From contig JBCCVL010000002.1 of NCBI GenBank assembly GCA_039195375.1, positions 16,078 through 80,077 on the forward strand: a stretch of 64,000 nucleotides of DNA. Reading direction: 5' to 3'. Below are positions 1 through 64,000 of the stretch, piece after piece. The stretch is from Actinomycetota bacterium (GTDB lineage: Bacteria > Actinomycetota > Acidimicrobiia > Acidimicrobiales > SZUA-35). Within the stretch, counting starts at the first letter, position 1. Each line of letters begins with the position of its first letter. Both the position numbers and the translations under genes were made by a program. The notes below the pieces were generated by a model. It searched no databases. It had not been told where the DNA came from and saw only the letters and a list, made by a program, of their open reading frames with translations.

Positions 1-3034
<3,034 letters not shown>

Positions 3035-3035
<1 letters not shown>

Positions 3036-4210
3036 CAGCGGGTCTCCGTCGGGTGCGTGGCGATGGCTTCGGCGAACCGGTCGAACAGGTACGCGCTGTC
3101 GTGGGGGCCAGGTGAGGCCTCCGGGTGGTGCTGGACCGAGAAGGCGGGGGCGCCGCCAGCGGTCAGGGCCGCCGGGTCCACCCGCAGCCCCTGGCAGACG
3201 CCGTCGTTCAGGTTGATGTGGGTCACCTCGGCCTTCCCGGCGAGGCTGTCCGGGTCGACGGCGAAGTTGTGGTTCTGGCTGGTGATCTCGACCCCACCGG
3301 TGTGCTCGTCGCGCACCGGATGGTTGGCGCCGTGGTGGCCGAAGGGAAGCTTCACGATGTCGGCCCCGATGGCGAGGGCCAGGATCTGGTGGCCGAGGCA
3401 GATGCCGAAGATCGGGACCCGGCCGAGCAACCGGCGGACCGTTTCGATGGCGTAGGTGACCTCGGTCGGGTCGCCCGGCCCGTTCGACAGGAACACCCCG
3501 TCGGGGCGGCGGGCGAGGATCTCGTCTGCGGTGGTCGAGGCCGGGACGACCTCGACGTCGCCGACCATCGTCGCCAGCATGTCGACGATCGTCGCCTTGA
3601 TCCCGAAGTCGACCGCCACGATGCGGGGCGGCACCCCGCCGTCGACCGAGCCCCGGAACGGGACCGAGTAGGGCTCGTCGGTTGTCACGGTGGCGACGAG
3701 ATCGATCCCGTCGGTGCCGGGCTCATCGGTCGCCGCCTGCTTGAGGGCGGCCAGGTCGACGGCACCGGGCCCCTCGACCGGGCCGAAGGCGCCGGGCATG
3801 GCCCCATCGTCGCGGATCACCCTGGTCAGGCGCCTCGTGTCGACGCCGGCGATGCCGGCCAGGTTCCAGCGGTTCAGGAACCCGTCGAGCGACTCCTCGG
3901 CCCGATGGTTGGAGTGCCGCCTGGCCAGATTGCGGATGATGACCCCGCGGGCGAACACCCCCCGGGACTCCGAGTCGAGGTCGACCGTCCCGTAGTTGCC
4001 GATGTGGGGGTAGGTGAACGTGATGATCTGCCCGGCGTAGGAGGGGTCGGTCAGGACCTCCTGGTAGCCGGTCAGCGCCGTGTTGAACACGACCTCACCC
4101 GAGGCCGGTCCGTCTGGTACCGCGCCGATGTGTTCCCCTTCGAAGACCGAGCCGTCAGCCAGGACGAGGGCGGCCGAGACGACCGAACCGGTGCTCACCG
4201 TTGCGCTCAT
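3035..4210 (-). CDS. carA: Carbamoyl-phosphate synthase small subunit
   Basis: [32 protein letters not shown] and HPEA glutamine amidotransferase motifs. Confidence 0.98.
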
Positions 4211-5517
4211 CTCTGCACCTGCCCATCGATCACGACCGGTTCGCCGTTGAAGATCGTGTGCCGGATCCGCCCTCGGACCTCGCGCCCGTGGAACGGGGTG
4301 TTTCCGCTGTTGCTGGCCTGGTCCGACCGGTCGACCGTCCAGACCGCCTCCGGGTCGACGACCGCCAGGTTGGCCGGGCGGCCTGGCTCGACCGGTCCGC
4401 CGTGGCGCTCGGCGATGCCGGCGATCCGGGCCGGCGTGGTCGACAGCAGGTCGACCAGTGCCTCGGTTCCGAGGTCGAGCTCGGTGTTGGCGATGGCGTA
4501 CGCCGTCTCCAGGCCGAGCATCCCCGGCGGCGCCTGGTCGAACGGCAGCTCCTTCGAGTCGGGCGTGTGGGGGGCGTGGTCGGTGGCGATGGCGTCGATC
4601 GTGCCGTCGGCCAGACCGGCCTTGATGGCGGCGACGTCGGCCGCGGTCCGCAACGGTGGGTGGACCTTGAACACCGGGTCGTAGGAGGAGCAGGCCTCGT
4701 CGGTCAGCGTGAAGTGGTGGGGGCAGGCCTCGGCCGTCACCGGGTGACCCTCACCCTTGGCCGCCCGGACCAGGGCGACGCTGCCGGCGGTCGACAGGTG
4801 CTGCAGGTGGACCCGGACGCCGGTGAGGCGGGCCAGGGCGATGTCTCGGGCAACCATCAGCTCCTCGGCCTCGGCCGGCTGGCCGCCGAGCCCGAGCCGG
4901 GACGACACCGCCCCCTCGTGCATGACGCCGCCCTGGGAGAGCGCCGTCACCTCGCAGTGCTGCGAGAGCACGATCGGCTGGCCGTCGTCGACGACGAGTG
5001 AGCCGGCGTACTCCAGGGCCCGGCGCATGAGCATGGCGTCCTGGAGGCCGGTGCCGTCGTCGGTGAACATGCGCACCCCGAGATCGGCCAGCTCCCCCAT
5101 CGGTGCCAGCGACTCGCCGTCGCGTCCGATCGTGATGGCCGCCGACGGCTTGATCTCACACAGTGCGCTCTTGCCGAACGCCAGCACCTCGGCGACCACG
5201 GCGGCGGAGTCCATGCACGGTGTCGTGTTCGGCATGGCCACCACGGCGGTGAAGCCGCCTCGGGCCGCGGCCCGGCTGCCGGACTCGATCGTCTCGGCCG
5301 CCTCGTTGCCGGGTTGGCGCAGGTGCACGTGCAGGTCGACGAAGCCGGGCACGACGTGGCAGCCGGCGGCGTCGAGGACGCGGTCGGCCCAGTCGGTGGC
5401 GGACCCGTCCGGGGTCCCGACCACCTGTCCGGTCGTCTCATCGACGGCGACGTCGACCGTGCGCCGTCCGAGTTGGTCCACCACCGTTCCACCGGTGATT
5501 GCGAGCAGGCTCATCAC
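4207..5517 (-). CDS. pyrC: Dihydroorotase (start could be ATG 5514)
   Basis: DLHVHLRQPG, MPNTTP, HLQHLST, ATDHAPH motifs; position in the pyr operon. Confidence 0.96.
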   Translation of the reverse strand: MMSLLAITGGTVVDQLGRRTVDVAVDETTGQVVGTPDGSATDWADRVLDAAGCHVVPGFVDLHVHLRQPGNEAAETIESGSRAAARGGFTAVVAMPNTTPCMDSAAVVAEVLAFGKSALCEIKPSAAITIGRDGESLAPMGELADLGVRMFTDDGTGLQDAMLMRRALEYAGSLVVDDGQPIVLSQHCEVTALSQGGVMHEGAVSSRLGLGGQPAEAEELMVARDIALARLTGVRVHLQHLSTAGSVALVRAAKGEGHPVTAEACPHHFTLTDEACSSYDPVFKVHPPLRTAADVAAIKAGLADGTIDAIATDHAPHTPDSKELPFDQAPPGMLGLETAYAIANTELDLGTEALVDLLSTTPARIAGIAERHGGPVEPGRPANLAVVDPEAVWTVDRSDQASNSGNTPFHGREVRGRIRHTIFNGEPVVIDGQVQR

Positions 5518-5575
5518 TCTCCGTTCGGTTTCCTCGCTGGCGAGGGGGGTTGTGGGTTGGTCCGCCGCCGGTCGG

Positions 5576-6508
5576 TCAGGGCGCCTGGTCCGGGTCGAAC
5601 CGGCCGGGGCCGAGGAGGCGGTACAGCACCGCCATCCGGACCGGGACCCCGGCGCTCACCTGGTCGAGGACCAGGCAACGGGGATCGTCGGCCACCTCGG
5701 GATCGATCTCGACCCCCCGGTTCATGGGGCCGGGATGCATGATCAGCGCATCGGGTCGGAGCCGGTCGAGCCGCTCGACGGTGAGGCCGTAGCGGGCCCG
5801 GTACTCCCGCACGGTCGGGAAGGCGCCGGCGGCCAGCCGCTCCTGCTGGATGCGGAGGAAGTAGGCGACGTCGACGTCGGCCAAGGCGGTGTCGACGTCT
5901 GGCTCGACCTTGACCGGCCAGCCCTCCAGGCTCGGCGGCAGCAGGGTCCGTGGCCCGACGAGGATCACCTCGGCCCCGAGGGCGGTGAAGGCCTCGACGT
6001 TCGACCGGGCGACCCTCGAGTGCTGGATGTCGCCGCAGATCGCGACCTTGCGGCCGTCGAGGCCGCCGAGGCGCTCGGTGATCGTGTAGCAGTCGAGCAG
6101 CGCCTGGGTCGGGTGCTGGTGCCAGCCGTCGCCGGCGTTGACCACCGAGGTGTCGGTCCAGTGGGCGATCCGGTGCGGCGCCCCCGAACTGCTGTGGCGG
6201 ACGACGACGGCGTCGACCCCCATCGCAGCGATCGTCTCGACGGTGTCGCGAAGCGACTCACCCTTTGCGGTCGACGACGACGAGACCGAGAAGTTCACCA
6301 CGTCGGCCGAGAGCCGGCGGGCGGCGAGGTCGAAGCTGGTCCTGGTCCTCGTCGAGTCCTCGAAGAAGGCGAGCACGACCGTCTTGCCCCGCAGGGCCGG
6401 GACTTTCGGGATGTCGCGGGTCTGGACCTCGGCGAAGCCCCTGGCCAGGTCGAGCAGCTCCTCCAGATCGCCCCGGCTCAGCTCGTTGATCGACAGCAGG
6501 TGCTTCAT
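5576..6508 (-). CDS. pyrB: Aspartate carbamoyltransferase catalytic subunit
   Basis: FFEDSTRTRTSF, HPTQALLD, MHPGPMNRGVEI. Confidence 0.98.
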   Translation of the reverse strand: MKHLLSINELSRGDLEELLDLARGFAEVQTRDIPKVPALRGKTVVLAFFEDSTRTRTSFDLAARRLSADVVNFSVSSSSTAKGESLRDTVETIAAMGVDAVVVRHSSSGAPHRIAHWTDTSVVNAGDGWHQHPTQALLDCYTITERLGGLDGRKVAICGDIQHSRVARSNVEAFTALGAEVILVGPRTLLPPSLEGWPVKVEPDVDTALADVDVAYFLRIQQERLAAGAFPTVREYRARYGLTVERLDRLRPDALIMHPGPMNRGVEIDPEVADDPRCLVLDQVSAGVPVRMAVLYRLLGPGRFDPDQAP

Positions 6509-7071
6509 CGCTCGACCTCCCCGAGCTCCACCCCGTCGAGGGTGGCGTTGACCGCCTCGTTTCGCCTGGTCGGCAGGTTCTTGCCGACGTAGTCCGGTCG
6601 GATCGGCAGCTCGCGGTGTCCTCGGTCGACCATGACCGCGAGCTGGATCGCCCGTGGCCGACCCCGGTCGATGATGGCGTCCAGGGCGGCCCGGATGGTC
6701 CGACCCGTGAACAGCACGTCGTCGACGAGGACGACGATCTTGCGGTTGAGGTCGACGTCGATCTCGGTGACCGCCTCCGGCAGCACCGGCCGCAGGTTGA
6801 TGTCGTCGCGATAGAAGGCCACGTCGAGCCTGCCGGTCGGCACGGCGACCGATTCGATCTCGACCAGGGCGGTGGCGATCGCCTCGGCGAAGGGGACGCC
6901 GCCGGTCTGCAGCCCGATCAGGACCAGATCGTCGAGGCCCTTGTTGGCCTCCACGATCTCGTGGGCCATGCGACGGACGGCCCGGCCGACCGACTCGGCA
7001 TCGAGAACGAGCGAACGGGGGACGAAGACCCCGCCGTAGGGAGGTGTCCGTCGTCGTTCGCGCTCGGCCAA
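6505..7071 (-). CDS. pyrR: PyrR regulator / uracil phosphoribosyltransferase
   Basis: VLVDDVLFTGRT, DRGHRELPIRPDYVGKNLPT; TTG start 5 nt downstream of AAGGAG. Confidence 0.97.
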   Translation of the reverse strand: MAERERRRTPPYGGVFVPRSLVLDAESVGRAVRRMAHEIVEANKGLDDLVLIGLQTGGVPFAEAIATALVEIESVAVPTGRLDVAFYRDDINLRPVLPEAVTEIDVDLNRKIVVLVDDVLFTGRTIRAALDAIIDRGRPRAIQLAVMVDRGHRELPIRPDYVGKNLPTRRNEAVNATLDGVELGEVER

Positions 7072-7076
7072 GCCAT

Positions 7077-7106
7077 CTCCTTCCGTTCGGGCCTCACAGG
7101 ACCCGA
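7077..7106 (-). promoter_or_regulatory. PyrR-binding RNA hairpin next to the pyrR Shine-Dalgarno
   Basis: The - strand reads UCGGGUCCUGUGAGGCCCGA-ACGG-AAGGAG. It fits the PyrR loop consensus ARUCCNGNGAGGYU apart from the end bases and is closed by a UCGGG/CCCGA stem. Candidate -10 TAGGAT at 7172-7177. Confidence 0.85.
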
Positions 7107-7222
7107 TTCACGGACGATCATGGGCAGCCTCGCTGGGCTCGCTTGACGCAGCCCCACGAGAGCTGGCCGCGATCCTAGCGAGCGTCGTTCGATCGCGCGC
7201 CGACCCCGGCGTGGATTTCCCC

Positions 7223-8065
7223 TCAGCTGCCGCGAAAGGTGGGTGTTCGCTTCTCGACGAAGGCGGCCGCCGCCTCCTTGTGGTCGTCGGTCGACATCGA
7301 CCGGGCCATCGCCGGTGCCTCGGCGTCGAGCGCCGTGGCCAGATCGACCGTCTGGGCCCGCTCGATGTTCTCCTTGATGTAGCGGAGCGCGATCGGAGGT
7401 CTGGCTGCCAGCTCGTGGCAGAAGTCGAGCGCCGCCTCGGCGAAGCCGTCGTCTGGCAGGACCCGGTTGACCAGGCCGAGCTCCGCAGCCTCCGTCGCCG
7501 ACAAGCGGGGCGACATCCAGTACAGCTCCTTGGCCTTGGCCGAGCCGACGAGCTGGGTCAGGAACCAGCTGCCGCCGAAGTCGCCGGAGGCGCCGATGCT
7601 GCTGAAGGCGGTGACGAGGATGGCTCGCTCGGCTGCGATGCGCAGGTCGGCGGCGAGGGCGATCGACAGGCCGGCCCCGGCCGCCGCGCCTGGCAGCGCA
7701 GCCACCACCGGCTTGGGGAGCTGTCGCAGGGCGAGCGACACCTCGCGTTGGCGGCGGCGGAGGTCGGCCACCCGCTCCTCGACCGACGGGGCCGAGCCCG
7801 CCTCGGCGTTGTTCCGCTGGTTCATGCCCTTGACGTCGCCCCCGGCGCAGAACGCCGAACCGGCACCGGTGAGCATCACCACGCGAATCTCCGGGTCGGC
7901 GGCGATGACGGGGATGGCGTTGCCGAAGCCGGTGTAGACCCCGCCGGACAGGGCGTTGCGTCGCTCCGGTCGGTTGAAGGTCAGGACGGCGACGTGGCCG
8001 ACCTTCTCCCCAAGCAGGTCGTCGGTGCCGGTGTCCAGTGCGTGCCGCTCGGCCGGTGCGTCCAT
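7223..8065 (-). CDS. Crotonase / enoyl-CoA hydratase-isomerase family protein (PaaG-like)
   Basis: NRPERRNAL, AFCAGGD, AAGAG, FVEKRTPTF; has GDFGG (Asp) and appears to lack the two catalytic Glu of classical hydratases. Confidence 0.9.
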   Translation of the reverse strand: MDAPAERHALDTGTDDLLGEKVGHVAVLTFNRPERRNALSGGVYTGFGNAIPVIAADPEIRVVMLTGAGSAFCAGGDVKGMNQRNNAEAGSAPSVEERVADLRRRQREVSLALRQLPKPVVAALPGAAAGAGLSIALAADLRIAAERAILVTAFSSIGASGDFGGSWFLTQLVGSAKAKELYWMSPRLSATEAAELGLVNRVLPDDGFAEAALDFCHELAARPPIALRYIKENIERAQTVDLATALDAEAPAMARSMSTDDHKEAAAAFVEKRTPTFRGS

Positions 8066-8164
8066 CGCCTTCCCCTGTCGTCGACGGGCTCGTCACCACG
8101 ACCGTAGCGGTCGCCCCGGAGCGCTTCGAATCCCTCTCGGCGGTCGACCGACCCGGGGCGGTGC

Positions 8165-9337
8165 CTAGCCGGCCAGGATCGGGACCGCGGTGGCGAGCAG
8201 GGTCGCTGCTCGGGCTGCGCCCTGCAGTGCCGTGTCGATCAGGACCCCACCGGGACCGGTCCTGTCCGGGGCCATGACGGAGATCCGGTAGGTGTACGAC
8301 CGCTCGGTGCCGTCGATGACGACGCCGTCGACCCGCACCTCGACGTCGAGATCGGCGGTGCGACCGGCCGGCCAGGAATCGCCGGTCAGGGCGGTTGCCA
8401 GGGCGGCGGCCTCGCCGCTGGCCGAGGCGTCCGGCTCCCAGACCACGATCGGTGCCGGCACGTAGCCGGCGAGGCTGTGGCGGGTGACGACGTCGAGCGC
8501 GACGTCGTGGCCGTCGACGGTCATCCCAACCGTCGCCCGGTCGAAGTCGGCGCCGGCCAGCCCGAACGACCAGCGGGGGTGGACCACCTCACCCGGCACG
8601 TAGCCCCGGGGCGGCCAGGCGACGAAACCGTCCGCCTCGCGGACGGGTGGGGGCTCGTCGAACACACCGTCGTCGAACACCCAGAGGGCGTTGGCGGGGT
8701 AGCTGTCGCGGCTGCCGGCGACGTGGCCGACGCCCATCTCCGTCGTCGGGGGATGGAGGATCGTGTTGCGGTGGCCGACGTCGCGGTTCCGCTCCCCCGG
8801 GTCCTCGATGTAGCCGTCGATGGCGGCGGGACCGATCCGTCCGAGATAGAGGTTGCTGTTGGCCGCCGCCTCCCGACCGGTTGCGTCCAGGCAGTCGAAG
8901 CTGTCGTCGGGAGCGTGGCTGAGGCGACCGGTTGCGCTCATCGTGAGGGCGGCGTGCTGGGCCTTGGCCGAGTACTCCTCGCTCAGGCGGACGGTCGCCG
9001 GGACCCCGGCCAGGCCGCGATAGAAGTTGACCCGCCCGATCGTCGCTCCGGCCAGGGCCAGCGACGCATCGCCGGCCCGGCAGGCACCGTAGGAGCCGGA
9101 CCATGCCATCTCCGGGGTCTCCCGGGACCGCTCGATGGCCCAGGCGACGGCGACGGCGTCCCGGTTGGAGGTGTCGATCCAGGGCTCGACGAGCGTGCCG
9201 GCCGGACGCTCGGTCCCGGCCAGGAGACCGGTGAGCAGGACCGCAACCGCGATGAAGACGCCGCCGAGACGCGGTCCGTCGCCGGTCCGGGGCGGGGTGG
9301 CGACGACCGGTGGCGGCGTACGGAGGCGGCGGAACAC
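8165..9337 (-). CDS. Exported CAP/SCP domain protein
   Basis: N-terminal hydrophobic segment; NFYRGLAGV, AQHAA...LSH, GHRNTIL CAP-type motifs. Confidence 0.8.
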   Translation of the reverse strand: MFRRLRTPPPVVATPPRTGDGPRLGGVFIAVAVLLTGLLAGTERPAGTLVEPWIDTSNRDAVAVAWAIERSRETPEMAWSGSYGACRAGDASLALAGATIGRVNFYRGLAGVPATVRLSEEYSAKAQHAALTMSATGRLSHAPDDSFDCLDATGREAAANSNLYLGRIGPAAIDGYIEDPGERNRDVGHRNTILHPPTTEMGVGHVAGSRDSYPANALWVFDDGVFDEPPPVREADGFVAWPPRGYVPGEVVHPRWSFGLAGADFDRATVGMTVDGHDVALDVVTRHSLAGYVPAPIVVWEPDASASGEAAALATALTGDSWPAGRTADLDVEVRVDGVVIDGTERSYTYRISVMAPDRTGPGGVLIDTALQGAARAATLLATAVPILAG

Positions 9338-9440
9338 CCCCCTCTATCGGCGGAACGGAGCTTGGCGTTGAGCCCCAGGCGACAGCCGGATGGTTGCCGG
9401 CCTCGCTCGGTCGGACCGGCCATGACCGGCGGTGGGGCCG

Positions 9441-9854
9441 TCAGGACGACTCGGCGCCCTCGACCTGGGCTGCGACCGTGGCCAGGATGCCGTTGACGAA
9501 CCGCCCGGACCCCTCGGTCGAGTAGCGGCTGGCCAGCTCGACCGCCTGGGCCAGAACGACCCCTGGCGGGGTCTCGGCGGCCAACAGCTCGCCGACGGCC
9601 TGGCGCATGACCACCAGGTCGATGGCGGGCATGCGCGACAGCGACCACCGGGTCGAGGCCCCGTCGATCAACTCGTCCGCCGTCGCCCGATGCTCTTCGG
9701 CCAGGCGGAGCAGCTCGACGGTGAATTCGTCCGGGGCCAACGTCAACGAGTCGAGGAGCTCGTCGACCGACCAGTGACGGATCTCGGCCTCGTAACCGAG
9801 CTCGATTGCTCGTTCCCGGCTCTCCCGGCGTGACCGCTGCCCGCTCTCGGTCAT
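9441..9854 (-). CDS. nusB: Transcription antitermination factor NusB
   Basis: RRESRERAIELGY, WSLSRM..ID, FVNGIL; follows efp. Confidence 0.93.
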   Translation of the reverse strand: MTESGQRSRRESRERAIELGYEAEIRHWSVDELLDSLTLAPDEFTVELLRLAEEHRATADELIDGASTRWSLSRMPAIDLVVMRQAVGELLAAETPPGVVLAQAVELASRYSTEGSGRFVNGILATVAAQVEGAESS

Positions 9855-9874
9855 GGACCGTCTACCGCGGGCCG

Positions 9875-10438
9875 TCAGGCCCGGGTCTGGTACTCGCCGG
9901 TGCGGGTGTCGACCTTGACCCGGTCACCGGTCTCGACGAACAGGGGCACCTGCACGACGAGGCCCGTCTCGAGGGTGGCCGGCTTCCGGGCGCCCGAGAC
10001 GCGGTCGCCCTGGATACCGGGCTCGGTCTCGGTCACCGCCAGCTCGACCGAGGCCGGCAGGTCGGTTCCGATGATCTCGTCGCCGTACATGAGGAACAGC
10101 AGCGACTGGCCCTCGGAGATGTAGTCGCCGGCCGAGCCCATGGCACCGGAGGGCACGTTCATCTGCTCGAACGTCTCGTTGTCCATCACCGCGAAGTCGT
10201 CACCGTCTCGGTACAGGTACTGCTTCTCCCGCTTCTCGATGAAGGCGCTCTCCATCCGCTCACCCGCCCGGAACGTCCGGTCGACCACGGCACCGGACCG
10301 CACGTTGCGCAGCGTGGTGCGGACGAACGCACCACCCTTGCCTGGCTTGACGTGCTGGAACTCCTGGAGCTGGAACAACCCGTCGTCGAGCTCGACGTGC
10401 ATCCCGTTCTTGAAATCGCTGGTGCTGATCGTGGCCAT
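9875..10438 (-). CDS. efp: Elongation factor P
   Basis: HVKPGKGGAFVR, KPATLETG, VQVPLFV. Confidence 0.98.
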   Translation of the reverse strand: MATISTSDFKNGMHVELDDGLFQLQEFQHVKPGKGGAFVRTTLRNVRSGAVVDRTFRAGERMESAFIEKREKQYLYRDGDDFAVMDNETFEQMNVPSGAMGSAGDYISEGQSLLFLMYGDEIIGTDLPASVELAVTETEPGIQGDRVSGARKPATLETGLVVQVPLFVETGDRVKVDTRTGEYQTRA

Positions 10439-10498
10439 TGGCCACCACGCTACCGGGCTCGCTCAGGGTCCGGTCGGCCGGCGTTCCGCCGGATGTGG

Positions 10499-11629
10499 TC
10501 AGTCGGTCGGGACGAGATGGTCCTTCGGGGCGCCGGTGAGGGCGACACCTCCGTCATCGGTCACCAACACCGAATCCTCGATGCGGATGCCGCCGTCACC
10601 GGGGAGGTAGACGCCCGGCTCGACGGTCACGACCTGGCCGGCCCGCAGCGATCCGGTCGCCCTGGTCGAGAGGAAGGGCTGCTCGTGGATCTCCAGACCG
10701 ATTCCGTGGCCGGTGCCGTGGACGAACGCCTCGCCGAGTCCTCGCTCGGTCAGCAGGTCACGACAGGCGGCGTCGACGGTTCGCTCCTCGACGCCGGCCA
10801 CCACCGTCGCCACCCCGGCGGCCTGAGCCGCCTCGACGGCCCGGTAGCGGTCGAGCACCTCGTCGGCGACGGGGTCGAGCAGGAAGCTGCGGGTCATGTC
10901 GCTGCCGTAGCCGTCGACGGCGGCGCCGAAGTCCATGACCACGGCATCGCCGGGGGCGAGCGGGCGGTCGGACGGGGTGGCGTGGGGCTTGGCGCTGTTC
11001 GGACCGGCGGCGACGATCGTCGGGAAGCTCAGGCCGTCTGCGCCGAGATCGATCATCAGGCGGTCGAGCTCCCTGGCGATCGCCCGCTCGGTCCGACCGA
11101 CGACGAGTGACGGCGCGAGCAGGGCCAGCGCGGCGTCGGCGATGCCGGCGGCCCGGCGGAGGCGGGCGATCTCGCCGGCGTCCTTGTCCTGGCGCAGCGC
11201 CTCGACCAGGTCGACGGTGGCCACGACGTCCCGGCCGTCGAGCCAACGCTCGACCTGGCGGGCCAGGTCCCACGTCAGGTGCGCCGCCTCGAGCCCGACC
11301 CGGGCCGCGGTCCCGACACCGGCCCCGACCGGTCCTGACCGGTCCCGGTCGATGGCGACGGTGGCGGACACCCCCGCCACCTCGAGCTGCTGGGCGACCT
11401 GGATCTCGTAGCGGTCGTCGGTGATCACCGTGAGCTCGTCCTCGGTCACGACCGCCGTGCCGGCGCTGCCGGTGAACCCCGTCAACCAGCGGATGTTCTG
11501 GGGCTTGGTCACCACAAGTGCGTCGAGCTCGTCGTCGGCGAGCCGGCGACGGAGACGATCGAGCCGGACGGCCCGGTCCATCGGCAGCAGGTCGTCAGCG
11601 TCGCCGACCGGACCCGCGGCGGTCGTCAC
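10499..11629 (-). CDS. Xaa-Pro aminopeptidase (M24 family)
   Basis: WLTGFTGS, DFGA...SDMTR, HGTGHGIGLEIHE, TVEPGVY, GIRIED. Confidence 0.93.
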   Translation of the reverse strand: MTTAAGPVGDADDLLPMDRAVRLDRLRRRLADDELDALVVTKPQNIRWLTGFTGSAGTAVVTEDELTVITDDRYEIQVAQQLEVAGVSATVAIDRDRSGPVGAGVGTAARVGLEAAHLTWDLARQVERWLDGRDVVATVDLVEALRQDKDAGEIARLRRAAGIADAALALLAPSLVVGRTERAIARELDRLMIDLGADGLSFPTIVAAGPNSAKPHATPSDRPLAPGDAVVMDFGAAVDGYGSDMTRSFLLDPVADEVLDRYRAVEAAQAAGVATVVAGVEERTVDAACRDLLTERGLGEAFVHGTGHGIGLEIHEQPFLSTRATGSLRAGQVVTVEPGVYLPGDGGIRIEDSVLVTDDGGVALTGAPKDHLVPTD

Positions 11630-13173
11630 GCGGTCACCCCCGACCCCGGGGTCCGCCCCGTGGTCGCGGCGCCCCGCCCGTTCGGCTCGCCTTCGATGGC
11701 GGCCAGGGCTCCGGCGAGCAGGCGTCGGTCGTCGACCGGGACCGGCTCGACCCCGGACGGCCCGTCGAGGACGAAGGTGACCCCGTCGATCGCCTTCTTG
11801 TCACGGGCGAACAGGTCGATGACGTGGTCGTGGTCGAGCCCGACCGGCAGCGTGCCGTCGAGCCCGTAGGCGGCCACGACCCGGCGGTGCTCGGCCACCC
11901 GGTCGCGGTCGATGCGGCCGAGGGCGGCCGCCACCTCGGCGGCGTAGATCAGGCCGATGGCCACCGCCTCGCCGTGGCGGATCCCGTCGCGATCGCCGAG
12001 CGAACCGGCGCCGTGGCCGGCGATGGTCTCGAGGGCGTGGGCCAGCGTGTGCCCGTAGTTGAGGATGGCTCGACGGCCCCCCTCACGCTCGTCGCCGGAC
12101 ACCACCTCGGCCTTGATGGCGACGGAGCGGGCGACCCGCTCGACCACCTCGAGCCGATCGAGCTGCCCGCCGCCGAGGAAGTGGTACTTGGCCAACTCGC
12201 CCATGCCGGCACCGAATTCCCGAGGTGGCAACGTGTCGAGCGTGTCGACGTCGCACAGCACCGCGTCCGGCTGCCAGAACGCCCCGACCAGGTTCTTGCC
12301 CTCCGGGAGGTTGACCCCGCACTTGCCGCCGATGGCGGCGTCGATCTGACCGAGCAGCGTGGTCGGCACGTGGATCACCGGGATGCCCCGGTGGTAGCTG
12401 GCAGCCACGAACCCGGCGAGGTCGGACACGACGCCACCGCCGATCGACACCACGCAATCGGCCCGGGTCAGGCCCCAGGCGGCGAACGACGACGCCAGCC
12501 GACCGACGACGTCGAGCCGCTTGGCCTCCTCGCCGTCGGGGACCAGGAACACCTCCTGGTCGCGTCCGGTGTCGATGTCGACACCGACTCCCGGCTGGGT
12601 GATGACCGCAACCCGCTTGGCCCGCTCGGGCAGGTGATGGGCCAGCTCGTGGCGGACGCCTCGCCCGACCACGATCGGATAACCCCGCCCACCGTCGAGC
12701 TCGACCCGCTCGACCCGGCGCTCGGGCCGATCTCCAATCGCGTCGACGGCCGACTCGATGGCGTCGACCAGCCCGGTCACGACCGACGCCCGACCGACTG
12801 GCACGATCACGTCGGCCGCGATCGTCAGCGGACCGAGCCACCGGGACCGGCGATCGGCCGGCTCGGGCTCGCCGCCGCGGGCCGGGTCGTCGAGCCCGGC
12901 GGCGAGGCGGGCGGCGAGGGCGTCGTCGTCCCCGTCGAGCCAGACGACGGTTGCCCGGCGCCGGAGCTCGGCACGGGCCTCGCCCCCGGCCAGGAGACGG
13001 GGGGCGACGGCGATGGCGGGAGGCCGCTCGTCGAGCCGGGCCCGGAGGGCGCCGAGGTCGAGTAGCGGGTCGATGTCGGCGGTCGGGGCGCCGCGCCGGG
13101 CGGCGATAGCGGCCGCAACCGGGGCGATGCCGGCGCCGGCCAGGCCGACGACGGCCAGGGGCTTGGCGTTCAC
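11626..13173 (-). CDS. aroB: 3-dehydroquinate synthase with an N-terminal degenerate shikimate-kinase-like domain
   Basis: GGGVVSDLAGF, PTTLLGQIDAAIGGK, LNYGHTLAHALE, HGEAVAIG. The first ~150 aa resemble AroK (VVGLAGAG, VVWLD). Confidence 0.92.
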   Translation of the reverse strand: MNAKPLAVVGLAGAGIAPVAAAIAARRGAPTADIDPLLDLGALRARLDERPPAIAVAPRLLAGGEARAELRRRATVVWLDGDDDALAARLAAGLDDPARGGEPEPADRRSRWLGPLTIAADVIVPVGRASVVTGLVDAIESAVDAIGDRPERRVERVELDGGRGYPIVVGRGVRHELAHHLPERAKRVAVITQPGVGVDIDTGRDQEVFLVPDGEEAKRLDVVGRLASSFAAWGLTRADCVVSIGGGVVSDLAGFVAASYHRGIPVIHVPTTLLGQIDAAIGGKCGVNLPEGKNLVGAFWQPDAVLCDVDTLDTLPPREFGAGMGELAKYHFLGGGQLDRLEVVERVARSVAIKAEVVSGDEREGGRRAILNYGHTLAHALETIAGHGAGSLGDRDGIRHGEAVAIGLIYAAEVAAALGRIDRDRVAEHRRVVAAYGLDGTLPVGLDHDHVIDLFARDKKAIDGVTFVLDGPSGVEPVPVDDRRLLAGALAAIEGEPNGRGAATTGRTPGSGVTA

Positions 13174-13207
13174 GGGGCCAATCTAACCCGGCCGGCGGTC
13201 GGCCGGT

Positions 13208-13311
13208 CCGGTCGATCGGGCCCGTCGGTCGAGCCGGCCGCTCGGGCCCCGCGGTCGAGCCGGTCGATCGGGCCCGTCGGTCGAGCCGGCCGCTCGAGCC
13301 CCTCGGTCGAT
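13208..13311. repeat. Intergenic tandem repeat, 2 x 52 bp
   Basis: Copies at 13208-13259 and 13260-13311, both starting ccggtcgatcgggcccgtcggtcgagccggccgctcg, with 3 mismatches. Confidence 0.9.
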
Positions 13312-13331
13312 GGCCGGCCAACCGTTGCGGG

Positions 13332-14264
13332 CTACTCCTCGTTACGGAGGTAGCGGGCCAGCAGGCCGCCGCGGGCGTCGTCGCCACCATCGAGGAGCTC
13401 CGAAGCGTCCTCGACCTGCTCACCGAACCCGGCGATCTCGGAGGGCGACGGCGGGCCCGGCGGCACGGTCGTGGTGGCCGCAGCGGGGGTCGCAGCCGGG
13501 GCGGCGGGGGTGCTCGGCGCACCGCCGGCGAGGGCTTCGAGGCTCGAGGCCGGCTCGGACACAGCGGCGGCCGCGGCCGGCTGGGCACCGGTCGAGGCGA
13601 TCGTAGCGGCTGCGCCGGCGGTGGCGCCAGCACCAGCGGTGGCGGCCGGAGCGGTGCCAGCGGCCGCCGGAGCAGCAGCTCGTCCGGTCTCGGCGGCCGG
13701 ACGGCTGCGGCGGTACGAACCGACCGGCTCGGTCACGTTGACCAGCATCCGCTCGGCCAGATCCTTGATCCGGCGGCTGCCCTCGACCTCGCCGAGCGAC
13801 AGGCGATCACACACGTGCGAGGCCGGGCACCCGGTGCCGACGGTCATGAGGGTGGCCCACTCGTCGCGGCTGACGGTGACCTCGTCGCTCGGCAGTTCGA
13901 GCACCGGCACCACCTGATGGTTGAGGCTGGGGACGACGGCCTCGATGGCCCGCCAGTCCTGGAGTCGGGCCTCGGCGTTGGCCAGCACGGTCGAGACGTT
14001 CTCGATGACGTCGTCAGGCGAGACCTCCCGGTGGGTGAAGGTGAACGTCCCGTCGTCGTAGCGGAGCAGCTCGAACATGATGTCCTCGAGTTCGGTGCCG
14101 TTTGCGGTGAAGCTGGCACTGCCGTTGACCAGCCGACCCTCGTGGAACATCAGGCTCCCGGTTCCCCGGTTGCCGGCGATTTCGAGCTGACCGGTCTTCG
14201 AGGTGCCGGACAGCAGTCCCAACACCTCGTCGAGGGCGAAGTTCTCGAGCGAACCCTGGAGCAT
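13332..14264 (-). CDS. DUF4388 (PatA-N-like) domain protein with Ala/Pro-rich tail
   Basis: MLQGSLENFALDEVLGLL..SKTGQL..G.FTF is the typical DUF4388 N-terminus; GGAGG SD upstream. Confidence 0.85.
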   Translation of the reverse strand: MLQGSLENFALDEVLGLLSGTSKTGQLEIAGNRGTGSLMFHEGRLVNGSASFTANGTELEDIMFELLRYDDGTFTFTHREVSPDDVIENVSTVLANAEARLQDWRAIEAVVPSLNHQVVPVLELPSDEVTVSRDEWATLMTVGTGCPASHVCDRLSLGEVEGSRRIKDLAERMLVNVTEPVGSYRRSRPAAETGRAAAPAAAGTAPAATAGAGATAGAAATIASTGAQPAAAAAVSEPASSLEALAGGAPSTPAAPAATPAAATTTVPPGPPSPSEIAGFGEQVEDASELLDGGDDARGGLLARYLRNEE

Positions 14265-14373
14265 GGTTACCTCCCACTATCGCCCGAACCACACCGGACG
14301 AGTCCTTTGGTACGCACAGCCCATCGGACGGTGCCAGCTGGAGTTGAGGCTCGATCGGCGGGATCGCCCGACG

Positions 14374-15234
14374 TCAGCGGTCGGCGGCCTCGACCGCCGC
14401 GGTCATGACCTCGATCGGTGCCGCGACCCCGGTCCACAGCTCGAACGCGAGCGCAGCCTGACCGACGAGCATGGCCACGCCGTTGTCGGTGGCGGCGCCG
14501 ACGGCCTCGGCCGCCATCAGCAGGGGGGTCCGCCTCGGCTGGTAGACGATGTCGACGACGCGGTGGTCGGCCCGCAGGCCGGCGGTCGGGATCGGGCAGC
14601 CCTCCGGGTCGGGGCCGCCGGCCATGCCGAGCGAGGTGGTGTTGACGACGACGTCGGCCGCCTCGACCTCGGCGTTCGTCGGGTCGACGACCCGGGCCCT
14701 CGTGGCCAGCGCAGCCACCGGCACCGCACGCTCGGGGGTCCGGTTGGTCACGGCGATCCCGGCCGCACCGGCCCGGCCGAGGGCCTCGACGATCGAGCGG
14801 GCCGCACCACCGGCCCCGGCGACGAGGAACGACAGACCCGCCGGCGGGCGGCCGAAGCGGTGCTCGAAGGCCCACACGAACCCGTCTCCGTCGGTCGAAT
14901 GGCCGACGATACGATCGCCGGTGCCGTCGCCGGAGGCGGGACCGCCGACCCGCTGCAGGCAGTTGGCCACGCCGAGGGCTGCGGCCGCGACCGACAGCTC
15001 GTCGGCGGCGGCGGCAACGGGGCCCTTGTGCGGCATGGTGACCGACAAGCCGTCGATACCGAGCGTTCGCATGGCGTCGACCGCCGCTGCGCCTCCTCCG
15101 GCGGGGACCGGTAGGGCCACGTAGACCCAGTCGAGTCCGAGATGGGCGAAGGCGGCGTTGTGGATGACCGGCGACAGCGAGTGACGAACCGGGTCGCCGA
15201 TGACGCCGGCCAGCCGGGTCACGCCGGTGATCAT
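14374..15234 (-). CDS. aroE: Shikimate dehydrogenase
   Basis: GDPVRHSLSPVIHN, SVTMPHK, STDGDG, GAGGAA, DIVYQP, MLVGQA; start moved to ATG 15234. Confidence 0.95.
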   Translation of the reverse strand: MITGVTRLAGVIGDPVRHSLSPVIHNAAFAHLGLDWVYVALPVPAGGGAAAVDAMRTLGIDGLSVTMPHKGPVAAAADELSVAAAALGVANCLQRVGGPASGDGTGDRIVGHSTDGDGFVWAFEHRFGRPPAGLSFLVAGAGGAARSIVEALGRAGAAGIAVTNRTPERAVPVAALATRARVVDPTNAEVEAADVVVNTTSLGMAGGPDPEGCPIPTAGLRADHRVVDIVYQPRRTPLLMAAEAVGAATDNGVAMLVGQAALAFELWTGVAAPIEVMTAAVEAADR

Positions 15235-15304
15235 CGGGCGCTCGGCGGTCGACGCCCGGTCGTGGTCCGCCGACGGCCCGACGTCATCCGTGCATCGCCG
15301 GACG

Positions 15305-16465
15305 TCACCCGTCCAGCAGGCCCTTCTCCCTGGCGATGGCGACGTTGGCGTTGTGCTCATCGAGGGTGGTGGCGAACGCATGGTTGCCTTCCTCGTCGAT
15401 CAGCACGTAGAACAGCCAGGGTCCCGGGGTCGGGTTCATCGCCGCTTCGAGCGACGCCCGGCCTGGTGCGGCGATCGGCGTCGGCGGGAGTCCCGTGATC
15501 TCGGGGTGGCGGGTGTTGTACGGCGTCGGGGTGTCGAGCTGCTCCCTGGTCGGCACCTCACCGCGGATCCCGTTCTCATAGATCAGCGTGGCGTCGATGC
15601 CGAGCGGGATGCCCTCGGCCAGCCGGTTGTGGATCACCCGGGAGATGCGGGCCCGGTCGCCCTCGGTCTTGGCCTCGGCCTCGATCAGCGAGGCGATGAT
15701 GATGACCTCGTAGGCCGACAGGTTGAAGGTCCGCTCGGCTGCGCCGTAACCGAGTTCGCCGGTGACCTTGGCGAACTCGTTGCTCATCTTGGCCAGGACC
15801 TCCTCCGCGGTGATGTCCTGCTCGATGAAGTACTTGGCCGGGAACAGCAGGCCCTCCCACGAGACGTTGCCGGTCGGCCGATAGCGGGGCTGGACCGCCC
15901 CGGAGTCGAGCGCGGTCCGCAACTGGGCCACGGTGATGCCCGGGATCTGGGCCGCCGTCCGGTCGAGGATCTCGTTGACCCACAGGCCCTCGGGGACGAT
16001 GAACTCGCCGTACTCGATCTGCTTGGGGCCGAGCTGGAGGATGGCGATGGCCTCGTCGGCCGACATGTTCTCCTGCATCGTGTACTCACCGGCCTGGAAG
16101 TTGCCCTCGTCCTGCCACTCTGCGTAGTAGCGGAAGAACGTCGAGTTGGGGATGACGCCGGCCGCCTCGAGCGTCGACGCGATGTCGCCGGTGGTCGAGC
16201 CGACCTCGATCGTGACCGGGACCTCACCACGGGGCTCGCCATCGGGGTCGAGCTGCGCTGCGAACCAGTTCCGGGCGGTGGTGAAGATCACGAAACCGAT
16301 CACGGCGAGGATGACGGCGGCGACGACGGCCCGAAGGATGCGGAGCCCGGCCGGCCGCGACCGGACGAACTGGCTCTCGTCCTGCCACTCCAGCTGGTCG
16401 AGACCGACCTCGTCGACGGCGAGATCGTGTTCGGCCCGGCTGCCGGGTTCGTCGAGGTACGTCAC
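15305..16465 (-). CDS. mltG: Endolytic transglycosylase MltG
   Basis: Single TM segment, EGLLFPAKY, ASLIEAEA, PYNTR, LPPTPIAAPG. Confidence 0.95.
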   Translation of the reverse strand: MTYLDEPGSRAEHDLAVDEVGLDQLEWQDESQFVRSRPAGLRILRAVVAAVILAVIGFVIFTTARNWFAAQLDPDGEPRGEVPVTIEVGSTTGDIASTLEAAGVIPNSTFFRYYAEWQDEGNFQAGEYTMQENMSADEAIAILQLGPKQIEYGEFIVPEGLWVNEILDRTAAQIPGITVAQLRTALDSGAVQPRYRPTGNVSWEGLLFPAKYFIEQDITAEEVLAKMSNEFAKVTGELGYGAAERTFNLSAYEVIIIASLIEAEAKTEGDRARISRVIHNRLAEGIPLGIDATLIYENGIRGEVPTREQLDTPTPYNTRHPEITGLPPTPIAAPGRASLEAAMNPTPGPWLFYVLIDEEGNHAFATTLDEHNANVAIAREKGLLDG

Positions 16466-16539
16466 CGGGCCATCCTAGTCACGCCGCCACCGGGGAACGG
16501 CGCGCCGGGCCAGAACCCCCGGGATGGTCGCCGACCGGG

Positions 16540-17007
16540 CTAGTTCGGGTCGCCGTGCTCCCGTTCTCCGGCCCGGGCGGCCAGCCACGCTTCGAGGATC
16601 ACGGCGGCCGCCAGCTGGTCGACGACCTCCCGCCGTCTCGGGCCGCGCACGCCGCTCTGGTCGAGCTTGGCCTCGGCGGTCACGGTACTCAGTCGCTCGT
16701 CGTGGGTCTCGATCGGCACGCCGAGCACCCGGCGAAGCGCCTTCACCTCGGTGAGGATGGCCTTGGCCGCCGGACCAACCGAGCCGTCGAGCGACAGGGG
16801 CAGGCCGGCGACGACGCCGACGGCGCCGGCCTCGGCGACGACCGACGCCAACTCGGCGTGGTCGTCGGGACGGTGGCCGGTCCGGTTCACGGTCCGGTGG
16901 GGGGTCACGACGGTCCGGCCGTCGTCGGTGACGGCGACCCCGATGCGCTTGCGGCCGAGGTCGAGAGCCAGGACCCGACCATCGGGCGGGATCGGCGGCC
17001 TGCTCAG
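16540..17007 (-). CDS. ruvX: RuvX/YqgF family nuclease (start uncertain)
   Basis: Extending the frame upstream of the ORF-track start gives RVLALDLGRKRIGVA; also GLPLSLDG, DERLST, VDQLAAAVIL; alaS-ruvX-mltG order. Confidence 0.9.
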   Translation of the reverse strand: MSRPPIPPDGRVLALDLGRKRIGVAVTDDGRTVVTPHRTVNRTGHRPDDHAELASVVAEAGAVGVVAGLPLSLDGSVGPAAKAILTEVKALRRVLGVPIETHDERLSTVTAEAKLDQSGVRGPRRREVVDQLAAAVILEAWLAARAGEREHGDPN

Positions 17008-19598
17008 GACCCGATACCCGCGGCCTGGCGGGCCAGGTCGAGGGCCTGGTCGACGCCGCCGGGATCCTTGCCGCCGGCCTGGGCCAGGTCGGCGCCCTTG
17101 CCGCCGCCGCCCTTGATGGCCTTGGCCCCATCGGCGATCAGCGCGCCGGCCTCGACCGGGCTACCGGATTCGACGGCCGCGACGAGGCTGGCCCCGCCGC
17201 CGTCGGCCTCGCCACCCAGGACGACCATGCGGATCCCGTCACGGTCGCGCAGCGCCACCGCCAGGTCCTTCAACTGGTCGCGGGCCATGCCGTCGAGGCG
17301 GGCGACGACCACGCCGTCGACCGCACCGCCGGCCAGCTCGCCGGCCTGGTTGGCGGCGAGCCGGCCCTGCATCGCCTTGAGCTCGTTGCGGAGCTCGGTC
17401 ATCTCGTCGAGCCGCTTGGCCAGCCCGTCGATGACGTCGCCCCGCGGCACGTTGAGCAGGTCGGCGGCCCGGTCGATCGTCGCCTGCTCGTCGCGCAGCA
17501 TCTCGACGGCCCGGACGCCGGTCACCGCCTCGACCCGCCGGAGGTTCGACCCGATCGAGCCCTCGCTGATGATCTTCAGCAGGCCGATGTCACCGAGGGC
17601 GGTCACGTGGGTGCCGCCGCAGAACTCGAGCGTCGGCCCAGCGAACATGACCCGGACCCGGTCGCCGTATTTGTCGCCGAAGAAGGCGATGGCGCCGAGG
17701 GCCTCGGCCTCGGCCTTGGTCATCTCCGGATGGTCGGTTGCGGTGTTCTCGAGGATCATCGCATTGACCCGGTCCTCGATCTCGGCCAGCTGCTCCGGGG
17801 TCAGCGGGTCGAAGTGGCTGAAGTCGAACCGGAGCCGGTCGGGGCCGACGTAGGAGCCCTGCTGCTTCACGTGGTCGCCGAGCACCTCCCGGAGCGCATG
17901 GTGGAGCAGGTGGGTGGCGGTGTGGTTGCGCCTGATGGCGTCGCGCCGCTCGACGTCGATCGAGATGCCGGCGAGCTGGCCGGGGAGGATCTCGCCATCG
18001 GTGACCTCGATGACGTGGCGGTGGACGCCAGGGACGGCGAACACGGTGTCGAGCAGCACGGCCTGGCCGGTGTCGGTCACGATGACGCCGGAGTCGCCGA
18101 TCTGACCGCCGGACTCGGCGTAGGCTGGAGTGCGGTTGGTGAAGACCGACACGGTCCCGGTGCCGAGCCCGGTGACGAGCAGGATGTCGGCCTCGACGTC
18201 GGTCAGCGTGTGCCCCATCGACTCGCGGCCGATGAAGTCGGTCTGGCCTCCGGTCTCGACGATCGACTGGACCTGCTCGAAGTCGGCGGCCTGGACGACG
18301 TTCCTGCGGGCCTCCTTCGCCCGCTTGCGCTGCTCGGCCATGTCGGCGTCGAACCCCGCACGGTCGACGGAGTAGCCGCGCTCGGCGACGACCTCCTCGG
18401 TGACCTCGAACGGGAAGCCGTAGGTGTCGTGGAGCAGGAAGGCGACGGAGCCGGGCAGCTCGCCGCCTGGCTCGAGGTCGGCCAGTCGCTGGTCGAGGAT
18501 CGACGAACCCGACGCCAGCGTGCGCCGGAACTGGGTCTCCTCCCGCTCGACGACCGAGCGGACCAGGTCGTGGGTGGTGACCAGCTGCGGGTAGTCGGGG
18601 CCCATGATCTCGACGACCGTGTCGACCAGCCGGGGGGCGACCAGATCCTCGACGCCGAGGAGGTAGGCGAAGCGGATGGCGCGGCGCATGATGCGGCGCA
18701 GCACGAAGCCGCGGTCCTCGTTCGACGGGAACACGCCGTCGCTGATGAGGAAGGTCATCGTGCGGGCGTGCTCGGCCAGCACCCGGAGGGCGAGGTCGGA
18801 GTTGTCGTCGGCGCCGAGGGTGTAGCCGGTGATCTCCTCGGCCGCGGCGACCAGGCGGGCCATCTCGTCGATCTCGAAGACCGTGTTCTTGCCCTGCAGC
18901 ACCATCAGGATGCGCTCCAGGCCGGCCCCGGTGTCGATCGACGGCTTCGGCAGTGGATGGGAGGCGCCGGACTCGTCGGTCTCGAACTGCATGAAGACGA
19001 GGTTCCAGATCTCGATGAACCGGTCTTCGCCGCCGTGCTCGGGACCGCCGTCCTCGCCGAACTCGGGGCCCATGTCGTAGAAGATCTCCGAACACGGCCC
19101 GTTCGGGCCGGTGTCGGCCATCCGCCACCAGTTGTCCTCGTCGAGGCGCTGGATCCGCTCGGACGGCACGCCGACCTCGTTCTCCCAGATCTCGGCCGCC
19201 TCGTCGTCGGTCAGGTGGACGGTGACCCACAGGCGGTCAGGGTCGAGGCCGAAGACCTCGGTGACCAGCTCCCAGGCCATCGGGATGGCCTGCTCCTTGA
19301 AGTAGTCGCCGAAGCTGAAGTTGCCGAGCATCTCGAAGAAGGTGAGGTGGCGGGTGGTGCGGCCGACCTCGTCGAGATCGTTGTGCTTCCCGCCGGCCCG
19401 CACGCACTTCTGGACGGTGACCGCCCGGTTGTGCTCCGGCTTCTCCTCGCCGAGGAAGTACGGCTTGAAGGGGACCATCCCCGAGTTCACGAACAACAGG
19501 GTCTGGTCGTGTGGGATCAAGCTGGCCGAGGCGATCTGGTGGTGCTCGCGCTCGACGAAGAAGTCGGTAAACACCCTGCGGAGCTCGTTGGCCTTCAC
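17004..19598 (-). CDS. alaS: Alanine--tRNA ligase
   Basis: NSGMVPFKPYF, QKCVRAGGKHNDL, EIWNLVFMQ, HTATH, EFCGGTH; GTG 19598 chosen as start. Confidence 0.98.
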   Translation of the reverse strand: MKANELRRVFTDFFVEREHHQIASASLIPHDQTLLFVNSGMVPFKPYFLGEEKPEHNRAVTVQKCVRAGGKHNDLDEVGRTTRHLTFFEMLGNFSFGDYFKEQAIPMAWELVTEVFGLDPDRLWVTVHLTDDEAAEIWENEVGVPSERIQRLDEDNWWRMADTGPNGPCSEIFYDMGPEFGEDGGPEHGGEDRFIEIWNLVFMQFETDESGASHPLPKPSIDTGAGLERILMVLQGKNTVFEIDEMARLVAAAEEITGYTLGADDNSDLALRVLAEHARTMTFLISDGVFPSNEDRGFVLRRIMRRAIRFAYLLGVEDLVAPRLVDTVVEIMGPDYPQLVTTHDLVRSVVEREETQFRRTLASGSSILDQRLADLEPGGELPGSVAFLLHDTYGFPFEVTEEVVAERGYSVDRAGFDADMAEQRKRAKEARRNVVQAADFEQVQSIVETGGQTDFIGRESMGHTLTDVEADILLVTGLGTGTVSVFTNRTPAYAESGGQIGDSGVIVTDTGQAVLLDTVFAVPGVHRHVIEVTDGEILPGQLAGISIDVERRDAIRRNHTATHLLHHALREVLGDHVKQQGSYVGPDRLRFDFSHFDPLTPEQLAEIEDRVNAMILENTATDHPEMTKAEAEALGAIAFFGDKYGDRVRVMFAGPTLEFCGGTHVTALGDIGLLKIISEGSIGSNLRRVEAVTGVRAVEMLRDEQATIDRAADLLNVPRGDVIDGLAKRLDEMTELRNELKAMQGRLAANQAGELAGGAVDGVVVARLDGMARDQLKDLAVALRDRDGIRMVVLGGEADGGGASLVAAVESGSPVEAGALIADGAKAIKGGGGKGADLAQAGGKDPGGVDQALDLARQAAGIGS

Positions 19599-19686
19599 CG
19601 AGACCACACTACCGGCGGGCCCCGAGCGGCCCGACCGAATATGAACCGCTCGTAACGTTGTCGGACGAGGCCGTGCGCCGCGGCGC

Positions 19687-20343
19687 TCAGCGGTCCCAGG
19701 GGCGCCGGGGTCGCTGGTACGTGCGCTGGACGCGGGCGACGGGCGAGGCAGCCAGCCGCCGGGGAGCCCGGAAGCGTCCGCGCCGAATCGGCTCCGGTGG
19801 CTCGGCGATCGGTGCGGCCGCCTCGACGTCGATCACGTTGTCCGGCTCGTTGCGGCGATCGAGCAGCGCGTCGTCGGCCGCGGTCCGCCCCCGGCTGTGA
19901 CGCAGCATCTCGGACCGCAGCTCGCGATGGGCCCGGTCGGTCTCGTCACGGACCTCGAACCCGAACCGCTCCCCAAGGGCCCGCCCCGCGGACACCGGAC
20001 GAGGACGGGCATCGACCACCTCGGCCGCCCGGTCGAAGACGCCGGCGACCCGACGACGGCCCCGATCGGCGGCCCGGGTCGCCTGTCCGGCGCCGGTGGC
20101 GACGCGGCGGGCCGAGCGGCCGGCCACCACGGCCTGACCGCCGCGGCGGAGCGGGTCGCCGGGCATGGCGTCGAGGGCCATCACCACTCGATCGGGCAGC
20201 TTCTGCTCCAACTCGCTGGATGCCTCGTCGACCCGCCGTGATCCGTCGCGACGCAGCAGGGTGCGGGCGGCGGCGGCCAACGCCATCCACCCGAGGCGGC
20301 GGCCGAGCAGCCGCCACAGCCGACGGGCAACGAAGCCGATCAT
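19687..20343 (-). CDS. Hypothetical Arg-rich protein
   Basis: Start overlaps the stop of the upstream gene (ATGA) and the ORF fills the gap before alaS; no motif recognised. Confidence 0.65.
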   Translation of the reverse strand: MIGFVARRLWRLLGRRLGWMALAAAARTLLRRDGSRRVDEASSELEQKLPDRVVMALDAMPGDPLRRGGQAVVAGRSARRVATGAGQATRAADRGRRRVAGVFDRAAEVVDARPRPVSAGRALGERFGFEVRDETDRAHRELRSEMLRHSRGRTAADDALLDRRNEPDNVIDVEAAAPIAEPPEPIRRGRFRAPRRLAASPVARVQRTYQRPRRPWDR

Positions 20344-20762
20344 CGGCGCAACTCGCCAGCGGCCGGGGCGCCGGCCGTCAGCTCGGGCTCACCCCGGTTG
20401 CGGCGACGCCGGCCCCACAGCCAGGCCCGGGCCACCCGGCTCGTGCCGGAGGCGACGGCCAGGCCACGGATCACCGGGTCCTGGACCGCCTCGTGGGTGC
20501 GGCGGCTGGTCTCGGAGATGTGGGTGGTGGCCTGGTCGGCGCGGTCGAGGACCAGGTCGACCTTGTCGAGCTCGGCGTCGGCGTCGGCCACCAGCTGCCG
20601 CAGCTCCCGGAAGGCCGCAATCCCCTCGTCTCGGAGCTGGTGGGCGGTGTCCTCGAGCTTGGCCAGGCTGCGGTTGAGGTTGTTGACCGCCGTGATCAGG
20701 AACACAGCGGTCACGACGACCGCCAGGGTCACGATCAGCGCCGCCACCTCGACCAGGGTCAT
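20340..20762 (-). CDS. DUF948-like membrane-anchored coiled-coil protein
   Basis: N-terminal TM segment followed by a heptad-like helix; coupled to rarA (ATGA). Confidence 0.75.
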   Translation of the reverse strand: MTLVEVAALIVTLAVVVTAVFLITAVNNLNRSLAKLEDTAHQLRDEGIAAFRELRQLVADADAELDKVDLVLDRADQATTHISETSRRTHEAVQDPVIRGLAVASGTSRVARAWLWGRRRRNRGEPELTAGAPAAGELRR

Positions 20763-22108
20763 GGCGTGCCCTCGCTGTCTCCCATGTCGTGCTCCAGTCG
20801 GGCCAGCCGCTCGGCGATCCCGGCCTCCTCGCCGTGGTTCGAAGGCAGGTAGTACCGGCGCTCGCGCACCTCGTCGGGCTTGTACTGCTGGGCCACGTGG
20901 CCCGTCGGGTCGTCATGAGGATAGCGGTAGCCCTCGCCGTGCCCGAGCGAGGCCGCTCCCCGGTACGACGCATCCCGCAGGTGCATCGGCACCTCCCCGG
21001 CCGGCAGGTCCTGCACGTCGGCCACCGCACGGTTGAGGCCCATGTAGGCGGTGTTCGACTTCGGCGACGTGGCCAGGTGGACGGTGGCGTGGGCCAGGTT
21101 GATCCTGGCCTCGGGCAGACCGACGTAGTCGACGGCCTGCGCCGCCGCCGTGGCAACCGAGAGCGCCGTGTGATCGGCGAGGCCGATGTCCTCCGACGCC
21201 GCGATCACCAGCCGGCGGGCGATGAACCGGGGATCCTCGCCAGCGGCAAGCATCCGGGCCAGCCAGTAGAGGGCGGCGTCGGGGTCCGTACCCCGGATGC
21301 TCTTGATGAAGGCGCTGATGATGTCGTAGTGCTCGTCCCGGCCGTAGCGCAGGGCCTTGAGGTCGGTGGCGGCCTCGGCCTCACCGAGGGTGACCCGGAC
21401 GGGCCCGGCGCTCCCGTCGGCGTCGGCGTCGGCGGACGCACGGACCTCGGCCAGGGCGATCGCCACCTCGAGCGTGGTCAGGACCTGGCGTCCGTCGCCG
21501 GCGGCCCGTGAGGCCAGGTAGGCGATCGCATCGGGCTCGGCCGTGACCGACTCGATCTCGAGGCCCCGCTCGATCAGGGTCGCCAGGTCGTCCTCGCTGA
21601 GCGCCTCGAGCCGGAACAGGGTCGAGCGGCTCCGCAGCGGTGCGTTGACCTCGAAGAACGGGTTCTCGGTGGTGGCTCCGATGAGGGTCAGCACCCCCGA
21701 CTCGACCGCAGGCAGGAGCGCGTCCTGCTGGGCCTTGTTGAAGCGGTGGACCTCGTCGAGGAACAGGATCGTGCCCCGGTCGTTGGCGCCGAGCCGCTCC
21801 TCGGCCGCGGCGATGACCTCCCGCACGTCCTTGACGGTGGCGTTGACGGCCGACAGCTGGACGAACTCCTTCGATGAGTCCCGGGCGACGAGCCGGGCCA
21901 GCGTCGTCTTCCCGGTGCCAGCTGGACCCCACAGGATGGCCGACGACAGCCGGTCGGCCTCGACCAGGCGCCGCAGGGCACCGTCCGGCCCGAGCAGGTG
22001 GCGCTGCCCGACCACGTCGTCGAGCGAACGGGGACGGAGCCGGCTGGCCAGCGGCGACCGGGAGGCGAGCCGCTCCTCGGCTGCCGCTGCGAACAGATCG
22101 TCGGGCAA
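20759..22108 (-). CDS. rarA: Replication-associated recombination protein A (MgsA)
   Basis: GPAGTGKTT, LDEVHRFNKAQQD, GATTENP, SAFIKSIRG, ASEDIG. Confidence 0.96.
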   Translation of the reverse strand: MPDDLFAAAAEERLASRSPLASRLRPRSLDDVVGQRHLLGPDGALRRLVEADRLSSAILWGPAGTGKTTLARLVARDSSKEFVQLSAVNATVKDVREVIAAAEERLGANDRGTILFLDEVHRFNKAQQDALLPAVESGVLTLIGATTENPFFEVNAPLRSRSTLFRLEALSEDDLATLIERGLEIESVTAEPDAIAYLASRAAGDGRQVLTTLEVAIALAEVRASADADADGSAGPVRVTLGEAEAATDLKALRYGRDEHYDIISAFIKSIRGTDPDAALYWLARMLAAGEDPRFIARRLVIAASEDIGLADHTALSVATAAAQAVDYVGLPEARINLAHATVHLATSPKSNTAYMGLNRAVADVQDLPAGEVPMHLRDASYRGAASLGHGEGYRYPHDDPTGHVAQQYKPDEVRERRYYLPSNHGEEAGIAERLARLEHDMGDSEGTP

Positions 22109-22291
22109 CCGCTTCTCCCCGTCTCCGTGCTCGTGGCCCTGCTCGACCGCCTGGCTGACGGTCGCGCTCGACCCTAGCGGCCGTGATCACCACCCGGGCG
22201 GGCTCCCGGGGTGTGAGCCCATCCGGGGCCCATCGACGGCCCGCCACGGACCCCGACGCTCGGCGTCGGTCCGCGGTGGAATACTGACGCC

Positions 22292-22996
22292 ATGAATCGG
22301 ACCGACCGCCTCTACGCCATCGTCGAGGAACTGCGGGCATCGGCGCCGGCGTCGCAGACGGCCAGGGAGCTTGGCCAGCGCTACGAGGTGTCGACCCGCA
22401 CGATCGAGCGGGACATCCTCGCCCTCCAGGAGGCCGGTGTCCCGATCCGGGGCGCAGCCGGACGTCGGGGTGGCTACTCGATCGACCGGACGAGGACCCT
22501 CCCGCCGGTCAACTTCAGCCCGACCGAGGCCCTGGCCATGGCCGTCGCCCTGTCAGACGACACCGGCCCCTTCGCCGCCGCCGGGCGCTCGGCCCGCAAC
22601 AAGGTGCTGGCGGCGATGTCGGCCGCCGACCTGGAGGCGACCCGCACCATGGCGGCCCGGGTCCGTCGCTACCAGCGCCCGCGGGCAGGCGGCTCGCTGC
22701 CCCAGGTGCCCCTCACGGTCCAGCGGGCGATCACCGAGCAGCTCGTGGTGGCCATCGACTACCTCGACAGCCAGTCGGTCGCATCGAGGCGTGAGGTCGA
22801 GCCGGTCGGCGTCGTCGCCGTCGACGACGACTGGTACCTCGTCGGGTGGTGCCGGCTGCGCGACGACGCCCGCTCGTTCCGGCTCGACCGGATCCACGGT
22901 GCCGAGCTGACCGGCGACGCCGCCCCGGTCCGGGACCCGGACCGCTTCCTCGAGTTCCTGCCCGGCCTGCTCCAGCAGCCCGACATCTTCGGCTGA
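22292..22996 (+). CDS. YafY-type HTH-WYL transcriptional regulator (short form)
   Basis: MNRTDRL, EVSTRTIERDI winged HTH, and WYLVGWCRLRDDARSFRLDRI. Confidence 0.93.
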   Translation: MNRTDRLYAIVEELRASAPASQTARELGQRYEVSTRTIERDILALQEAGVPIRGAAGRRGGYSIDRTRTLPPVNFSPTEALAMAVALSDDTGPFAAAGRSARNKVLAAMSAADLEATRTMAARVRRYQRPRAGGSLPQVPLTVQRAITEQLVVAIDYLDSQSVASRREVEPVGVVAVDDDWYLVGWCRLRDDARSFRLDRIHGAELTGDAAPVRDPDRFLEFLPGLLQQPDIFG

Positions 22997-23024
22997 GGGC
23001 GTCCCGGCCGTATCGGGGTCGAAT

Positions 23025-23103
23025 CCCGACAGGACGGTGTCGGGGTTGACCGGGAACTTTCCGGATTCGCCGACGAGGGGCTGTCGGCGGCCTGGTTCAG
23101 GGT
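23025..23103 (+). promoter_or_regulatory. Two palindromic operators and a TGTCGG-N10-(-10) promoter upstream of the VOC gene
   Basis: CCCGACA-N6-TGTCGGG (23025-23044) and CGCCGACG-N6-TGTCGGCG (23068-23089); the second TGTCGG is followed by 10 nt and CAGGGT. Confidence 0.7.
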
Positions 23104-23161
23104 GTTGGCACGGGACCACAACGCAGCGTCCCGGTCACCGACACCAACAAGGAGTGCACCA

Positions 23162-23533
23162 ATGAGCAACACGACCCCCGCCCCCGTCGGCTGGTTCGAG
23201 ATCGCCGGCACCGACCCGGCCAGGACCGAGGCCTTCTACGGCCAGCTGTTCAACTGGACCTTCAGCGACGGGCCCGTCGGCCCCGCCTACCGGATGGCCG
23301 ACGCCGGCGACGGGATCCCGGGCGCCGTCACCACCGCCCAGGCCGGCATGCCAACCAACTACGCCATGTTCTCGGTCATGGTCCCCAACGTCGAGGCTGC
23401 GTGCCGCCAGGCGGAGGAGCTCGGCGGCAAGGTCCTGGCCGGTCCCGAGGTCCTGCCGGACGGCCTCACGTTCGCCAACGTCACCGACCCGGACGGCAGC
23501 GTCGTCGGCGTGTTCACCCCGCCGGCCGGGTAG
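23162..23533 (+). CDS. VOC / glyoxalase-bleomycin resistance family protein
   Basis: VGWFEI, FYGQLFNW, LGGKVL, DPDGSVVGVF; AAGGAG SD before ATG 23162. Confidence 0.92.
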   Translation: MSNTTPAPVGWFEIAGTDPARTEAFYGQLFNWTFSDGPVGPAYRMADAGDGIPGAVTTAQAGMPTNYAMFSVMVPNVEAACRQAEELGGKVLAGPEVLPDGLTFANVTDPDGSVVGVFTPPAG

Positions 23534-23555
23534 CGGCCCCGACCACACCACCGAT

Positions 23556-23581
23556 GGCCCTCGCCCGACGGGGCGGGGGCC
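23556..23581. terminator. GC-rich hairpin between the convergent VOC and aspS genes
   Basis: ggccctcgccc-gacg-gggcgggggcc, an 11-bp stem with one G-U pair; no U-tract. Confidence 0.5.
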
Positions 23582-23617
23582 GGTCGGCGTGCCGGCATGC
23601 TTCGAGCGGGCGGCGGC

Positions 23618-25366
23618 TCAGTCGACGGGCGGAGGGAGGACCCGGACGCCGAGCTCACCCAGGGTCATCTCGTCGATCTCCGTCGGAGCCCCGGTCATCG
23701 GGTCGACCCCGGACTGCGGCTTCGGGAAGGCGATGATCTCGCGGATGTTGTCCTCGCCGGCCAGGATCGCCGTGAGCCGGTCGAGGCCGTAGGCGAAACC
23801 GCCGTGCGGTGGTGCCCCGTACTTGAACGGGTTGAGGAAGAAGCCGAAGCGCTGCTCCGCCTCATCGGCCCCGATCCCCATGAGGTCGAACACCCGCTGC
23901 TGCAGCGCCGGGTCGTGGATCCGGATGCTGCCGGAGCCGAGCTCCCAGCCGTTGAGCACGAGGTCGTAGGCCCAGGCCCGGACCGCCATCGGATCGCTCT
24001 CGAGCTTGTCGAGGTCCTCGGGATGGGGGTGGCAGAAGGCGTGGTGACCAGGCTTCGGGTTGCCGGTTGCGTCGTCGACCCCGACGAACAGCGGGAAGTC
24101 GACCACCCACAGGTATTCGTACGGGCCCTCGGACACCGGCGGTCGGCCCAGCCGGTTGCGCAGCTCGCCGAGCACCTCACACGTGGTGTGCCACTCATCC
24201 GCGATCAGGAGCAGCAGGTCGTCGACCTCGGCGTCGAGCCGGTCGATCAGGGCCTTCTGCTCGTCGTCGGAGAGGAACTTGGCGACGGGCGATTCGAGGG
24301 TCATGGCACCGGCGTCGCCGGCGGTGACCTTCATCCAGACCATGCCCTTCGCCCCGAACGACTTGGCGTCGTCGGTCAGGCCGTCGAGCTTGTTGCGCCC
24401 CCAGTCGGGGGCTGCGCCCTTGGCGTTGATCCCCTTGATCGACCCGGCCGTGGCGAAGGCCTTGAACCCGGTCGCGGCGAAGGCGTCGGTCAGCTCGACC
24501 AGCTCCATGGCGAAGCGCAGGTCGGGCTTGTCGGTGCCGAAGCGGTTCATGGCGTCGTGCCAGGTGATCCGGGGCACATCGGTCGGGCGGACCCCGGTGA
24601 CGGCCTCGGCCGCGTCGAGCACCGACACCTCGACGGCGTCGAGCACGTCGTCGACGGTCACGAAGCTCATCTCGAGGTCGAGCTGCATGAACTCGTACTG
24701 GCGATCGGCCCGCAGGTCCTCGTCTCGCATGCACCGGGCGATCTGGAAGTAGCGGTCGAGCCCGCCGACCATCAGCAGCTGCTTGTAGAGCTGCGGCGAT
24801 TGGGGCAGGGCGTAGAACGAGCCGGGTCGCTGCCGGGACGGCACGATGAACTCGCGGGCGCCCTCGGGCGTCGGCGGCATCAGCATCGGGGTCTCGACCT
24901 CGACGAAGTCCTGGGCGAGCATTGCGTTGCGGACCGCGGCGTTGACCTGCGACCGGATCCGCAGGTTGCGCTGCATCCGCTCCCGGCGAAGGTCGAGGTA
25001 GCGGTGGCGGAGGCGGACCATCTCGTCGACCTCGTCGGCCCGCTCGTCGAGCGGGAACGGCGGCGGCTCGGCCACCGACAGCACCACGACCGCGGCGTCG
25101 GTGATCTCGACCCGACCCGTCGCCAGGTTGTCGTTGACCGTGCCGTCGGGGCGCTCGGTCACCGTGCCGGTGATGCGGACCACGTACTCGCTACGGACGT
25201 CGACCGAGTTGTCGACGACGCACTGGATGATCCCCGAGTGGTCTCGGAGGTCGACGAAGGCAAGGTGCTGGCTGTGCTCCCGGCGCCGGTTGACCCAGCC
25301 GGTCACGGCGACCTGCTGGCCGACGTGCGACGGGTCGAGTTCGCCACAGAGATGGGTTCGCATCAT
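23618..25366 (-). CDS. aspS: Aspartate--tRNA ligase, probably non-discriminating (Asp/Asn)
   Basis: MRTHLCG, YALPQSPQLYKQ, GGFAYGLDR, IAFPK; His in RREH and Gly in RPDG match the non-discriminating determinants. Confidence 0.97.
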   Translation of the reverse strand: MMRTHLCGELDPSHVGQQVAVTGWVNRRREHSQHLAFVDLRDHSGIIQCVVDNSVDVRSEYVVRITGTVTERPDGTVNDNLATGRVEITDAAVVVLSVAEPPPFPLDERADEVDEMVRLRHRYLDLRRERMQRNLRIRSQVNAAVRNAMLAQDFVEVETPMLMPPTPEGAREFIVPSRQRPGSFYALPQSPQLYKQLLMVGGLDRYFQIARCMRDEDLRADRQYEFMQLDLEMSFVTVDDVLDAVEVSVLDAAEAVTGVRPTDVPRITWHDAMNRFGTDKPDLRFAMELVELTDAFAATGFKAFATAGSIKGINAKGAAPDWGRNKLDGLTDDAKSFGAKGMVWMKVTAGDAGAMTLESPVAKFLSDDEQKALIDRLDAEVDDLLLLIADEWHTTCEVLGELRNRLGRPPVSEGPYEYLWVVDFPLFVGVDDATGNPKPGHHAFCHPHPEDLDKLESDPMAVRAWAYDLVLNGWELGSGSIRIHDPALQQRVFDLMGIGADEAEQRFGFFLNPFKYGAPPHGGFAYGLDRLTAILAGEDNIREIIAFPKPQSGVDPMTGAPTEIDEMTLGELGVRVLPPPVD

Positions 25367-25450
25367 GATTCTGACTACCTGATCGGGGGTTGGGTGGGGT
25401 GGGCTCGGGTCGGCTGGGTTGAGACGCCGCGGCGTGCGCCGGCTGGGCGC

Positions 25451-26716
25451 TCAGTCGCCGGTCAGCAGCTCGGCGACCCGATTGACGACCTCGTTGCGGT
25501 CGACCGGCGCCTGCGTCGCGTCGCCCCGGAGCGGCCTCACGGAGACGGTACCGGCCGCCGCCTCGTCCTCCCCCACGATCAGGGCGATGGCCGCACCGGA
25601 CCGGTCGGCCCGCTTCATCTGGGCCTTCATCGAGCGGCCGTCGTAGGCCCGGTCGGCCCGGATCCCCGCCGAGCGCAACGATTCGACCAGCTCGAGACCC
25701 TCGGTCCCGGCGGTGGTGGCCACCACCCAGACGTCGACCGCCGGTTCGCCGTCGCCGAAGGCCCCGACCGCCTCGCAGGCCAGGACGGTGCGGTCGACCC
25801 CGAGAGCGAACCCGACGCCGGGCTCCTCGGGACCACCGAGAGCGGCCACGAGGCCGTCGTAGCGACCGCCGCCGCCGACTGCGTTCTGGGCTGCGTCGAG
25901 TGCGTCGGTGGTGAACTCGAAGGTGGTGCGGGTGTAGTAGTCGAGGCCGCGGACGAGCTTCGGCTCGACCACGTAGGGGATCCGGAGGGCGTCGAGCCCG
26001 GCCAGTACCCGCTCCCATGCCGCCGCGGCGTCGTCGGACAGGAAGTCGCCCAGCAGCGGAGCCGACGCCACGATGGCCTTGTCCTGCGGGCGCTTCGAGT
26101 CGAGGACCCGGAGCGGGTTGACCGCCATCGTGGTCCGCGACTGCTCCGAGAGATCGGCGGCGTTGGCCTCGAGGTAGGACCGGAGGGCGGTCAGGTAGGC
26201 GGGGCGCTCGGCCGCGTCGCCGAGGGTGTTGACCAGCAGCGTGAGGTCGGTGAGCCCGAGCCGCTGGTAGAACCGCCAGGCGAGGGCGATCAGCTCGGTG
26301 TCGACGTCGGGGTCGTTCGAGCCGATGACCTCGGCCCCGACCTGGTCGAACTGGCGGTAGCGGCCCTTCTGTGGCTTGTCGTAGCGAAAGTTCGGACCCG
26401 CGTACCACGTCTTCCACGGCGTGGTCGGCCGGTTCTGGGCGAAGGACCGGCAGACCGAGGCGGTGAACTCCGGGCGGAGGGCGATGTCGCGCCCGCCCTT
26501 GTCGGTGAACGTGTACAGCTCCTTGGCCACGACGTCGGACGCTTCGCCGAGACGGACGAACACCCCGACGTCTTCGAACATCGGCGTCACGATCTGCCCG
26601 AACCCGGCGTCCTCGGCCAGCTCGGCGAACGTCGACACGACGGTCCTGACCCGGCCGGAGGCCGGCTCGATGAGGTCGCGGGTACCGGGGAGCGTCTGGA
26701 AGTCGGATCGGGCCAT
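25451..26716 (-). CDS. hisS: Histidine--tRNA ligase
   Basis: LRPEFTA, GRYRQF, LVRGLDYY, GGGRYDGL. Confidence 0.98.
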   Translation of the reverse strand: MARSDFQTLPGTRDLIEPASGRVRTVVSTFAELAEDAGFGQIVTPMFEDVGVFVRLGEASDVVAKELYTFTDKGGRDIALRPEFTASVCRSFAQNRPTTPWKTWYAGPNFRYDKPQKGRYRQFDQVGAEVIGSNDPDVDTELIALAWRFYQRLGLTDLTLLVNTLGDAAERPAYLTALRSYLEANAADLSEQSRTTMAVNPLRVLDSKRPQDKAIVASAPLLGDFLSDDAAAAWERVLAGLDALRIPYVVEPKLVRGLDYYTRTTFEFTTDALDAAQNAVGGGGRYDGLVAALGGPEEPGVGFALGVDRTVLACEAVGAFGDGEPAVDVWVVATTAGTEGLELVESLRSAGIRADRAYDGRSMKAQMKRADRSGAAIALIVGEDEAAAGTVSVRPLRGDATQAPVDRNEVVNRVAELLTGD

Positions 26717-26770
26717 CGCCCGCCCGATCGTACTGGTCGCCGGACCGCCAGCCGCCCCGATTTCCGGTCG

Positions 26771-28234
26771 CTACCGGATCGACGGGGCCGCGTCGAGCGG
26801 CGGGAGGCCGACGGCCCAGGCCTGGTCGATGGCCCGCAGCCAGGTCACGAGGGTCGGGGCGCTCGGTGGTCCGACGGCGAGCCCCCGCACCTCGTCGATC
26901 CGGAGCATGGGCCCGCCGGGGCCCTGTCCCCAGACGACGCTCGCCAGCGACCGCTGGTCGTCCCCGTGCCCGACCGGTTCGAGCAGCGTCAGCCCCGAGC
27001 CGTCGCTGTCGGCGACCAGGCGGCCTCGTCGCTCGGCGTCCGGCGCCCGCTCGACGATGACGATCGACGTGGCCTGCCGGTCGCGGTCGAGCCGGTCGAC
27101 GAGCCACCGCTCGAACGCCGCCGGGTCGAGGTCGGCGAGGGCCCCGTCGATGACGGCGTGGTTGACGAGGTGCAGGCGGATCTCCGCCCCGCCGGCGGTC
27201 GGGTGCTGGTTCGGCAGGGCCGCGCCGAGGCGGGGATTGACCTCGGTGGCGACGAACCCGTCGGCGCCGAGCACGCCGTCGAGGGTGAACATGCCACGGA
27301 AGCCGACCCGCTCGGCCAGCACCTCGCCGACCCGTCTGGCTGCACCGACCATGGCCGACCGATCGGCCGGCGACGGATCCCAGTGGGTCGAGGCCCTGGC
27401 ATAGACGAACCGGCGGGCCGATCGATCCCGGAGCGTCATCATCTCACATGGGCGGAACGCTGCGATCCGGTCCGGGCCGACGACGAGCCCATGGATGCTG
27501 CAGGGAACCCCCTCGACGAACGGCAGGACCCGGACCCGGTCGTACGCCCCGAGCCGCTCGGCCAGGGCTGTGGCGTCGCGGTCGTCGGTGACCCAGTGGG
27601 TGCCCTCGCCGCCGCCGTGCTGGCCGGAGCGATCGTCGCCGGCCCACACCGTGCCGGACGGCGAGGCGAGTCGCCGGTGGGCGGCGAGGAGCCCGGCCCG
27701 ATCGTCGGCATCGACGATCTCGCGGGGCACGACGTCGAGCCCGGCCTCGGCCAGGACCGGTTCGATCCTGACCTTGTCCTCCAGGGCGACCCAGGGGGCC
27801 AGGCGGGGACCGAAGGTCGGTCGGCCGAGCATCGTCGCCGATCGCAGCAGGGGGCCACCGATGACGCGAGCGGCACCGGCCGGATCCCAGTCGTCGACGT
27901 CGGCCTGGACCAGCGGCGGCGGTTCGACCAGTGCCGCCTGGGCGGAATCGATCGCACCGCGGATCGTGGTTGCGGGCGGCAGGTCGATGGAGACCAGCGG
28001 CACGTCGGGGTCGAGGTCACCGACGCCTGGTCGGGCGCCGACGGCGAGCACCTCGGCGCCGTAGGCGTCCCGCAGGTGGGCGGCCAGCCCGACCGCGCCC
28101 TGGTCGACCTCGGCGGCGACGATCCAGGGGCGGCCCCCGTAGATCGCCAGGAGACGATCGACGAGCCAGCTCTCGTAGGCCGGGCCGGTTTCGCCTGTCT
28201 CGCCGGTCTCGGGATGGGGTGGGTCGCTGGCCAC
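26771..28234 (-). CDS. ATP-grasp-fold protein of unknown function
   Basis: LEDK...AGL, PFVEGVPCSIHG and FRGMFTLDG...TEVNPR (D...ExNxR signature); start moved to GTG 28234 after GGGAGG. Confidence 0.75.
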   Translation of the reverse strand: MASDPPHPETGETGETGPAYESWLVDRLLAIYGGRPWIVAAEVDQGAVGLAAHLRDAYGAEVLAVGARPGVGDLDPDVPLVSIDLPPATTIRGAIDSAQAALVEPPPLVQADVDDWDPAGAARVIGGPLLRSATMLGRPTFGPRLAPWVALEDKVRIEPVLAEAGLDVVPREIVDADDRAGLLAAHRRLASPSGTVWAGDDRSGQHGGGEGTHWVTDDRDATALAERLGAYDRVRVLPFVEGVPCSIHGLVVGPDRIAAFRPCEMMTLRDRSARRFVYARASTHWDPSPADRSAMVGAARRVGEVLAERVGFRGMFTLDGVLGADGFVATEVNPRLGAALPNQHPTAGGAEIRLHLVNHAVIDGALADLDPAAFERWLVDRLDRDRQATSIVIVERAPDAERRGRLVADSDGSGLTLLEPVGHGDDQRSLASVVWGQGPGGPMLRIDEVRGLAVGPPSAPTLVTWLRAIDQAWAVGLPPLDAAPSIR

Positions 28235-28283
28235 GGGCCCACCCTCCCACGCCCCGTCGACGAGGTTCGCGAATTCGGATCGC

Positions 28284-28928
28284 TCAGGCCGAGGCGTAGG
28301 TGGTGGCCAGCAAGCGGTCGTACATCGTGATCTCGTAGCCCTGGACCTCGACCTGGGTCGAGGCCAGGCGCCGGACCTTGTCGGCCGACGCCCAGGCACT
28401 GGCCACCGATGCCATCTCCACCCCGCCCTCGTGATGGGCCCGCATGAGCTCGAGCCAGAGCCGGCCCTTGGCCGCACCGTCGGCCGTGGACAGAGCCAGC
28501 AGCTCCTCGTCGGTGGCCAAGCCGGGCATGCCACCCCCGGCGAGATCGTCACGGCCGCAGAGGCCCATCCACGCCATGGCCGTGTCGGGCGGGGCCGTCG
28601 AGCGCCCCCAGTCGGCCAGCCACGCCCGCATCATCCCGACCTCGATCGACTGGTTCTGCAACACCTCGGCCGCCGCCGCCTGGACCGACGCCCCGGTGTC
28701 AGCGCCGACCACCCGCTGGCACAGCACGAGGGCCTGGCCGTGGTGGGTGGTCATGTCGGCCAGGAATCCGACGTCGACGTCGGTCGGCTCGGCGCTCGAT
28801 GCGGACCCGGTCGAGGCCGCGGACCGGCACCCGGTCACCGCAGCCACGCCGACGACGCCGACCGCGGCAAGCGACGACGCCAGCAGGCCCCGCCGCGTCA
28901 GCCGCACCGATCGTTCCGGATCGGCCAC
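28284..28928 (-). CDS. DUF305 (CopM-like) Tat lipoprotein
   Basis: TRRGLL twin-arginine motif, VTGC lipobox, paired MTTHH and MRAHH motifs, Q..E...M helices. Confidence 0.9.
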   Translation of the reverse strand: MADPERSVRLTRRGLLASSLAAVGVVGVAAVTGCRSAASTGSASSAEPTDVDVGFLADMTTHHGQALVLCQRVVGADTGASVQAAAAEVLQNQSIEVGMMRAWLADWGRSTAPPDTAMAWMGLCGRDDLAGGGMPGLATDEELLALSTADGAAKGRLWLELMRAHHEGGVEMASVASAWASADKVRRLASTQVEVQGYEITMYDRLLATTYASA

Positions 28929-28931
28929 CGC

Positions 28932-29975
28932 TCAGCCGTCGCCGCCGGGGCCCTGGCCGTCGCCGTCGGGCGGCGGACCCTGACCCTCGCCGCCGGGTCC
29001 GGTGCCGCCACCTCCGCCGGCGTCGGTCAGGTCGACCTCACCGACGAAGCAGCCGAGCACGTAGGGGAAGGCGTCGGTCGTGTAGTAGGCGTAGTTGCCG
29101 TCCTCGTCGATCCGGCCGTTGCACTCGTCGAGATCGCCGGATCCATCGACGTGGGTGTGAGCGGACCAGGTGTCGGTGGCGAACAGCGAGGCGTCGGTCA
29201 GCTCCCACGACGACTCGTACTGGTCGTTGCCGGTGTAGATGGGGAACCCGTCGAAGGCGTAGCCGAGCAGCTGTGGTCCGGACGCCACCTCCTCGGGCGA
29301 GAAGTCGCAGTCGGTCGTGTCGCTCGTGCCGAGCAGGTGCAGATGGAAGCCGGTCGGGCCGTTGTGGCTGCCGCATGCCATCAGGATCCCCTCGATCGAC
29401 TCGACGTCGCCTCCGGTGCCCTCGGTCGGGCCGTAGATCGGAACGCCGGCCAGGGTCACGCCGAGGGGTCCGACGAGTGGCACCGAGGTCGTCGCCGCGG
29501 CCGCCGCCGGATCCGCCGGGATCGTGAACGTGTAGTCCTGGGCGTCCGGCGGCCCGGGGCTCGTCTCGATGTAGGTGTAGTCCGGGATCCCGTTTGCGGT
29601 CACGATCACGCTCCCGCCCTCGCAGACGGCCGACGACTCGGGGTCGGGCAGGTCGGGGTTGGCACTCGGGCCGGCGACGAACGACGCAGCCACCTCCGCA
29701 CAGGAGGCACCGGACGACGCCGTCACCGTGGTGTCGTCGTCGGTCTCGGTCGTGCCGGACCCGTCGTTTTGGAGTGAGGCCGACCCGTCGTCGGCCCCGG
29801 TGGTGTCGGTGGCGTCGTCGTCGCTCCCGCAGGCGGCGGCGATCAGCGCCAGGGTGGCGGCAACCGCAGCGAGCCGGACGAACAGGGGTCGTGGTCGGCG
29901 GCCGGCGGCAACGGCCGAGTCGGCTGGGGGCGGGAGCATGGCGTCGGGATGGGGCCCGGTCATCGGAGCCGTCAC
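28932..29975 (-). CDS. YHYH-family lipoprotein, FHLH variant
   Basis: IAAAC lipobox; NGIPD, GVTLAGVPIY, CGSH...FHLH, GYAFDGFPIY, GDLDECNG, YAYYTT..FPY...C. Confidence 0.85.
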   Translation of the reverse strand: MTAPMTGPHPDAMLPPPADSAVAAGRRPRPLFVRLAAVAATLALIAAACGSDDDATDTTGADDGSASLQNDGSGTTETDDDTTVTASSGASCAEVAASFVAGPSANPDLPDPESSAVCEGGSVIVTANGIPDYTYIETSPGPPDAQDYTFTIPADPAAAAATTSVPLVGPLGVTLAGVPIYGPTEGTGGDVESIEGILMACGSHNGPTGFHLHLLGTSDTTDCDFSPEEVASGPQLLGYAFDGFPIYTGNDQYESSWELTDASLFATDTWSAHTHVDGSGDLDECNGRIDEDGNYAYYTTDAFPYVLGCFVGEVDLTDAGGGGGTGPGGEGQGPPPDGDGQGPGGDG

Positions 29976-31270
29976 CGCCCGGCCGGTGCGCCGCCCGGAG
30001 CCGGCAGCAGCGACATCAGCTCCTCGACGGTGACGCCGAGGGTGGCCGCAGCCTCGCTCAGGTCCTCGCCGGGACCGGGCAGGATGGCGAGGAGCTCGTC
30101 CTCGGACACCCCGAGGGTGGCGGCCGCCTCGCTCAGGTCGGGGGCACCGCCGCCCTGACCGGGACCACCCTGGCCGGGGGCTGCGCCCTCGTCGCCACCG
30201 CCGGCGGGCGGGCCGCCGACGCCGGCGCCGCTGACCTCGCCGTTCAGGCAGCGGGAGACGTAGGGGTAGGCGTCGGTGACGATGTAGGCGTACTGGCCGT
30301 CGATGGTGGTCCCGTTGCAGGCGTCGAGGTCGCCGGCGCCATCGGTGTAGACGAAGTCGTTGGTGTAGGTACCGTCCGGGCTGGTGCCGACCAGGTCGAA
30401 CTCGGCGTTGCCGGCCGGGCCGGAGGCGACACAGCCGGTGCCGGCCCGCTCACCGTCCGACAGGACGTAGCTCGACTCATAGGCGCCCGACTTCGAGTAG
30501 TACATCAGGTAGCCGTCGGCGGCGAAGCCGATGTGGACGAGATCCTGGTCGTCGTCGTAGGCGTCGACCAACAGCTCCGAGATCCCGTGGTAGTGGTACT
30601 CGCCGGTCGGCTGCACGTGGGCGTTGTTGAAGTCGAGGCCCAGGTCGTACAGCTCCTGGAGCGCCTCGATCCGGTAGGTCTCACCGGACGAGCAGGTGAC
30701 GGTCTCGGCCGTGCCCGGTTCGAACTTGACCCCGTTGACGGCGACGCCGGTGGTCCTGACCTCGGTGGCGGAGCCGGTGAAGGCGGCCTCGACCGGGAAC
30801 TCCCAGGTCAGGTCCTGGGCGGTGATGGCGTTGGGGTTGCCGGCGTTGGGGAACTCGCCGGTGTCGTGATCCGGCAACGCGTTGGTCTCGATCGTGCGGG
30901 TGCCGCCGTCGATCGTGACCGTGGTCATGGTGCCGAAGCCCTCGTCGACGAGGGTGTACTCGTCGACGTAGCCGGAGTCGGTCAGCGAGGCCACCGGCTC
31001 GGTGTCGGCCGCGGCGTCTCCGCCGGATGCGTCATCTTCGCCGGATGCGTCATCGTCGCCGGATGCGTCGGCATCGCCGGCGTCGTCCTGGTCGGCGTCT
31101 CCGGTCGAGTCGGCCTCGCCGCCGGTCTCGGTGTTGGCGGCCGCGGTCTCGCCGGAGCCGCCGGTGTCGGTGCTGTCGTCGCTCGATCCGCAGGCGGCGG
31201 CCACCAGCAGGATGGCGGCCAGGCAGGCGGCGAGCAGGGAACGTCGGGGGGTACGGTCGCGTGGCTTCAT
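29972..31270 (-). CDS. YHYH-family lipoprotein with C-terminal helical repeats
   Basis: PRRSLL...VAAAC signal; NALPDH, GVAVNGV, LDFNNAHVQPTGEYHYHG, GFAADG, GDLDACNG. Confidence 0.92.
   Translation of the reverse strand: MKPRDRTPRRSLLAACLAAILLVAAACGSSDDSTDTGGSGETAAANTETGGEADSTGDADQDDAGDADASGDDDASGEDDASGGDAAADTEPVASLTDSGYVDEYTLVDEGFGTMTTVTIDGGTRTIETNALPDHDTGEFPNAGNPNAITAQDLTWEFPVEAAFTGSATEVRTTGVAVNGVKFEPGTAETVTCSSGETYRIEALQELYDLGLDFNNAHVQPTGEYHYHGISELLVDAYDDDQDLVHIGFAADGYLMYYSKSGAYESSYVLSDGERAGTGCVASGPAGNAEFDLVGTSPDGTYTNDFVYTDGAGDLDACNGTTIDGQYAYIVTDAYPYVSRCLNGEVSGAGVGGPPAGGGDEGAAPGQGGPGQGGGAPDLSEAAATLGVSEDELLAILPGPGEDLSEAAATLGVTVEELMSLLPAPGGAPAGR
30002..30139 (-). repeat. Intragenic repeat, two copies with a 75-nt period
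   Basis: Encodes DLSEAAATLGVSEDELLAILP and DLSEAAATLGVTVEELMSLLP. Confidence 0.85.
31021..31074 (-). repeat. Intragenic 18-bp tandem repeat x3 (acidic linker)
   Basis: cgccggatgcgtcatctt / cgccggatgcgtcatcgt / cgccggatgcgtcggcat, encoding DASG-based units. Confidence 0.85.
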
Positions 31271-31293
31271 GGGGATCATCCTCGGCAACGCCG

Positions 31294-31337
31294 CTGAGCC
31301 CACCCTGTGAGAACGAGCACAGGTTCCTCACAGGTTC
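31294..31337. promoter_or_regulatory. Two oppositely oriented direct-repeat boxes with 11-bp phasing (OmpR/MprA-type)
   Basis: + strand CACAGGTTC-ct-CACAGGTTC (31318-31337); - strand TCACAG-N5-GCTCAG (31310-31294). Confidence 0.6.
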
Positions 31338-31451
31338 GACGGGCCGGCGGCGGATGGGCCCGAGCGGGCCCGGTCGGCGGAACCTGGTCAGTGTGGCCGA
31401 GCGCAGCGCTTCGGCCGCGGACCCGGGCCGCCGCTGGCGGGGCGGTGGCGC

Positions 31452-33692
31452 CTACTTCCGCTGGCCGGGGACGACCCGATACACGTCGTAGACCCCGTCG
31501 ACCGCCCGAACGACCCGCATCACCGCCGACAGATGTGAGGGGTCGGCGATCTCGAAGTCGAAGGTCAGCTTGGCGATCCGCTCGTCCGACGTGGTCGACG
31601 ACGAGCCGATGATGTTGACGTGCTGGTCGGCCAGCGCCCGGGACACGTCGGCCAGGAGGTGGGGCCGGTCGTACGCCTTGAGCTCAACCGAGGCGACGAA
31701 GTGGTCGGCCTCGTACTCGTGGTCCCACTCGGCGTCGATCAGGCGGTCGTTCTGCGACACCGCAAGGGACACGGCGTTGGCACAGTCGGTCCGGTGGACC
31801 GAAACGCCGCGGCCACGGGTGACGAAGCCCATGATCTCGTCGCCCGGCACCGGGGTACAGCAGCGGGACAGGCGGACGAGCACGTCGTCGATGCCCTCGA
31901 TCCGGACACCGGCCGCGCCCGGGGGCTCCCGCCGGTGTGGTCGGACCGGGATGCCGTCCTCCCGGATCGGCGGCTCCGCCTCGTCGTTGTCGCCGTCCTT
32001 GAGCTTGAGAAGACGGCCGACCACGGTCTGGGGCGACACGTGGTGCTCCCCCATCGCCGCATACAGCGCATCGGCGTCGACGTAGTTGAGGTCCTCGGCC
32101 ACCTCCCGGATGGCATCACCGGGGGCCGGGCCCATGTCGGCCCAGCTGATCCCCTCCCGCTTGAGGGCCCGCTTGAGCTCGCTCTCGCCCGTGGCGATCG
32201 CGTCCTCCCGCCGCTCGCGGGAGAACCACTGCTTGATCTTGGATGCGGCCCGGTGGGAGGCGGCGAAGTTCAGCCAGTCCCGCGACGGACCGGCGCCGAC
32301 CACCTTCGAGGTGAAGATCTCGACGGTCTGCCCGGACTGGAGCGGCTCGGACAGCGACACGAGGCGACCGTCGACCTTCGCTCCGACGCAGCGGTGCCCG
32401 ACGTCGGTGTGGATGGCGTAGGCGAAGTCGATTGGCGTCGACCCGTTCGGCAGCGTCGTGACCTGCCCCTGTGGCGTGAAGACGAAGACCTCCTCCTCCT
32501 CGAGGTCGACCTTCAGGTTCTGCATGAACTCCGTCGGGTCGGAGGTCTCCTTCTCCCAGTCGATGATCCGGGTCAGCCACGGCAGGTCGATTGCGGCCGA
32601 GGCATCGTCACGATCCTTGTAGAGGTAGTGGGCGGCGACGCCGCTCTCGGCCCGCTCGTGCATCTCCCGGGTCCGGATCTGGACCTCGATCGACTTGCCC
32701 TGTGGGCCCACCACCGTCGTGTGCAGCGACTGGTAGAGGTTGAACTTCGGCATGGCCACGTAGTCCTTGAACCGGCCCTGCACCGGTTTCCACGTGGCAT
32801 GGATCGACCCGAGGGCGGCGTAGCAGTCGCGGACGCTGTCGACGATGACCCGGATCCCGACCAGGTCGTTGATCTCGTCGAACGCCTTGTCCTTGAGCTG
32901 CATCTTCTCGTAGATCGAGTAGAGGTGCTTCTCCCGACCGATCACCTCGGCCTCGATGCCGAGCTCGTCGACCCTGGCCCGGACGTCCTCGAGCACCTGG
33001 GTCAGGTACGTCTCCCGCTCGGGGGCCCGCTCGGTGACCATGTGCTCGATCTCGGCGTAGCGCTTCGGGTGGAGCGCGGCGAAGCTGAGGTCCTCCAGCT
33101 GCTGCTTGAGCTCCTGCATGCCGAGCCGGTGAGCCAGCGGGGCGTAGACCTGGAGGGTCTCCAGTGCGCCGCGCTCCCGCTTCCAGTCTGGCATGGCCGC
33201 GATCGTGCGGAGGTTGTGCAGGCGATCGGCGAGCTTGACGATGAGGACCCGGATGTCCTTCGACATCGAGATCAGCATCTTCCGCATCGTCGCCGACTGC
33301 TGGGCCTCCTTGTTGTCGAACCGCAGCCGATCGAGCTTGGTCACGCCGTCGACGATCGTGGCCACCTCGTGACCGAAGGCCCGGCGGATGTCCTCCAGCT
33401 CGATCCTCGTGTCCTCGACCGCGTCGTGCAGCAGGGCGGCGGCGATGGCCACTTCGTCCATCCCGTAGCCGGCCACGATCCGGGCCACGGCGAGCGGATG
33501 GACGATGTAGGGCTCGCCCGACTTGCGGCGCTGCTCGGCGTGGGCCCTGGCCGCCATCCGGTAGGCCCGGGTGACGACCTCGACCCGCCGGTCCCGCTCG
33601 GGCCCGACGAAGTGCTCGACCAGCGGCTCGATCTGGGCGCCGATGGTGCGCCGCTTGCGACGCCAGGGAAGGACCCGTTCAACGGTTACCAC
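31452..33692 (-). CDS. relA: Bifunctional (p)ppGpp synthetase/hydrolase Rel
   Basis: GEPYIVHP, LLHDAVED (HD), YQSLHTTV, TGS DFAYAIHT, CCTPVPGD, ACT domain; candidate -10 TATACT at 33768-33773. Confidence 0.97.
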   Translation of the reverse strand: MVTVERVLPWRRKRRTIGAQIEPLVEHFVGPERDRRVEVVTRAYRMAARAHAEQRRKSGEPYIVHPLAVARIVAGYGMDEVAIAAALLHDAVEDTRIELEDIRRAFGHEVATIVDGVTKLDRLRFDNKEAQQSATMRKMLISMSKDIRVLIVKLADRLHNLRTIAAMPDWKRERGALETLQVYAPLAHRLGMQELKQQLEDLSFAALHPKRYAEIEHMVTERAPERETYLTQVLEDVRARVDELGIEAEVIGREKHLYSIYEKMQLKDKAFDEINDLVGIRVIVDSVRDCYAALGSIHATWKPVQGRFKDYVAMPKFNLYQSLHTTVVGPQGKSIEVQIRTREMHERAESGVAAHYLYKDRDDASAAIDLPWLTRIIDWEKETSDPTEFMQNLKVDLEEEEVFVFTPQGQVTTLPNGSTPIDFAYAIHTDVGHRCVGAKVDGRLVSLSEPLQSGQTVEIFTSKVVGAGPSRDWLNFAASHRAASKIKQWFSRERREDAIATGESELKRALKREGISWADMGPAPGDAIREVAEDLNYVDADALYAAMGEHHVSPQTVVGRLLKLKDGDNDEAEPPIREDGIPVRPHRREPPGAAGVRIEGIDDVLVRLSRCCTPVPGDEIMGFVTRGRGVSVHRTDCANAVSLAVSQNDRLIDAEWDHEYEADHFVASVELKAYDRPHLLADVSRALADQHVNIIGSSSTTSDERIAKLTFDFEIADPSHLSAVMRVVRAVDGVYDVYRVVPGQRK

Positions 33693-33848
33693 GTTGCAGC
33701 TTCACTCCGAGGGGTGGACGATCGCCCCGGGCCGATGATCACCGACGCCGGCCGCCGAGAACTCCCCAGTATACCAACGACCGCCCACCCGAATCCCGCC
33801 GGAGCGGGCTGGCCTGCCGCTATCGGCACGTAGCCGGACGGCCCTGGG

Positions 33849-35003
33849 TCAGTTCCGCTTGCCCTTCTTGCGGCCCCGCGGGGCACTCCCGCCCGGGCTG
33901 ACGAGCGTGGCGTCGCGATCTTCGATGAACCGGGCCGAGCGCTCGTCGGTCCCGCCGGAACGGGCCTGGCGCTTCGCCTCGATCTCGGCCGCCCGCCTGG
34001 CCTCGGGCCGGATCGCCCGCAGCCACACCAGGATCGGGGCGGCCACGAAGATCGACGAGTACGTACCGAGGATCAGGCCGATGAACAGGGCAAGGGCGAA
34101 GCCGCGGATCGAGGTGCCGCCGAGCAGCACCCCGCCGATCAACAGCATCGACAGCACGGGCAGGACCGTGGTGATCGTGGTGTTGATCGACCGCATCAGG
34201 ACCTGGTTCATCGACTGGTTGATCAGGTCGCCGTCGTCGAGCTTTGCCCCGACCGGGCCCGACTGGTTCTCGAGCACCTTGTCGAACACCACCACGGTGT
34301 CGTACAGCGAGTAGCCGAGGATCGTCAGCAGGGCGATGACCGTGGCCGGGCTCACCTCGAACCCGAACAGGGAGTAGACCCCTGCCGTGATCAACAGGTC
34401 GTGGACCACCGCAGCCAGCGCGCCGATCGCCATTCGCCACTCCAGCCGCCAGGCCAGATAGGCGGCAACGGCAACGAAGAACCAGGCCAGCGCGGCCAGC
34501 GCCTGTCTGGTGATCTGCTCGCCCCAGGTCGGGCCGATCGTCGAGGTGGCCACCTCGTCGGCGTCGACCCCGGCCAGGTCGGCCAGCTCCTGGGCGATGA
34601 GGCTGCTGTCGTCGAGCGCCTCGGTGCCGGCCTCGACCCGCAGGAGGCGGCCGCTCTCGGCCCCCCGGACGACCTGGATGCGGGCTTCGTCGGCCGAGCT
34701 CGGGAGCACGGCGCGGGCATCGGCGACCGACACCTCGTCTGACACCGGGACCTCCCAGACGCCACCGCCGTCGAAGTCGATGCTGAGGTTGAGCCAGCGG
34801 GTCGACAGCAGCACGACCGAGCCGACCAGCAGCACCGCCGAGACGGTCAGCGCGATGCGCCACTTCGGCCGGAAGTCGATGGCGGCCCGTCCGGCGAAGA
34901 TCGACCGCATGGTGGCCACGAACCCGCCGGACGTGACCAGCTGGTCGTCCACAAGCGCGTCGGTCGCCTGATCGTCGGTCACCTGATCATCGGTGTCACT
35001 CAC
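33849..35003 (-). CDS. secF: Protein translocase subunit SecF
   Basis: SIDFDGG, GYSLYDTVVVFDK, RSINT, GTYSSIFVA. Confidence 0.96.
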   Translation of the reverse strand: MSDTDDQVTDDQATDALVDDQLVTSGGFVATMRSIFAGRAAIDFRPKWRIALTVSAVLLVGSVVLLSTRWLNLSIDFDGGGVWEVPVSDEVSVADARAVLPSSADEARIQVVRGAESGRLLRVEAGTEALDDSSLIAQELADLAGVDADEVATSTIGPTWGEQITRQALAALAWFFVAVAAYLAWRLEWRMAIGALAAVVHDLLITAGVYSLFGFEVSPATVIALLTILGYSLYDTVVVFDKVLENQSGPVGAKLDDGDLINQSMNQVLMRSINTTITTVLPVLSMLLIGGVLLGGTSIRGFALALFIGLILGTYSSIFVAAPILVWLRAIRPEARRAAEIEAKRQARSGGTDERSARFIEDRDATLVSPGGSAPRGRKKGKRN

Positions 35004-36850
35004 GACTCACCTCCGGTGGCGACGCCGGCCAATCGGCCGGCTTTGTTGGCCGAGCCCTGGGTCGGCGGCAGCCCGAGCAACCTCGGGTTCTCCTCGACCG
35101 CCTGTCGACGGGCAAGCCAACCGAGCGCCGGGCGCATGAAGAACCACGAGATGATGAGGTCGAGGATCGTGGCCAGCCCGAGGTAGAAGGCGAAGCCGCG
35201 AACGGCGCCGACCGTCAGCAGATACAGGAGCACCGCGGCGATGAGGCTGACCACGTCGGCCTTCACGATCGTCGAGATCGCCGACTCGTAGGCCCGCTCG
35301 ATGGCGGTCGGGACCCGGCGGCCGGATCGGTACGACTCCTTGACGTTCTCGAAGTAGACGATGTTGGAGTCGGCCGACACGCCGATGGCCACGATGAGGC
35401 CGACAACGCCGGCCAACGTGAGCGCCAACCCGAACGTGGCCCCGAAGAAGGCGACGATCGTCCACAGCAGCGCCGCAGACAGCACCAGGCCCGAGATGGC
35501 GACGAGGCCGGCGAGCCGGTAGTAGGCCAGGAGGTAGACGGCCACGAGCACGAGTCCGATGAGGCCGGCGATGACACCCGACCGGAGCACGTCCTGACCG
35601 ATGCTGGCCGACACCGTGCGGGTCTCCTGGGCCACCAGTTCGAGGGGAAGCGAGCCGAACCGCAGGGCCTCGGCCAGGCGGCGGGCCTCCTCCTCCTCGA
35701 AGTCGCCCGAGATCGTGATCTGGTCGCGGGAGAACCGCCCGACCTGGATCACCGGGGCCGAGATGACCTCGTGGTCGAGCACCACGGCGAGCTGGCGGGT
35801 CGGGCAGGTGTCGGGCGAGCCGAGGAAGCACACCGCGGCGACGGCGTTGAACTTGTCGATGCCGTCCGGGCCCGGCCGGAGGGTCGGGTTGACCTGCCAG
35901 CCGATGCCCGCACCGAGGCCGACGTCGGCCGATTCGACCATGTCGCCGGTGAGGAGCTGACCGTCGAGCTCCGCCGGGCCGAGGCAGTAGCGGATCCCGT
36001 CCCGATCCTCGAGGACGACGACCTCGTCGATGACGTCCTCGGTGTCGGGGGTGATCTCGCCGGTCAGGCAGTTGGTCAGCACCCCGAGGTCCGCCGGGTC
36101 GGCCAGCGGCACGTCGCCGGTGTCGGTCCCGTCGCCTTCCGTCCCGTCGCCGGTGGCGGGGTCATCGGTGGTTGCGTCATCGGACGTCGCATCGGTGGTC
36201 GTGGCGTCGTCGGCGGCCGCATCTCCGGCGGTCGTCGTCGTGCTCTGGGCGGCGAACACCGGCCCGAACCGTCCCCCGCCGGCGAGGGACTCCTCGTCAT
36301 CGCCGGCTCCACCGTCGGTGTCGGCCTCGTCGTCGCCATCGCCGGAGTCGGCCGGGGCCTCGGTGGTGATCGGTGACTCGCTGACCGTGCCCTCGTCCTC
36401 GACGCCGTCGGCATCGGCATCGGCATCGGCGTCGGCCGGGGCGGCGTTCGGATCGAGCGCCGGGCCGAGCACCAGCAGGACGGGCCGGAACCGGAGCTCG
36501 GCGGTCTGGCGGAGGCGATCGAGCGCCTCCTCCTGGTCCTCGACCAGGCCGGGGAGTGCGACCACGATGTTGTCGCCCTGCCGGGAGATCTCGGGTTCGG
36601 CCACACCGATCTGGTCGATGCGGCCACGGAGCAGTTCGACGGTCAGGTCGAGCGCCTCGTCGGTGACCTCACGGCCAGCACCCTGGCCGTCCTGGCCGTC
36701 GGCCGAACCGGTCGGCTCCAACACCACCGACACCCCGCCCTGCAGGTCGAGGCCGAGCAGTGGCTGGTTGCCGGCCAGCACCGTGAACAGGATGCCGAGC
36801 ACGGCCACCACGACCACGGCCAGGGCCGAGACCTTCTGGCTGGTTGGCAT
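35000..36850 (-). CDS. secD: Protein translocase subunit SecD
   Basis: LGLDLQGG, FGSLPL, GVSADSNIVYFE, VRGFA; long acidic insertion. Confidence 0.96.
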   Translation of the reverse strand: MPTSQKVSALAVVVVAVLGILFTVLAGNQPLLGLDLQGGVSVVLEPTGSADGQDGQGAGREVTDEALDLTVELLRGRIDQIGVAEPEISRQGDNIVVALPGLVEDQEEALDRLRQTAELRFRPVLLVLGPALDPNAAPADADADADADGVEDEGTVSESPITTEAPADSGDGDDEADTDGGAGDDEESLAGGGRFGPVFAAQSTTTTAGDAAADDATTTDATSDDATTDDPATGDGTEGDGTDTGDVPLADPADLGVLTNCLTGEITPDTEDVIDEVVVLEDRDGIRYCLGPAELDGQLLTGDMVESADVGLGAGIGWQVNPTLRPGPDGIDKFNAVAAVCFLGSPDTCPTRQLAVVLDHEVISAPVIQVGRFSRDQITISGDFEEEEARRLAEALRFGSLPLELVAQETRTVSASIGQDVLRSGVIAGLIGLVLVAVYLLAYYRLAGLVAISGLVLSAALLWTIVAFFGATFGLALTLAGVVGLIVAIGVSADSNIVYFENVKESYRSGRRVPTAIERAYESAISTIVKADVVSLIAAVLLYLLTVGAVRGFAFYLGLATILDLIISWFFMRPALGWLARRQAVEENPRLLGLPPTQGSANKAGRLAGVATGGES

Positions 36851-36851
36851 G

Positions 36852-37127
36852 TCAGTCGTCCCCGCTCTCGTCCTCGACGGGTTCGGCGATCTTGTTGGCC
36901 ACGGACGCCTTGGACAGCTTCAGCTCGACACCATCGGCCACCTCGAGCCACACGATGTCACCGTCGACCGCGGCGACGAAGCCGTACACACCGGCATTGG
37001 TCATGACCTCGTCGCCCTCCTCGAGCGAGGCGAGGAGCGTCCGGTGCTCGCGGTTGCGTCGCTGCTGGGGCAGGATCAGCACGACGTACATCAGCACGCC
37101 GACGACGATGAGTGGGATGAACTCCAT
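36852..37127 (-). CDS. yajC: Preprotein translocase subunit YajC
   Basis: TM segment, PQQRR, GDEVMTNAGVYG; GGAGG SD. Confidence 0.94.
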   Translation of the reverse strand: MEFIPLIVVGVLMYVVLILPQQRRNREHRTLLASLEEGDEVMTNAGVYGFVAAVDGDIVWLEVADGVELKLSKASVANKIAEPVEDESGDD

Positions 37128-37343
37128 GGTCTACCTCCAGCCTCGTGACGCTAGCGGGATCGACGCGGCGCGCCTCGCTTGCGGTTCCGGCCGCCGACCG
37201 AGGGGGTGGGACCCGGCACGGACGACGCCTCCACGTTCCACACCGGTCTAGCGGGTCCGCCGCCCGATCCGGCGGCGGGCGGCGGTCCTGTCACCGGTTC
37301 GGAGCATCCCGGGGGCCGGTTCGGGCCCCGCTCCACGTACCGG

Positions 37344-38477
37344 TCAGCCAGACGGTGGCTCCTCGCCCGGTGCCCAGATCGACCAGATCTCGGCCCGGAG
37401 GGCGCCGAAACGACCCTCGACGACGGCCGTTCGCATCCGGGCGGTCAGATCGGCCAGCCACGCCAGGTTGTGCAGCGTGATGATGCGCCCGGCGGTCGGC
37501 TCGTTGGTCTGGAGCAGGTGGCGGAGGTAGGCCCGCGAGTAGCGCTGCGAGAGCGGGTGCCGGAAGCCGGGGTCGATCGGGGCGTCGTCACGGGCGAAGC
37601 GGAGGTTGCGCAGGTTGAGCCGTCCCTCGGAGGTCAGGGCCGTACCGTGGCGGGCGAGGCGGGTCGGGAGTACGCAGTCGAACATGTCGATGCCGTTGTG
37701 GACCGCCTCGACGAGCCCGACCGGGTCGCCGAGTCCCATGAAGTACCTGGGCCGATCGGCGGGGAGCACCGTCGTCGCCGCCCGGAGGGCGGGGACCATG
37801 TCGTCACGGCTCTCGCCGACCGAGAGCCCGCCGACGGCGTAGCCATCGAAGCCGATGGCCACGGTCCGCTCGGCCGACTCGACCCGGAGATCGGGGTCGA
37901 CGCCGCCCTGGACGATCCCGAACTGGGCCTGGTCCGCTCGACCGTGGGCGGCCTTCGACCGCTCGGCCCAGCGCACGGTCAGGTCGAGGTCATGGCGGAG
38001 TTGCTCCGGTGTGGCCGGGAGTGCCGTGCACACGTCGAGGACCATGGCGATGTCGGCGCCGAGCAGTTCCTGGACGGCCACCGACCGCTCCGGCGAGAGC
38101 TCGACGTACGAGCCGTCGTAGACCGACCGGAACGTCGCCCCGTCCTCGGTCACCTTTGGTTCGAGGGAGAACACCTGGTAGCCCCCCGAATCGGTGAGCA
38201 CGTGACCTGGCCAGTCCATGAAGGCGTGGAGACCCCCCATCTCACCGATCAGCTCGGCCCCGGGGCGCTCCATCAGGTGGTAGGTGTTGCCGAGCACGAT
38301 CGGAGGACCGAGCCGCTCCAGATCGTCGGTGTCGAGCGTCTTCACCGCCGCCCGGGTGCCGACCGGCATGAAGACCGGCGTCGGGACGGCGCCCCGGCCG
38401 GTGGTCATGACCCCGGCCCTGGCCCGACCGTCGGTCGCCTCGACCGTCATCGTCAGCGGGCTCACCCGATCCATCAC
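37344..38477 (-). CDS. tgt: tRNA-guanine transglycosylase (preQ1-type residues)
   Basis: TPVFMPVGT, TDSGGYQVFSL, LDVC, GGLSVGE, DMFDCVLPTR. Confidence 0.97.
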   Translation of the reverse strand: MMDRVSPLTMTVEATDGRARAGVMTTGRGAVPTPVFMPVGTRAAVKTLDTDDLERLGPPIVLGNTYHLMERPGAELIGEMGGLHAFMDWPGHVLTDSGGYQVFSLEPKVTEDGATFRSVYDGSYVELSPERSVAVQELLGADIAMVLDVCTALPATPEQLRHDLDLTVRWAERSKAAHGRADQAQFGIVQGGVDPDLRVESAERTVAIGFDGYAVGGLSVGESRDDMVPALRAATTVLPADRPRYFMGLGDPVGLVEAVHNGIDMFDCVLPTRLARHGTALTSEGRLNLRNLRFARDDAPIDPGFRHPLSQRYSRAYLRHLLQTNEPTAGRIITLHNLAWLADLTARMRTAVVEGRFGALRAEIWSIWAPGEEPPSG

Positions 38478-38535
38478 CCGGTCCTACCGCCCTCCGTGGT
38501 CGTTCGCCAACCCCGAGCGCACCCGGGGGTGGCGA

Positions 38536-39576
38536 TCACGGCGACCGTTCGAGCAGCATGGCGTCGCCGAACGACAGGAACCGATAGCCCTCGACGAGCG
38601 CCTCGTCGTAGATCGAGCGCCACCGGTCGCCGACGAACGCGTCGACGAGGACGAGCAGCGATGAGCGGGGGACGTGGAAGTTCGTCAACAGCGCGTCGAC
38701 CACCTGCCAGCGGAACCCGCGGTGGATGAACAGCGACGTCTCACCGTCGAGCCGGCCGGTCGCCGCGGCCGACTCCAGCGTCCGGACGACGGTGGTACCG
38801 ACGGCAACGACCCGGCGGGCAGCCCGGATCCGTTCCCAGACGTCGGCGGCGACCACGTACCGCTCGGCGTGCATTTCGTGGTCGGCCACCCGATCGGCGG
38901 TGATCGGCCGGAACGTCCCGAGCCCGACCTGCAGCTCGACCCGCTCGATCGTGGCCCCGGTCGCCCGTATGCGGTCGAGCAGCGCATCGGTCAGGTGCAG
39001 GCCGGCGGTCGGCGCTGCGACCGAGCCGGGCTGGCGGGCGAAGACCGTCTGGTAGCGCTCGGGGTCGGCCAGCGGGGCGGTGATGTAGGGCGGGAGCGGC
39101 ACCTGCCCGGCCCGCTCGACGGCGTCGGGGGCGACGTCGACGAGGCGTCGCCCGTCGCCCCGCTCGTCCGGCCCGGCTCCGCCGTCGACCGCCACCGGCG
39201 GGCCGACGGTGACGAGCGGCTCGCTGTCGAGGTGGAGCACCGTGCCGGGCGGCAGGCGGCGTCCCGGCCGGACCAGGGCCTCCCACCGGTCCTGGGTCGG
39301 CGTCGGTCGGAGCAGCAGCACCTCGGCCCTGCCGCCGGTCGCCTTGGTCAGCAGCAGCCGTGCGGCCAGCACCCGGGTGTCGTTGAGCACGACGACGTCG
39401 CCTTGGCCGACGAACGAGTCGAGATCGGCCACCGTGTGATGTCGGACCGGTGTCGTGCCATCACCGGCCACCAGGAGGCGGGCCGAGTCGCGGGGCTCGA
39501 CCGGGTGTTGGGCGATCGCTTCGTCGGGCAGGTCGTAGTCGAAGTCGTCGACCGCCGCCGAGTTCTCGCTGGTCAT
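38536..39576 (-). CDS. queA: S-adenosylmethionine:tRNA ribosyltransferase-isomerase
   Basis: DFDYDLP, PLPPYI, GSVAAPTAGLH, AVGTT, TNFH, SFGDAM. Confidence 0.97.
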   Translation of the reverse strand: MTSENSAAVDDFDYDLPDEAIAQHPVEPRDSARLLVAGDGTTPVRHHTVADLDSFVGQGDVVVLNDTRVLAARLLLTKATGGRAEVLLLRPTPTQDRWEALVRPGRRLPPGTVLHLDSEPLVTVGPPVAVDGGAGPDERGDGRRLVDVAPDAVERAGQVPLPPYITAPLADPERYQTVFARQPGSVAAPTAGLHLTDALLDRIRATGATIERVELQVGLGTFRPITADRVADHEMHAERYVVAADVWERIRAARRVVAVGTTVVRTLESAAATGRLDGETSLFIHRGFRWQVVDALLTNFHVPRSSLLVLVDAFVGDRWRSIYDEALVEGYRFLSFGDAMLLERSP

Positions 39577-39584
39577 CGGCGCCT

Positions 39585-40679
39585 TCAGTCGAACAGCGTG
39601 GTGACGTCGGGGCTCTCGGTGGCCTCGACCGGCACCTGGAGCCCGAGGTGCTGCCAGGCCGCGGCGGTGGCCACCCGACCACGGGGGGTGCGCATCAGCA
39701 GGCCCTGCTGGATGAGGAACGGCTCGATGACCTCCTCGACGGTCTCGGTCGGCTCGCCGACGCTGATGGCCAGCGTCGACAGCCCGACCGGGCCCCCGCC
39801 GAAGCGCTCGCAGAGGTTCGAGAGCAGGATCCGGTCGACCTTGTCGAGGCCGCGTTCGTCGACCCCGAACAGGGCGAGGCCGTCGGCTGCGGCCTCCCGG
39901 TCGACGGTGCCGTCACCCTTGACCTCGGCGTAGTCGCGGACCCGGCGGAGCAGGCGGTTGGCGATCCGGGGCGTCCCGCGGCTGCGGGTGGCGATCTCGC
40001 TCGCCCCGTCGTGGCTGATCTCGATCCCGAGCACCTCGCCGGCCCGGAGGACGATCTGCTCCAGATCGCCAGGGCCGTAGTAGTCGAGCCGGAAGTTGAA
40101 CCCGAACCGGTCGCGCAGCGGGCCGGTGATCAGGCCGGTGCGGGTGGTGGCCCCGACGAGGGTGAACGGCTCCAGGTCGAACCGGATCGAGCGGGCGGCC
40201 GGCCCCTTGCCGAGCAGCACGTCGAGCTGCAGGTCCTCCATCGCCGGGTAGAGGACCTCCTCGACGACCCTGGGGAGCCGGTGGATCTCGTCGATGAACA
40301 GGACGTCACCCGATTCGATCTTGGTCAGGATGGCGGCCAGGTCGGCGGCCCGGACGATGGCCGGACCCGATGTGATGTGGAGGTGCGCCCCCATCTCGTT
40401 GGCCACGATCCCGGCCAGGGTGGTCTTGCCGAGCCCCGGCGGTCCGGCGAACAGCAGGTGGTCGGCGGCCTGGCCACGGCCCCTCGCCGCCTCGACGATC
40501 ACCCCGAGGCGGTCCTTCAGCTCCTGCTGGCCGACGAACTCGTCAAGGCTCCGGGGGCGCAGCCCTCGTTCGTCGCCCCCGGAGCGGAGTGCGATCTCGG
40601 CGTCGCCGGCCCCGTCGCCGTGCGCCCCTGCCCACTCCTCGGGGGTCGGGTTCGGATCGAGCAGTTCGTCTCGGGGCAT
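39585..40679 (-). CDS. ruvB: Holliday junction helicase RuvB
   Basis: [31 protein letters not shown]. Confidence 0.98.
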
Positions 40680-40703
40680 CGTGGCAGCCGTCTCGTCGTC
40701 GCC

Positions 40704-41351
40704 TCAGCCGCTGGCCAGGCTGAGGATGGCCAGCTTCAACAGCTGACCACTGTCGGTGGTGGACGGGTCGACCTCCCCGAGACCGGCGACGGCCCGCCGG
40801 ATCTCCTCGGTCGAGTAGCCGAGGTTGGCCATCGCCTCCCGGACGTCGACGAGGCCGGTGGCACCATCGGGGTCCGGATCGATCGCTCCCCCTGCGGTCA
40901 GGTCGATGGCCGTGCCGCCCTCCAGGACCGGCAGCACGAGCGTCGATCGGAGGTCGACCAGGATCTGTTGGGCCGTCTTCTTCCCGACGCCGGGCACCTC
41001 GCAGAGCGCGGCCAGGTCGTCCTCGGCCAGGATGCGGGCGAGCTGCTCGACCGGGTGCGTGGCCAGCACCGCCAACGCCAGGTTTGGGCCGACCTTGTGG
41101 GCGCCGAGCAGTCCCTCGAACGCCACTCGCTCGGTGCGGGTGCGGAAGCCGAAGAGCTTCTGGTCGGCCTCCCAGAAGTGGTGGTGGATGTGGAGCAGGA
41201 CCGGCTCGTCTGCCGGCAGCCGCGACAGGGTGGCCGCCGTGACCGTCACCCGGTACCCGACGCCGCCGACCTCGACGACGATCTCCGCCCCGGCCGCCCG
41301 CTCGAGCACCGGCTCCCGGTCGATCACCACGCCCCGGAGCGAGCCGATCAC
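40704..41351 (-). CDS. ruvA: Holliday junction binding protein RuvA
   Basis: MIGSLRG, GGVGY, VPGVGKKTA, LGY. Confidence 0.96.
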   Translation of the reverse strand: MIGSLRGVVIDREPVLERAAGAEIVVEVGGVGYRVTVTAATLSRLPADEPVLLHIHHHFWEADQKLFGFRTRTERVAFEGLLGAHKVGPNLALAVLATHPVEQLARILAEDDLAALCEVPGVGKKTAQQILVDLRSTLVLPVLEGGTAIDLTAGGAIDPDPDGATGLVDVREAMANLGYSTEEIRRAVAGLGEVDPSTTDSGQLLKLAILSLASG

Positions 41352-41860
41352 GTTGGCACCCCGCTGGCCGAGCTCGCGGCCCGGAGGTGGGGGTCGTTGG
41401 CCAGGTGACAGAGGGCGAGCGCCGCGGCGTCGGCGGCGTCGGCCGGGCGGGGCATCTCCGCCAACCCGAGCAACAACTGCACCATCTCCTGGACCTGTCC
41501 CTTCGCCGCCTGACCGTCACCGGCCACCACCGACTTGACCTCAGACGGAGAGTACTGGACGACGGTCACCCCTCGGCGGGCGGCAAGGGCGAGCGCCAGC
41601 CCAGACGCCTGGGCGACGCCGACCGCCGTCCGCACGTTGTTCTGGAAGAAGATCCGCTCGACCGAGACCACGGCCGGGGTGAACTCGTCGAGCAGCTCAT
41701 CGAGATCGCGGTGGAGCTGGGCCAACCGCTCGGGCACCGGCAGGTCGGCTGCGGTCCGCAACACACCGAGTGCATGGGCCCGGCCCCGGCCACGGGGCGC
41801 CGGCTCGACCACGGCGTAACCGCAGCGCGACAGCCCCGGATCGACACCCAACACGAACAT
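41348..41860 (-). CDS. ruvC: Crossover junction endodeoxyribonuclease RuvC
   Basis: MFVLGVDPGLSRCGY, ERIFF, DAADAAALALCH; start moved to ATG 41860. Confidence 0.96.
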   Translation of the reverse strand: MFVLGVDPGLSRCGYAVVEPAPRGRGRAHALGVLRTAADLPVPERLAQLHRDLDELLDEFTPAVVSVERIFFQNNVRTAVGVAQASGLALALAARRGVTVVQYSPSEVKSVVAGDGQAAKGQVQEMVQLLLGLAEMPRPADAADAAALALCHLANDPHLRAASSASGVPT

Positions 41861-41963
41861 CCGTACGACCGTAGTCGGCCACGGACCGCTTGAGGAGGAC
41901 CCCGAGCGCGCCGATACCGCCTCGGTGAGCAGGTTCTCGATCGGCACCCGTCGCCGGGTGGCC

Positions 41964-43073
41964 ATGGTCTACGACACCGATACCGACGCCGGCGGCCTCG
42001 ACCACAAGGCTGGGATCCCGGGCGCCGATCCCGCGCCCCCCGCCCCGACCCTTCCGGCGGACGGTCGAGCCGTGGCGCCGCCCGGGCAGGAGGTGGCGAC
42101 CGTCATGGGCGTGTCGAAGCGGTTCGGCGACGTCCAGGCGCTCGATGGTCTCGACATCGGCATCAACCGCTCCCGGATAACCGTGCTGCTCGGTCCGAAC
42201 GGCGCAGGCAAGACGACGGCGATCCGGCTGATCACCGGCGCCTTCTCGCCAGACGAGGGTCGAGTCCGCGTGTTCGGGCTCGACCCGTCCGGCGACGGCG
42301 GTGAGGAGGTCAGGCGGCGCTGCGGCGTCGTGTCGGCCAAGCCATCGCTCTACGACCGGCTGAGCGGGATCGACAACCTGCGCTATGCCGCCGAGCTGTA
42401 CGGGCTCGGTCGTGGCAAGGCGGTCGACGAGCGAATCGACGAGGCCGCGGCCTGGTTCGGCATCGAGCCGGCCCTCGGGCAGCTCGTCGGCGGCTACTCG
42501 ACGGGCATGAAGACCCGCCTCGCACTGGCCAGGGCCATCCTGCACGATCCGGAACTGCTCCTGCTCGACGAGCCGACCTCCGGCCTCGACCCCGAGTCCG
42601 CCCGCTCGGTGCTGCGGCTCGTCCGGGAGATGACCGCCCGGGGGCGATCGGTCCTGCTCTGCACCCACCTGCTGGCCGAGGCCGAGGGCCTGGCCGACGA
42701 GATCGTCGTGGTCGACGGTGGTCGAACCGTGCTGCGGGGCGAGCCCCGTCGACTGGCCGGCCGCTACTGGCCCCTCCCCCAGGTGACGTTCCGCTCGTTC
42801 GACGACCGCGGGCTCGCCTACCTGAACCAGCACCCCCGGGTCATCGAGACCGTCCCCGTCGACGGCGGCGTCCGGGTCAGCCTCAGCGACGAGCCGGCGG
42901 TGGCCTCGGTCGCCCGTTGGCTGACGGAGCACGGCACCGACCTGCGGGCCATCGTGCCGTGGGAGCCGACGCTGGAAGACCTCTACTTCGCCATCCGGGC
43001 GGAGCACGACCTCGATCGACCGAACGACATCCTCGCCATGCCGCCGACCGGCGGGAAAGGAAACCGGCGATGA
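41964..43073 (+). CDS. ABC-2 type exporter ATP-binding protein (start uncertain)
   Basis: GPNGAGKTT, YSTGMK, LLLDEPTSGLD, THLL. Confidence 0.92.
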   Translation: MVYDTDTDAGGLDHKAGIPGADPAPPAPTLPADGRAVAPPGQEVATVMGVSKRFGDVQALDGLDIGINRSRITVLLGPNGAGKTTAIRLITGAFSPDEGRVRVFGLDPSGDGGEEVRRRCGVVSAKPSLYDRLSGIDNLRYAAELYGLGRGKAVDERIDEAAAWFGIEPALGQLVGGYSTGMKTRLALARAILHDPELLLLDEPTSGLDPESARSVLRLVREMTARGRSVLLCTHLLAEAEGLADEIVVVDGGRTVLRGEPRRLAGRYWPLPQVTFRSFDDRGLAYLNQHPRVIETVPVDGGVRVSLSDEPAVASVARWLTEHGTDLRAIVPWEPTLEDLYFAIRAEHDLDRPNDILAMPPTGGKGNRR

Positions 43074-43891
43074 ACTGGCAACGGGTCATGACGGTGGCCA
43101 AGACCGACCTCAAGCAGCTGGCCAGGGCCCGCGACTTCTGGGTGCCGATGGCGGCGCTCGGCTCGCTGTTCTTCATCATCCTGCCGGCCATCCTCCTGGG
43201 CACCCTGACCGGCATCGGCAGCGTCGAGACCGTCGAGCGGCTCTCCACCACCCTCGAGGCGCTCCCGGCCTCGGCCAAGCAGCAGATCCAGGGCGACACC
43301 CCCGAGGGGCGCAGCGCCTACGCCCTGGCCGTGTTCCTCGTCGCCCCGGTTGCCGTCATCGTGCCGCTGACGATCTCGACCGCCGTCGGCGCCGCCACCA
43401 TCGTCGGCGAGCGCGAGCGGGGCACCGGCGAGTTCCTGGCCCACTCCCCCGCCGCGACCCGCGAGATCTACCTCGGCAAGCTCATCGCCAGCATCACCCC
43501 CGGCTACCTCACGGTGGTCGTCGGCTTCACCTGCTACTCGCTGCTGGTCAACCTCACCGTCGGGCCGGAAGTCGGTGGCTGGTTCTTCCCGACGCGCCAG
43601 TGGTGGCTGATGATCGTCTGGGTCCTGCCGCCGTTCCTCGCCCTGTGCCTCTCGCTCGTGCTCCGACTGTCGGCCAGGGTCAACTCGACCGCCGCCGCCC
43701 AGCAGGCGTCTGGGCTCGTCAGCCTGCCGCTGATCATGATCGCCTACAGCCAGGCGACCGGCGTGTTGTTCGGGGCCGGCTGGTTGCCGATCGCCCTCGG
43801 CGCGATCGCCTGGACGCTGGCGCTGATCAGCCTCGTCCGGGGCTTCCGGTCGCTGCAGCGGTCGCGGCTGCTCGGGGTCGCCGGCGTGTGA
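43070..43891 (+). CDS. ABC-2 type permease
   Basis: About six TM segments, GERERGTGE..L..P...EIYLGK; ATGA coupling to the ATPase. Confidence 0.9.
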   Translation: MNWQRVMTVAKTDLKQLARARDFWVPMAALGSLFFIILPAILLGTLTGIGSVETVERLSTTLEALPASAKQQIQGDTPEGRSAYALAVFLVAPVAVIVPLTISTAVGAATIVGERERGTGEFLAHSPAATREIYLGKLIASITPGYLTVVVGFTCYSLLVNLTVGPEVGGWFFPTRQWWLMIVWVLPPFLALCLSLVLRLSARVNSTAAAQQASGLVSLPLIMIAYSQATGVLFGAGWLPIALGAIAWTLALISLVRGFRSLQRSRLLGVAGV

Positions 43892-43936
43892 GCGTCTTCT
43901 CGATCGACCCTGGCCGCCGTCTGGCGACGGGTCGGG

Positions 43937-44686
43937 TCACGAGTCGATCGACTCCATGACCTCGTCGGGGATGTCGATGTTGGAGTGGACGTCCTGGACG
44001 TCGTCGTGGTCGTCGAGCATCTCGACCAGGTTGAGCACCGACTTGACCTGACCGGTCTCGGCCAGCGGCACCGTGTTCGTCGGCAGCATCGTCGAGTCGG
44101 ATTCGGTGACCTCGATCCCGGCCTCCTCCAGCGCGGCCCGGAGGCTCAGGACGTCGCTCGGCTCGCAGGTCACCTGCCAGACCTCCTCGAGGTCCTCGAG
44201 GTCCTCGGCCCCGTTGTCGAGACCGACCATCATGACCTCGTCCTCGTCGGCCGCCCGGCTGACCTTGACCACGCCCTTGCGCTCGAACTGCCAGGCGACG
44301 GCCCCGGGTTCGGCCAGCGAGCCGCCGTTCTTGGTCAGGAGCGACCGCAGCTCGGAGCCGGTGCGGTTCCGGTTGTCGGTCAGCACGTCGATGAGCAGGG
44401 CGACCCCACCGGGGGCGTAGCCCTCGTAGGTGATCGGTTCGTAGTTGACGCCCTCGAGCTCACCGGTGCCCCGTTTGACCGCCCGCTCGATCGTGTCGAG
44501 GGGGACCGAGTTGTCGCGGGCCTTCTGGAACATGGTCCGCAGGGTCGGGTTCGAGTCGACGTCGCCGCCGCCGTTGCGGGCCGCCACCTCGACCTGCTTG
44601 ATCAGCTTGGCGAACAGCTTGCCCCGTTTGGCGTCGGCCGCGCCCTTCTTGTGCTTGATGGTCGCCCATTTGGAGTGGCCAGACAT
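43937..44686 (-). CDS. yebC: YebC/PmpR family protein
   Basis: MSGHSKWATIKHKK, YEGYAPGG, TDNRNRT, DDVQDV. Confidence 0.97.
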   Translation of the reverse strand: MSGHSKWATIKHKKGAADAKRGKLFAKLIKQVEVAARNGGGDVDSNPTLRTMFQKARDNSVPLDTIERAVKRGTGELEGVNYEPITYEGYAPGGVALLIDVLTDNRNRTGSELRSLLTKNGGSLAEPGAVAWQFERKGVVKVSRAADEDEVMMVGLDNGAEDLEDLEEVWQVTCEPSDVLSLRAALEEAGIEVTESDSTMLPTNTVPLAETGQVKSVLNLVEMLDDHDDVQDVHSNIDIPDEVMESIDS

Positions 44687-44933
44687 CGCAGCGCTCCCTT
44701 CGCTCACCGTGGCCCCGGGAACGGGCCGACTATCGAGGATAGAGGCCGCGGTCATCATCTCGGTCCGCAACCGGCGGCCGGGGCACGTATCTGCGGCCTC
44801 GCGGCGACTGCCGGGCCGGCCACCGCCATCGGACCGATCGATGATGCCGTCGTCTGGCGATCCTCGTCCGCGGCCAACCGCCGACACTGCCCCGCTGGAC
44901 CAGCGGTGCCGACGTCACTGCGCCAACCGCGCC

Positions 44934-45538
44934 TCAGGCGCAGACGAATTCGTCGAGGAAGAAGCGGTGGAGGCGGTCGTCGTCGATCAGCTCCGGATGG
45001 AACGACGACGTCAGGACCGGACCCGAGCGACACAACACGGGGACCTCGTCGTGGCGGGCCAGCACCTCGACGTCGGGGCCGGCCCGCTCGACCATCGGGG
45101 CCCGGATGAACACCGCCCGAAGCGGTGGCTCGCCGATCGCCGGAACGGCCAGGTCGGTCTCGAACGAGTCGACCTGTCGGCCGTAACCGTTGCGCCTCAC
45201 GTCGAGATCGATGGCCTCGAACGAGATCTGGTCGTCTCGGCCGTCGGTCACCTCCGTGGCCAGCAAGATCATCCCCGCACAGGTGCCGAACACCGGAAGC
45301 CCGTCGGCCAGCAGCTTGCGCAGCGGGTCGAGCAGCTCGAAGGTGGCCAGCAGCTTGAGCATCGTGGTCGACTCACCCCCTGGCAGCACGAGCGCCTCAC
45401 AGCGGTCGAGCTGATCCGGGGTGCGGACCTCGAAGGCCTCGGCCCCGCACCGGGCCAGGGCCTCGACGTGACGGGCGAAGGCCCCCTGGAGGGCCAGGAC
45501 CCCGACCCGACGGGCGGTCGGGTGGCCGGCCTGGTCGG

Positions 45539-45545
<7 letters not shown>
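44934..45545 (-). CDS. pdxT: PLP synthase glutaminase subunit
   Basis: GVLALQG, PGGEST, GTCAG, FIRAP, FHPEL. Confidence 0.97.
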
Positions 45546-46444
<899 letters not shown>

Positions 46445-46546
46445 GGCCACAGTGTATGGCCGGGGCCACGAGGCTCGTAACCGAATAGCGGACCGTGTCG
46501 GTGGTAGGACCGGATCGAGGTCAGGCAGGGGCCGGCCGGACCGGCG

Positions 46547-47779
46547 TCATGGCGTCGAGTCGGCCGTGTCGCCGGCCGACCCGTCGACCGTTCCCGAGGT
46601 GGCGGCGCTCCCTCCGACGGTCGCCGTCTCGGTCAGCTGCTGGCCCGGCGCGAACCGGACCTGGCCGGCCTCGGGCATCAGCACCCAGGTACGGCCGGCG
46701 GTGAGGGCGATCGGGTCGCCGTCGACGTCGGTCAGCGTCGGAGTGTCCTCGGCCGTCGGCCGCTCCCACGTCCCGAGGATGACGTGCCCGTCGGTCAACA
46801 CGACGAGGTCACCGCTGCCGGTCGATCGGACCTCCGGTGAGATCGGGTCGGCCGGGCTGGTGCCGTAGTCGGTGACGAAGATCACGACGTTCTCGGGGGC
46901 CAGCTGGTCGCCGGCGACGGTCAGGTGGGGGGCGCCGTCCTGGGTCCTCCGCCAGCCGCCGATGGCGGCGTCCCACTCGTGGGTGACCAGCGGGCTGCCG
47001 GTGAAGGCGATCGAGACCGGTCCGGCGGCGGTCGTCGCCGCCGGTGGCACCGTCTCGCCCGGCCGCCGGTAGGCGAACCACGGCTCCGGCACCGGCAGGT
47101 CGGCCGGAGCCAGGGCATAGAGGTCGCCGCCACTGACGTACAGGTTGTGGGGGGCTGGCCGGTCGAAGTCGCGGAAGTACTCGCTCCGGGTGCGATTGGT
47201 CAGCTCGACGATCGGGAGCTCCCGGAGACCGGCGGCGACGTGGTCGTTGGCCCCCGACGAGGCATAGAGGGGGTTGTCGAGGCCCCGGAGCAGGTCGAAG
47301 TCCGACGTCCGGCTCGAACGGACCGGTCCGACGGGCTCCGGCACGATCGACTGGAAGACGGCGGCGAAGCGGGTGATGCCCTCGGCCCGGAGGTCGAACA
47401 CGATGTCGGCCTGATCGAGGCCGGTCTGGGGACGGGCCCGTGGATGATTGTCGACCTTGACGACGAGCGCCGGGCGCTCGGCCGAGGCCCGGTCGGTCGG
47501 GAGGCCCGTGAACGGCGACACGGGACCGACGACGGCCGGCGGCTCGTCACCGTCTTCTGGTTCCGCCACATCCTCGTCGTCGGTCAGCGCGAGCTCGTCC
47601 GGTTCCTGCCCGTCGTCGGCCGGTTCGACCGGATCGACCGGGAGGGAGGCGAGGCCGTCATCGACCGTCGTCTCGACGGCGTCCTCGGACTCGGCGTTGC
47701 CGGTGAAGCGCCAGGCAACGACAATCAGCGAGAGGGCGAGGAGGACTGCGAGCCAGTGGCGGGCTCGCAGCCGTCCCAA
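46547..47779 (-). CDS. DUF3048 family membrane-anchored protein
   Basis: SPFTG, VKVDNH..ARPQTGL..AD, GPVRSSR, RPAPHNLY; TTG 47779 just after the upstream stop, then a TM segment. Confidence 0.87.
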   Translation of the reverse strand: MGRLRARHWLAVLLALSLIVVAWRFTGNAESEDAVETTVDDGLASLPVDPVEPADDGQEPDELALTDDEDVAEPEDGDEPPAVVGPVSPFTGLPTDRASAERPALVVKVDNHPRARPQTGLDQADIVFDLRAEGITRFAAVFQSIVPEPVGPVRSSRTSDFDLLRGLDNPLYASSGANDHVAAGLRELPIVELTNRTRSEYFRDFDRPAPHNLYVSGGDLYALAPADLPVPEPWFAYRRPGETVPPAATTAAGPVSIAFTGSPLVTHEWDAAIGGWRRTQDGAPHLTVAGDQLAPENVVIFVTDYGTSPADPISPEVRSTGSGDLVVLTDGHVILGTWERPTAEDTPTLTDVDGDPIALTAGRTWVLMPEAGQVRFAPGQQLTETATVGGSAATSGTVDGSAGDTADSTP

Positions 47780-47780
47780 T

Positions 47781-48644
47781 TCAGAGTTCCGCCAGTGCGT
47801 CGATCCGCAGGCCGAGCGGGGCCCGACGATCGTCGCCGTTCGAGGTTGCGCCGGCCTGGGGATCGGCCAACCACAGGTGGGCGGTACCGGCGGTGCCGGC
47901 CGCAGGGGCGAGGTCACGGCCCTGCAGGCGCCCGAGGGCCTTGATGAGCCCGGGCGGGTAGCGGGTGAGCCCAACCGCCTGACGGTCCGCCTCCAGGTCT
48001 CGATCGGGCGGGAGCAACCGGGCGATCGTGCGGTGGCCAACGGGGCCGAGGAGCGACCCGAGCGGCCCGTCGATCAGCGGACGGCCGAGGAGCGACGCAC
48101 CGATGGTGGCCGTCTCGGCGTCGCCGTTGCGGAGGCGGGTCAGCAGCTCGGCGACGGCGGCTTCGAGCTCGACGACGTCGAGGGCGTCGACCAGTCCCGT
48201 GGTGAACAGCAGGTGGTTCCGGTCCTTGCGACGGATGGCCATGGCGTTGGCGGCCGGATCGTCGACCACGAGCACCGACGGCGTGATCACCCCGCCGGCC
48301 AGCGTCAGGCCGTCGACCATGTTGGTGAGGCGGATCGGGTGCCTGGACTCGGGGACGACGGGCCCGAGCGAGCGGAGCACGAACTGGTCGGCCCGATCGG
48401 CCAGCCACCAGACGGCGCCGACGGCGGCGAGCAGCCCGAGCAGGACGCCGAACCACCACGGGATCCCGGGAAGCAGCACCCCGAAGACGAGCCCGACGAG
48501 CACGACCGGGACGGCGATCACGAGGAACGAGGGCACCAGGGCCGGCGCCAGCTCCGACGGGCCGGGGCTGACGGCGGCACCGGACCACAGGCCGTCACGG
48601 CCGTCACGGCCGTCGCTCGACTCGGTCTGGTCGCCAGAGGACAC
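47781..48644 (-). CDS. HtpX/M48-like membrane protein lacking HExxH
   Basis: Two TM segments, ANAMA, FTTGLV..L..ELEAAVA, RNGD, EAD..AV.LTRYP.GL..AL, RIDAL.EL; start moved to GTG 48644. Confidence 0.82.
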   Translation of the reverse strand: MSSGDQTESSDGRDGRDGLWSGAAVSPGPSELAPALVPSFLVIAVPVVLVGLVFGVLLPGIPWWFGVLLGLLAAVGAVWWLADRADQFVLRSLGPVVPESRHPIRLTNMVDGLTLAGGVITPSVLVVDDPAANAMAIRRKDRNHLLFTTGLVDALDVVELEAAVAELLTRLRNGDAETATIGASLLGRPLIDGPLGSLLGPVGHRTIARLLPPDRDLEADRQAVGLTRYPPGLIKALGRLQGRDLAPAAGTAGTAHLWLADPQAGATSNGDDRRAPLGLRIDALAEL

Positions 48645-48706
48645 AGCGGTCCAGCATACTCTCGCCCGAGCCGAGCGCGACGGAAGGCCGGGCTCCGGTC
48701 CGGCGC

Positions 48707-49777
48707 TCAACCGGCGAGGCGTTGATAGTGGCTGATGTACGCCTCGGCGAGGGCCGACATCGAGAACTCCTCGGCCCGGTCCCGCCCGCAACGGACCCGT
48801 TGCTCGACTCCGGGACCTCGCTCGAGGGCCTCGAGCAGGCTCTTGGCCAGCACCTCGGCGTCGCCTGGCGCCACGAGCGCCGCCGCCCGACCGTCGCTCG
48901 CCACCACCCGGTAGGCGGGCAGGTCGCTGGCAACGACCGGCGTCCCGGCGGCCATGCCCTCGAGCAGGACGACGCCGAAGCTCTCGCCGCCGAGCGACGG
49001 GACGCAGAAGGCATCGGCGCCACGCAGCCGGGCCAGTTTCTCCTCCTCCGACAGCGGTCCGAGCCACTCGAACCGGTCGTCGTCGGCGGTGGCCGCCTGC
49101 AGCTCGGCCGTCTGCGGCCCCTGGCCACCGATCCAGAAGCGGACGTCGGGCGGCAGGAGGCGGGCCGCCTCGACCAGGACCGCCAGGCCCTTGCGGGGCT
49201 CGTGGCGACCGAGGAACAGCACCTTCGGTCCGTCACCGGGGGCCGGTTCGGCAGCGGCGAAACGGTCGGTCTCGATCCCGTTGAACAGGATGTCGTAGGT
49301 GCCATCGAGGTACCGGCGGGCCATCCCCGCAGCCGCCGGCGACACGGCGACCCTGGTGTCGAGCCTGGCAGCCAGGCGGCGGACCCCGAACCGGGCCCAG
49401 CGGTAGACGGCGATGTCGCCGCTGGCGTGGAAGGTGCCGATCAGCGGCACCGGCTTGACCAGCACGGCGGTGAGGGTCGGCCCAGGGGCCAGCGGCTCGT
49501 GCAGGTGAAGGGCATCGAACCGCTCGTCCCAGATTGCGCCGAGGACCCGGAGCTGGGCCGGTGGATCGGGGGCGAGCGGGGCGAACGACCCGTTCTGGGC
49601 GTAGGGGATCGAGTCGCCGAGGGGCGTCACCCACGGCTCGGGCGGGGGGCCGTCACAGGGGGCGAGCACCTGGGTGTCGACGCCCTTGGCCCGCAGGCTG
49701 CGGGCCAGGCCGAGCACCTGCAGTTGGACCCCGCCCCAGACCGCCAAGCTGTAGGGACAGATCATCCCGATGCGCAC
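48707..49777 (-). CDS. pimA: GT4 glycosyltransferase, phosphatidylinositol mannosyltransferase PimA-like
   Basis: RIGMICPYS...GGVQ, HLHEP, EPRKG, ESFGVVLLEGMA; pgsA-acyltransferase-pimA order. Confidence 0.9.
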   Translation of the reverse strand: MRIGMICPYSLAVWGGVQLQVLGLARSLRAKGVDTQVLAPCDGPPPEPWVTPLGDSIPYAQNGSFAPLAPDPPAQLRVLGAIWDERFDALHLHEPLAPGPTLTAVLVKPVPLIGTFHASGDIAVYRWARFGVRRLAARLDTRVAVSPAAAGMARRYLDGTYDILFNGIETDRFAAAEPAPGDGPKVLFLGRHEPRKGLAVLVEAARLLPPDVRFWIGGQGPQTAELQAATADDDRFEWLGPLSEEEKLARLRGADAFCVPSLGGESFGVVLLEGMAAGTPVVASDLPAYRVVASDGRAAALVAPGDAEVLAKSLLEALERGPGVEQRVRCGRDRAEEFSMSALAEAYISHYQRLAG

Positions 49778-49828
49778 GGCCCCACGGTACACGGAGGTGT
49801 TGCGACACCGAGTGGCGGGCCGATGGCC

Positions 49829-50722
49829 TCAGGACGGGTCGGTCTCGGGGCCGTCGCCCGCTTCGGCCCGGTCGGCGGGCCAATTCGGTTCGAGCAGGTG
49901 CCACTGCTCGGGGGCGGCCGAGACGAGGTGCTCGAGCCGATCGGTGACCGCCCTGGTCAGCCGTTCGTTCTCGGTCCGACCCCGCCCCTCCCCCGGCTCG
50001 ATCGGCGCCGTGACCACACCGGAACGCTGCCGGCCCCGGAAGTACACCGCCGTCGGCAGGAGCGGGCAGCCGGTGCGCCTGGCCAGCAGGGCCGGCCCGA
50101 CCGGGAGGCTCGTCGTCTCGCCGAAGAACTCGACGTCGGTGCCGTTGCCGCCGATGTCGCGGTCGGCGAGCAGGCAGATGACGTCCTGGCGCTTGGCCGC
50201 GGCCCCCAGCTCGACCATCGCCCGTGGACCGAGGGGCACGACGTTGACCCCGTAGGCGCTGCGGAGCCCGACGAACCAGTCGTAGACCTCCTCGGGCTCG
50301 AGCCGCTCGACCACGGCGGTCACCCCGACCCCCATCACCCTGGCCAACCAGGCCGCCGCCCACTCCCAGCCCCCGAGATGGGGCAGGACGAGGATCGGGG
50401 CCCGGCCCGAGGCCAGGACCCTGGCGACGTGGCCGTACCCCTCCACGGAGAAGCCTCGGTCGATCCGGCGGGCGCCGAGGCCAGGGATGCGGAAGGACTC
50501 GACCCAGTACCGGCCGTACGACCCGAAGCCCCGCCTGGTCAGTTCGTCGACGGGACCGTTTGGTCGGACGCGGGCGAGGTTGCGGTTCAGCTGGTCGGCC
50601 TTGTCCGGCATGAGCGCCGGGCCGACCGCGGTGCCGGCCCGGTCGGCCAGCGCGGCCAGCGTGTCGAGCGGCAGGGCCCGGGACGCGGCGGCACCGAGCC
50701 GCAGGGTGGTCAGCGCACGCAC
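49829..50722 (-). CDS. Phosphatidylinositol mannoside acyltransferase (PatA-like)
   Basis: SYGRYWVESFR, HLGGWE, LLADRD, PEQWH; position in the cluster. Confidence 0.9.
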   Translation of the reverse strand: MRALTTLRLGAAASRALPLDTLAALADRAGTAVGPALMPDKADQLNRNLARVRPNGPVDELTRRGFGSYGRYWVESFRIPGLGARRIDRGFSVEGYGHVARVLASGRAPILVLPHLGGWEWAAAWLARVMGVGVTAVVERLEPEEVYDWFVGLRSAYGVNVVPLGPRAMVELGAAAKRQDVICLLADRDIGGNGTDVEFFGETTSLPVGPALLARRTGCPLLPTAVYFRGRQRSGVVTAPIEPGEGRGRTENERLTRAVTDRLEHLVSAAPEQWHLLEPNWPADRAEAGDGPETDPS

Positions 50723-50764
50723 GAGCGGATCAGCCGGGTTGGTAGGGCCGGACGGTCGGCGGCG

Positions 50765-51466
50765 TCAGGTCCGGTTGCGACGACGGGCCTCGGCCCTGGC
50801 CCTGGCCCTGGCCCGGATGTCGGACACCGGACGCGTCTTGCGCCGACGGTTGCGGCGGACGACCGGGCGGGTCTGCACCGGGGGCAGACCGCTCGCCTGG
50901 CGCCACACCTTCACGAAGCGGGTGATGGCGGTGAACACCGTCAGCGCCAGCATGACCCACAGGGTGGCAACGAACAGGCTGGAGAACAGCAGACCGAACC
51001 CGAGGGCGATGAACCGCTCGGCCCGCTCCATCAGGCCACCCTTGGCCTCGAAGCCGAGGCTCTCGGCCTTGGCCCGCTGGTACGACACCAACGAGGCGGC
51101 GATGTAGAGGGCGAACGGCAGCATGGCCATCCGGGGATTGTCTGAACCGGCCAGGTTCCAGCCGGCACCGGCGAAGAGGAGCCCGTCGCTCAGCCGATCG
51201 GAGACGGAGTCGAAGTAGGCGCCCCGCGGTCCGGCCGAGCCGGCGGCCTTGGCCACCGCCCCGTCGAGGGCATCGGGAAGGCCGGTGAGGGCGAGGAGCA
51301 GGACGGCGAGCGGGTACTGCTCGAGGGCGATGGCCACGCCACAGGCGCCGGCCATGAGCACCCCGACGGCCGTGATCACATCGGGGGAGACCCCGGCCCG
51401 CTGCAGGTTGCGACCCATCGGGGCCACCACCCGGTCGAAGCCGGTGCGGAGATTGCCGTCGAACAT
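50765..51466 (-). CDS. pgsA: Phosphatidylinositol phosphate synthase (CDP-alcohol phosphatidyltransferase)
   Basis: DALDGAVA...GAYFDSVSDR signature; SYQRAKAESLG, MERAER. Confidence 0.92.
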   Translation of the reverse strand: MFDGNLRTGFDRVVAPMGRNLQRAGVSPDVITAVGVLMAGACGVAIALEQYPLAVLLLALTGLPDALDGAVAKAAGSAGPRGAYFDSVSDRLSDGLLFAGAGWNLAGSDNPRMAMLPFALYIAASLVSYQRAKAESLGFEAKGGLMERAERFIALGFGLLFSSLFVATLWVMLALTVFTAITRFVKVWRQASGLPPVQTRPVVRRNRRRKTRPVSDIRARARARAEARRRNRT

Positions 51467-51501
51467 CTGCGTGCGACCTTTCGCTGCCGTGCCGGACCAG
51501 C

Positions 51502-52038
51502 CTACCGCTCGGGCGGTTCGCGGTCCGGTTGACCCCCCGGCGGATCGAGATCGACCGCATCGCCGATGGCGATCGTGCCCGATCCGAGCAGCCGGCAGAC
51601 GGTGCCGGCCCGTCGCCGGAGCGCCGTTCGGGCGCCGTTGCCGATGCCGTCGTCGAGCAGCTTGCACGGCGCAGCGATGCGGACGACCTCGACCTCGACC
51701 GGACCGACCAGGAAACGACGGCCGATCTCGGTCGGGACCTCGGATCCCGAGATCGTGATGTTGCGCCTGGTCGCCCCGCTGTCGATTGGGCGACCGAGGT
51801 CGGCTGCGGCGGCGGCCAGGGCACCGACAGCCTGGACGGTCACATGGCGGTGACGGGATCCGTGGTAACGATCGCCGACCAGCCCGACGCCGGCCTCGGC
51901 CTCGACGGACTCCCGCCGTTGCATCGGCAGTCGGCTCGCCGGGGCGATGTGGAGGTCGACGACAACGGGGTGGTCGTCGACAACGGGGAGGTCGTCGGCG
52001 GCGTCATCGCCGCCCCGACCGTCGGAGCCAGCACCCAC
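51502..52038 (-). CDS. MOSC domain protein
   Basis: GLVGDRY, RRNI, PC (APCK), I.IGD.V. Confidence 0.85.
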   Translation of the reverse strand: MGAGSDGRGGDDAADDLPVVDDHPVVVDLHIAPASRLPMQRRESVEAEAGVGLVGDRYHGSRHRHVTVQAVGALAAAAADLGRPIDSGATRRNITISGSEVPTEIGRRFLVGPVEVEVVRIAAPCKLLDDGIGNGARTALRRRAGTVCRLLGSGTIAIGDAVDLDPPGGQPDREPPER

Positions 52039-52041
52039 CGG

Positions 52042-52635
52042 CTAGTCCTCGAGCTCCGACCAGTCCTCGGGGTTGTCCTCGACGAACGAGTCGATGATGG
52101 CGCCGTCGACCCCGTCGACGAGCACGAAACCACGCTTGGTCGGCGGCTCGTCGGCCGAGTACAGCAGCACGCGCCAGGTCGGGCGGCTCAGCAGGCCACG
52201 CCAGCCCATCTGGGCCGACGCGTGGCCGACCGGGAAGCCGACCTCGCCGACGGCGGCGACCAGGGCGTCTCGCTCATCGACGGCGAGGTTCCAGCCACTC
52301 AGGATGCTGTAGGCCCCGACGGCGACCAGGATCCCGGCGGCGAGGAGGAGCCCCCGGTTCACGAAGGGTCCATCGCCGGTGGCGAGGTACAGCACCACCA
52401 GCACGGCGGCGATGGCGAGGTACAGGTACCCCGGGACCCGTCGACGGTTGTTGTTGGGAAAGACGTAGTCCTCCGGGTCGACCAGGTCGGGCTGCAGGTC
52501 GGCCGGGAGCTCGTCACCGACGGGGCCGGCCGGCTCGGCGGTCGACGGTGCCGCTGCACCGCGCGCGTCGTCAACGTCGTCCGGCTCGACGAGGTCGTCG
52601 AGCTCCTCGGCCAGGTCGTCGGCTCGGTCGGTCAC
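52042..52635 (-). CDS. Hypothetical membrane protein (2 TM)
   Basis: Acidic N-terminus, two hydrophobic helices, a globular C-terminal part; TAGAGT 6 nt before the GTG. Confidence 0.8.
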   Translation of the reverse strand: MTDRADDLAEELDDLVEPDDVDDARGAAAPSTAEPAGPVGDELPADLQPDLVDPEDYVFPNNNRRRVPGYLYLAIAAVLVVLYLATGDGPFVNRGLLLAAGILVAVGAYSILSGWNLAVDERDALVAAVGEVGFPVGHASAQMGWRGLLSRPTWRVLLYSADEPPTKRGFVLVDGVDGAIIDSFVEDNPEDWSELED

Positions 52636-52636
52636 G

Positions 52637-53167
52637 TCACGACTCTAACGGCTCGGGCCAGGCCGCTCGCAGTCGGGCCCAGGTCTCGCTGAGGGTCACC
52701 GGGAGGATGCGGGTCTCGGCCAGCGTGGTCATGAAGTTGGTGTCGGCCGACCAGCGCGGCACGACGTGCACGTGGAGGTGGTTCGGCTGCGAGCCGCCCC
52801 CGGCCCGTCCCTCGTTGAGGCCGATGTTCATCCCGTCAGGACCGAACGCATCACGGACAGCGCGGCTCGTCACCCGGACCAGGGCCCACAGGTCGTCGTA
52901 GGTGTCGTCGTCGAGTTCGAGGATGCTCGGCGAGGCCAGCTTCGGCAGGACCATCACGTGCCCCGAGGTGTACGGATACACGTTGAGCAGGGCGAACGCC
53001 GATCGACGACGGGCGAGGATGTACGTCCGCTCGTCGCCGAGCGGCGACTGCTCGAGCGACTCGAACAGGGTCTTCCCCGGCTCGGGGCCCATGAACTCGT
53101 AGGGCTCACCATCCGGGGTGACCCCGGGGCCGGCGCCGAGGCGCCAGCCCGAATAGAGACGATCCAT
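52637..53167 (-). CDS. HIT family nucleotide hydrolase/phosphorylase
   Basis: LNVYPYTSGH and HLHVHVVPRW; follows thrS. Confidence 0.93.
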   Translation of the reverse strand: MDRLYSGWRLGAGPGVTPDGEPYEFMGPEPGKTLFESLEQSPLGDERTYILARRRSAFALLNVYPYTSGHVMVLPKLASPSILELDDDTYDDLWALVRVTSRAVRDAFGPDGMNIGLNEGRAGGGSQPNHLHVHVVPRWSADTNFMTTLAETRILPVTLSETWARLRAAWPEPLES

Positions 53168-53185
53168 GCAGTCGCAGCAGCCGGT

Positions 53186-55165
53186 TCAGGCGTTGGCGCC
53201 GACGGCGGCCTCGGTCTCGAGCCGCTCGAGGAAGGTGTCGAGGGCGACCCCCCGCTCGACGTCACCACCGCGAGGGTTGACCCCGACGGTGCCGGCGGCC
53301 ACGTCGTCGTCGCCGACGACGAGCACGTAGGGCAGCTTCTGGGTCTTGGCCCGCCGGATGCGTTTGCCGAGCGGGTCGTTCGCCTCGTCGAGCTCGACCC
53401 GATAGCCGGCGGCCGCCAGCCGGTCGACGACCGATCGGGCATAGTCGGCGTGAGCCTCGGCGACGGGAAGCACCTCGACCTGGACCGGGGCGAGCCACAG
53501 CGGGAAGTTGCCGGCGAAGTGCTCGAGCAGGACACCGAAGAACCGCTCGATCGAGCCCATGAGCGCCCGGTGGAGCATCACCGGCTGCTTGCGGGAACCG
53601 TCGGCGGCCACGTACTCCAGCCCGAACCGCTCGGGCAGCTGGAAGTCGGCCTGCAGGGTCGACAGCTGCCACGAGCGCCCGATGGCGTCTCGGACGTCGA
53701 TGTCGATCTTGGGGCCGTAGAAGGCGCCGTCACCCTCGTCGACCTCGTAGTCGAGCCCCGACTCGTCGAGGGTGGTGCGGAGGGCCTCGGTGGCCAGCTC
53801 CCACAGCTCGTCCGACCCGACCGACTTCTCCTCCGGCCGGGTCGACAGCCGGGCCGAGAAGTCGTCGAACCCGAAGTCGGACAGCATCGAGACGATGAAG
53901 TCGAGCGTGCGGGCCAACTCCTCGGCCAGACCCTCCTGGGTGACGAACAGGTGGGCGTCGTCCTGGGTGAAGCCCCGGATCCGCATCAGACCGTGCAACG
54001 TGCCGGCCCGCTCGTAGCGGTACACCGTGCCGAGCTCGAAGAGCCGCATCGGCAGATCGCGGTACGACCGCTGGTTCGATCGGTACACCAGCACGTGCAT
54101 CGGGCAGTTCATCGGCTTCGGGTAGTACGTCCCGTTGTCCATCTCCATGGGCGGGTACATGCCATCCGCATAGAAGTCGAGGTGGCCGGACGTCTCGAAC
54201 AGATTGGCGTTGGCCAAGTGGGGGCTGTAGGCGAACTCGTACCCACCCTCGGCGTGACGCTTCCTCGTGTGGTCCTCCATGAGCATGCGCACCCTGGCCC
54301 CCTTCGGGTGCCAGACGGCGAGACCGGCCCCGAGTTCCGAGGGGAACGAGAGCAGGTCGAGCTCGTTCGCCAGCTTGCGGTGATCCCGCTTGGCCGCCTC
54401 TTCCAGGCGATGCAGATGAGTCCGCAGCGACTTGGCGTCGGCCCATGCCGTGCCGTAGATCCGCTGCAACATCGGGTTGCGCTCGTCGCCCCGCCAGTAG
54501 GCCCCGGCCACCTTCATCAGCTTGAAGTGACCGAGGCGGCCCGTCGACGGGACGTGGGGCCCGACGCACATGTCGACGAAGGCGTCGGAGTTGCGGTAGA
54601 AGCTGATCGTGTCGCCGTTGGCCTCGCTGGCCAGCTCGGCGTCGATGCCGGCATCGCCGTCGGCTCCGGTGACCCGGTCGATGATCGCCCGCTTGTACGG
54701 GTGATCGGCCATCAGTTTCGTCGCCTCGGCCGGCGTCAACTCGCTGCGGACGAACGGCTGGTCGGCCTCGACGATCTCCCGCATCTTGGCCTCGATCTTC
54801 TCCAGGTCGGCGTCGTTGAACGTGCCGCCGTCTGGGAGCTCGAAGTCGTAGTAGAAGCCGTCTTCGATGGGCGGTCCGATGGCAAAGGTCGACCCGGGCC
54901 ACAATTCCAGCACGGCCTGAGCGAGCACATGGGTCGTCGAGTGACGCAGGACGTGGAGCCCCCGATCAGATGACGGGGTGATGATCTCGACCTCGTCGCC
55001 GTCGTGCAGCTCGGTGTCGAGATCACGCTCGACCCCGTCGACCACACCGGCCACCGCGTCGTTGGCCAGCCGGGGTCCGATGTCAGCGGCGAGGGTCAGG
55101 AGGGTGGCGCCGTCATCGAGTTGTCTCTTGGAACCGTCTGGGAGGATTACCGAAATCGTTGCCAC
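53186..55165 (-). CDS. thrS: Threonine--tRNA ligase
   Basis: TGS domain, RHSTTH, RDHRKL, KPMNCPMH, FYGPKID, GSIERF. Confidence 0.98.
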   Translation of the reverse strand: MATISVILPDGSKRQLDDGATLLTLAADIGPRLANDAVAGVVDGVERDLDTELHDGDEVEIITPSSDRGLHVLRHSTTHVLAQAVLELWPGSTFAIGPPIEDGFYYDFELPDGGTFNDADLEKIEAKMREIVEADQPFVRSELTPAEATKLMADHPYKRAIIDRVTGADGDAGIDAELASEANGDTISFYRNSDAFVDMCVGPHVPSTGRLGHFKLMKVAGAYWRGDERNPMLQRIYGTAWADAKSLRTHLHRLEEAAKRDHRKLANELDLLSFPSELGAGLAVWHPKGARVRMLMEDHTRKRHAEGGYEFAYSPHLANANLFETSGHLDFYADGMYPPMEMDNGTYYPKPMNCPMHVLVYRSNQRSYRDLPMRLFELGTVYRYERAGTLHGLMRIRGFTQDDAHLFVTQEGLAEELARTLDFIVSMLSDFGFDDFSARLSTRPEEKSVGSDELWELATEALRTTLDESGLDYEVDEGDGAFYGPKIDIDVRDAIGRSWQLSTLQADFQLPERFGLEYVAADGSRKQPVMLHRALMGSIERFFGVLLEHFAGNFPLWLAPVQVEVLPVAEAHADYARSVVDRLAAAGYRVELDEANDPLGKRIRRAKTQKLPYVLVVGDDDVAAGTVGVNPRGGDVERGVALDTFLERLETEAAVGANA

Positions 55166-55249
55166 CGTTCCACTCTACGGGACGGGCGACCTGCCCCATG
55201 CGCCTTTCGGACGTGCCGAGCTGCGAACCGTGGCGGTTCGGCGATCGGC

Positions 55250-56053
55250 TCAGCCGGTGGCCAGGAGCTCGTCGAGCGACCGGACCGGGGTCGGCCGGAG
55301 CCGCTCGGCCGACGACACCCGTTTGATCGTCGGCTCGGGCCGGGCCACCACCGCCGGCGTCGAGGACGTGGTGGCGTAGGTCGGGTCGTACTCAAGCCCG
55401 GTGAGCTGGCCGATCTCGTACATCACCTCGTCGATCAGCTCGCGGTGGAGCGCCCGCTCGCCCACCCTGGCCGTGTAGCGCTCGACCGGGATCGGCCGGC
55501 CGAAGCGGACGGTCACCGTTCGCCTGAACCGGGGGACGATCCGGTCGACGGGCTGCACCTCACCCGTGCCGAGCAGGCCGACGGGGACGATCGGCGCCCC
55601 CGTCTCGATGGCCAGGCGGGCGGCGCCGGTGTGCCCCTTGTGGAGCTTGCCCGAGCGGCTCCTGGTGCCCTCGGGATAGATCCCGAACAGCCCGCCCCGC
55701 TGCAGGACCTGACGGGCGGCGTCGAGGGCGGCCGCGGCGTGATCGCCGCCCCGGCGATCGATCGGGATCATGCCGAGGGCCGGGAACAGGTTGCGGGTCT
55801 TCCAGTCGTCGAGGTACTCGCTCTTGCCGACGTAGATGATGTTGCGGGGCAGCACCGCCGGGAGGAAGAACGAGTCGATGGCTGCGGCGTGGTTCGGACA
55901 CAGGACCGCCGGACCGTCGGCCGGGACGTGGTCGAGGCCGTCGACCTCGAGGTCCCAGAGCCTGCGGGCCAGCGGCCCGATCACTCGGCGGACGAACGAC
56001 TGGTACCGTCCGATCCCGTCGGGGATCGCGGCGGGGGCGACATCGGCGGTCAT
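55250..56053 (-). CDS. 1-acyl-sn-glycerol-3-phosphate acyltransferase (PlsC family)
   Basis: NHAAAID, YPEGTRS, IVPVG; start moved to ATG 56053. Confidence 0.9.
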   Translation of the reverse strand: MTADVAPAAIPDGIGRYQSFVRRVIGPLARRLWDLEVDGLDHVPADGPAVLCPNHAAAIDSFFLPAVLPRNIIYVGKSEYLDDWKTRNLFPALGMIPIDRRGGDHAAAALDAARQVLQRGGLFGIYPEGTRSRSGKLHKGHTGAARLAIETGAPIVPVGLLGTGEVQPVDRIVPRFRRTVTVRFGRPIPVERYTARVGERALHRELIDEVMYEIGQLTGLEYDPTYATTSSTPAVVARPEPTIKRVSSAERLRPTPVRSLDELLATG

Positions 56054-56078
56054 CGGCGCGACCGGCTCGGACGGGCGC

Positions 56079-57245
56079 TCACGCCACACCCTCGCGGGTC
56101 GGCGGGTCCAGCGTGATCGGTCCGGCCCGCAGGTCGACGCCGAGCAGCATCGCCGCCTCGGACACCCCCTCGCCCCTGGCCGCAGCGGCGTCGATGGCGG
56201 CGACCGCAGCGGGGGTGTCGAGGTCGTGGTCGAGCGCAGCCCGGACCTCGTCGAGCGCGCCCGATCCCTCACCCCCGTCGAGCCAGGACTCCAACCGCTC
56301 GGTCGCCTCCGGCATCAGCCCATCGTGCCACTCCCAGGGGGTGCGGTAGTGATGCTTGACGATGGCGAGCCGGATGGCTCGCGTGTCCCACTCCTTGCGG
56401 AGCTCGCTGACGAACACGAGGTTGCCAAGCGACTTCGACATCTTCTCGCCGTCCATCCTGACCATGGCCTGGTGCATCCAGTGGCGGACGAACGGCTCGC
56501 CCGTTGCGGCGACCGACTGGGCCGCTTCACACTCGTGGTGGGGGAAGATCAGGTCGGAACCACCGCCGTGCAGGTCGATGGTCATCCCGTGCTCCCGGAG
56601 GGCCAGCGCCGAGCACTCGATGTGCCACCCGGGACGACCGGGCCCCCACAGCGAGTCCCAGGCGGGCTCGCCGTCGGCCGACGGTTGCCACAGCACGAAG
56701 TCGAGCGGGTCCCGCTTGTTCGGGTCGTCGGGGAAGCCGCCGTGCTCGGCGGCCAGGGCGAGCATCGTCTCGCGGTCGTAGCCGGAGATCGAACCGAAGT
56801 CGGGCCAGGAGTTCACGTCGAAGTACACGCCGCCGCCGGACTGGTAGGCGTGACCGTTGTCGAGGACCATGCCGATGAAGCCACGGATGTCAGCGATGGC
56901 GGAGGTGGCCCGCGGCTCGCTCCAGCTCGGGATCATCCCGAGGGCGACCATGTCATCGTCGAACCTGGCGGTCTCCGCCGCGGCGAGGTCGAGGTAGTGC
57001 ACGTCGATCTCGCGGGCCTTGGCCAGGATCGAGTCGTCGACGTCGGTGACGTTGCGGACGCACCGGGTTTCGTGACCGAGGTCCCGCAGCCGCCGCTGCA
57101 GCACGTCGTAGCCCATGAACACCGCGGCGTGACCGAGGTGGGTGGCGTCGTACGGCGTGATCCCGCAGGTGTACATCGTCACCACCTGGCCGGGCTCGAA
57201 GGGAACGATCTCGCCTCGGGCCGTGTCGTAGAGCTTGATCACCAC
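56079..57245 (-). CDS. mshC: MshC-type cysteine ligase (CysRS paralog of mycothiol synthesis)
   Basis: CGITPYDATHLGHA (MshC-type), GRPGWHIEC, KMSKS; 388 aa with no CysRS anticodon-binding domain. Confidence 0.8.
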   Translation of the reverse strand: MVIKLYDTARGEIVPFEPGQVVTMYTCGITPYDATHLGHAAVFMGYDVLQRRLRDLGHETRCVRNVTDVDDSILAKAREIDVHYLDLAAAETARFDDDMVALGMIPSWSEPRATSAIADIRGFIGMVLDNGHAYQSGGGVYFDVNSWPDFGSISGYDRETMLALAAEHGGFPDDPNKRDPLDFVLWQPSADGEPAWDSLWGPGRPGWHIECSALALREHGMTIDLHGGGSDLIFPHHECEAAQSVAATGEPFVRHWMHQAMVRMDGEKMSKSLGNLVFVSELRKEWDTRAIRLAIVKHHYRTPWEWHDGLMPEATERLESWLDGGEGSGALDEVRAALDHDLDTPAAVAAIDAAAARGEGVSEAAMLLGVDLRAGPITLDPPTREGVA

Positions 57246-57366
57246 TCGGAGTATCGCCCCGAGGGGCCCCTACGGCAAATGTCGACCGATCCGGTCTGGA
57301 ACCCTTCCCGAGGCGGTCGGGACGAACCGTGGTAACCCCGGTCGGCCCGCTACGGTCGAACCCCGT

Positions 57367-58134
57367 ATGGCGCTGCTCGATGGCAAGAAGCTCCTGATCA
57401 CCGGTGTCCTCACCGACGACTCACTCGCCTTCGGCGTGGCCAAGCTGGCCCAGGCCGAGGGGGCCGAGGTGGTGCTGACGGGGTTCGGGCGCGCACTGCG
57501 GCTGACCGAGCGGACGGCCCGCAGGCTCGACCCGGTGCCCGACGTCCACGAGCTCGACGTCACCGACCCGGCCCACGGTCAGGCCCTCCAGGACATCCTG
57601 CGGGAGCGCTGGGGTCGGGTCGACGGCGCGCTGCACTCGGTCGGCTTCGCCCCCGAGTCCTGCCTCGGTGACGACTTCTGGGCCCCGGACTGGGACGACG
57701 TCTCGGTTGCGGTGCACGTCTCGGCCTACTCGCTTCGCACGGTCGCCGACATCGTCACCCCGTTGATGACCGACGGAGGATCGCTGGTCGGGCTCACGTT
57801 CGACGCAACGGTGGCCTGGCCGGCGTACAACTGGATGGGGGTGGCCAAGGCGGCGATGGAATCGCTCAACCGCTACCTGGCCCGTGAGCTCGGACCGAAG
57901 GGCATCCGCTCGAACCTCGTGGCGGCCGGGCCGATGCGCACGATCGCCGCCAAGTCGATCCCGGGGTTCAGCGCCTTCGAGGACGAGTGGGTCAAGCGGG
58001 CGCCGCTCGGCTGGGACGTCAACGACGCCGAGGGCGTGTCGAAGGCCTGTGTCGCCCTGCTCTCGGACTGGTTCCCCCAGACGACGGGCTCGATCGTGCA
58101 CGTCGACGGCGGCTATCACTCGATCGGCGCCTGA
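57367..58134 (+). CDS. fabI: Enoyl-ACP reductase (FabI/InhA-like)
   Basis: LLDGKKLLITG, HSVGFAP, YNWMGVAK, VDGG. Confidence 0.93.
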   Translation: MALLDGKKLLITGVLTDDSLAFGVAKLAQAEGAEVVLTGFGRALRLTERTARRLDPVPDVHELDVTDPAHGQALQDILRERWGRVDGALHSVGFAPESCLGDDFWAPDWDDVSVAVHVSAYSLRTVADIVTPLMTDGGSLVGLTFDATVAWPAYNWMGVAKAAMESLNRYLARELGPKGIRSNLVAAGPMRTIAAKSIPGFSAFEDEWVKRAPLGWDVNDAEGVSKACVALLSDWFPQTTGSIVHVDGGYHSIGA

Positions 58135-58694
58135 GCCAGGGCGATCCGGTAGCGGAGGCCTCGGCCACCGCCGTGTTCCTGGCCCTGCTCGAACTCCTCG
58201 ATCATGACGCCGCCGTTGACCTCGATCACCCGCTGCGACCCAACGTTGTCCGGTGTGGTGGTCAGCTCGACGTAGGGCAAGTCGAGGAATGCCAGCTCCT
58301 CGAGCAGCAGACCGAGGGCGCGGCTGGCGTAGCCCCGACGCCGCTTCCACGGTACGACCGTGTACCCGACGTGACCGAGGACGTGGGGCGGCAGCTCGAC
58401 GGTGCCCGGCTGCCACCGGGCGTTGATCGAGCCGCAGAACTCGCCGTCCCACAGCCATCGGCGGAGCCCGGGGATCCGGGGCCGGGTGGTGCCGTCCGGC
58501 AACACGACTGGCGGCAGCTGCGTTCCCTCCCGATCGTCGAGCGCAGCGAGGAATGCGGTCGGGTCGGCCTCGACCCGGGCCAGCTCCTCGTCGGCCGCCT
58601 CCGGACGCATGGTGTTGGGCGACCAGCGCCGCCGCAACGCCGCGACGTAGCCGGGCAGGTGGGTCTCGTCCGGCACGACCAACTCGAGGGCCAT
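58116..58694 (-). CDS. GNAT family N-acetyltransferase
   Basis: GHVGYTV.PWKRRRGYA and N.GSQRVIE.NGG; 3' end overlaps fabI convergently. Confidence 0.9.
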   Translation of the reverse strand: MALELVVPDETHLPGYVAALRRRWSPNTMRPEAADEELARVEADPTAFLAALDDREGTQLPPVVLPDGTTRPRIPGLRRWLWDGEFCGSINARWQPGTVELPPHVLGHVGYTVVPWKRRRGYASRALGLLLEELAFLDLPYVELTTTPDNVGSQRVIEVNGGVMIEEFEQGQEHGGGRGLRYRIALAQAPIE

Positions 58695-58771
58695 GCGATC
58701 AACGTAGGTCGCCGACCGGGGCGCCGCGACGGAATTCTGGCCCGGCCGGCACCGTCGGCCCGGCGCCGCCG

Positions 58772-59881
58772 CTACAGGGCGCCGTCGCAGACGGCTGCGG
58801 TGTCGCCGTACGGGTTGATCGGGTTGCCCCGACCGCCGGGGTGGATCTCGAAGTGGAGGTGGGGGATGCCGGCTGCGTTGCCGTCGTCGCCGACGTAGCC
58901 GATCACCTGGCCGGCCCTGACCTCACCCTCGACATCGCCGTAGGCCGACATGTGGGTGCCGTAGTAGTAGTTGCCGAACTCGTCGGTCAGGTGGAACGAG
59001 CGGCCACCGACGCTGTTCGAGCGGTAGCTGACCACGCCGTTGGCCGGAGAGACGATCGGGGTGCCGATGGCGGCCAGCACGTCGACGCCCTTGTGCCGGC
59101 GGCCGCCGGAGCGGGGGAAACCCCACGAGTCGATGAACTCGTGGGCGCCCCGGACCGGGCACGTCCGGAGATAGAAGCCCTGTTTGGTCCCCAGCTGCTG
59201 GGACCAGATCGACTCGGTGGTCCACTCGCCGTGTGTCCGGCGGTGCAGCTCCCGCTCCTCGTAGTCGGCCAGCCACGACTGCTCCAGCTCGAGGCGGGCC
59301 CGCAGGGCCTCGACCTCGGCGGTCAACTGCTCGTTCTCGACCACCTCGGCCGCGAGGTTGTATTCGGCGACCTGGAGATCCCTGGTCGACTGGCGATACC
59401 GATCGAAGGTGGTGGTGTCGGCCACCAGGGCCGCATCGCCGAGTGCGTTGGCCCGCAGGCCGGCGTTGAGGTCGTCGATCTCGAGGATGCCCTGGTCGAC
59501 GTCGACCCGTCGGTAGTTGGTGATCGCGTTCTCCACCGTCGAGCGGGCGATGTCGCGGGTCTCCTCCCGGAGCTCGTCGACCGCAGCCCTCGCCCCGGCG
59601 AGGTGCCGGTCGTCGGCCTCCTTCTCGAGGATCGTCACCCGCAGGGTGGCTCGGGTGTCGTCGTGCCGCTCCCAGGTCTCGGCCAGGCTGAGCCCCGTCG
59701 GCGGCTCGAGGTCGACGTCGACCTCGGGGCCGGTGACCGAGCGGCTGCCGACGCCGACGGCGGCGAGCGGTGACGTCGTTCCCTGCGTGCTCAGCTGCGC
59801 AGACGACCCGGTTGGAACCAGCCCGAACAGCGAGATGGCGACGACGATCGCACCGGCGATCCAGAGGGGGGGACGACGCAC
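58772..59881 (-). CDS. Secreted coiled-coil M23 family metallopeptidase
   Basis: Signal peptide, coiled coil, HKGVD, YYGTHM, HLHFE. Confidence 0.92.
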   Translation of the reverse strand: MRRPPLWIAGAIVVAISLFGLVPTGSSAQLSTQGTTSPLAAVGVGSRSVTGPEVDVDLEPPTGLSLAETWERHDDTRATLRVTILEKEADDRHLAGARAAVDELREETRDIARSTVENAITNYRRVDVDQGILEIDDLNAGLRANALGDAALVADTTTFDRYRQSTRDLQVAEYNLAAEVVENEQLTAEVEALRARLELEQSWLADYEERELHRRTHGEWTTESIWSQQLGTKQGFYLRTCPVRGAHEFIDSWGFPRSGGRRHKGVDVLAAIGTPIVSPANGVVSYRSNSVGGRSFHLTDEFGNYYYGTHMSAYGDVEGEVRAGQVIGYVGDDGNAAGIPHLHFEIHPGGRGNPINPYGDTAAVCDGAL

Positions 59882-59990
59882 GGGACACCACGGTACATCG
59901 ACCTCGACCCGGTGGGGTCAACGTGCACCGACAATGTCCGTACATGCAAACCTTTGGGGACGAAGGGCGAACGCGCCGACCCGACGGTGC

Positions 59991-61148
59991 TCACCCGGCG
60001 TCGACCGTCGGCGGATCGGCGACCGCCGAGCCCGGGTCCGCCAGGCGGGCCGACGCGGTCGGGTCGGCGTGGCCGGGCAGGTGGCCGGGCAGGTGGATCG
60101 GGCGGCGCTGCACGAGGGCCCGAACCACCTGCTCCTGCGAGACGACACCGACCGGGTCCTCCCCCGCGTTGACCAGGGCCAGTGGCCGGCGGAGCCGCCG
60201 GAGCTGGACGAGCACGTCGACCAGCGACCAGTCGGCATCGACGACGGCCATGTTGCGGACCAGCCCGGAGGGGACCGGCGTCCAGCGATGTTCCGGGTTC
60301 AGCTCCAACAGGTCGCGGACGTGCAGGTAGCCGATCGGTGCCGACCGCCTCGGGTCGATCACGAGCACCCGGCCGCCCGCTCCCGATGCCACCGCCCGTT
60401 CGAGCTGACCGACCGTCGCTCCGAGGTTGACCGACGGTTGGTCGGCGAGTGCGGTGGCGATGTCGCCGACCGGCCGTTGGGCGAAGTCGAGCACGCCCTG
60501 CAGGATCTCGGCGTCGTCGGCCTTGATCGCACCGCCGGCCGACGAGTGGGCGACGATCGCCGCCAACTCGGTCGCCGTCCTGACCGAGCTGAGCTCGTCG
60601 CGGGGCTGGATCCCGACGAGGCGACAGCAGACGTTGGCGATCCCGTTCAGGAGCCGCACGACCGGGCTGAACAGGAACAGGTAGAGCCGGTAGGGCACGA
60701 CGAGCCATCGAAGGGTGGCATCCGGTGCGGTCAAGGCGATGTTCTTCGGCACCATCTCGCCGAAGATGAGGTGCAGCACCGTGAACACCCCGAGGGAGAC
60801 CCCTATCCCGATGTAGCGAGCGGTGTCCGGGGCGACGGCGTCGCCGATGAGCAGCTCGATCACGACCTCGAGCGCGGGTTCGCTGATACGACCGAGGGCG
60901 AGTGACGCCATCGTGATCCCGAGCTGAGCTCCCGCGAGCTGCATCGACACGTCCGACAGGCTCGCCCTGGCCGCGGCATTGACCCGGCTGCGGCGGCCCT
61001 CGTCCTCGAAGCTGCTTCGCCGAGCCGCCAGCACGGCGAACTCGTAGGCGACATAGACGCCGTTGAGGACGATCAGTCCGATGCTGGCGGCGAGGGCGAC
61101 ACCGATGGCGAGACCGTTGACGTCACCGGACTCGGCCCCGAGGATCAC
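59991..61148 (-). CDS. CNNM (DUF21)-CBS domain protein
   Basis: NGVYVAYEFA, AQLGIT, GEMVPKNIA; divergent CBS pair. Confidence 0.9.
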   Translation of the reverse strand: MILGAESGDVNGLAIGVALAASIGLIVLNGVYVAYEFAVLAARRSSFEDEGRRSRVNAAARASLSDVSMQLAGAQLGITMASLALGRISEPALEVVIELLIGDAVAPDTARYIGIGVSLGVFTVLHLIFGEMVPKNIALTAPDATLRWLVVPYRLYLFLFSPVVRLLNGIANVCCRLVGIQPRDELSSVRTATELAAIVAHSSAGGAIKADDAEILQGVLDFAQRPVGDIATALADQPSVNLGATVGQLERAVASGAGGRVLVIDPRRSAPIGYLHVRDLLELNPEHRWTPVPSGLVRNMAVVDADWSLVDVLVQLRRLRRPLALVNAGEDPVGVVSQEQVVRALVQRRPIHLPGHLPGHADPTASARLADPGSAVADPPTVDAG

Positions 61149-62497
61149 GACCGGGCCCGCTCACCGTCATCGGACTCCCCGCCGTCGGCCGGCCCGACCG
61201 GGTCGGGCGGGTCGGGCGGTCGCACCACCTGGAGCGACGCGATGCGGAGCCGGTCCATCTCCGCCACCTCGATGACCCAGCCGTCGTGCGCCAACTCGTC
61301 GCCGGCGGTCGGGATCCGACCGAGCCGATCGAGCACGAAACCGGCCACCGTCTCGTACTCGCCGTCTGGGATGACAAGCCCGCACGCCTCCTCCACCTCG
61401 TCCGGGTGGAGGGTGCCGGCGAGCAGGAACACGCCGGGGGCGACGCCGACCGTCAGCTCGGTGGCCTCGTCGTACTCGTCGTCGACGTTGCCGACGATCT
61501 CCTCCAACACGTCCTCGAGGGTCAGGATCCCGGCGGTGCCGCCGTGCTCGTCGATGACCACCGCCATCTGCTCGTCTGCGGCCCGGAAGTCGTCGACGAT
61601 GTCGACCAGGTCGCGGGTCTCCGGCACGATCAGCGGCTCGGTCATCAGGTCGCCGGCACGTCGGCGACGGCGCTCGTCCGGCCCGACCTCGAAGGCCGCC
61701 GTCACCTCGACCACCCCGACCACGTGATCGAGGTCGGCGCCGATGACCGGGAAGCGGCTGAACCGTCGACCCCGAGCAAGGTCGAGCAGGTCGTTTGCGC
61801 TGGCCTCGGCCTCGATGGCGGCGACGTGGACCCTCGGTGTCAGCGCGTCGGCGGCCGTCTTGCCACCGAAGCGGATCGTTCGGGTCAGCAACGTCTGGGC
61901 CGCCGGGGTGAGGGCACCGGACTCACCCGAGGTCTGGATCAGGTAGTCGAGCTCCTCGAGCGACCGGACATCGGCCAGCTCCTCCTGCGGTTCCATGCCG
62001 AGCAGGCGGACGGTGGCGTTGGCCGCGCCGTTGAGGACGCGGATGAGCGGGCTGAGCGCGCCATGCACGATGCGGGCGAGCGGCGACAGCGCCTGGGAGA
62101 CGGTCTCGGGCTTGGCTACGGCGATCGTCTTGGGGATGAGCTCCCCGAACAGCATCTGGAAGACCGTGGTGGCGGCGAGGGCGACGACGATGGATCCGGT
62201 CGTACCCGACAGGAGCGGCACCGGAGACAGGACGGGTTCGAGCATCCGACCGACGATCGGTTCGGACAGGAAGCCGAGCACGAGGCTCGTGACCGTGATG
62301 CCGAGCTGGGCGCCGGAGAGGTGGAAGGACAACCGGCGGCGGGCGCCGATGGCGGCCCTGGCCGACCAGCTCCCACCATCGGCCAGGTCGTCGAGCCGCT
62401 GCCGGTCGGCGGCGACGAGCGCGAACTCGACGGCGACGAAGAAGCCGTTGGCCACCACCAGGGCGACGACGATGAGCAGACCGACGATCAGGGGCAT
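61145..62497 (-). CDS. CNNM-CBS-CorC (hemolysin family) protein
   Basis: NGFFVAVEFA, GELIPK, SRFPV, DEHGGTAGILTLED.LEEIVG, ETVAG. Confidence 0.93.
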   Translation of the reverse strand: MPLIVGLLIVVALVVANGFFVAVEFALVAADRQRLDDLADGGSWSARAAIGARRRLSFHLSGAQLGITVTSLVLGFLSEPIVGRMLEPVLSPVPLLSGTTGSIVVALAATTVFQMLFGELIPKTIAVAKPETVSQALSPLARIVHGALSPLIRVLNGAANATVRLLGMEPQEELADVRSLEELDYLIQTSGESGALTPAAQTLLTRTIRFGGKTAADALTPRVHVAAIEAEASANDLLDLARGRRFSRFPVIGADLDHVVGVVEVTAAFEVGPDERRRRRAGDLMTEPLIVPETRDLVDIVDDFRAADEQMAVVIDEHGGTAGILTLEDVLEEIVGNVDDEYDEATELTVGVAPGVFLLAGTLHPDEVEEACGLVIPDGEYETVAGFVLDRLGRIPTAGDELAHDGWVIEVAEMDRLRIASLQVVRPPDPPDPVGPADGGESDDGERARS

Positions 62498-62601
62498 GGC
62501 TGGCGAGGGAGGCCGGAGCGCCCGGCTTCCGTACTGTACTTCCCGCCTTCGGACCGTCGCCCGGCGCCGCCACCGGGCGAGGGGCTGTCTAGGCTCGCAG
62601 C

Positions 62602-63399
62602 GTGGCCGGACACTCCGCAGACCAACCGCTGATCGCGCTGACCGACGTGAGCGTGATCACCGACGGGCGCAAGATCCTCGGACCGGTCTCGTTGACGATC
62701 CGACCCGGTGACCACTGGGTGGTGCTCGGCCCGAACGGCAGTGGCAAGAGCACGCTGATGGCGGTGGCCTCGCTCGGCCGCCACCCGTCGGCCGGCCGGG
62801 TCGACGTGCTCGGACACGAGCTCGGCCGGGTCGACCTGCGGTCCCTGCGGGCCAGGATCGGGGTGTCGTCGGCGGCGCTGGCCGATCAGCTGCGAGGGCG
62901 GCTCACGGCGGGCGAGGTGGTGATGTGTGGCCGATACGCCGCCCTCGAGCCGTGGTGGCACACCTACGACCGGGCCGACGTCGAGCGGGCCGCGGCGCTG
63001 CTGGCCCAGGTCGGCCTGCCGGACCACGACGATCGCACGCTGGCCACGCTGTCGAGCGGAGAGCGTCAGCGGACCCTGCTGGCCCGCACGCTGATGGCCG
63101 AACCCGATGTGGTGCTGCTCGACGAACCGACCGCCGGGCTCGACCTCGGCGGACGGGAGGCGCTCGTCACCGCCCTCGACGCCATCGCCAGCGACGCCGG
63201 CCCGGCAACGGTGTTCGTCACCCATCACGTCGAGGACATCCCTCCGTCGACGACGCACCTGCTGGCCCTGGCCGGTGGGCGGGCGCTGGCCGCGGGCCCG
63301 GTCGACGAGGTGCTGTCGGCCGACCTGCTCGGCGAGATGTTCGGCCTCGAGATCGAGCTCGGCCGCCGGGACGGCCGCTGGTCGGCCAGGGCCCACTGA
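62602..63399 (+). CDS. Stand-alone ABC ATPase (ModF/YlmA-like)
   Basis: HWVVLGPNGSGKST, LSSGERQR, LLDEPTAGLD, VTHHVE. Confidence 0.88.
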   Translation: MAGHSADQPLIALTDVSVITDGRKILGPVSLTIRPGDHWVVLGPNGSGKSTLMAVASLGRHPSAGRVDVLGHELGRVDLRSLRARIGVSSAALADQLRGRLTAGEVVMCGRYAALEPWWHTYDRADVERAAALLAQVGLPDHDDRTLATLSSGERQRTLLARTLMAEPDVVLLDEPTAGLDLGGREALVTALDAIASDAGPATVFVTHHVEDIPPSTTHLLALAGGRALAAGPVDEVLSADLLGEMFGLEIELGRRDGRWSARAH

Positions 63400-63424
63400 C
63401 CCGGCCGGCCGGATCGAGCGCCGA

Positions 63425-64000
63425 TCACCCCTCCGCGGCCGGCGCCGGAGGTGCCGGTTGGGCCACCACCACCGGGTCGTGCTCCCAGCCCGGGTGGGTG
63501 CCGTCGGCCAGCGCCTGCTGGTCGAGATCGGAGACGATGGCCAGCAGCGGGTACGGGTTGACCGGACGGCCGCCACCCGGGTGCAGTTGCAGATGCAGAT
63601 GGGGTGGCGTGCCGACGGCGTTGCCGGTGTTGCCGACGTGGCCGAGGAGGTCGCCGGCCTCGACCAGCAGCCCGTCGGTCAGGCCCGGGGCGAACGAGTC
63701 GAGGTGGGCGTAGTACCACTCGCTCCCGCTCTCCCCGAGCAGCCAGAACTTGAGCCCGCCGAGCCGGCCGATCCCGATGCGGGTCACGATCCCCCGCTCG
63801 GCCGCCACCAGTGGCGTGCCACGGGGGGCGAAGATGTCGATGCCCTCGTGCCAGTGCTCGTCCGGGGTACCGGTCATCCGGGGGAATCCGAAGCTGTCGA
63901 TGATGGGCACCTGGTAGGGCCCGGCGATCGGGAACAGCACGCCGTTGACGAACACCTCGCTGCCGGCGGAGAAGGCGGCGTATTCGATCTCGGCCTGTTC
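63425..64000 (-). CDS. M23 family metallopeptidase (5' part outside the window)
   Basis: Frame is open to base 64000; HEGID, YYAHL, HLHLQ. Confidence 0.9.
   Translation of the reverse strand, partial: EQAEIEYAAFSAGSEVFVNGVLFPIAGPYQVPIIDSFGFPRMTGTPDEHWHEGIDIFAPRGTPLVAAERGIVTRIGIGRLGGLKFWLLGESGSEWYYAHLDSFAPGLTDGLLVEAGDLLGHVGNTGNAVGTPPHLHLQLHPGGGRPVNPYPLLAIVSDLDQQALADGTHPGWEHDPVVVAQPAPPAPAAEG

What the first reader, a model, noticed from the sequence alone, without database searches (positions are those of the whole stretch)
26771..31337. Candidate undescribed cell-surface metal-handling module: two YHYH lipoproteins, a DUF305 Tat lipoprotein and an ATP-grasp enzyme
Seen: between relA and hisS lie two paralogous YHYH-family lipoproteins (GTGA-coupled), then after 3 nt a DUF305 lipoprotein with TRRGLL and two MxxHH motifs, then about 50 nt later an ATP-grasp gene. 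All three exported proteins have lipoboxes and His/Cys/Met motifs, and both YHYH proteins sit on long acidic tethers. Known: DUF305 includes the copper-binding protein CopM, Tat exports folded and often cofactor-loaded proteins, and to my knowledge the YHYH domain has no established function. Inference: a co-regulated membrane-tethered metal-binding or metallo-enzyme system in which DUF305 supplies or buffers the metal.
Basis: partly seen in the sequence, partly recalled or inferred. Interest (0 to 1): 0.72.

Follow-up and report, generated by a model that had tools for sequence, protein, structure and literature searches.

The report
YHYH surface protein with DUF305 partner
Two of the four genes, an unstudied cell-surface YHYH protein and a small helical DUF305 protein, form a tightly coupled pair in many related bacteria, often behind a likely regulator-binding repeat; the small protein probably carries metal to a predicted three-histidine site on the larger one, and the ATP-grasp gene is only a resident neighbour.

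Summary
The four genes, junctions and motifs are as described, but they are not one module. The ATP-grasp-like gene is a resident of the relA–hisS interval (8 of 8 loci read). A three-gene block was inserted in front of it.

The conserved unit is YHYH-2 plus DUF305. They are adjacent in 29 of 30 distinct loci of one well-supported YHYH clade, mostly with stop and start within a few bases. No DUF305 lay near 143 more distant YHYH loci. YHYH-1 is a distant paralogue (27% identity) that stands without DUF305 elsewhere.

Of 50 perfect copies in 61 genomes, 11 precede YHYH genes (about 0.03 expected) and 13 precede OmpR-family regulators. No copper-efflux gene was seen among the genes these boxes lead.

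YHYH-2 folds confidently (pLDDT 95), matches no solved structure, and keeps His3-Asp. Metal delivery by DUF305 is inferred only, and the metal is unknown. I found this pair neither in print nor in earlier scan notes. Those notes report YHYH and DUF305 with other partners on other DNA.

The parts
31317..31333 (+). TCACAG-N5-TCACAG direct repeat (11 of 12 matches), in reverse orientation to the genes; likely binding site of an OmpR/PhoB-family regulator
   Evidence: one of only 4 sites at 11/12 or better found in the 6.24-Mb genome; enrichment upstream of YHYH genes in relatives
31294..31310 (-). second, weaker copy of the repeat (10 of 12)
29972..31279 (-). YHYH-1 lipoprotein: lipobox C27, acidic tether, YHYH domain (30239-30796) with H218/H226/H228 and D252, duplicated C-terminal helical repeat (numbering from ATG 31270). 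Co-inserted paralogue, not part of the conserved pair
28932..29975 (-). YHYH-2 lipoprotein: lipobox C49, acidic tether, YHYH domain (29040-29531) with H204/H211/H213 and D242, clade-specific H273, six clade-invariant Cys. First member of the conserved pair
28284..28928 (-). DUF305 protein with twin-arginine signal and lipobox C34, two MxxHH motifs and subfamily-invariant C70. Second member of the conserved pair
26771..28234 (-). ATP-grasp-like gene, resident of the relA-hisS interval in the genus; not part of the module

Best explanation
The conserved unit is a two-gene pair, the YHYH-2 surface lipoprotein gene directly followed by a twin-arginine DUF305 gene, in which the DUF305 protein likely acts as a dedicated metal-carrying helper for the predicted three-histidine site of YHYH-2. 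Shown: the pair is adjacent and closely abutting across one YHYH clade. Here it sits with the distant paralogue YHYH-1 behind a TCACAG repeat, between relA and a resident ATP-grasp-like gene. Inferred steps: (1) a PhoP-like OmpR-family two-component system (best candidate G000:C60:7062-9280) binds the repeat and switches on YHYH and other surface-protein genes (about 0.75). (2) YHYH-2 leaves unfolded by Sec, is lipid-anchored on a long acidic tether, forms three disulfides and builds a His3-Asp metal site, working as a surface metalloenzyme of unknown substrate (site about 0.85, enzyme about 0.6). (3) The DUF305 bundle folds in the cytoplasm, leaves by Tat, binds a soft metal through its His/Met/Cys core (copper is the most likely, by analogy with CopM) and supplies or buffers the metal for YHYH-2 (about 0.45).
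For: Linkage from the YHYH side: 9 of 9 YHYH-2 orthologues recognised among 61 genomes, and 16 of 17 loci with at least 55% identity from the GTDB and metagenome scans. From the DUF305 side: 6 of 6 new loci among 401 class genomes have YHYH-2 directly upstream. After removing duplicates there are 29 pairs and one true exception, L066. In 24 of 26 pairs with a resolvable start, the gap is -8 to +3 nt. DUF305 was found in 0 of 143 more distant YHYH loci, 121 of which have at least 1.2 kb downstream. The YHYH-2 clade is one branch: 18 rows, SH-aLRT 99, long stem. It carries a fourth His in 18 of 18 rows against 5% elsewhere. H211, H213 and D242 are invariant in 143 rows and H204 nearly so. Two papers predict a metal site on these residues (passages). 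The partner subfamily keeps a twin-arginine motif (101 of 108) and C70 (108 of 108). CopM, a DUF305 protein, binds Cu(I) with KD about 4e-16 (PMC4335983 section 18). Copper- or metal-binder genes follow some other YHYH genes: CopC (L090), MbnP (L187), HMA (L126), HupE/UreJ_2 (L206, L276). Repeat at 10/12 or better: upstream of 10 of 19 cassettes (0.67 expected) and 7 of 18 other YHYH genes of the order (0.47 expected). Of 50 perfect boxes, 11 lie within 1.1 kb upstream of a YHYH domain (0.02-0.035 expected) and 13 lie 27-170 nt before an OmpR-family regulator.
Against: No binding, metal, activity or expression data exist for this pair. Most YHYH genes have no co-encoded metal helper: only 4 of the 143 distant loci showed one among the 121 non-redundant neighbours scanned. 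None of the 42 neighbours scanned from 17 loci of a second phylum was an adjacent SCO, CopC or DUF305. So the fold does not generally need a dedicated donor, and YHYH-1 itself has none elsewhere. The published predictions say zinc, whereas CopM was barely retained on Zn resin: either the metal or the donor role must differ from those precedents. The DUF305 protein scores under the CopM cut-off (57.9 against 90) and has 9 Met and 4 His against 23 and 8. Box-led genes include no copper efflux gene among those annotated. The candidate sensor's outer region has 0 His and 2 Met in 150 residues. All pairs descend from one event, so 29 of 30 is one origin, not 29. Within the window alone the repeat is not above chance (2 matches against 3.0 expected). 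The motif was first seen by eye in the 19-cassette set it was then scored on.
Confidence: 0.42

Rival explanations
1. Independent buffer: DUF305 is a CopM-like copper sponge protecting the cell surface, and YHYH-2 is co-expressed under the same stress but does not receive metal from it.
For: CopM is a periplasmic Cu(I) binder needed for copper resistance (PMC4335983 passages). The subfamily has a median of 14 Met per protein. Most YHYH genes need no partner.
Against: A general sponge would not need strict one-to-one coupling with one YHYH clade. Clustering found no recurring neighbour at 24 pair loci except a two-component system in 3. No copper efflux gene was seen among box-led genes. The protein is below the CopM cut-off.
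Confidence: 0.2
2. Redox partner: DUF305 is a ferritin-like di-metal protein (pseudo-symmetric His-His/Gln/Glu sites plus Cys70) that passes electrons to YHYH-2 or shields it from peroxide, rather than donating metal.
For: H62, Q65, Q93, E96, H166, Q196 and E199 are invariant in a symmetric pattern. Membership of DUF305 in the ferritin-like clan is recalled. Tat export suits cofactor-loaded redox proteins (established knowledge). One box leads a DUF2271-PepSY gene pair and lies just downstream of an ApbE gene.
Against: The same residues are invariant in DUF305 proteins that have no YHYH neighbour (L053-L055). No redox activity for DUF305 was seen in the papers I read.
Confidence: 0.15
3. Hydrolase plus controller: YHYH-2 is a zinc hydrolase acting on cell-wall or surface polymers, as predicted for phage tail YHYH domains, and DUF305 is its inhibitor or regulatory subunit.
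For: PMC7824862 predicts a His3-Asp Zn hydrolase (passage). YHYH domains are fused to sulfatases and carried on RTX, T9SS and lipoprotein anchors. Tight gene coupling fits a stoichiometric pair.
Against: The DUF305 subfamily conserves a metal-type core. Other YHYH lipoproteins in the same genomes have no such partner. No fold match supports hydrolase chemistry.
Confidence: 0.15
4. One reading: both YHYH proteins, DUF305 and the ATP-grasp enzyme work as one system.
For: All four genes are co-directional with short gaps here and in G024.
Against: The ATP-grasp gene lies between relA and hisS with nothing inserted before it in 8 of 8 loci read, and within 2.5 kb of hisS in 17 of 19 other genomes that have it. 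No homologue occurs in any of 160 YHYH loci.
Confidence: 0.03

Closest known systems
CopM of Synechocystis sp. PCC 6803 (DUF305; PDB 5fej, 5ffa; PMC4335983)
   Same: DUF305 four-helix bundle with two His-His motifs, exported, Met-rich.
   Different: Below the CopM model cut-off. It has 9 Met and 4 His against 23 and 8, conserved Cys where CopM has none, and a twin-arginine signal. It is paired with a YHYH gene rather than with copRS/copBAC. The closest solved sequence is the uncharacterised secreted protein 2qf9 (E 5.9e-23), not CopM (E 1.1e-7).
YHYH domain (Pfam PF14240), predicted Zn-dependent phage-tail hydrolase (PMC7824862) and predicted His3 zinc site (bioRxiv 10.64898/2026.10.18.759936)
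   Same: Both window proteins pass the family cut-off and keep the three His and the Asp.
   Different: These are cellular lipoproteins on acidic tethers, not virion proteins. The YHYH-2 clade has a fourth invariant His and a near-obligate DUF305 partner. Neither paper's passages on YHYH mention such a partner or a regulon.
M. tuberculosis PhoP binding site, TCACAGC-N4-TCACAGC (PMC4832192)
   Same: Same hexamer and 11-bp period. By position, the candidate regulator's helix keeps 4 of 6 base-contacting residues (N212, E215, Y217, Y220), with V213 as I/V.
   Different: S216 is Leu in the candidate. Orthology to PhoP was not tested. The genes led are YHYH, DUF4956-VTC, CotH, DUF1800, DUF2271-PepSY and EF-hand surface proteins; the signal is unknown.
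Extracytoplasmic metalloprotein-chaperone pairs and exported copper carriers (SCO, CopC, MbnP, anglerase-HupE/UreJ-2 of PMC12537917; Tat-exported Csp1, recalled)
   Same: A small exported metal binder is encoded beside an exported metal-site protein.
   Different: The partner here is DUF305 and the client has no solved fold. Transfer is not shown. PMC12537917's main text has no mention of YHYH or DUF305.

Membership tests
YHYH (PF14240) | HMM score over the gathering cut-off (25 bits) | tested here: met
   155.6 and 73.4 bits
YHYH (PF14240) | three conserved His plus Asp | tested here: met
   P0002 H204/H211/H213/D242 conserved in 99-100% of 143 rows; the tyrosines of the name are replaced in YHYH-2 (FHLH)
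YHYH (PF14240) | bound zinc and hydrolase activity (predicted in print, never shown) | not testable with these tools
DUF305 (PF03713) | HMM over the cut-off (27 bits) and two His-His motifs | tested here: met
   112.8 bits; H62-H63 and H165-H166
CopM metallochaperone (NF049983) | score over the curated cut-off of 90 bits | tested here: not met
   57.9 bits
CopM metallochaperone (NF049983) | very high Met/His content without Cys (23 Met, 8 His) | tested here: not met
   9 Met, 4 His, 3 Cys here; subfamily medians 14 Met and 5 His in 120 proteins
CopM metallochaperone (NF049983) | encoded with copper-resistance genes or a copper-sensing two-component system | tested here: inconclusive
   no recurring neighbour except a two-component system in 3 of 24 pair loci; neighbours were clustered, not all annotated
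CopM metallochaperone (NF049983) | high-affinity Cu(I) binding | not testable with these tools
   needs titration
Tat substrate | twin-arginine motif before a hydrophobic stretch, conserved in homologues | tested here: met
   TRRGLL; 101 of 108 parsed homologues (12 of 120 not parsed); a TatC-like gene was found by motif only
Bacterial lipoprotein | lipobox Cys after a signal peptide | tested here: met
   by motif in all three proteins and in the YHYH-2 orthologues with an intact N-terminus; only 10 of 108 DUF305 homologues have one
ATP-grasp enzymes | HMM over a family cut-off | tested here: inconclusive
   PF02655 18.5 bits against 23.2, E 0.0022; no PDB sequence hit
OmpR/PhoB regulon with a PhoP-type box | tandem repeat with 11-bp period, enriched upstream of genes and of the regulator itself | tested here: met
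   50 perfect boxes against 15 for the reversed control; 11 before YHYH domains; 13 before OmpR-family regulators
OmpR/PhoB regulon with a PhoP-type box | binding by the regulator and signal-dependent transcription | not testable with these tools
   needs a binding assay and RNA data
any solved fold (for YHYH-2) | structural match over most of the domain | tested here: inconclusive
   best VIA Z 4.2, rmsd 3.6 over 56 residues; see Tried and rejected

The most novel reading that the evidence does not exclude
YHYH-2 is a surface copper enzyme of a fold with no solved structure. It is loaded by a dedicated DUF305 carrier that takes up copper in the cytoplasm and exits folded through Tat. YHYH proteins would then be copper enzymes rather than the predicted zinc hydrolases, with different lineages recruiting different copper helpers. 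They would also be the main output of an undescribed PhoP-like surface regulon in Acidimicrobiales.
Probability: 0.2. Interest if true: 0.75.

Novelty: new variant of a known kind. Interest (0 to 1): 0.5.

Why it matters
YHYH is a widespread family with no solved structure and no measured activity. It occurs in bacteria, archaea and an oomycete and is reported from phages and diatoms. A near-obligate DUF305 partner and a short operator with a candidate regulator give two direct handles on it: which metal the partner carries, and which signal turns the genes on. The partner subfamily also occurs in named species (Sanguibacter antarcticus, Serinibacter salmoneus), which may offer a culturable system. 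It would also give DUF305 a role beyond copper buffering.

Tried and rejected
Complex prediction of the YHYH-2 domain, the DUF305 domain and Zn gave no verdict: scores 0.33, 0.22 and 0.16, mark 0.32, controls not folded. It is not used as evidence either way.

No RNA holder was listed for the region; this is no evidence on expression.

The first fold, with 9 sequences, failed (pLDDT 41). The 143-sequence fold succeeded. With it, Foldseek found no PDB match at E<=0.001 and VIA-align found none at Z>=5 among 48,161 chains. That shows neither a different nor a new fold.

No PDB sequence hit was found for YHYH-1 or the ATP-grasp-like protein. The ESM Atlas returned only YHYH clusters for YHYH-2 and only DUF305 clusters for the partner. 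The sigma-70 promoter and terminator scan found nothing.

A recent tandem duplication of YHYH is rejected: 27% identity and opposite sides of the tree. The ATP-grasp gene as a member is rejected.

A family-wide need for a copper chaperone is not supported.

The position-weight scan mixed in TCTCAG-type repeats (C34, C49, C4). I do not count these in the regulon.

Literature searches: 'YHYH' as a whole word (36 papers, 4 relevant), 'YHYH protein/domain', 'DUF305' (33 papers), 'DUF4956/VTC/CotH'. No paper appeared in both the YHYH and the DUF305 listings. Subscription journals are largely missing from the library and no supplements were read; the neighbourhood tables of PMC12537917 may bear on YHYH partners.
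Full report
Observation. The four ORFs, their junctions (GTGA overlap, 3 nt, 49 nt), lipoboxes, TRRGLL, the two MxxHH motifs and the acidic tethers are in the sequence as described. Pfam names YHYH-1 (155.6 bits), YHYH-2 (73.4) and DUF305 (112.8). The ATP-grasp label is below cut-off. The genome holds four YHYH genes and one DUF305 gene. Titled records of the same order indicate an Acidimicrobiales bacterium.

The ATP-grasp gene is not part of it. It was found in 20 of 61 genomes, 18 of them among the 24 other genomes of the genus. It lies within 2.5 kb of hisS in 17 of the 19 other genomes that have it. In 8 of 8 loci read, the order is relA, this gene, hisS, with nothing inserted before it. 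No homologue occurs in 160 YHYH loci. Only the window and its closest relative G024 have the three other genes in front of it. The three-gene block is therefore an insertion into a resident interval.

YHYH-1 is a co-inserted paralogue. It is 27% identical to YHYH-2 but 55-74% identical to YHYH genes of relatives that have no DUF305 beside them. It falls on the other side of a 143-row tree (quick method, midpoint root). This is not a local duplication.

The conserved unit is YHYH-2 plus DUF305. Among 61 genomes, all 9 YHYH-2 orthologues I recognised are directly followed by a DUF305 of 58% identity or more. Only hits with fetched DNA were checked by sequence. In G009 the pair spans two overlapping contig ends, in G020 YHYH-2 is frameshifted, and in G006 and G031 it is cut by a contig end. 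Scans of GTDB genomes and metagenomes kept the best 80 loci each, of 511 and 487 confirmed. Of the 17 with at least 55% identity, 16 have DUF305 downstream. None of the 143 more distant loci has one, and 121 of those have at least 1.2 kb of downstream DNA. The exception, L066, is real: a convergent gene follows.

The link also holds from the DUF305 side. Six of 6 new subfamily loci among 401 class genomes have YHYH-2 upstream. A phylum sample of 401 genomes added no further subfamily member, only one hit at 38% that I did not examine. Without duplicates this is 29 of 30 loci. In 24 of 26 pairs with a resolvable start the gap is -8 to +3 nt, and 12 of them are 4-nt overlaps. The linked YHYH domains form one branch (18 rows, support 99), so this is one origin. 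The pair sits at unrelated genomic sites with no recurring neighbour except a two-component system in 3 of 24 loci. It also occurs in a Granulosicoccaceae record (L099).

Anatomy of YHYH-2. With 143 sequences, AlphaFold2 gave pLDDT 94.9 and pTM 0.92 for a mainly beta, loop-rich domain. H211, H213 and D242 are invariant and H204 is present in 142 of 143 rows. Six Cys and an extra His (H273) are in 18 of 18 clade rows, and H273 is in 5% of the rest. Three disulfides are my inference from the six Cys. I could not measure distances in the model. PMC7824862 predicts a His3-Asp Zn site and a tail-associated hydrolase, and bioRxiv 10.64898/2026.10.18.759936 predicts a His3 zinc site and calls the family uncharacterised (passages). 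PMC7029224 and bioRxiv 10.1101/2024.06.08.598090 mention the domain only in passing (passages). Longer relatives are fused to sulfatase, PEBP, RTX and T9SS domains.

Anatomy of the partner. It belongs to a large subfamily: the best 120 of 445 hits are 60% identical or more. Of 108 parsed, 101 have a twin-arginine motif and 108 have the Cys equivalent to C70. Ten have a lipobox, and 91 have a second Cys 14 residues earlier, which 9 of the 10 lipobox forms lack. It resembles CopM but is not a CopM by the curated model or by Met/His content. CopM binds Cu(I) tightly and was retained on Cu and Ni but hardly on Zn or Co resin (PMC4335983, section 18 and passages). bioRxiv 10.1101/013581 models it as a four-helix metal sponge (first part of the text).

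A TCACAG-N5-TCACAG repeat lies at 31317-31333, with a weaker copy at 31294-31310. In the window alone this is not above chance (2 against 3.0). Across genomes it is. At 10/12 or better it precedes 10 of 19 cassettes (0.67 expected; this is the set in which I first saw it). It also precedes 7 of 18 other YHYH genes of the order (0.47 expected; 18 of 21 scoreable, including the window's own YHYH-1) and 3 of 43 scoreable distant loci out of 143 (0.87 expected). Sixty-one genomes hold 50 perfect boxes against 15 for the reversed control. Eleven lie within 1.1 kb upstream of a YHYH domain (0.02-0.035 expected), and 13 lie 27-170 nt before an OmpR-family regulator.

The candidate regulator. In this genome 4 sites reach 11/12: this operon, the regulator at C60:7062, an ABC exporter and one intragenic site. 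Orthologues of the C60 regulator or its kinase flank YHYH genes in other genomes. The motif equals the published M. tuberculosis PhoP consensus, and the C60 helix keeps 4 of 6 base-contacting residues by position (PMC4832192 passages and section 8). Other box-led genes are DUF4956-VTC, CotH, DUF1800, DUF2271-PepSY, an EF-hand lipoprotein and SHOCT proteins. No copper efflux gene was among the 56 proteins annotated, which were a chosen subset of the box-adjacent genes. The sensor's outer region has no His. I read this as a surface-protein regulon; calling it envelope stress rests on recalled knowledge of such gene sets.

Mechanism. The most likely reading (0.42) is a lipid-anchored YHYH-2 metalloenzyme with a dedicated, Tat-exported DUF305 metal carrier, switched on by a PhoP-like system. 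The pairing, the coupling, the conserved residues and the enrichment of the repeat are shown. Regulator binding, the metal site, enzyme activity and metal transfer are inferred. Against a general need for a helper, only 4 of 143 distant loci showed a copper- or metal-binder neighbour among 121 non-redundant neighbours. None of 42 neighbours scanned, of 102 called, from 17 loci of a second phylum was an adjacent SCO, CopC or DUF305. Rivals are an independent copper buffer (0.2), a redox partner (0.15), a zinc hydrolase with inhibitor (0.15) and the four-gene module (0.03).

Novelty. Both families are catalogued and the logic of an exported metalloprotein with a helper is known. I did not find the YHYH-DUF305 pair or the YHYH regulon in the searches listed or in earlier scan notes. 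Those notes report YHYH with SCO, anglerase or DUF6702 partners and DUF305 with His-lined propellers, on other DNA. They moved me towards the helper reading but are unchecked leads. PMC12537917 (abstract and passages) and PMC4520260 (passages; its hits were DUF3050, not DUF305) added nothing on the pair. Searches were seen as search listings only. Verdict: a new variant of a known kind, interest 0.5.

Noticed in passing
window 29990-30140 (-), YHYH-1 residues about 378-424: Two tandem copies of a short helical repeat at the C-terminus of YHYH-1. A similar tail ends a YHYH-2-type protein (P0014) and the YHYH gene of L056. No Pfam hit.
   Followed up: no
DUF305 subfamily, P0125-P0244: A Cys 14 residues before the invariant Cys is present in 91 of 108 parsed proteins but missing in 9 of 10 lipobox-bearing forms. 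Unexplained; related sequences are not independent.
   Followed up: partly
L099:6001-7307 and L142: The pair in a Granulosicoccaceae record nests among actinobacterial rows in a 6-row branch with support 100, suggesting transfer of both genes together. No test of clade or direction was run.
   Followed up: partly
G000:C34:4458, C49:21505, C4:45424: TCTCAG-type repeats with 11-bp period upstream of a lipoprotein-ABC exporter operon, a DUF418 membrane protein and a lipoprotein. Possibly a second regulator; the likeness to the MprA box is recalled.
   Followed up: partly
L247, L255, L256, L264, L266: A near-identical perfect box about 30 nt before the same gene in five genomes of the genus. The gene is probably rho, judged from recalled sequence and gene order, not tested.
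   Followed up: no
L071, L082-L085, L182, L184, L187, L202: Proteins of 220-300 aa, most with lipoprotein-like starts, directly downstream of YHYH in Myxococcota, Binatota and metagenome loci. No Pfam or NCBIfam hit; some are followed by cytochrome c or MbnP genes.
   Followed up: partly
L242, L244, L259, L261: DUF4956-VTC and CotH genes flank perfect boxes in four genomes, and a Cthe_2159 gene lies upstream of the pair in L045. This links YHYH regulation to a possible polyphosphate or surface-polymer module.
   Followed up: partly
L050:9067-9939, L068:3710-4395: YHYH-2 is frameshifted in these two loci (assembly error or decay). In L050 the DUF305 also has His-Tyr in place of the first His-His.
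   Followed up: no
window 26771-28234: The ATP-grasp-like gene is nearly genus-specific (18 of 24 other genus genomes, 1 of 36 outside) and fixed between relA and hisS, with no solved relative. Its function is open.
   Followed up: partly
window 22292-23533 (+): A regulator gene (HTH-WYL type by recalled features) and a small VOC-like gene lie opposite to the aspS-rarA run, also in G024.
   Followed up: no
P0020, P0030-P0068: YHYH fusions: two YHYH domains in one lipoprotein (P0020), and many sulfatase-YHYH and some PEBP-YHYH proteins.
   Followed up: no
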